Positions 1-11,397 of a stretch of 11,397 bases of DNA are shown piece after piece. Made by a program: the position numbers and the translations under genes. Location of the stretch: positions 1-11,397 of the forward strand of contig JBHLQH010000068.1 of NCBI GenBank assembly GCA_048884965.1, in the 5' to 3' direction. The stretch is from Candidatus Thorarchaeota archaeon. GTDB taxonomy: Archaea; Asgardarchaeota; Thorarchaeia; Thorarchaeales; Thorarchaeaceae. The number at the start of each line of letters is the position of its first letter. The stretch's first letter is position 1. The notes below the pieces were generated by a model that worked only from the letters and a program-made list of their open reading frames with translations, ran no database searches and was not told the DNA's origin.

Positions 1-2
1 TC

Positions 3-263
3 GACGAGTTCAAGCGGACCATGGAGGTCTCGGAACGATTCCTGAGAAGCAGGCTAGAGGTCATCGAACTCATCCTGGAAGAGTGGAAGAGTCTTCCCCA
101 AGATGTTCAGGAGGGCGGGGAAGGAAAGCGTCTTCTGGAAGTGGTAACCGTCTTCGAGGCTTGGTTCAGCAGCTACTTGGACCTTCTTTCGGATTACAAT
201 AAGCGATTCAATGAACGAATGAAGGAATTGGAGAAGGAACTCTTCCAGTTGAAAGGTCTTTGA
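3..263 (+). CDS. 5'-truncated gene; helical/coiled-coil C-terminus, possibly of a GbsR/MarR-like transcriptional regulator
   Basis: The frame of ORF 21..263 stays open to the window edge (DEFKRTMEVSERF...). The sequence is charged and amphipathic-helical. It stops at 263, 4 nt from the convergent ferredoxin stop. No HTH is visible in the window, so the family call is weak. Confidence 0.5.
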   Translation, partial: DEFKRTMEVSERFLRSRLEVIELILEEWKSLPQDVQEGGEGKRLLEVVTVFEAWFSSYLDLLSDYNKRFNERMKELEKELFQLKGL

Positions 264-267
264 GGAC

Positions 268-621
268 TCAACCGCAGCACGAGGATTTCGTACTGCTACA
301 TCCACACGATGAGTCGGAGTCAGAGCTCTCAGGCTGTTCCTTAGCACCGACCACGGTGTCCTCGCATTCTCCACGTCGCCGAGCGGACTGGTTCCAGATA
401 CATCCACAGCCCACATTCGTCACCGTGATGGCATTGCCTAGGCAGTTCTTTGCACAGGCAGTGCAGTTGGTACAGTCATCCGGACGTGCCATGATAGCAG
501 GACCCTTCTCAGGGAGCTCCCAGACATTGAATGGGCAGACCTCTAGGCAGAGCCCACACCTATTGCATGCTAGTGGATTGTACAGTAAATCTGTTCGTCG
601 TTCTTGAACTGTAATCGTCAT
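268..621 (-). CDS. hgcB: HgcB-like 2x[4Fe-4S] ferredoxin with extended Cys-rich C-terminal tail (divergent from canonical HgcB)
   Basis: Two CxxCxxCxxxC motifs (CNRCGLCLEVCP, C19-C29; CTNCTACAKNC, C50-C60). These are followed by AITVTNVGC, resembling HgcB AIxVxxGVGC, and a terminal vicinal Cys pair (SSCCG*). The gene starts 4 nt after the hgcA-like stop. The second motif deviates from canonical C(M/I)ECGAC. Confidence 0.82.
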   Translation of the reverse strand: MTITVQERRTDLLYNPLACNRCGLCLEVCPFNVWELPEKGPAIMARPDDCTNCTACAKNCLGNAITVTNVGCGCIWNQSARRRGECEDTVVGAKEQPESSDSDSSCGCSSTKSSCCG

Positions 622-625
622 ATTA

Positions 626-2338
626 TCACCAACCTAGGATGAATGTAAGGATATTGAACCCGATGATGAAGAGACCTCCGATCTTCAGTGTCCATATCAG
701 ATAAGGATACTCTTGTCTTATGACCTTTGGGTCGCTCACAGGAGTCATACCTGCGAAGTCCATTGTCAGAGTAATGGATAGCACGAATTGAGCTGCTAGC
801 CATGTGACGAAAAGTGTCCAGTGGGCGTTCAGGAGGAACATAATGATAGCAGCCACTGGCATGGTAATCAGAGCAAAGCCAATGCCTCGACGAATAAAGG
901 AGTTGTCCTTCGAAGGCAGAACCGGGAAGATCAGACCTAGTACCAGTGCATTTCCAAGGAGCGCCAGAAGGAACTGGAGAACTAAGAGAGATACTGAGAG
1001 GCTTGTGGGCAATAGCAATGAGAATACCGCTGGGAGGAGAAAGAATAGGAAAGCATTGATTCCTAACAATCCAACCACCAAAGCAGCAAATGGCTTCCAT
1101 AGGATCGCAGCGAAAAGGAAGGGGACGTGTGCCACTGTCATCTCCAGTCGTTCTTTGAGATTGAAGGTCACAGAAGCCATCTCTCTCGGCTTTGGCCGGG
1201 GCTTCTCTAGGTTCATCCATTTTGATAGGTCCTGAATCCTCACTGGGCCATATTTCACCCTGAAACCTGTTCTTTCTCGAATCTCAGTCGTATCCATCCC
1301 TGCAGCTGCAAGCTGAGGTAGAATCAGCTCTCGATGATTCACAATCCTCTGAAGTTCAGTCATCCTGATCATATGGATAACATCATCGCTATTGAAGTGA
1401 ATTCCACGAGCAGCACACCAGACATTGATGCCATCAGTGTCGCAGACCAATACCCAAGCCTCGATATTGTCCTTTGCTAATGCTCGCATGACAGTATAGT
1501 ACGTCAGCTCATAGTTTGCTGTCACAATGACAGGACTATCAGGAGATGGATTGCCTATCTTGAAGAGACCCGGTTGTACAGGCATGCCCCTCCAGCTGCC
1601 TGTAAGATGATTATACCAGATTCGACTCCTCGCACCGATTCCTGTGTAGGGGCGATCTAGGTTTGTATAGGGATTGGGTACTTCCTGTGATCCATTGGTA
1701 CCAACAACGAAGGTTATCTCAGAACCGTATGACTCGATGGTATCAATCTCTAGTCCAGCAATCTGAACGAGTTGAGTAAGGTCAATGACAGGCGGAGGGA
1801 GTCGTTTTCCAGCTTGTTTCTCAGCATCTCTACGATTCGTCCAGAATCTCTTTTCGTCCGCACGTTTCTTGGGGAGGGTCTCTGAGGCAATAGCAAATAC
1901 TCCATTCTCTTTTAGCAGGCCTCTCACAATTTTCATGAAGAGGTCTCGACGAGATGGCTTGAGTTCGGATAGTAAGAACGTACTGACAATAAGGTCGAAC
2001 CTTTCCGATGGATCCAGTTGCTTGTCGATGTCTTCGCCTACTTGCAAGACATCCTGATGAATGAAATCCGGAGGGTTATTCATTTCTTTTACCTTTGCCC
2101 GCGCCGTGTGAATCATCTCTTCGTTGGCATCGATTCCAACCACAGCAGCACCCTTCATCGAAGCCTCAATGACGAACAATCCGGGACCGCAACCAAGGTC
2201 TAATACCTTCATTCCAGGTTTGACCAGATCAAGTATCTTCTCTCGAATCTGAGAGGCACGTCCATCAAGCACCTTGTCGAAGGCTTGATCATATGTTTCA
2301 GGCTCTCTTTCAAGAGCTGCCATAAATGCGACTGCCAA
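626..2338 (-). CDS. hgcA: Fusion of class I SAM-dependent methyltransferase (aa ~1-215) and HgcA-like corrinoid-binding domain with transmembrane region (aa ~235-570)
   Basis: N-terminus: SAM motif I VLDLGCGPG, VVGID, FDLIVS and LLKENG. Centre: the HgcA/CdhD-like motif series PVQPGLFKIGNPSPDSPVIVTANYELT, DTDGINVWCAARG, HRELILPQLAAAG, TGFRVKYGPVR and EMASVTFNLKERL. C-terminus: about 5 hydrophobic helices with PVLPSKDNSFIRRG and MDFAGMTP matching HgcA TM-region motifs. TTG start at 2338 has a strong SD; ATG at 2323 is an alternative start. The symbol denotes homology only. Confidence 0.9.
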   Translation of the reverse strand: MAVAFMAALEREPETYDQAFDKVLDGRASQIREKILDLVKPGMKVLDLGCGPGLFVIEASMKGAAVVGIDANEEMIHTARAKVKEMNNPPDFIHQDVLQVGEDIDKQLDPSERFDLIVSTFLLSELKPSRRDLFMKIVRGLLKENGVFAIASETLPKKRADEKRFWTNRRDAEKQAGKRLPPPVIDLTQLVQIAGLEIDTIESYGSEITFVVGTNGSQEVPNPYTNLDRPYTGIGARSRIWYNHLTGSWRGMPVQPGLFKIGNPSPDSPVIVTANYELTYYTVMRALAKDNIEAWVLVCDTDGINVWCAARGIHFNSDDVIHMIRMTELQRIVNHRELILPQLAAAGMDTTEIRERTGFRVKYGPVRIQDLSKWMNLEKPRPKPREMASVTFNLKERLEMTVAHVPFLFAAILWKPFAALVVGLLGINAFLFFLLPAVFSLLLPTSLSVSLLVLQFLLALLGNALVLGLIFPVLPSKDNSFIRRGIGFALITMPVAAIIMFLLNAHWTLFVTWLAAQFVLSITLTMDFAGMTPVSDPKVIRQEYPYLIWTLKIGGLFIIGFNILTFILGW

Positions 2339-2340
2339 CT

Positions 2341-2733
2341 CTAGACCTCCTTCATAACGCCAACGAATTTCTTCACTGCTTCTCTACAGTCATCAGACAA
2401 TGAGTAATAGGTCCACCGCCCTCTTCGTTCACTATGGAGACACCCAGACTCCCGCAATTGTCTAAGATGGTGTGAAACTAGAGGTTGCCGCTCCTCATTG
2501 AGTGCGGCTTGGAATTCGCAGACGCACGCTTCACCAATCCTGTAAAGGAAAAGCACAATGCCTGTGCGGATTCCAGCTGAGAATATGGTAGAACTGAGCG
2601 GAGAGAAAGATTCCACAAATTTTTCCATTGCTTCAAGACGTGTTTCATACGGGACGCAACAAGGTGCTTTCTCAGGAACCTCCTTGCAGAACTTCTGAAG
2701 GTTCTCAACTCGTTCAACATAATCGCGGGTCAT
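2341..2733 (-). CDS. arsR: ArsR/SmtB-family metal(loid)-sensing transcriptional repressor
   Basis: Winged HTH signature RTGIVLFL...EACVCEF...QPLVSHHLRQLRESG...ERRGRWTYYSL. It carries an alpha3 ELCVCD-like motif (C70, C72) and N-terminal C16, C25 and C26. The stop lies 2 nt before the start of the methyltransferase-HgcA gene. Confidence 0.92.
   Translation of the reverse strand: MTRDYVERVENLQKFCKEVPEKAPCCVPYETRLEAMEKFVESFSPLSSTIFSAGIRTGIVLFLYRIGEACVCEFQAALNEERQPLVSHHLRQLRESGCLHSERRGRWTYYSLSDDCREAVKKFVGVMKEV
2345..2352 (-). promoter_or_regulatory. Shine-Dalgarno site (AAGGAGGT) for the methyltransferase-HgcA fusion, embedded in the last arsR codons
   Basis: The minus strand reads ATG AAG GAG GTC TAG AG TTG, placing AAGGAGGT 6 nt before the TTG at 2338. 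Confidence 0.75.
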
Positions 2734-2753
2734 AGATGTTCGTATAAGTCTAA

Positions 2754-2763
2754 TTTATATAAA
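2754..2763 (-). promoter_or_regulatory. Archaeal TATA box for the arsR-hgcA-like-hgcB-like operon (probably leaderless transcript)
   Basis: TTTATATAAA lies 21-30 nt upstream of the arsR ATG (2733), the typical TATA distance for a leaderless archaeal mRNA. There is no SD before arsR. Confidence 0.7.
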
Positions 2764-2785
2764 CCTAGTGAATATAGTAATACTT

Positions 2786-2857
2786 GCCATCCTGAAAAGG
2801 GGTCTGTACAAATCAATGCTTCAGACCCCATGGCAGGATAGCTGCCATGAAGTCTGA
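2786..2857 (-). other. Overlapping inverted repeats able to form two mutually exclusive RNA hairpins (terminator/attenuator-like element or operator)
   Basis: Minus strand hairpin 1: UCAGACUUCAUGGCAG-CUAUC-CUGCCAUGGGGUCUGA (2857-2821), a 16-bp stem with two U-G pairs. Alternative hairpin 2: GCUAUCCUG-CCAU-GGGGUCUG (2842-2822) pairs with CAGACCCC-UUUU-CAGGAUGGC (2806-2786). Confidence 0.6.
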
Positions 2858-2890
2858 GCTATGATGCATGAAATGAACTGTGAAACATCT

Positions 2891-3730
2891 TCAGAATCCT
2901 GAAAGGAACCTAACGAAGTCAACGATCCAGTGAAATGCCATTGCGCTTTCAAGATTGCGCCTAAGAGCAAGGATTGTTGGTGGAAGTCCAAATAGAAGGC
3001 CCATAGCAGCTCCATAGGCGATCGCGAATACTGGCTGCACGACGAACAAATCACTCATGTGACTATAGTTATGGACTATAAGGGACAGGAAAGCAGCAAG
3101 CGGCACTGCATGGTTGGGGACATACTTGCTGAAAACAAACCATAGCATGTTCAGAAAGGCAAGCCGATAGATAATCTCCTCAACCATTCCAGGCTGCAAT
3201 GCCCTAAGTGCAGAAAGGAATGGATCCTGCCAAATGAAGGGTTGTCCTTCCATGAGTGTGAATGCATATGCATTTATGACAGCAAATGGAATTCCGATTA
3301 GCAGTCCAACAAGAATACCTTTACCTACGTCAGCGAATTTTCTCTCAGACGTTGCCAAGTGTACAGGGCCATCTTTCTTCCTCATGATTAAGCCAGCTGA
3401 GAGAATAATGCTTATCGACACACCGTGACCGATTGAAGTAAGAATTGGGTCGTAGAATCTCAGGATTGCATAAAACGTGGTAAAAGTAATTGAAATCCCT
3501 AACAACAACCCGACAGCTATCACAAGCAGAACATCATCTCGAGTTAGCAGTGAATATCCCTTGAACAGAATGGGTACTGATAGGAAAAGAACTCCCAAGT
3601 TAAAGATATCAAATAGCATCAGGACTTCAGTCGAGATTGCCAGTAATGTTCTTACAACAAATATGGCAAGTACAATCAAATAGAGAAGAAGAGGTACGAT
3701 CCAATTCCTCTCAGAAATGTTCGAAGTCAA
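2891..3730 (-). CDS. CPBP (Abi/CAAX protease type II) family intramembrane glutamic endopeptidase
   Basis: Multi-TM protein with the EExxxR motif (PGMVEEIIYR), HNYSH and the late HxxxD/N motif (AMAFHWIVDF). TTG start. Confidence 0.85.
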   Translation of the reverse strand: MTSNISERNWIVPLLLYLIVLAIFVVRTLLAISTEVLMLFDIFNLGVLFLSVPILFKGYSLLTRDDVLLVIAVGLLLGISITFTTFYAILRFYDPILTSIGHGVSISIILSAGLIMRKKDGPVHLATSERKFADVGKGILVGLLIGIPFAVINAYAFTLMEGQPFIWQDPFLSALRALQPGMVEEIIYRLAFLNMLWFVFSKYVPNHAVPLAAFLSLIVHNYSHMSDLFVVQPVFAIAYGAAMGLLFGLPPTILALRRNLESAMAFHWIVDFVRFLSGF

Positions 3731-3849
3731 TCAAGCATCACTGAAATCCTGAGCCTTCTCGATGTGGTTAAATACCCTATTCTAAGGACCAATGTTTTGA
3801 CATGCTTCAATATGCAGAAGAACGTGCAAAACTTGCTTAATGCTTAGTA

Positions 3850-4758
3850 CTATAATGGCCGCTCCTTGACTGCATGCTGGAAGCGCGACATCTCGTGTAG
3901 GAAGTCAGAGCCTTTTCGCAGGATTTCCATTGGATCCTTTACGATGTAACTTATTCTGTACTCAAGACCGAAATTACTCTCGGCCCAGAATATAATCTCG
4001 GGCTTGATAAGAAACTCTTTAGTCCAGCGCGAACGGACTTCTTCAAAATATGTGTCGACCTTATCCATATTATAGTCCTTGTGTACTGAGAGTGGAAACG
4101 AATAACGATAGACCTCCGTCCCTTTGGTCAATGTTCGCAAACCATGAAGCGCAGATTTGAGCCGACTTGATTTTCCTTCATCCTCATGAATATCTGTACC
4201 TTTCTCTGCTAGCAGGTCATCAACCCGAACACGATAGTTTGTCACTTGCGAGTCGACGACTTTGTTGTTTGGCACGTATTCCTTGGTGTAATCCGGTTGA
4301 AGCAGTCTTGTGTAATTGAGTGTGATTTCGAGAACGATTCCCTCAATATCTCCTATCTTCACATAGTCACCGACACGGAAGGGTCTTGCCCCTAGAACAT
4401 AGAACCCACTCACCATATTTGACAATGCTCTTGAGAATGCAAGACCTATGGCAGTCCCGAAGAGTGCTCCTCCCGTTATGATGGTGGTCTCAGGTATAAC
4501 CGTTATCGCAGAAAGCGTAGTGGTTAGAGCAAAAGCGAAAAAGAGCAATCGCAGCATCAGTTTGACTCCACTGGTTGCTTCAGCGGGCATTCCAACTTTT
4601 CTGAAGGTCAGGGTAAGTGTACGCATAACAATCAGATACATTATGTAGATGACAATCAGAAAAGGAAAGATTGCTATGAGAGGTGCCCAGTTTTGGAGAT
4701 TGTATGGTTGTAGGAGGGCTGCGATAATCCCAACGAACTCAGTAAATATATCCTGCAT
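3850..4758 (-). CDS. mscS: Small-conductance mechanosensitive channel (MscS family)
   Basis: N-terminal TM helices, then GTAIGLAFSRALSNMVSGFYVLGARPFRVGDYVKIGDIEGIVLEITLNYTRL and VPNNKV, the MscS TM3/beta-domain signature. Confidence 0.9.
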   Translation of the reverse strand: MQDIFTEFVGIIAALLQPYNLQNWAPLIAIFPFLIVIYIMYLIVMRTLTLTFRKVGMPAEATSGVKLMLRLLFFAFALTTTLSAITVIPETTIITGGALFGTAIGLAFSRALSNMVSGFYVLGARPFRVGDYVKIGDIEGIVLEITLNYTRLLQPDYTKEYVPNNKVVDSQVTNYRVRVDDLLAEKGTDIHEDEGKSSRLKSALHGLRTLTKGTEVYRYSFPLSVHKDYNMDKVDTYFEEVRSRWTKEFLIKPEIIFWAESNFGLEYRISYIVKDPMEILRKGSDFLHEMSRFQHAVKERPL

Positions 4759-4827
4759 ATCTAATAGCTCCCCGAGTAGATGAAAAGTAATTGTGATAGT
4801 CAGTTAAATGATTTCGCAAATGATGAC

Positions 4828-4868
4828 AGAAAAAAGAAAATGGGAGCGCCGCCAGAGAGCGTCGCCCC
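4828..4868 (-). terminator. Hairpin plus U-tract terminator downstream of the 4891 membrane-protein gene
   Basis: Minus strand GGGGCGACGC-TCTCTG-GCGGCGCTCC (9 of 10 pairs, including one G-U), followed by CATTTTCTTTTTTCT. It begins 22 nt after the stop codon. Confidence 0.7.
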
Positions 4869-4890
4869 TAGTTTCACAGAATCATCTCAC

Positions 4891-5808
4891 CTACGAAGTG
4901 GGTTGTATCTTTGGCTCAAGGGTAGCTCCCTTGAGAGATTTGTGGATATTCGTGAGGCCAAATATCAGAGCGGGAAGGAGGAAGAGGAGAAAGATAAAGG
5001 CCCCAATCGCTGTCCACGCTGTGAGGGCTGCAAAGAGTACATCCGTCATTGGATTCGGGATGATGCCTTGTGATACAAGATACACAGAATACACAGATAG
5101 CGGTCCAACGAGAATGAAGATGACCAGCATGAACAGAATAAGGAATCCAAACACTCTGTTCATATTCCCTCGAACTGTCCTGAATGAATACTTCAAGGCG
5201 TCCATTGCTCCCATGTCATCAACAATAGCAGGACATACGAGAGAGAAGAGCCCCAGCATGATGAAGAAGTAGATGAATCCAATAATCCCTTCAATCCAAT
5301 CGACAGGCCATGGAATTGTTCCAAAGCCGTACGCCCAGCTGATGATGTAGCCAACGATCAGAGCAGGAAGGCCGATGACGATGGCAAGAAGGATACCTCC
5401 AACAATGAGAGGAACGAACTTCTTCCTGAGCCAAGTGAAGGCATGCTCAACGCGTGTGTCCTGTGTTTCAATGTATTCCTTTGCAATACCAAAGAGTGCA
5501 CCAAGTACCCATATGGCCAGGGCAGATAGAGGTAATATCACTCCAAGGAAAGAAACTGAAAGAATAACCGCTACACTGCCTGAAGTGAGGGGTAATGTCC
5601 ATGCTACAAGAGTTTCTACCCACTGCGTGATGAAATCAGCAGAGGGATCAAGCAACCATACAGCAAGACCAATTGGCAGAGTTATCACTGCGAAGGTAAG
5701 ACCCAGAATAACAAGAATGCCTATGATGGCAAGAAAGAAGGTAAGTATCTTGCTTTTTGCCATAGATAGACCCAGTTTCAGATCGTCATATGCTTGCATA
5801 TTGACCAT
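4891..5808 (-). CDS. Uncharacterised integral membrane protein (about 6 TM; resembles GDPD-membrane-domain/DUF975-like proteins)
   Basis: Long hydrophobic segments and an internal PAIVDDMGAMDALKYSFRTVRGN motif typical of this loose family. ATG 5808 is preferred over TTG 5859 because a TATA-like TTATTTAA lies 27-34 nt upstream of it. Confidence 0.7.
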   Translation of the reverse strand: MVNMQAYDDLKLGLSMAKSKILTFFLAIIGILVILGLTFAVITLPIGLAVWLLDPSADFITQWVETLVAWTLPLTSGSVAVILSVSFLGVILPLSALAIWVLGALFGIAKEYIETQDTRVEHAFTWLRKKFVPLIVGGILLAIVIGLPALIVGYIISWAYGFGTIPWPVDWIEGIIGFIYFFIMLGLFSLVCPAIVDDMGAMDALKYSFRTVRGNMNRVFGFLILFMLVIFILVGPLSVYSVYLVSQGIIPNPMTDVLFAALTAWTAIGAFIFLLFLLPALIFGLTNIHKSLKGATLEPKIQPTS

Positions 5809-5834
5809 CGATTTGCTTCTCTCACGCCTCCTGC

Positions 5835-5842
5835 TTAAATAA
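5835..5842 (-). promoter_or_regulatory. Putative TATA box for the 4891-5808 gene
   Basis: Minus strand AAACATTATTTAAG, 27-34 nt upstream of ATG 5808. Confidence 0.45.
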
Positions 5843-5952
5843 TGTTTGATAGATACCAAACGTTGATTTCTTGAAACTCACATTATACTGGGAATTCACT
5901 CCAAGATTCCGAGCAATTGCTTTATGATTCAGTTCATGTTCTCAATGAAAGG

Positions 5953-6879
5953 ATGAAAATGAGGCTGCACACTGTCGACTTCACGGATTCTGCAGATGAG
6001 GAAACGTTCAAGGGATTCATCACTAACTTGGATCTCAGGCCACCAGTACTCATCAAACCCAACTGGGGATGCTCAGCTTTCTACACAGAGGCGGAGATCC
6101 TTGACTGGACGCTATCTGCAATCGATGGGGAGAAGATTGTCGTCGAGAGCTATGGGTGGGCACGAACGAAGGAGTTCATTGAAACTGGAAAGATGGGATC
6201 GAAGCAACGTAGCGACCTGCGAAAGAGTGACAAGTGGTTTCTTCAGCATTCGGGAATCGACAAGGTGCTAGAGAAGCACAACGTTGAGTTCCTCAACATC
6301 ACTGAAGAGATCTGGGGCAAGCGGATAGCTGACCCTCAAGAGGTCAAGAATCTTGTAGAGAAGGACTTTGAGACTGTGCAGTTCGAGAAGATGTATAGTG
6401 AAGTGCCACAACGTCTTTACGAATTAAGGGGAGGTACTCTCCTGAGCCTTGCAAAGCTACGACTTGGTGTTCCTCCGTACACAGTATCCCTTTCTGTGAA
6501 GAACCTCTTTGGAATGATTCCAGGACCAGGCAGATATGCACCGTATCATGGAAAGAAGGACTGCAATCTCGCCCAGAGTGTTCTAGACATCAATAAGATT
6601 TACCGTTCGCTCTTCGATGTCAAGGGAGTCATAGAGGGCGTATTCACCGCTGATGTCGTCAATGAGTTACCACGAACAGCCAAGCTGTATAGCAACCTCG
6701 GTGTGCTTTGGGCTTGTAAAGATACGATAGCGCTCGATGCCATTGTTGCGATGCAGTTCGGAAGGAACCCATCGGATATCGACTATCTCAGGCATCCAGC
6801 AGAAACCATCGGTAAGTGGAGCGACAAGGTCATCAAGTTGGGACAAGAACATTCCCTAGTTCATTTGATAGGAATGTAG
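5953..6879 (+). CDS. DUF362 domain-containing protein
   Basis: PVLIKPN near the N-terminus, IVVES, LLSLAKL...VSLSVKNLFGMIPG, VIEG and DTIALDAI match the DUF362 motif order. The start is likely ATG 5953 or 5959 rather than TTG 5917. Confidence 0.75.
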   Translation: MKMRLHTVDFTDSADEETFKGFITNLDLRPPVLIKPNWGCSAFYTEAEILDWTLSAIDGEKIVVESYGWARTKEFIETGKMGSKQRSDLRKSDKWFLQHSGIDKVLEKHNVEFLNITEEIWGKRIADPQEVKNLVEKDFETVQFEKMYSEVPQRLYELRGGTLLSLAKLRLGVPPYTVSLSVKNLFGMIPGPGRYAPYHGKKDCNLAQSVLDINKIYRSLFDVKGVIEGVFTADVVNELPRTAKLYSNLGVLWACKDTIALDAIVAMQFGRNPSDIDYLRHPAETIGKWSDKVIKLGQEHSLVHLIGM

Positions 6880-6884
6880 CAGGA

Positions 6885-7550
6885 CTATTCCACAAGCGTC
6901 AGCTCGATATAGATGGTCTGGCCTTGATGTTCGTAGAACCAAAGAGTATTCAGTGGCATTCCAGTTGGGAGTGATGAATCACCCCACCAGCCACCATTGT
7001 CATCATACGTTCCATACCAGAAATAATGCATTGTCAGGTACTCATCCTCAAGGACCGTTACATACTCCTCTGTACCTGAACCACCACCAAGCTCAGTATT
7101 AGGATACAGTCCTGCGATCGAACTCCAGTTACCAATAGGAAGGACACACCCTGATAGCCCCTCACATACAATGAGTTCCATGATGAGACTCAGGGAGGTG
7201 CCATTCGCAAAGGTGCAGTTCACTTTTGAGAACCGTATCACACGTTCAGCGAAGTATTGCTCAACCATGTGATCTAAAGGTGGCAAAGCTGTGATGGTTG
7301 CATTGATTATGGTACCATTCAGTCGGTGAATCTCTGATGATGCGTAAAGCCCTCCGTAGGTATTTCCTATCGTTCGTATATGATACTGAAAGATGTCGCC
7401 CACATCAACACCCCATTCCAAGCCTGTCATTGGCGTTAGAGGAGGAGGAAATAATGAGATAGGGACCATCGCTCCAATTATGATGATGGACACTGCAGCA
7501 ACTACTATCACGATAGAGTATCTTCTTTCCACAGTAGTACAAACTCCCAT
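6885..7550 (-). CDS. Hypothetical exported/membrane-anchored protein
   Basis: Basic residues followed by an N-terminal hydrophobic segment (RRYSIVIVVAAVSIIIIGAMVPISLF) and a Pro-rich linker. The soluble domain starts LEWGVDVGDIFQYHI and has several N-x-S/T sequons (NGT, NAT, NCT, NWS). Confidence 0.7.
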   Translation of the reverse strand: MGVCTTVERRYSIVIVVAAVSIIIIGAMVPISLFPPPLTPMTGLEWGVDVGDIFQYHIRTIGNTYGGLYASSEIHRLNGTIINATITALPPLDHMVEQYFAERVIRFSKVNCTFANGTSLSLIMELIVCEGLSGCVLPIGNWSSIAGLYPNTELGGGSGTEEYVTVLEDEYLTMHYFWYGTYDDNGGWWGDSSLPTGMPLNTLWFYEHQGQTIYIELTLVE

Positions 7551-7597
7551 CTTGTATGGGCTCTTGACACATTTATCATTTTAGAACAAAGAGAATC

Positions 7598-8770
7598 TCA
7601 TAATTTCTTTAGAGGGATGCTGAAAATGAAACATACACCCTTGGTATGGTCACCTTTGACACTATCTTCAATCCAAAGGTCGCCTCCATATCTATCAATG
7701 ATCCGTTTCACTAGGGTAAGGCCAATTCCTGTCACACGCTTGCTAGCATCGTGCTGCCCAGAGAGAATCGATTGCTTCCTTCTATCATCGATACCAGGAC
7801 CGGAATCCTTGATGATTAGGGTTAGAAAATGCTTCGAATCGTCTTTGACATGCACATCTATCTGCACAAAGTTAGAGGGGTCAAGTCGTACAGAATTGTG
7901 GAGAAGATTATAGAAGACATCGACGAGAAATTCGTCCGCATGAACTTGATACATGTTCTCACTGAAATCTTTCGTGATATGGATTTCTTTTTCAGGAAAG
8001 GTGTTCTTGATCATCTCTTCCGCAACAACTAGGGAGGAGTAGGGATCTAGAAAAATCAGATCGAGTGTTTCACCCTCTAGTGCTGCAAGTTTCTTGACAT
8101 AGCTTACCAATGCTGCACCGCGTTTGCTTTGCGAAAGTGCTGCGTGAACAAGATGATGGATTTCCTCATTGAGCAGACCTCCTTCTAACATTAGCTCCAT
8201 ACTTGACATAATCCCCTGCATCATGTTAGAGAGATCATGTGCCATCAAATCATTGTAGAATGCTGCAGTTTCGAGGGCTTCCTCCAGTGCCTTCTTCGCT
8301 TGCACTGTTTCTGTGATATCAAGCATGGAAATAATGACCATTTCGTAGGTGTTTCGGAATTCCTCGGGAACGGAGAGACCCATTAGGATGTGCCTTGGTT
8401 CGCCCTTAACTGTACTCAATGTTACAGTACACTCAAACTTGTGACCTCCATCAGCGATGGTCAATATCTCCCCCAGAAAAAGGTACAAAGCATCCTTGAC
8501 CAGTATCTTTCCTAGACTGCCAAGAAGCTCCTCTTCGGTTTTGACGCCTTGTAGGTCAAGCGTGGCTTTGTTCACACGGATGACTTTCACTAGATTTGCG
8601 CATTTCCAAATCTCATCAGGATCGTCTTCGAAATACTTGCGCAGGTCATCTATTCCCTGCGCCTTCAGACTGTCAATATACTTCTTGACATCAGAGAAGT
8701 CTTCCTCCCATAATGATACTGGAGAATCCTCAAAAAGTGTCAGATACCGACTCTCCACGTCTGGGCTCAT
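7598..8770 (-). CDS. Soluble PAS-domain sensor histidine kinase
   Basis: PAS (RYLTLFEDSPVSLWEEDFS...VNKATLDL...LDITE), H-box DLMAHDLSN, N-box DVFYNLLHNS, G1 DSGPGI and G2 GIGLTLVKRII. No TM segment. Confidence 0.92.
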   Translation of the reverse strand: MSPDVESRYLTLFEDSPVSLWEEDFSDVKKYIDSLKAQGIDDLRKYFEDDPDEIWKCANLVKVIRVNKATLDLQGVKTEEELLGSLGKILVKDALYLFLGEILTIADGGHKFECTVTLSTVKGEPRHILMGLSVPEEFRNTYEMVIISMLDITETVQAKKALEEALETAAFYNDLMAHDLSNMMQGIMSSMELMLEGGLLNEEIHHLVHAALSQSKRGAALVSYVKKLAALEGETLDLIFLDPYSSLVVAEEMIKNTFPEKEIHITKDFSENMYQVHADEFLVDVFYNLLHNSVRLDPSNFVQIDVHVKDDSKHFLTLIIKDSGPGIDDRRKQSILSGQHDASKRVTGIGLTLVKRIIDRYGGDLWIEDSVKGDHTKGVCFIFSIPLKKL

Positions 8771-8948
8771 TTTCTATGCCTCTATCTCTTCAACGTACTC
8801 TTTTGATTATAGCAGATATCGAGAAATACGTTGTGTTCAATATAAGGATGGCTCAGATGTCGATATAGAGATTTCATCTACATTTTTCTGCACCATGACA
8901 CAATGCTCAAATGGCATTGCACAAGTGAGTGTGGAAGATGGGATGCCT

Positions 8949-10472
8949 ATGCGTTTCGCAACTAAGGAAACTCTCACAGAGGAAGAGATTGAGCAGGGAC
9001 TCAACGCGGTCATCCGTGATGGAGTGACCTCCCAGATCAAGCTCACCCTGACAGAGAGCGTCTTCTTGGTTGCATTCGCACTGGCACTAGGAGCGTCAAA
9101 CTCAGTCATTGGTATCCTAGCAGCTATACCACCTCTCGCGCAGCTTCTTCAGCTACCCTCAATCTATCTTGTCGAGCGACTGCGACGGAGAAGAATGATT
9201 ACAGTCATTGCATCAGCGGCGAGTCGAAGCTCTATCTTCGTCATGGCACTGATCCCACTATTCATGCCAAATATAGAGGGACTCATCTTGCTCATTCTCT
9301 CAGTGATCACACATGCTGTGTTCAATGCCATGTCCACAACAGCGTGGAACTCATGGATGCGAGACCTGATTCCTGAGGAACGACTTGGGAGGTTCTTCTC
9401 GAAGAGATTGCTTGTCCAGACGTTCTTGGGAGTGATTGCAACACTAGCTACTGGATTCTTCCTTGAATGGTGGATAACGTCCATGATAGGTCAAGAGATC
9501 ATTGGGTATTCCTTCGTCTTCTTTGCAGGATTTATCGCTGGTATGATAGGGGTCTATATTATTTCCACAATACCTGAACCATCCATGCGACCTCTTGAAA
9601 CGTTTCCAAGCTTCTCAGAGCTCGTGAGAGCCCCTCTCAAGAATGAGAACTACAGGAACCTTATGTTCTTCTCAAGTACATGGAGTCTTGCGACTGCGCT
9701 TGTTGCACCGTTCTTTACTGTGTACCTACTCGTAAGACTTGGTTTCCCAATCTCGACGGTCACAGTACTCTCAGTAGTGACTCAGTTGACAAGCATAATG
9801 TTCTATAGATTGTGGGGAAGACTTTCCGATCGATTCAGCAACAAGGACGTTCTACAGGTTACTGCCCCAGTTTTCATCATTGGGATAATTCTGTGGATCT
9901 TTGCGGGGATGCCAATCCTGATCGGATTTATCCTTCCCCTTGTGATTCTTATCCACATCCTGCTAGGCTTCGGTGCGGCTGGCATCAATCTAGCTTCTGG
10001 CAACATGGCATTGAAGCTTGCACCAAAAGGGGAAGCGACTCCCTTCTTAGCCTCTTGGAGCTTTGTTAATTCCTTTGCTGCAGCTGTTGCTCCGTTCTTA
10101 GGAGGGGTGATAGCTGATCTGCTGGCTGGAACCCAGTTCATCATCTCTGCAGAGATAATCAGCGATGGAGCCCCTATACAGATACCAGTTATGATATTCA
10201 CGGGACTAGACTTCCTCTTCATCATATCCTTCTTAGTTGGCCTCTATGCTTTACATAGGCTCTCTATCGTGAGAGAAACTGGAGAGGTCGAAGAGAGTGT
10301 GATTATAGCAGCAGTGCTAGCAGAGGCGCGAAGAGGCTTTAGGAACTTGTCCACGGTGGATGGGCTCAGGAATACTTTCGCACCTCTATTTGGATTGTTG
10401 AACCAGCTTGCTTCGAACAACAAAAAGAACGATAAGAAAAAGCAGGATAGCACTTCAAATCAGGAATCCTGA
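8949..10472 (+). CDS. Major facilitator superfamily (MFS) transporter
   Basis: About 12 hydrophobic helices with MFS loop motifs (LVERLRRRR, WMRDLIPEERLGRFFS, WGRLSDRFSNK). The real start is probably ATG 8949 or 8943; the ORF-track extension to 8457 runs antisense into the kinase gene. Confidence 0.88.
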   Translation: MRFATKETLTEEEIEQGLNAVIRDGVTSQIKLTLTESVFLVAFALALGASNSVIGILAAIPPLAQLLQLPSIYLVERLRRRRMITVIASAASRSSIFVMALIPLFMPNIEGLILLILSVITHAVFNAMSTTAWNSWMRDLIPEERLGRFFSKRLLVQTFLGVIATLATGFFLEWWITSMIGQEIIGYSFVFFAGFIAGMIGVYIISTIPEPSMRPLETFPSFSELVRAPLKNENYRNLMFFSSTWSLATALVAPFFTVYLLVRLGFPISTVTVLSVVTQLTSIMFYRLWGRLSDRFSNKDVLQVTAPVFIIGIILWIFAGMPILIGFILPLVILIHILLGFGAAGINLASGNMALKLAPKGEATPFLASWSFVNSFAAAVAPFLGGVIADLLAGTQFIISAEIISDGAPIQIPVMIFTGLDFLFIISFLVGLYALHRLSIVRETGEVEESVIIAAVLAEARRGFRNLSTVDGLRNTFAPLFGLLNQLASNNKKNDKKKQDSTSNQES

Positions 10473-11380
10473 CCAAAATACAAAGTAAGATCAACCCAGT
10501 TTACACGTTGGAGAAAGCCCAATCTATTGTAGAATTCTCTGATGGGACCCTCAGTATCAGTGAAAAGCCATAGTTCCGTGACTGAGAGCTCATTCAGACG
10601 ATGCATAAGCTCATCTACAAGACTTCTTGCTACACCCCTTCGACGATGGTCCTTCACGACACCGAGACCATGTATCCACGCATGCCGTTCTTGTCCGGAT
10701 TGACCCTCAAAAGAGAATATCTCGCACATCGTAGTACCTACAATTGAGTCGTTGATAAGATAGGCCAATTGGAGGTTTGGATGAAACCCTTCCTCCTCTG
10801 AAACCCAGCTTTCAAGCTCACTCTCTTCAAGGGGTTGGGAGGGATCATCATGGAAAGCTTCTCGATTGGCTTTCACAAAATCGTGGATGGTAATACCCTC
10901 GGATAGGGAGCGAATCAGTGGAGTGTCTTGATAGGAGGAACTTGGAGTCTTCATAACCCTTCTTGAGATTAGGCTGTGTTCTTGCTCCAGCACAAATCCA
11001 GCTTCAATGAGAGACGACAGAACCTGTTGCTCAGAATCCCAAACCCATGTATTGAGAGAGATGGCATCTAGTTCCCTTGACTGAGATACAATATGATGAA
11101 GAAAGGTCTTCACAAGCGATAGGGAAGCATTGGAGCACGCAAAGTCCTTGAGAGTGAAGTTATGAGATTCAGAGTCTTTCTCAAGGACAGCGATTCCTAC
11201 TGGATACTGACCGGAGAATGCAATCATTGGTTGCATGTCTGGTGTGGAAATCAATTGAAGGACATCTGATCTCGTGATCGACTTTGGCCACGGATATTGA
11301 CCATATGTCGCCTGATGAATCCTCAACCACATGTCAACGTGATCCAAATCCAATGGATTCACAGTCAATTCTTGATCCAT
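10460..11380 (-). CDS. Tandem GNAT-family N-acetyltransferase (MshD-like two-domain architecture)
   Basis: C-terminal acetyl-CoA motif IHGLGVVKDHRRRGVARSL...FYNRLGF. A degenerate N-terminal GNAT repeat ends in LIEAGF. The gene overlaps the convergent MFS gene by 13 nt. Confidence 0.85.
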   Translation of the reverse strand: MDQELTVNPLDLDHVDMWLRIHQATYGQYPWPKSITRSDVLQLISTPDMQPMIAFSGQYPVGIAVLEKDSESHNFTLKDFACSNASLSLVKTFLHHIVSQSRELDAISLNTWVWDSEQQVLSSLIEAGFVLEQEHSLISRRVMKTPSSSYQDTPLIRSLSEGITIHDFVKANREAFHDDPSQPLEESELESWVSEEEGFHPNLQLAYLINDSIVGTTMCEIFSFEGQSGQERHAWIHGLGVVKDHRRRGVARSLVDELMHRLNELSVTELWLFTDTEGPIREFYNRLGFLQRVNWVDLTLYFGQDS

Positions 11381-11397
11381 CTAGGTCTCATCCTTTC

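Follow-up and report, generated by a model that had tools for sequence, protein, structure and literature searches.

A putative ArsR-controlled methyltransferase and HgcA-like fusion operon in a Thorarchaeota archaeon, a divergent Asgard relative of the CpaM and HgcAB-like family

Introduction

Canonical mercury methylation systems, such as that of P. mercurii ND132, comprise HgcA (NF040863), whose corrinoid domain has a Cys-on cap helix (NVWCAAGK) and is joined to a five-helix membrane domain, and an adjacent ferredoxin, HgcB (NF040864), which has two [4Fe-4S] clusters, an additional Cys and a pair of cysteines at its C-terminus. No methyltransferase domain is part of canonical HgcA. In these systems SAM methylates Co(I) of HgcAB, and the HgcB clusters have been assigned to electron transfer (PMC11588087). 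This use of SAM by a protein that lacks a methyltransferase domain gives no reason for a fused one, a point against the cycle proposed below. A second family, catalogued by NCBI, pairs the corrinoid protein-associated methyltransferase CpaM (NF043040) with HgcAB-like proteins (NF043039). It corresponds to the "fused HgcAB" described by Podar 2015 and Lin 2023 and is found, for example, in Pyrococcus furiosus; its methyltransferase is a separate protein, whereas the corrinoid part and the ferredoxin form one polypeptide.

Two other systems share single modules with the locus described here. The large subunit of CFeSP (AcsC/CdhE) from the Wood-Ljungdahl pathway has a homologous C-terminal corrinoid-binding domain; however, CFeSP is soluble, lacks the Cys ligand, receives its methyl group from methyl-tetrahydrofolate or pterin through a TIM-barrel methyltransferase and passes it to the nickel of acetyl-CoA synthase. 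ArsM shares the class I SAM methyltransferase fold and the ars-operon setting under ArsR control, but its own cysteines bind As(III), and it works independently of a corrinoid. Asgard sequences have been placed in the fused-hgcAB clade in a study that removed the first 327 alignment positions as poorly aligned and leaves a methyltransferase domain unmentioned (PMC10083202); these sequences may or may not be the fusion family analyzed here. In the literature searched, we found no mention of a methyltransferase domain on HgcA.

Results

The putative operon lies on the minus strand of a Candidatus Thorarchaeota contig, in a window of 11,397 nucleotides (the whole stretch of DNA that was analyzed). 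It consists of arsR (2733-2341, 130 aa, ATG start), a fused methyltransferase and HgcA-like gene (2338-626, 570 aa, TTG start) and the gene for an HgcB-like ferredoxin (621-268, 117 aa, ATG start). The intergenic gaps are 2 nt between arsR and the fusion gene (TAG-ag-TTG) and 4 nt between the fusion and ferredoxin genes (TGA-taat-ATG), with GGAGGT located 6 nt 5' of the fusion TTG and GGTGA 4 nt 5' of the ferredoxin ATG. Homologues of the fusion protein start with MAVAFM at the site matching the TTG start. Profile searches detected HTH_5 in the regulator, Methyltransf_25 (aa 45-146) and the CdhD C-terminal corrinoid domain (aa 254-369) in the fusion protein, and a Fer4 dicluster in the ferredoxin. 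The three closely spaced co-oriented genes, the Shine-Dalgarno sites and the upstream TATA box described in the first-pass annotation are all in place, and the profiles bear out its reading of the gene order. Conservation of this synteny in other genomes, the absence of which had been set beforehand as a test against the proposal, is clear: in 75 of 80 related loci the fusion gene is followed by an HgcB-like gene, an arrangement kept far beyond chance. Searches for biosynthetic genes within the window returned none.

The N-terminal part of the fusion protein (~aa 1-232; 1643..2338, minus strand) is a CpaM-like class I SAM methyltransferase domain with motif I VLDLGCGPG. CpaM is the best match for aa 4-168, and among the 36 matches of the CpaM profile to methyltransferases of this genome the domain ranks first, at 130.4 bits (cut-off 180), with the next at 67. 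Related fusions (P0185, P0075 and P0289) pass the same cut-off at 213-283 bits. When aligned to three bona fide CpaM proteins and to three fusions of the triple or dual type, the domain shares the invariant residues M6, L9, E10, P13, Y16, G49, G51, G53, D70 and E153. The domain has the family hallmarks of CpaM, namely the N-terminal M..LE..P..Y pattern, GxGxG, D70 and E153, together with the linkage to an HgcA-like corrinoid domain. Foldseek matched the domain to class I methyltransferases, and its nearest HMM and structural relatives are small-molecule methyltransferases such as BchM/ChlM, UbiE/UbiG, CmoA and CysG. ArsM profiles matched weakly (29-34 bits). The only cysteine in aa 1-240, C50, sits inside GCGPG, and the As(III)-binding cysteines of ArsM are absent; direct, ArsM-like arsenic binding by the fused domain was therefore rejected.

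The HgcA-like corrinoid-binding domain follows (aa 245-390; 1169..1606, minus strand; PF03599, E 1.4e-23) and is also similar to the CFeSP gamma subunit (2h9a, E 2.4e-14). Its invariant columns, including the cap-helix Cys, are common to canonical HgcA and HgcAB-like proteins. The cap helix itself (1426-1403, minus strand) reads NVWCAARG, with Cys308, in this protein and is found in 115 of 117 fused proteins, whereas the canonical form ends in GK; relative to the canonical motif N(V/I)WC(A/S)(A/G/S)GK, it retains the Cys and carries RG in place of GK. In a motif census, GK was missing from most proteins that have a methyltransferase at the N-terminus or a ferredoxin at the C-terminus; P0275, P0291 and P0280 were the exceptions found. 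The C-terminal membrane domain (aa 394-567; 638..1159, minus strand) was modeled by AF2 with five long helices (pLDDT 85, pTM 0.79), as in canonical HgcA. The top Foldseek match of the model, over 332 columns, is the HgcAB model 9a0b_A, which is itself a computed rather than an experimental structure. Searching solved structures by sequence yielded CFeSP and generic methyltransferases alone, with no HgcA entry. The genome encodes cdhD/cdhE and therefore uses corrinoids.

Docking of the methyltransferase domain against the corrinoid domain scored 0.53 (best control 0.01). Of 80 solved complexes, 58 attained this mark, as did two of 110 mismatched pairs; at values of 0.60 or lower it was attained by only seven of the 80 complexes and by both mismatches. 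Contact agreement between runs was at least 66% and partner pLDDT at least 83. These predictions weakly back a contact between the two domains. In the Thor paralogues L102 and L103, an in-frame TGA falls exactly at the boundary between the same domains. We rejected selenocysteine at this position; a plain stop between two genes is the simpler reading.

The ferredoxin (268..621, minus strand; Fer4 families) has the layout of HgcB: two CxxCxxCxxxC clusters (C19-C29 and C50-C60), a GCGC at positions 71-74 immediately following cluster 2, and a tail rich in Cys that closes with a C-terminal Cys pair (CCG). All of these motifs are conserved in 75 linked ferredoxin homologues, with the GCGC and the terminal pair invariant. 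Its score against the HgcB profile is 44.3 bits, under the cut-off of 99.

These scores bear on the placement of the operon. The fusion protein scores 194.7 bits with the canonical HgcA profile (cut-off 275; canonical controls 334-445) and 223.9 bits, over profile positions 10-281, with the HgcAB-like profile (cut-off 285), which is thus the better match; for the ferredoxin part of NF043039, the match (49.6 bits) lies in the next gene, which is separate. The HgcA and HgcB profile comparison proposed at first pass consequently reveals relatedness under the cut-offs, and the same is true of every curated cut-off for this copy save that of ArsR. The operon has the non-GK cap helix (NVWCxxxG) and the CpaM partner of the HgcAB-like family, its CpaM N-terminal invariants and its module order: methyltransferase (M), corrinoid and membrane domain (A), ferredoxin (B). 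The arrangement, however, differs. HgcAB-like systems have a separate M and a fused A-B, while the Asgard copy has M-A and a separate B, divided from the fusion by the TGA stop and the 4-nt gap. The Asgard form also differs in its ARG cap helix, longer Cys-rich ferredoxin tail, ArsR control and Asgard-wide spread. All three module states occur: M|AB, MA|B (this operon) and MAB. A bona fide CpaM gene lies directly upstream of bona fide HgcAB-like fusions in all three informative loci, and triple fusions pass both the CpaM and the HgcAB-like cut-offs; M, A and B are therefore obligate partners in three fusion states, and natural intermediates and triple fusions link the Asgard form to the CpaM and HgcAB-like form. 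Judged by HMM scores, motifs and a published tree, the fusion operon is a divergent Asgard branch of the NCBI CpaM and HgcAB-like family. It had been put forward as a candidate new system, a description we do not retain: the methyltransferase is a CpaM relative, the corrinoid part belongs with the catalogued HgcAB-like family, discussed since 2015, and just the fusion point differs. The fusion was matched in 130 of 301 sampled Asgard genomes, including that of the cultured Promethearchaeum syntrophicum MK-D1.

The regulator scores 59.4 bits with NF033788 (cut-off 55) and also matches PF01022. It carries C70-V-C72 in alpha-3 and the N-terminal cysteines C16 and C25-C26; CVCE is invariant in 40 locus-linked ArsR homologues, in which N-terminal Cys are also present, so that the thiol-type site suggested earlier is real. 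In the canonical ND132 system the cysteines of ArsR2 are described elsewhere in the protein, in contrast to the alpha-3 CVC site of the Asgard ArsR. Arsenic and SAH both elicit a response from the ArsR linked to hgcAB in ND132, and sensors of the ArsR family can answer to other ligands. A SahR-type (SAH-sensing) identity was rejected for the present protein, which has 130 aa, lacks the effector methyltransferase-like domain and has the CVC site. An arsR gene is located upstream and co-oriented in eight Thor-type loci and on the opposite strand, at most 3.5 kb upstream, in 32 Loki-type loci; it is absent from about half of the informative Thor-type loci.

Alignment of nine upstream regions revealed a conserved promoter/operator block of ~37 nt (2741..2777, minus strand), kept 5' of arsR in eight other Thorarchaeota-type loci, the rest of whose upstream sequence lacks conservation. 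The block contains the TATA-like TTTATATAAA (2763-2754, ~25 nt 5' of the arsR ATG), two copies of an AGAyTTATAy-like repeat and an inverted repeat of the ATATAAA-N5-TTTATAT type that overlaps the TATA box. A degenerate 19-mer derived from it matches just those nine promoters among 99 loci and occurs once in the window (0.01 expected). The 4.09-Mb genome, searched with up to one mismatch, likewise holds one occurrence, with no operator-like copies for a wider regulon beyond the operon's own site; the regulon search therefore adds no substrate clue.

Neighboring genes in the Loki-type branch do provide such a clue. In MK-D1, the gene immediately upstream, in the same orientation, encodes an ACR3 arsenite-efflux protein (295.3 bits, cut-off 282.8); three further loci have a co-oriented ACR3 gene in this position at 270-274 bits, and the ACR3 motif PCTAMV is found ~700 nt upstream in at least 27 Loki-type (Lokiarchaeial) loci. 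We found no acr3 in this window or in other Thor-type loci, and the arsenic link thus rests on the ~30%-identical Loki-type branch together with ArsR. Some Loki-type loci also have an EamA exporter, flavin reductases and a cupin 3' of hgcB.

Discussion

The mechanism that best fits these observations is a three-module methyl-transfer cycle at the membrane. Electrons from the HgcB-like ferredoxin would bring the corrinoid, bound Cys-on in the HgcA-like domain, to the Co(I) state; the CpaM-like domain would bind SAM and present it to this Co(I), with CH3-Co(III) and SAH as products; and the methyl group would then pass to a thiophilic ion, a soft metalloid held on the ferredoxin cysteines (GCGC and the C-terminal CC), most likely As(III) or Sb(III). 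ArsR would bind the repeat overlapping its own TATA box and let go when a metalloid binds the CVC/N-terminal Cys site. We consider the SAM-to-corrinoid relay likely. For the explanation as a whole, a putative autoregulated, ArsR-repressed operon encoding this machine with As/Sb as the most likely acceptor, the balance tips modestly in favor.

The first-pass annotation held that the substrate could not be read from sequence. This does not wholly stand, since the ACR3 genes of Lokiarchaeia and the CVC site of ArsR favor As(III)/Sb(III) over Hg. Nevertheless, this genome carries a bona fide ArsM and an Acr3 elsewhere, so As(III) methylation by the operon would be redundant. As(III)/Sb(III) as the methyl acceptor is a tentative assignment, to which we give somewhat less than even weight.

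The same relay could instead methylate something other than a metal, for example a small metabolite, a lipid, a peptide or a protein located at the membrane, with ArsR and acr3 reflecting mere co-regulation under metalloid stress. The closest methyltransferase relatives do act on small molecules, and the exporter, flavin reductases and cupin that follow hgcB at some Loki-type loci would suit such a role. We nonetheless think it unlikely. The linkage to ArsR recurs in two gene arrangements, in branches ~30% identical, and the window is devoid of biosynthetic genes. The ferredoxin GCGC and terminal CC are kept in all 75 linked homologues, and the matching HgcB cysteines have been reported as crucial for mercury methylation (PMC11588087).

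That last parallel raises the question of a true mercury methylase, in which Hg(II) would be methylated as by canonical HgcAB and the fused domain would just improve SAM delivery. In its favor, the fusion protein has the Cys of the cap helix and a membrane domain of five helices, the ferredoxin has the HgcB-type Cys behind cluster 2 as well as the terminal pair, and the top structural match is an HgcAB model. The archaeal (Sulfolobus) mercury regulator is also reported to be ArsR-like. SAM is, moreover, the donor for HgcAB (PMC11588087). However, both the HgcA and the HgcB cut-offs are failed, the cap helix is not among the six motifs of confirmed methylators (PMC10087281), and the protein falls with the HgcAB-like clade, in which the organisms tested produced no methylmercury. 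With acr3 rather than mer genes in the neighborhood of its relatives, we regard a true mercury methylase as quite improbable.

Corrinoid chemistry other than methyl donation, such as reductive halomethane dehalogenation or anaerobic demethylation of methylarsenicals, would leave the methyltransferase domain only to reactivate oxidized cobalt, in the way established for MetH, where Co(II) is reactivated reductively with SAM. As(III) from demethylation would be exported by Acr3; we know of no oxygen-independent route of methylarsenite demethylation. A 2026 preprint describes CCl4 dechlorination by heterologous HgcAB. Nothing at the loci suggests halomethanes, though, and CpaM is coupled 1:1, as an obligate partner, to the corrinoid protein in all three fusion states, which points to stoichiometric catalysis rather than occasional repair and makes this reading very unlikely.

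Returning to the metalloid-methylating relay, a bolder version would have the module dedicated to the corrinoid-dependent methylation of As(III)/Sb(III), with SAM-driven metalloid methylation ancestral to the HgcA superfamily and Hg methylation a side activity of one branch. This we hold to be doubtful. If true, a dedicated As/Sb methyltransferase would be the missing enzyme behind the methylcobalamin-based methylation of arsenic that, according to McBride and Wolfe in 1971, anaerobes reportedly carry out.

For environmental surveys, our results mean that Asgard fusion sequences should not count as mercury methylation genes. Since the family is present in about half of good-quality Asgard genomes, a cultured strain among them, expression and activity experiments are feasible. 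The Asgard variant joins a SAM-binding methyltransferase directly to a corrinoid protein and thereby bears on the native function of the HgcAB superfamily, for which its tie to ArsR, along with ACR3 in Lokiarchaeia, offers a concrete As(III)/Sb(III) substrate hypothesis.

Operon structure and promoter

The first-pass annotation had proposed an operon of ArsR, a methyltransferase-HgcA-like fusion and an HgcB-like ferredoxin, and this operon is real, conserved and well described: its genes lie where they had been placed and the Pfam domains agree. All three are on the minus strand: arsR (2733-2341; 130 aa, HTH_5), the fusion gene (2338-626; 570 aa, TTG start, Methyltransf_25 at residues 45-146 and the CdhD C-terminal corrinoid domain at residues 254-369) and the ferredoxin gene (621-268; 117 aa, ATG start, 4Fe-4S dicluster). 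Gaps of 2 nt (arsR/fusion) and 4 nt (fusion/ferredoxin) separate them. GGAGGT lies 6 nt 5' of the fusion TTG, which aligns with the start (MAVAFM) of homologues at the same position, and GGTGA lies 4 nt 5' of the ferredoxin ATG.

A TATA-like element, TTTATATAAA (2763-2754), is only ~25 nt 5' of the arsR ATG, so that the predicted transcript is leaderless or nearly so. When 126 nt 5' of arsR from the window and eight related loci were aligned, a block of ~37 nt (consensus CTATATnCA...ATTTATATAAACTAGATTTATATG) was conserved in all nine regions, and the sequences farther upstream were unrelated. Within the block, an inverted ATATAAA-N5-TTTATAT overlaps the TATA box and is accompanied by two AGATTTATAT-like repeats, a layout that would be expected of a repressor competing with the basal transcription machinery. 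Among 99 loci, a degenerate 19-mer derived from the block matches just the nine promoters; it matches once in the window (0.01 expected) and once in the whole genome with up to one mismatch; thus, ArsR appears to govern its own operon only. Upstream, a 16-bp hairpin followed by a U-rich stretch (2857-2821, minus strand; fold z = -3.7) lies 34 nt past the stop of the CPBP-protease gene (2891); the simplest reading is a terminator of that gene that shields the arsR promoter, and not a riboswitch-like part of the operon.

The window is an entire 11.4-kb contig of a 4.09-Mb genome (95.7% complete), and the closest source-named homologues of the fusion protein are from Thorarchaeota. The rest of the contig encodes a CPBP-type protease, an MscS channel, a DUF7847 and a DUF362 protein, a histidine kinase, an MFS transporter and a GNAT acetyltransferase; no metal or corrinoid link was seen among these genes in the window annotation. 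The longest MFS frame (8457-10472, plus strand, 671 aa) shares ~300 nt with the 5' end of the histidine kinase gene (7598-8770, minus strand); because its MFS domain does not begin until residue 202, translation probably starts at an internal codon.

Family assignment and fusion states

The best NCBIfam match of the N-terminal domain is CpaM (NF043040, "corrinoid protein-associated methyltransferase"), with 130.4 bits versus a cut-off of 180. Of 36 class I methyltransferase matches in the genome, this domain has by far the highest CpaM score (132 bits; the next scores 67), and it shares M6, L9, E10, P13, Y16, GxGxG, D70 and E153 with stand-alone CpaM. The remainder of the fusion scores 223.9 bits with HgcAB_like (NF043039; cut-off 285), and the fusion scores 194.7 bits with HgcA_corrinoid (NF040863; cut-off 275). 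The separate ferredoxin scores 49.6 bits with the ferredoxin end of HgcAB_like and 44.3 bits with HgcB (cut-off 99).

The bona fide HgcAB-like fusions P0139, P0239 and P0207 (380-396 bits) each have a bona fide CpaM gene (220-272 bits) directly 5', with gaps of 17, 6 and -4 nt. Three triple fusions of 582-635 aa (P0202, P0221 and P0293) combine CpaM, an HgcA-like part and an HgcB-like ferredoxin and score above both the CpaM and HgcAB_like cut-offs, and the dual methyltransferase-corrinoid fusions P0185, P0075 and P0289 exceed the CpaM cut-off. Denoting the CpaM-like methyltransferase as M, the HgcA-like corrinoid and membrane part as A, the HgcB-like ferredoxin as B and a gene boundary as a bar, these arrangements show that the modules always occur in the order M, A, B, as M|AB, MA|B or MAB. 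The window has the MA|B form and belongs to a divergent branch specific to Asgard archaea. The suggestion that it is a new system therefore gives way to that of a variant of a catalogued family; the novelty over that family is in the moved fusion point, the scores below family cut-offs, the ArsR/ACR3 linkage and the Asgard-wide spread.

Other fusion states were also seen. Some Thor-family genomes carry a paralogue with the cap helix NVWCGSRG (L102:273-2072, minus strand; L103:333-2276, plus strand), where the methyltransferase and corrinoid parts share one frame, interrupted by one TGA precisely where the domains meet, reflecting either two adjoining genes or a read-through/selenocysteine site; these paralogues show how easily the fusion state can change. 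Several Thorarchaeota-family genomes (G087:C39:8260-9612, G149:C57:5504-7105, G170:C37:1961-3301 and others) have a second open frame of ~650 aa, with ~30% identity to residues 3-450 of the window protein, possibly a triple fusion resembling P0221; none was found in the window's own genome. In protein P0275, a canonical HgcA (334 bits, GK cap helix) is fused to a canonical HgcB (108.8 bits), and thus a C-terminal ferredoxin alone does not define the HgcAB-like family.

Among 23 aligned MA proteins, the cap-helix motif N-V-W-C-A/G-A-R-G is invariant save for one A/G position; among all retrieved proteins, 115 of 117 methyltransferase-fused proteins have NVWCAARG, and unfused canonical proteins have NVWCAAGK or a listed variant. 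In a library of representatives at 50% identity, NVWCxxxG rather than GK predominates where a methyltransferase is fused N-terminally or a ferredoxin C-terminally, the exceptions found being P0275, P0291 and P0280. Lacking GK, the window protein is "hgcA-like" and not high-stringency hgcA by published criteria (PMC10087281). Window-type fusions, canonical HgcA and HgcAB-like proteins have corrinoid-domain invariants in common.

A full-text literature search for hgcA with "methyltransferase domain" returned no relevant paper. Lin 2023 (PMC10083202) reported Asgard sequences in the fused-hgcAB clade, which may or may not be window-type fusions; the first 327 alignment positions were dropped there as poorly aligned, and a methyltransferase domain is not mentioned.

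Distribution in Asgard archaea

The fused methyltransferase-corrinoid architecture was found in 148 sequence clusters, and complete proteins are ~550-590 aa long in all 120 clusters listed. The available source names are Thor-, Prometh-/Loki-, Hermod-, Hod-, Sif- and Odinarchaeota. A pattern scan with one genome per species was positive in 185 genomes, among them the cultured Promethearchaeum syntrophicum MK-D1. Matches at E <= 1e-30, a count that takes in shorter paralogues, were present in 130 of 301 sampled genomes of the phylum and in 46 of the 90 high-quality ones. The MA fusion has two branches, Thor-type (50-99% identity to the window protein) and Loki-type (~30%). An HgcB-like gene lies directly 3' of the fusion in 75 of 80 fetched loci, at least three of the other five being cut by a contig end, and all 75 linked ferredoxins retain both cluster motifs, with GCGC(I/L)W right behind the second cluster and CC or CxC at the C terminus.

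Structural models

The AlphaFold2 model of the window fusion (23-row alignment; mean pLDDT 85, pTM 0.79) consists of a Rossmann-type methyltransferase, an alpha/beta corrinoid domain and five long helices (394-567); a short helix (309-314) falls in the cap-helix motif. Its top Foldseek match is 9a0b_A (E 1.5e-11, 332 columns), a computed HgcAB model (Cooper et al. 2020), followed by class I small-molecule methyltransferases. A sequence-based search for an experimentally solved HgcA found none, the closest being CFeSP gamma subunits. Docking of the methyltransferase domain (1-240) and the corrinoid domain (245-390) with SAM scored 0.53 (best control 0.01), with at least 66% contact agreement between runs and partner pLDDT of at least 83. 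Of 80 solved complexes and 110 mismatched pairs, 58 and 2, respectively, scored at least this high; among these, only 7 of the 80 solved complexes but both mismatches were at or below 0.60, and the calibration is only roughly valid because custom alignments and a ligand were used. Docking thus lends weak support to the predicted contact between the two domains.

Linkage to arsR and acr3 genes

Homologues of ArsR are encoded directly upstream and co-oriented in eight Thor-type loci, about half of the informative ones; in 32 of 61 Loki-type loci, one is encoded on the other strand, no more than 3.5 kb upstream. Helix alpha-3 carries C-V-C-E in all 40 linked ArsR homologues, each of which has N-terminal cysteines as well; most Thor-type proteins have KAPCC there, and most Loki-type proteins LCxCxxC. 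In R773 ArsR, the alpha-3 CVC is the site for As(III)/Sb(III); in the Corynebacterium ArsR and CadC-type sensors, the site combines N-terminal and alpha-3 cysteines.

In MK-D1, the gene lying between a divergent arsR and the fusion gene is a bona fide acr3 for arsenite efflux (TIGR00832, 295.3 bits versus a cut-off of 282.8), co-oriented with the fusion gene and 48 nt upstream of it. The acr3 gene also occurs in three further loci (270-274 bits), and a scan with a back-translated ACR3 motif (PCTAMV) found it ~700 nt upstream and co-oriented in 27 Loki-type loci and in none of the Thor-type loci. From these neighbourhoods, the Lokiarchaeial module belongs to an ars operon, with arsR divergent from acr3-MA-hgcB. 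Additional genes were seen at individual Loki-type loci. The divergent arsR of MK-D1 is followed directly, in the same orientation, by a gene for an ICMT/PEMT-family membrane methyltransferase (L066:1137-1796, minus strand), and a weak DUF166/DfsP-like gene lies between divergent arsR and acr3 at another locus (L040:1643-2398, plus strand). At a third (L093:10056-12636, plus strand), an EamA-family transporter gene begins 2 nt past the ferredoxin gene, followed by two flavin reductases and a cupin, possibly accessory genes for export or electron supply.

At the window locus, the ArsR regulator is the only ars gene. The bona fide ArsM (G000:C44:12242-13000, minus strand; 304 bits, cut-off 263) and ACR3 (G000:C17:17111-18070, plus strand; 291.5 bits, cut-off 282.8) of this genome are encoded on other contigs, and a genome scan found no operator-like motif near either. 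[quoted passage not shown]

Proposed mechanism and significance

That M, A and B occur joined in every combination makes it very likely that they are coupled physically and functionally. The most economical reading of the parts list and its conservation is a three-step relay: the HgcB-like ferredoxin would reduce the corrinoid to Co(I), the CpaM-like domain would deliver the methyl group of SAM, and the resulting methyl-Co(III) would pass it to a soft metalloid held by the ferredoxin cysteines. In purified HgcAB, Co(I) was methylated by SAM and not by methyl-tetrahydrofolate, and the HgcB clusters were ordinary electron-transfer clusters (Zheng et al. 2024, PMC11588087).

The least secure element of this mechanism is the acceptor. 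ArsR and acr3 speak for As(III)/Sb(III); the ArsM encoded in the same genome and the lack of acr3 from Thor-type loci weaken that case. Mercury is a possible acceptor; organisms with fused HgcAB made no methylmercury (Podar 2015; Capo 2022, PMC10087281). A non-metal acceptor is also possible, as is corrinoid chemistry other than methylation. The MA-hgcB-like module merits experiments, as it provides a concrete way to test what the HgcA superfamily natively does.

Follow-up and report, generated by a model that had tools for sequence, protein, structure and literature searches.

A CpaM-type methyltransferase fused to an HgcA-like corrinoid protein in an Asgard archaeon, with a putative role in SAM-dependent methyl transfer

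Background

The natural role of HgcA-type proteins and the origin of the methyl group on their corrinoid are open questions in mercury biogeochemistry. SAM, named as the donor in the preliminary description of the locus reported here, is indeed the published methyl donor of purified HgcAB (PMC11588087), as was shown only in 2024, and its binding site is not known. In an 11,397-nucleotide stretch of DNA from a Candidatus Thorarchaeota archaeon (the window), a class I SAM methyltransferase appeared to be joined in frame to an HgcA-like protein, raising the question of whether this joining is real, to which families the two halves belong, and what the enzyme might methylate.

Results

The fusion gene (626 to 2,338, minus strand) encodes a protein of 570 amino acids made up of a CpaM-type methyltransferase, an HgcA-like corrinoid domain and a five-helix membrane domain, and its reading frame runs through 570 codons with no internal stop. 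The TTG start at 2,338 is supported because orthologues of the fusion begin MAVAFMAALE from an ATG and because AGGAGG lies 7 nt upstream of the TTG. The gene is part of a tight operon in the order arsR, fusion, hgcB-like, all on the minus strand, with the arsR stop 2 nt before the fusion start and the hgcB-like start 4 nt after the fusion stop. A TATA-like box (TTTATATAAA, 2,754 to 2,763, minus strand), seen by direct inspection of the sequence and located some 25 nt before the arsR ATG, is a candidate archaeal promoter that would give a near-leaderless transcript, and a scan for sigma-70 promoters and terminators returned no more sites than in shuffled sequence.

The N-terminal domain (amino acids 1 to 215; 1,694 to 2,338, minus strand) carries the SAM-binding motif I VLDLGCGPG, the stretch STFLLSEL, and an N-terminal helix, M-x2-LE-x2-P-x2-YD, that is specific to the CpaM family. 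In an alignment of 22 fusions, M6, L9, E10, P13 and Y16 of this helix are invariant, as are G49, G51 and G53 of motif I and the acidic D70 after strand 2; motif I and D70 align to their equivalents in the solved methyltransferase 1wzn. The counterparts of the helix residues in stand-alone CpaM proteins are likewise invariant (M7, E11, Y17) or nearly so (P14). Pfam class I methyltransferase families match amino acids 28 to 199, and the CpaM model NF043040 matches amino acids 4 to 168 over profile positions 3 to 165 with 130.4 bits, below its curated cut-off of 180, a value that the fused relatives P0075, P0171 and P0225 exceed with 211, 276 and 245 bits. When the fused methyltransferase domains were compared with stand-alone CpaM by hhalign, they aligned end to end (probability 100%, E 1.4e-60, 221 columns), bearing out the resemblance to CpaM that the preliminary description had suggested. 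Reaching the stand-alone proteins required an exhaustive profile search: a word-indexed search for short relatives of amino acids 1 to 225 yielded mostly contig-end fragments and generic methyltransferases, while a profile of the fused domains, run against 1.84 billion representatives, retrieved stand-alone proteins of 205 to 232 amino acids, and all 61 of those checked matched NF043040 (P0170, at 265 bits, above the cut-off). An ArsM-like identity for the domain was rejected because the conserved substrate cysteines are absent; its only conserved cysteine among the 22 aligned fusions is that of motif I.

The segment between the two halves (amino acids 216 to 247; 1,598 to 1,693, minus strand) includes NGSQEVPNPYTNLDRPY. 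Amino acids ~215 to 232 had been described as a Pro/Asn-rich linker, which suggests a floppy tether. In the AF2 model they instead have a pLDDT of ~90 and run into an invariant Gly233, so the connector is predicted to be ordered. The whole chain was modelled with a pLDDT of 90.9 and a pTM of 0.86, which implies that the predicted domains are held in a fixed arrangement.

Following the connector, the corrinoid-binding domain is of the HgcA/CFeSP type (amino acids 248 to 385; 1,184 to 1,597, minus strand), as indicated by a CdhD match (PF03599, amino acids 254 to 369, 1.4e-23) and by sequence matches to the CFeSP structures 2h9a and 4djd (E 2e-14), and the top fold match of the HgcA-like part is the HgcAB model 9a0b. 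The HgcAB-like model NF043039 scored 223.9 bits on amino acids 248 to 537, covering profile positions 10 to 281 only and below its cut-off of 285, and the HgcA model NF040863 scored 194.7 bits on amino acids 253 to 544, below its cut-off of 275. The cap helix NVWCAARG (amino acids 305 to 312; 1,403 to 1,426, minus strand) is invariant in Asgard fusions and retains the N, W and C of HgcA, with Cys308 as the putative cobalt ligand. R311-G312 stand in place of the canonical G-K; cap helices at 40 canonical loci read AAGK, AGGK or ASGK. The membrane domain (amino acids 394 to 567; 638 to 1,159, minus strand) was modelled as five long helices with pLDDT mostly above 85.

The downstream gene (268 to 621, minus strand) encodes an HgcB-like 2x[4Fe-4S] ferredoxin of 117 amino acids that matches Fer4 Pfam families. 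It scored 44 bits against the HgcB model NF040864 (cut-off 99) and contains the cysteine features CNRCGLCLEVCP, CTNCTACAKNC, a GCGC after the clusters and, at the end of a long Cys-rich tail, a C-terminal CCG. An HgcB-like gene lies directly downstream of the fusion at 22 of 23 Asgard loci, and these partners retain the GCGC and the C-terminal CC cysteines.

Upstream, the ArsR/SmtB metalloregulator (2,341 to 2,733, minus strand; 130 amino acids) scored 59.4 bits against NF033788, over the cut-off of 55. It has an N-terminal Cys pair and an alpha-3 CVC, found in its ACVCEF and kept in all aligned ArsRs linked to Asgard fusions. An ArsR with CVC is directly upstream of the fusion at five of six Thor-clade loci, and the arsenic transporter gene ACR3 is adjacent to or near it at 6 of 24 Asgard loci. 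The Thor clade to which the window belongs shows no ars transporter adjacent to the fusion, leaving the ArsR and the relatives as the basis of the arsenic link; together, the CVC site and the ACR3 genes beside the fusion in relatives point to arsenic-like elements. Since hgcAB-linked ArsRs resemble SahR, a SahR-like sensor of SAH was also considered, and is less likely because the CVC and the N-terminal Cys pair are conserved.

The fusion is widespread. Of 400 Asgard genomes, 212 gave a match, in about 150 cases at full length, and Chloroflexota and other bacteria contain separate fused lineages of their own. Because more than 100 full-length homologues are collinear, an assembly chimera or chance joining is excluded, and the in-frame fusion first noticed in the window is real. 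The source genome is a 99-contig MAG with an estimated contamination of 7.2%, which would favour an origin by misassembly, misbinning or a recent frameshift that merged two genes. Against this, the same collinear protein is present in five of six genomes of the same genus, in complete Asgard chromosomes (CP070761, CP070695 and CP070831) and in more than 100 independent assemblies, and the junction region is conserved across fusions, leaving such an origin a negligible probability.

Adjacent split pairs exist as well as fusions. Stand-alone CpaM abuts a fused HgcAB-like protein at loci L099 (with a stop/start overlap), L103 and L104, a CpaM gene is followed by an HgcA-like fragment at L101, and the triple fusions P0225 and P0276 score over both curated cut-offs. 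A complex prediction for the natural split pair, using stand-alone CpaM and HgcAB-like alignments, reached a median score of 0.31, where the mark was 0.32 and controls stood at 0.00, and is given no weight here in either direction. In trees of the corrinoid and methyltransferase halves the major groups agree, fused forms sit in at least three separate places in each, and all methyltransferase-linked forms fall outside the canonical mercury-methylating HgcA clade. That clade has an SH-aLRT of 99 in a quick maximum-likelihood tree with midpoint root and does not include the window's protein. CpaM was found at 0 of 40 sampled loci of this clade. Methyltransferase genes do occur near canonical hgcAB (L062, L074, L077, L088, L091 and L098) and were rejected as CpaM because their match is confined to the Rossmann core and does not exceed 50 bits. 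The Rosetta-stone logic of the preliminary description thus holds in that split CpaM and HgcAB-like pairs exist, and fails to extend to canonical HgcA; given the 40 loci without CpaM, the link concerns the HgcAB-like side and not HgcAB proper.

Discussion

We consider it somewhat better than an even chance that the fusion is a self-contained, membrane-anchored, corrinoid-dependent methyl-transfer enzyme of the CpaM/HgcAB-like system under the control of an ArsR-type metal(loid) sensor. This model builds on the domain identities, the conserved fusion, the split and triple-fused relatives, the co-phylogeny, the operon and the retention of key cysteines, from which we infer every chemical step of the cycle and its substrate. 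The HgcB-like ferredoxin would reduce the Cys308-ligated corrinoid to Co(I), and the N-terminal CpaM domain would load it by moving the methyl of SAM onto Co(I) to give methyl-Co(III). The methyl would then pass to a thiophilic metal(loid) that the ferredoxin presents at the membrane face through its Cys-rich tail, and ArsR would de-repress the operon when that metal(loid) is present. The target is probably not mercury, and our best guess is an arsenic-like metalloid. The fusion suggests SAM as the methyl donor of the CpaM/HgcAB-like family. Speaking against the model, we know of no class I Rossmann methyltransferase shown to methylate protein-bound cobalt, and the fusion protein scores under the curated cut-offs of all three of CpaM, HgcA and HgcAB-like. 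A broader proposal, which we advance tentatively and hold to be clearly less probable than the enzyme model itself, is that CpaM is the first class I SAM methyltransferase acting on protein-bound corrinoid cobalt, that the system carries out cobalamin-dependent, ArsM-independent methylation of arsenic-like metalloids in Asgard archaea and Chloroflexota, and that the HgcA superfamily as a whole originally loaded its corrinoid from SAM, mercury methylation having branched off later with loss of the dedicated loader.

A dedicated loader is not chemically required, because canonical HgcAB in purified form uses SAM with no separate methyltransferase (PMC11588087). The corrinoid could therefore be loaded in another way, either from SAM bound directly by the HgcA-like part or from methyl-pterin, leaving the CpaM domain to methylate the substrate or first product; it might, for example, attach a second methyl or act on a thiol, a selenol or a small molecule that the corrinoid module passes on. 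The closest structural neighbours of the N-terminal domain (among them CmoA, CysG, ChlM, TehB-like and PmtA) are small-molecule methyltransferases and the runner-up sequence families are UbiE/UbiG/BchM/ArsM-like, both in keeping with such a role. We nonetheless regard it as unlikely, given that the domain lacks conserved ArsM-type substrate-binding cysteines and that its repeated, independent fusion to the corrinoid protein, together with their co-phylogeny, is easiest to understand with the corrinoid protein itself as the partner or substrate of CpaM.

A still less likely reading is that the fusion actively methylates mercury, as an HgcAB orthologue that carries its own SAM domain. Cys308 in its NVWC cap helix and the five membrane helices are retained, the HgcB-like partner keeps the Cys73 equivalent and the C-terminal CC, and surveys list Asgardarchaeota as putative methylators (PMC12484752). 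The protein nevertheless lies outside the well-supported canonical clade, reaches 195 of the 275 bits set for HgcA, and has R-G where confirmed methylators have G-K; moreover, according to a passage in PMC10083202 that cites the experiment, the fused HgcAB of P. furiosus, the sole tested non-canonical member, did not methylate mercury. More improbable again is a corrinoid module that serves mainly in reductive dehalogenation or halomethane processing, with metal methylation as a side reaction. Heterologously expressed HgcAB was reported in a 2026 preprint to dechlorinate CCl4 (10.64898/2026.04.26.720869), but that work covers canonical HgcAB only, a fused SAM methyltransferase and an ArsR CVC site have no obvious role in dehalogenation, and the ACR3 neighbours suggest metalloids.

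That a SAM methyltransferase has been fused repeatedly and independently to the non-canonical part of the HgcA family provides genomic support for SAM as the methyl source, and CpaM becomes a concrete candidate loader, present in a single polypeptide in which point mutation could separate the two half-reactions. The ArsR and ACR3 context also yields a short list of candidate substrates. The "hgcA" hits that metagenome surveys obtain from Asgard archaea and many Chloroflexota belong to a different clade, the methyltransferase-linked one, and should not be taken for mercury methylators without evidence.

The preliminary description had set this architecture apart from the familiar separate HgcA and HgcB and the fused HgcAB. 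Such a fusion was absent from the literature searched, which combined hgcA, a methyltransferase domain and Asgard, and "CpaM" in the corrinoid-methyltransferase sense was not found in it either; the arrangement is, however, common in databases and hence less new than it had seemed. NCBI already catalogues the family (CpaM and HgcAB-like) and names some fused proteins CpaM, the models probably stemming from Haft and Gwadz in 2023. In our view the fusion is a novel architecture within a system that is known yet uncharacterised. The catalogued CpaM (NF043040) and HgcAB-like (NF043039) proteins comprise the same two modules, homologous end to end, and also have an ArsR-family regulator nearby. In the window, however, the catalogued layout is inverted, with the methyltransferase fused and the ferredoxin separate, the cap helix reads NVWCAARG instead of NVWCAAGG, the protein scores under both curated cut-offs, and the ferredoxin has its long Cys-rich tail.

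Similarities to better-known systems are also evident. With HgcA/HgcB (NF040863/NF040864; P. mercurii ND132), the fusion system shares the Cys-on cap helix corrinoid domain, the five-helix membrane domain, a 2x[4Fe-4S] partner with extra cysteines, an upstream ArsR-type regulator and a proven or implied SAM donor, whereas canonical HgcA lacks both a methyltransferase domain and a CpaM neighbour, reads NVWCAAGK and forms a separate clade. The CFeSP large subunit (CdhE/AcsC; 2h9a, 4djd), with its methyltransferase MeTr, has a homologous corrinoid domain and offers a parallel in the principle that a methyltransferase docks on a mobile corrinoid domain, but it is soluble, has no Cys ligand and receives its methyl from methyl-tetrahydrofolate through the TIM-barrel MeTr. 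The reactivation of MetH resembles the cycle proposed here in drawing on SAM and a low-potential electron donor to re-methylate cob(I/II)alamin carried by a fused multidomain protein, although the SAM domain of MetH does not have the Rossmann class I fold and SAM serves there as the repair donor and not the catalytic one.

The fusion gene and its operon

The longest minus-strand frame of the window (626-2338, minus strand) runs through 570 codons with no interruption, and the reading of this ORF agrees with Pfam and NCBIfam on the methyltransferase plus HgcA-like architecture that the preliminary description had given it. In Pfam, aa 28-199 matched class I methyltransferase families and aa 254-369 matched CdhD (PF03599), and the NCBIfam models for the corrinoid protein-associated methyltransferase CpaM (NF043040; aa 4-168, 130 bits), HgcAB-like proteins (NF043039; aa 248-537, 224 bits) and HgcA (NF040863; 195 bits) matched below their cut-offs of 180, 285 and 275, respectively. 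The TTG start codon, with AGGAGG 7 nt and the arsR stop 2 nt ahead of it, is credible since orthologues begin MAVAFMAALE from an ATG in the same register.

A ferredoxin of 117 aa with two 4Fe-4S motifs (268-621) starts four nt past the fusion stop and scored best with the ferredoxin end of HgcAB-like proteins and with HgcB. Upstream of the fusion lies an ArsR/SmtB regulator (2341-2733) scoring above its family cut-off, with a TTTATATAAA box ~25 nt ahead of its ATG. Given this spacing, the three genes form one tightly packed minus-strand unit, arsR / cpaM-hgcA-like / hgcB-like. Its neighbours encode a CAAX-protease-like protein, MscS, DUF7847, DUF362, a histidine kinase, an MFS transporter and a GNAT protein, with no ars transporter among them. 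The gap between the arsR TATA box and the stop (2891) of the CAAX-protease-like gene upstream of it holds three overlapping inverted repeats at 2786-2867 (21 nt, 81% complementary; 16 nt, 88%; 11 nt, 82%), one of them followed by CCCCTTTTC on the minus strand; they could be the terminator of the upstream gene or form alternative hairpins. The 306-aa GNAT acetyltransferase (10460-11380, minus strand) weakly resembles the arsenic-resistance protein ArsN2 (26.5 bits, far below cut-off), probably by coincidence. The ORFs of the histidine kinase (7598-8770, minus strand) and the 671-aa MFS transporter (8457-10472, plus strand) lie on opposite strands and share ~300 nt, which makes it probable that the MFS gene truly starts further downstream.

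An AlphaFold2 model of the fusion built from 125 homologues (mean pLDDT 90.9, pTM 0.86) has five long C-terminal helices (aa 394-567). The segment between the halves, earlier taken for a Pro/Asn-rich linker, has high confidence in the model and runs into an invariant glycine, indicating an ordered connector and not a loose tether. Among the fold matches, a computed HgcAB model (9a0b, 29% identity) ranked first, ahead of ordinary class I methyltransferases of the small-molecule type and of CFeSP. Among solved proteins, sequence comparison put CFeSP large subunits and generic methyltransferases nearest, with no experimentally solved HgcA structure among these matches.

Identity of the N-terminal half and conserved cysteines

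When 1.84 billion representatives were searched with a profile built from 18 fused methyltransferase domains, 131 clusters came up at E < 1e-30, in which fused proteins were mixed with stand-alone ones of 205-232 aa that aligned end to end. All of the stand-alone proteins tested (61/61) matched NF043040, the first, P0170, at 265 bits, and profile-profile comparison of fused with stand-alone domains gave 100% probability (E 1.4e-60, 221 columns). Both kinds share an N-terminal M-x2-LE-x2-P-x2-Y(D) helix, motif I and the SEL motif. These results bear out the suspected resemblance to stand-alone CpaM and, on sequence grounds, identify the N-terminal half as a CpaM. The window copy belongs to the Thor clade and has diverged, which explains why it falls under the CpaM cut-off, a threshold cleared by Loki- and Chloroflexota-type fusions. 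An ArsM-type metalloid binder was rejected, as the only conserved cysteine of the domain is that of motif I.

The predicted cobalt-ligating cysteine was kept in every cap helix group compared: the cap helix is invariant NVWCAARG in Asgard fusions, as opposed to NVWCAAGK in canonical HgcA, and NVWCAAGG in Chloroflexota fusions and HgcAB-like proteins. Asgard ferredoxins carry GCGC(I/L)WN at the position of the essential post-cluster HgcB cysteine and retain the terminal CC(G) pair; this cysteine and the terminal Cys pair of HgcB have been tied to metal handling (background in PMC11588087).

Distribution and arrangement of the modules

A word-indexed search returned 662 relatives, the best 120 of which were almost all 540-590 aa with both domain sets and included Thor-, Loki/Prometh-, Heimdall-, Hod-, Sif- and Odin-type Asgard proteins, several of the 120 bearing the NCBI name 'corrinoid protein-associated methyltransferase CpaM'. 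A scan limited to a single genome for each species gave 594 relatives, with full-length fusions in Asgard archaea, Chloroflexota/Anaerolineales, Poribacteria and unclassified bacteria. In the phylum of the window, matches at E <= 1e-20 came from 212 of 400 genomes (about 150 full length), among them 5/6 genomes of the same genus. This spread of full-length relatives, together with the presence of the fusion in the complete chromosomes L015, L016 and L060, rules out an assembly chimera and establishes the proposed fusion as genuine. The window genome holds a single HgcA-type gene, with a CFeSP-type gene located on a different contig, and has no second copy of ~650 aa. Such a second frame lies beside a ~580-aa fusion in other Thor genomes (G353:C39:8260-9612, G356:C57:5504-7105, G342:C24 and G377:C37) and matches the fusion over aa 3-445/533; these frames are probably CpaM-HgcA-HgcB triple fusions of the kind seen in P0225 and P0276 (below).

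Split pairs, which the preliminary description had anticipated, exist elsewhere. On a marine contig, the stop of the stand-alone CpaM P0170 overlaps the start of a 400-aa fused HgcAB-like protein, in the company of two ArsR-family regulators, a CzcB/RND pump, a CDF transporter, a P-type ATPase and an HMA protein. Two more HgcAB-like genes from other lineages (L103, L104) sit in a similar cassette, ordered ArsR-type regulator, two small unknown proteins, ~210-aa methyltransferase (assigned by Pfam score, not the CpaM profile) and HgcAB-like gene; in L104 a DJ-1/PfpI gene separates the methyltransferase from the HgcAB-like gene. An HgcA-like fragment follows the CpaM P0185, and P0225 (644 aa) and P0276 (635 aa) are CpaM-HgcA-HgcB triple fusions exceeding both cut-offs. 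With split, fused and triple-fused relatives in hand, all four arrangements of the modules therefore exist, and the usual one in Asgard archaea is that of the window, in which A is fused to the methyltransferase and B is separate. The bacterial cassettes (L099:3173-5001, L103:1080-2415, L104:466-1747) share a conserved prefix of an ArsR/MarR-type regulator and two small proteins (~140 and 155-175 aa); the latter matched no Pfam family and may be further system parts missing from the Asgard operon.

The CpaM/HgcAB-like system is catalogued in NCBIfam and partly annotated, and our literature search found no paper naming CpaM or describing a methyltransferase-HgcA fusion. The fusion is an architectural and sequence variant of this catalogued but uncharacterised system.

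Phylogeny of the two halves

Both trees were quick searches supported by SH-aLRT only, and the tool warned of long branches separating the Thor and Loki clades. In the corrinoid-plus-membrane tree (maximum likelihood, 100 rows, midpoint root), 40 canonical HgcA, all without a methyltransferase domain and with the cap helix NVWCA(A/G/S)GK, formed one clade (SH-aLRT 99). All methyltransferase-linked forms fell outside it, in a Thor clade with the window (99), a Loki/Heimdall clade (100), a group of Chloroflexota fusions with HgcAB-like proteins (95) and two small bacterial pairs. This agrees with Lin et al. 2023 (PMC10083202), who placed Asgard sequences in a 'fused-HgcAB' subtree; the first 327 alignment columns were trimmed there as poorly aligned, which could have hidden the extra domain. 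The methyltransferase-domain tree recovered the same major groups, with Asgard fusions and the small bacterial pairs in one clade (99), Chloroflexota fusions in another (96) within an unresolved polytomy with stand-alone CpaMs, and the two triple fusions in two further places. The agreement of the trees indicates that the two halves travelled together and that fusion or separation took place on at least three occasions, which is the strongest available argument for their direct functional coupling. Two canonical-clade HgcA frames (NVWCAAGK; L065:6326-7996, L073:6386-7975) open 230-260 aa ahead of the corrinoid domain; this stretch gave no methyltransferase match, and either the ORF caller set the start too far upstream or the proteins carry an N-terminal extension of unrelated origin.

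Proposed mechanism and substrate

As the most economical reading we infer, at every step, a three-step methyl transfer, in which the ferredoxin would generate Co(I) by reducing the cobalt, the CpaM domain would hand the SAM methyl to Co(I), and the Cys-on methyl-corrinoid would pass this group on to a soft metal(loid) held by the ferredoxin thiol tail. Methionine synthase reactivates its corrinoid in a SAM-dependent manner, which resembles the proposed CpaM-driven loading. To our knowledge there is no precedent for a class I methyltransferase that acts on cobalt, and a rival explanation is that the CpaM domain methylates the substrate or product instead of the corrinoid. Three-step transfer is consistent with work of 2024 that showed the HgcAB corrinoid to be methylated by SAM (PMC11588087); that canonical HgcAB works with SAM and without a CpaM-like domain (PMC11588087) counts against it. 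The system might also be a true mercury methylase, or its corrinoid module mainly a dehalogenase; a 2026 preprint reports that HgcAB expressed in a heterologous host dechlorinates CCl4 (10.64898/2026.04.26.720869). The fusion is of interest as a direct means of testing how the HgcA superfamily is loaded with methyl and what its natural substrate is.

As to that substrate, ArsR lies directly upstream on the same strand in 5/6 Thor-clade loci and is divergent in several Loki loci. The alpha-3 CVC and N-terminal cysteine cluster are kept in all aligned Asgard fusion-linked ArsRs (10/10), a signature that points to metal(loid)-sensing ArsRs, and these cysteines make the alternative of SAH sensors less likely. 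An ACR3-family arsenite exporter (TIGR00832, 270 bits, slightly below cut-off) adjoins or lies near the fusion in 6/24 Asgard loci, one of them in a complete 4.3-Mb genome where arsR is divergent from acr3 / fusion / hgcB. Canonical hgcAB also has ArsR/ars genes as neighbours, and its ND132 regulator responds to arsenic (bioRxiv 2022.10.17.512643). In some Loki/Heimdall loci (L017:4155-4898, L027, L031), a gene for a DUF166 / DfsP-like protein (PF02593; NF041372, 43 bits) is grouped with arsR, ACR3 and the fusion.
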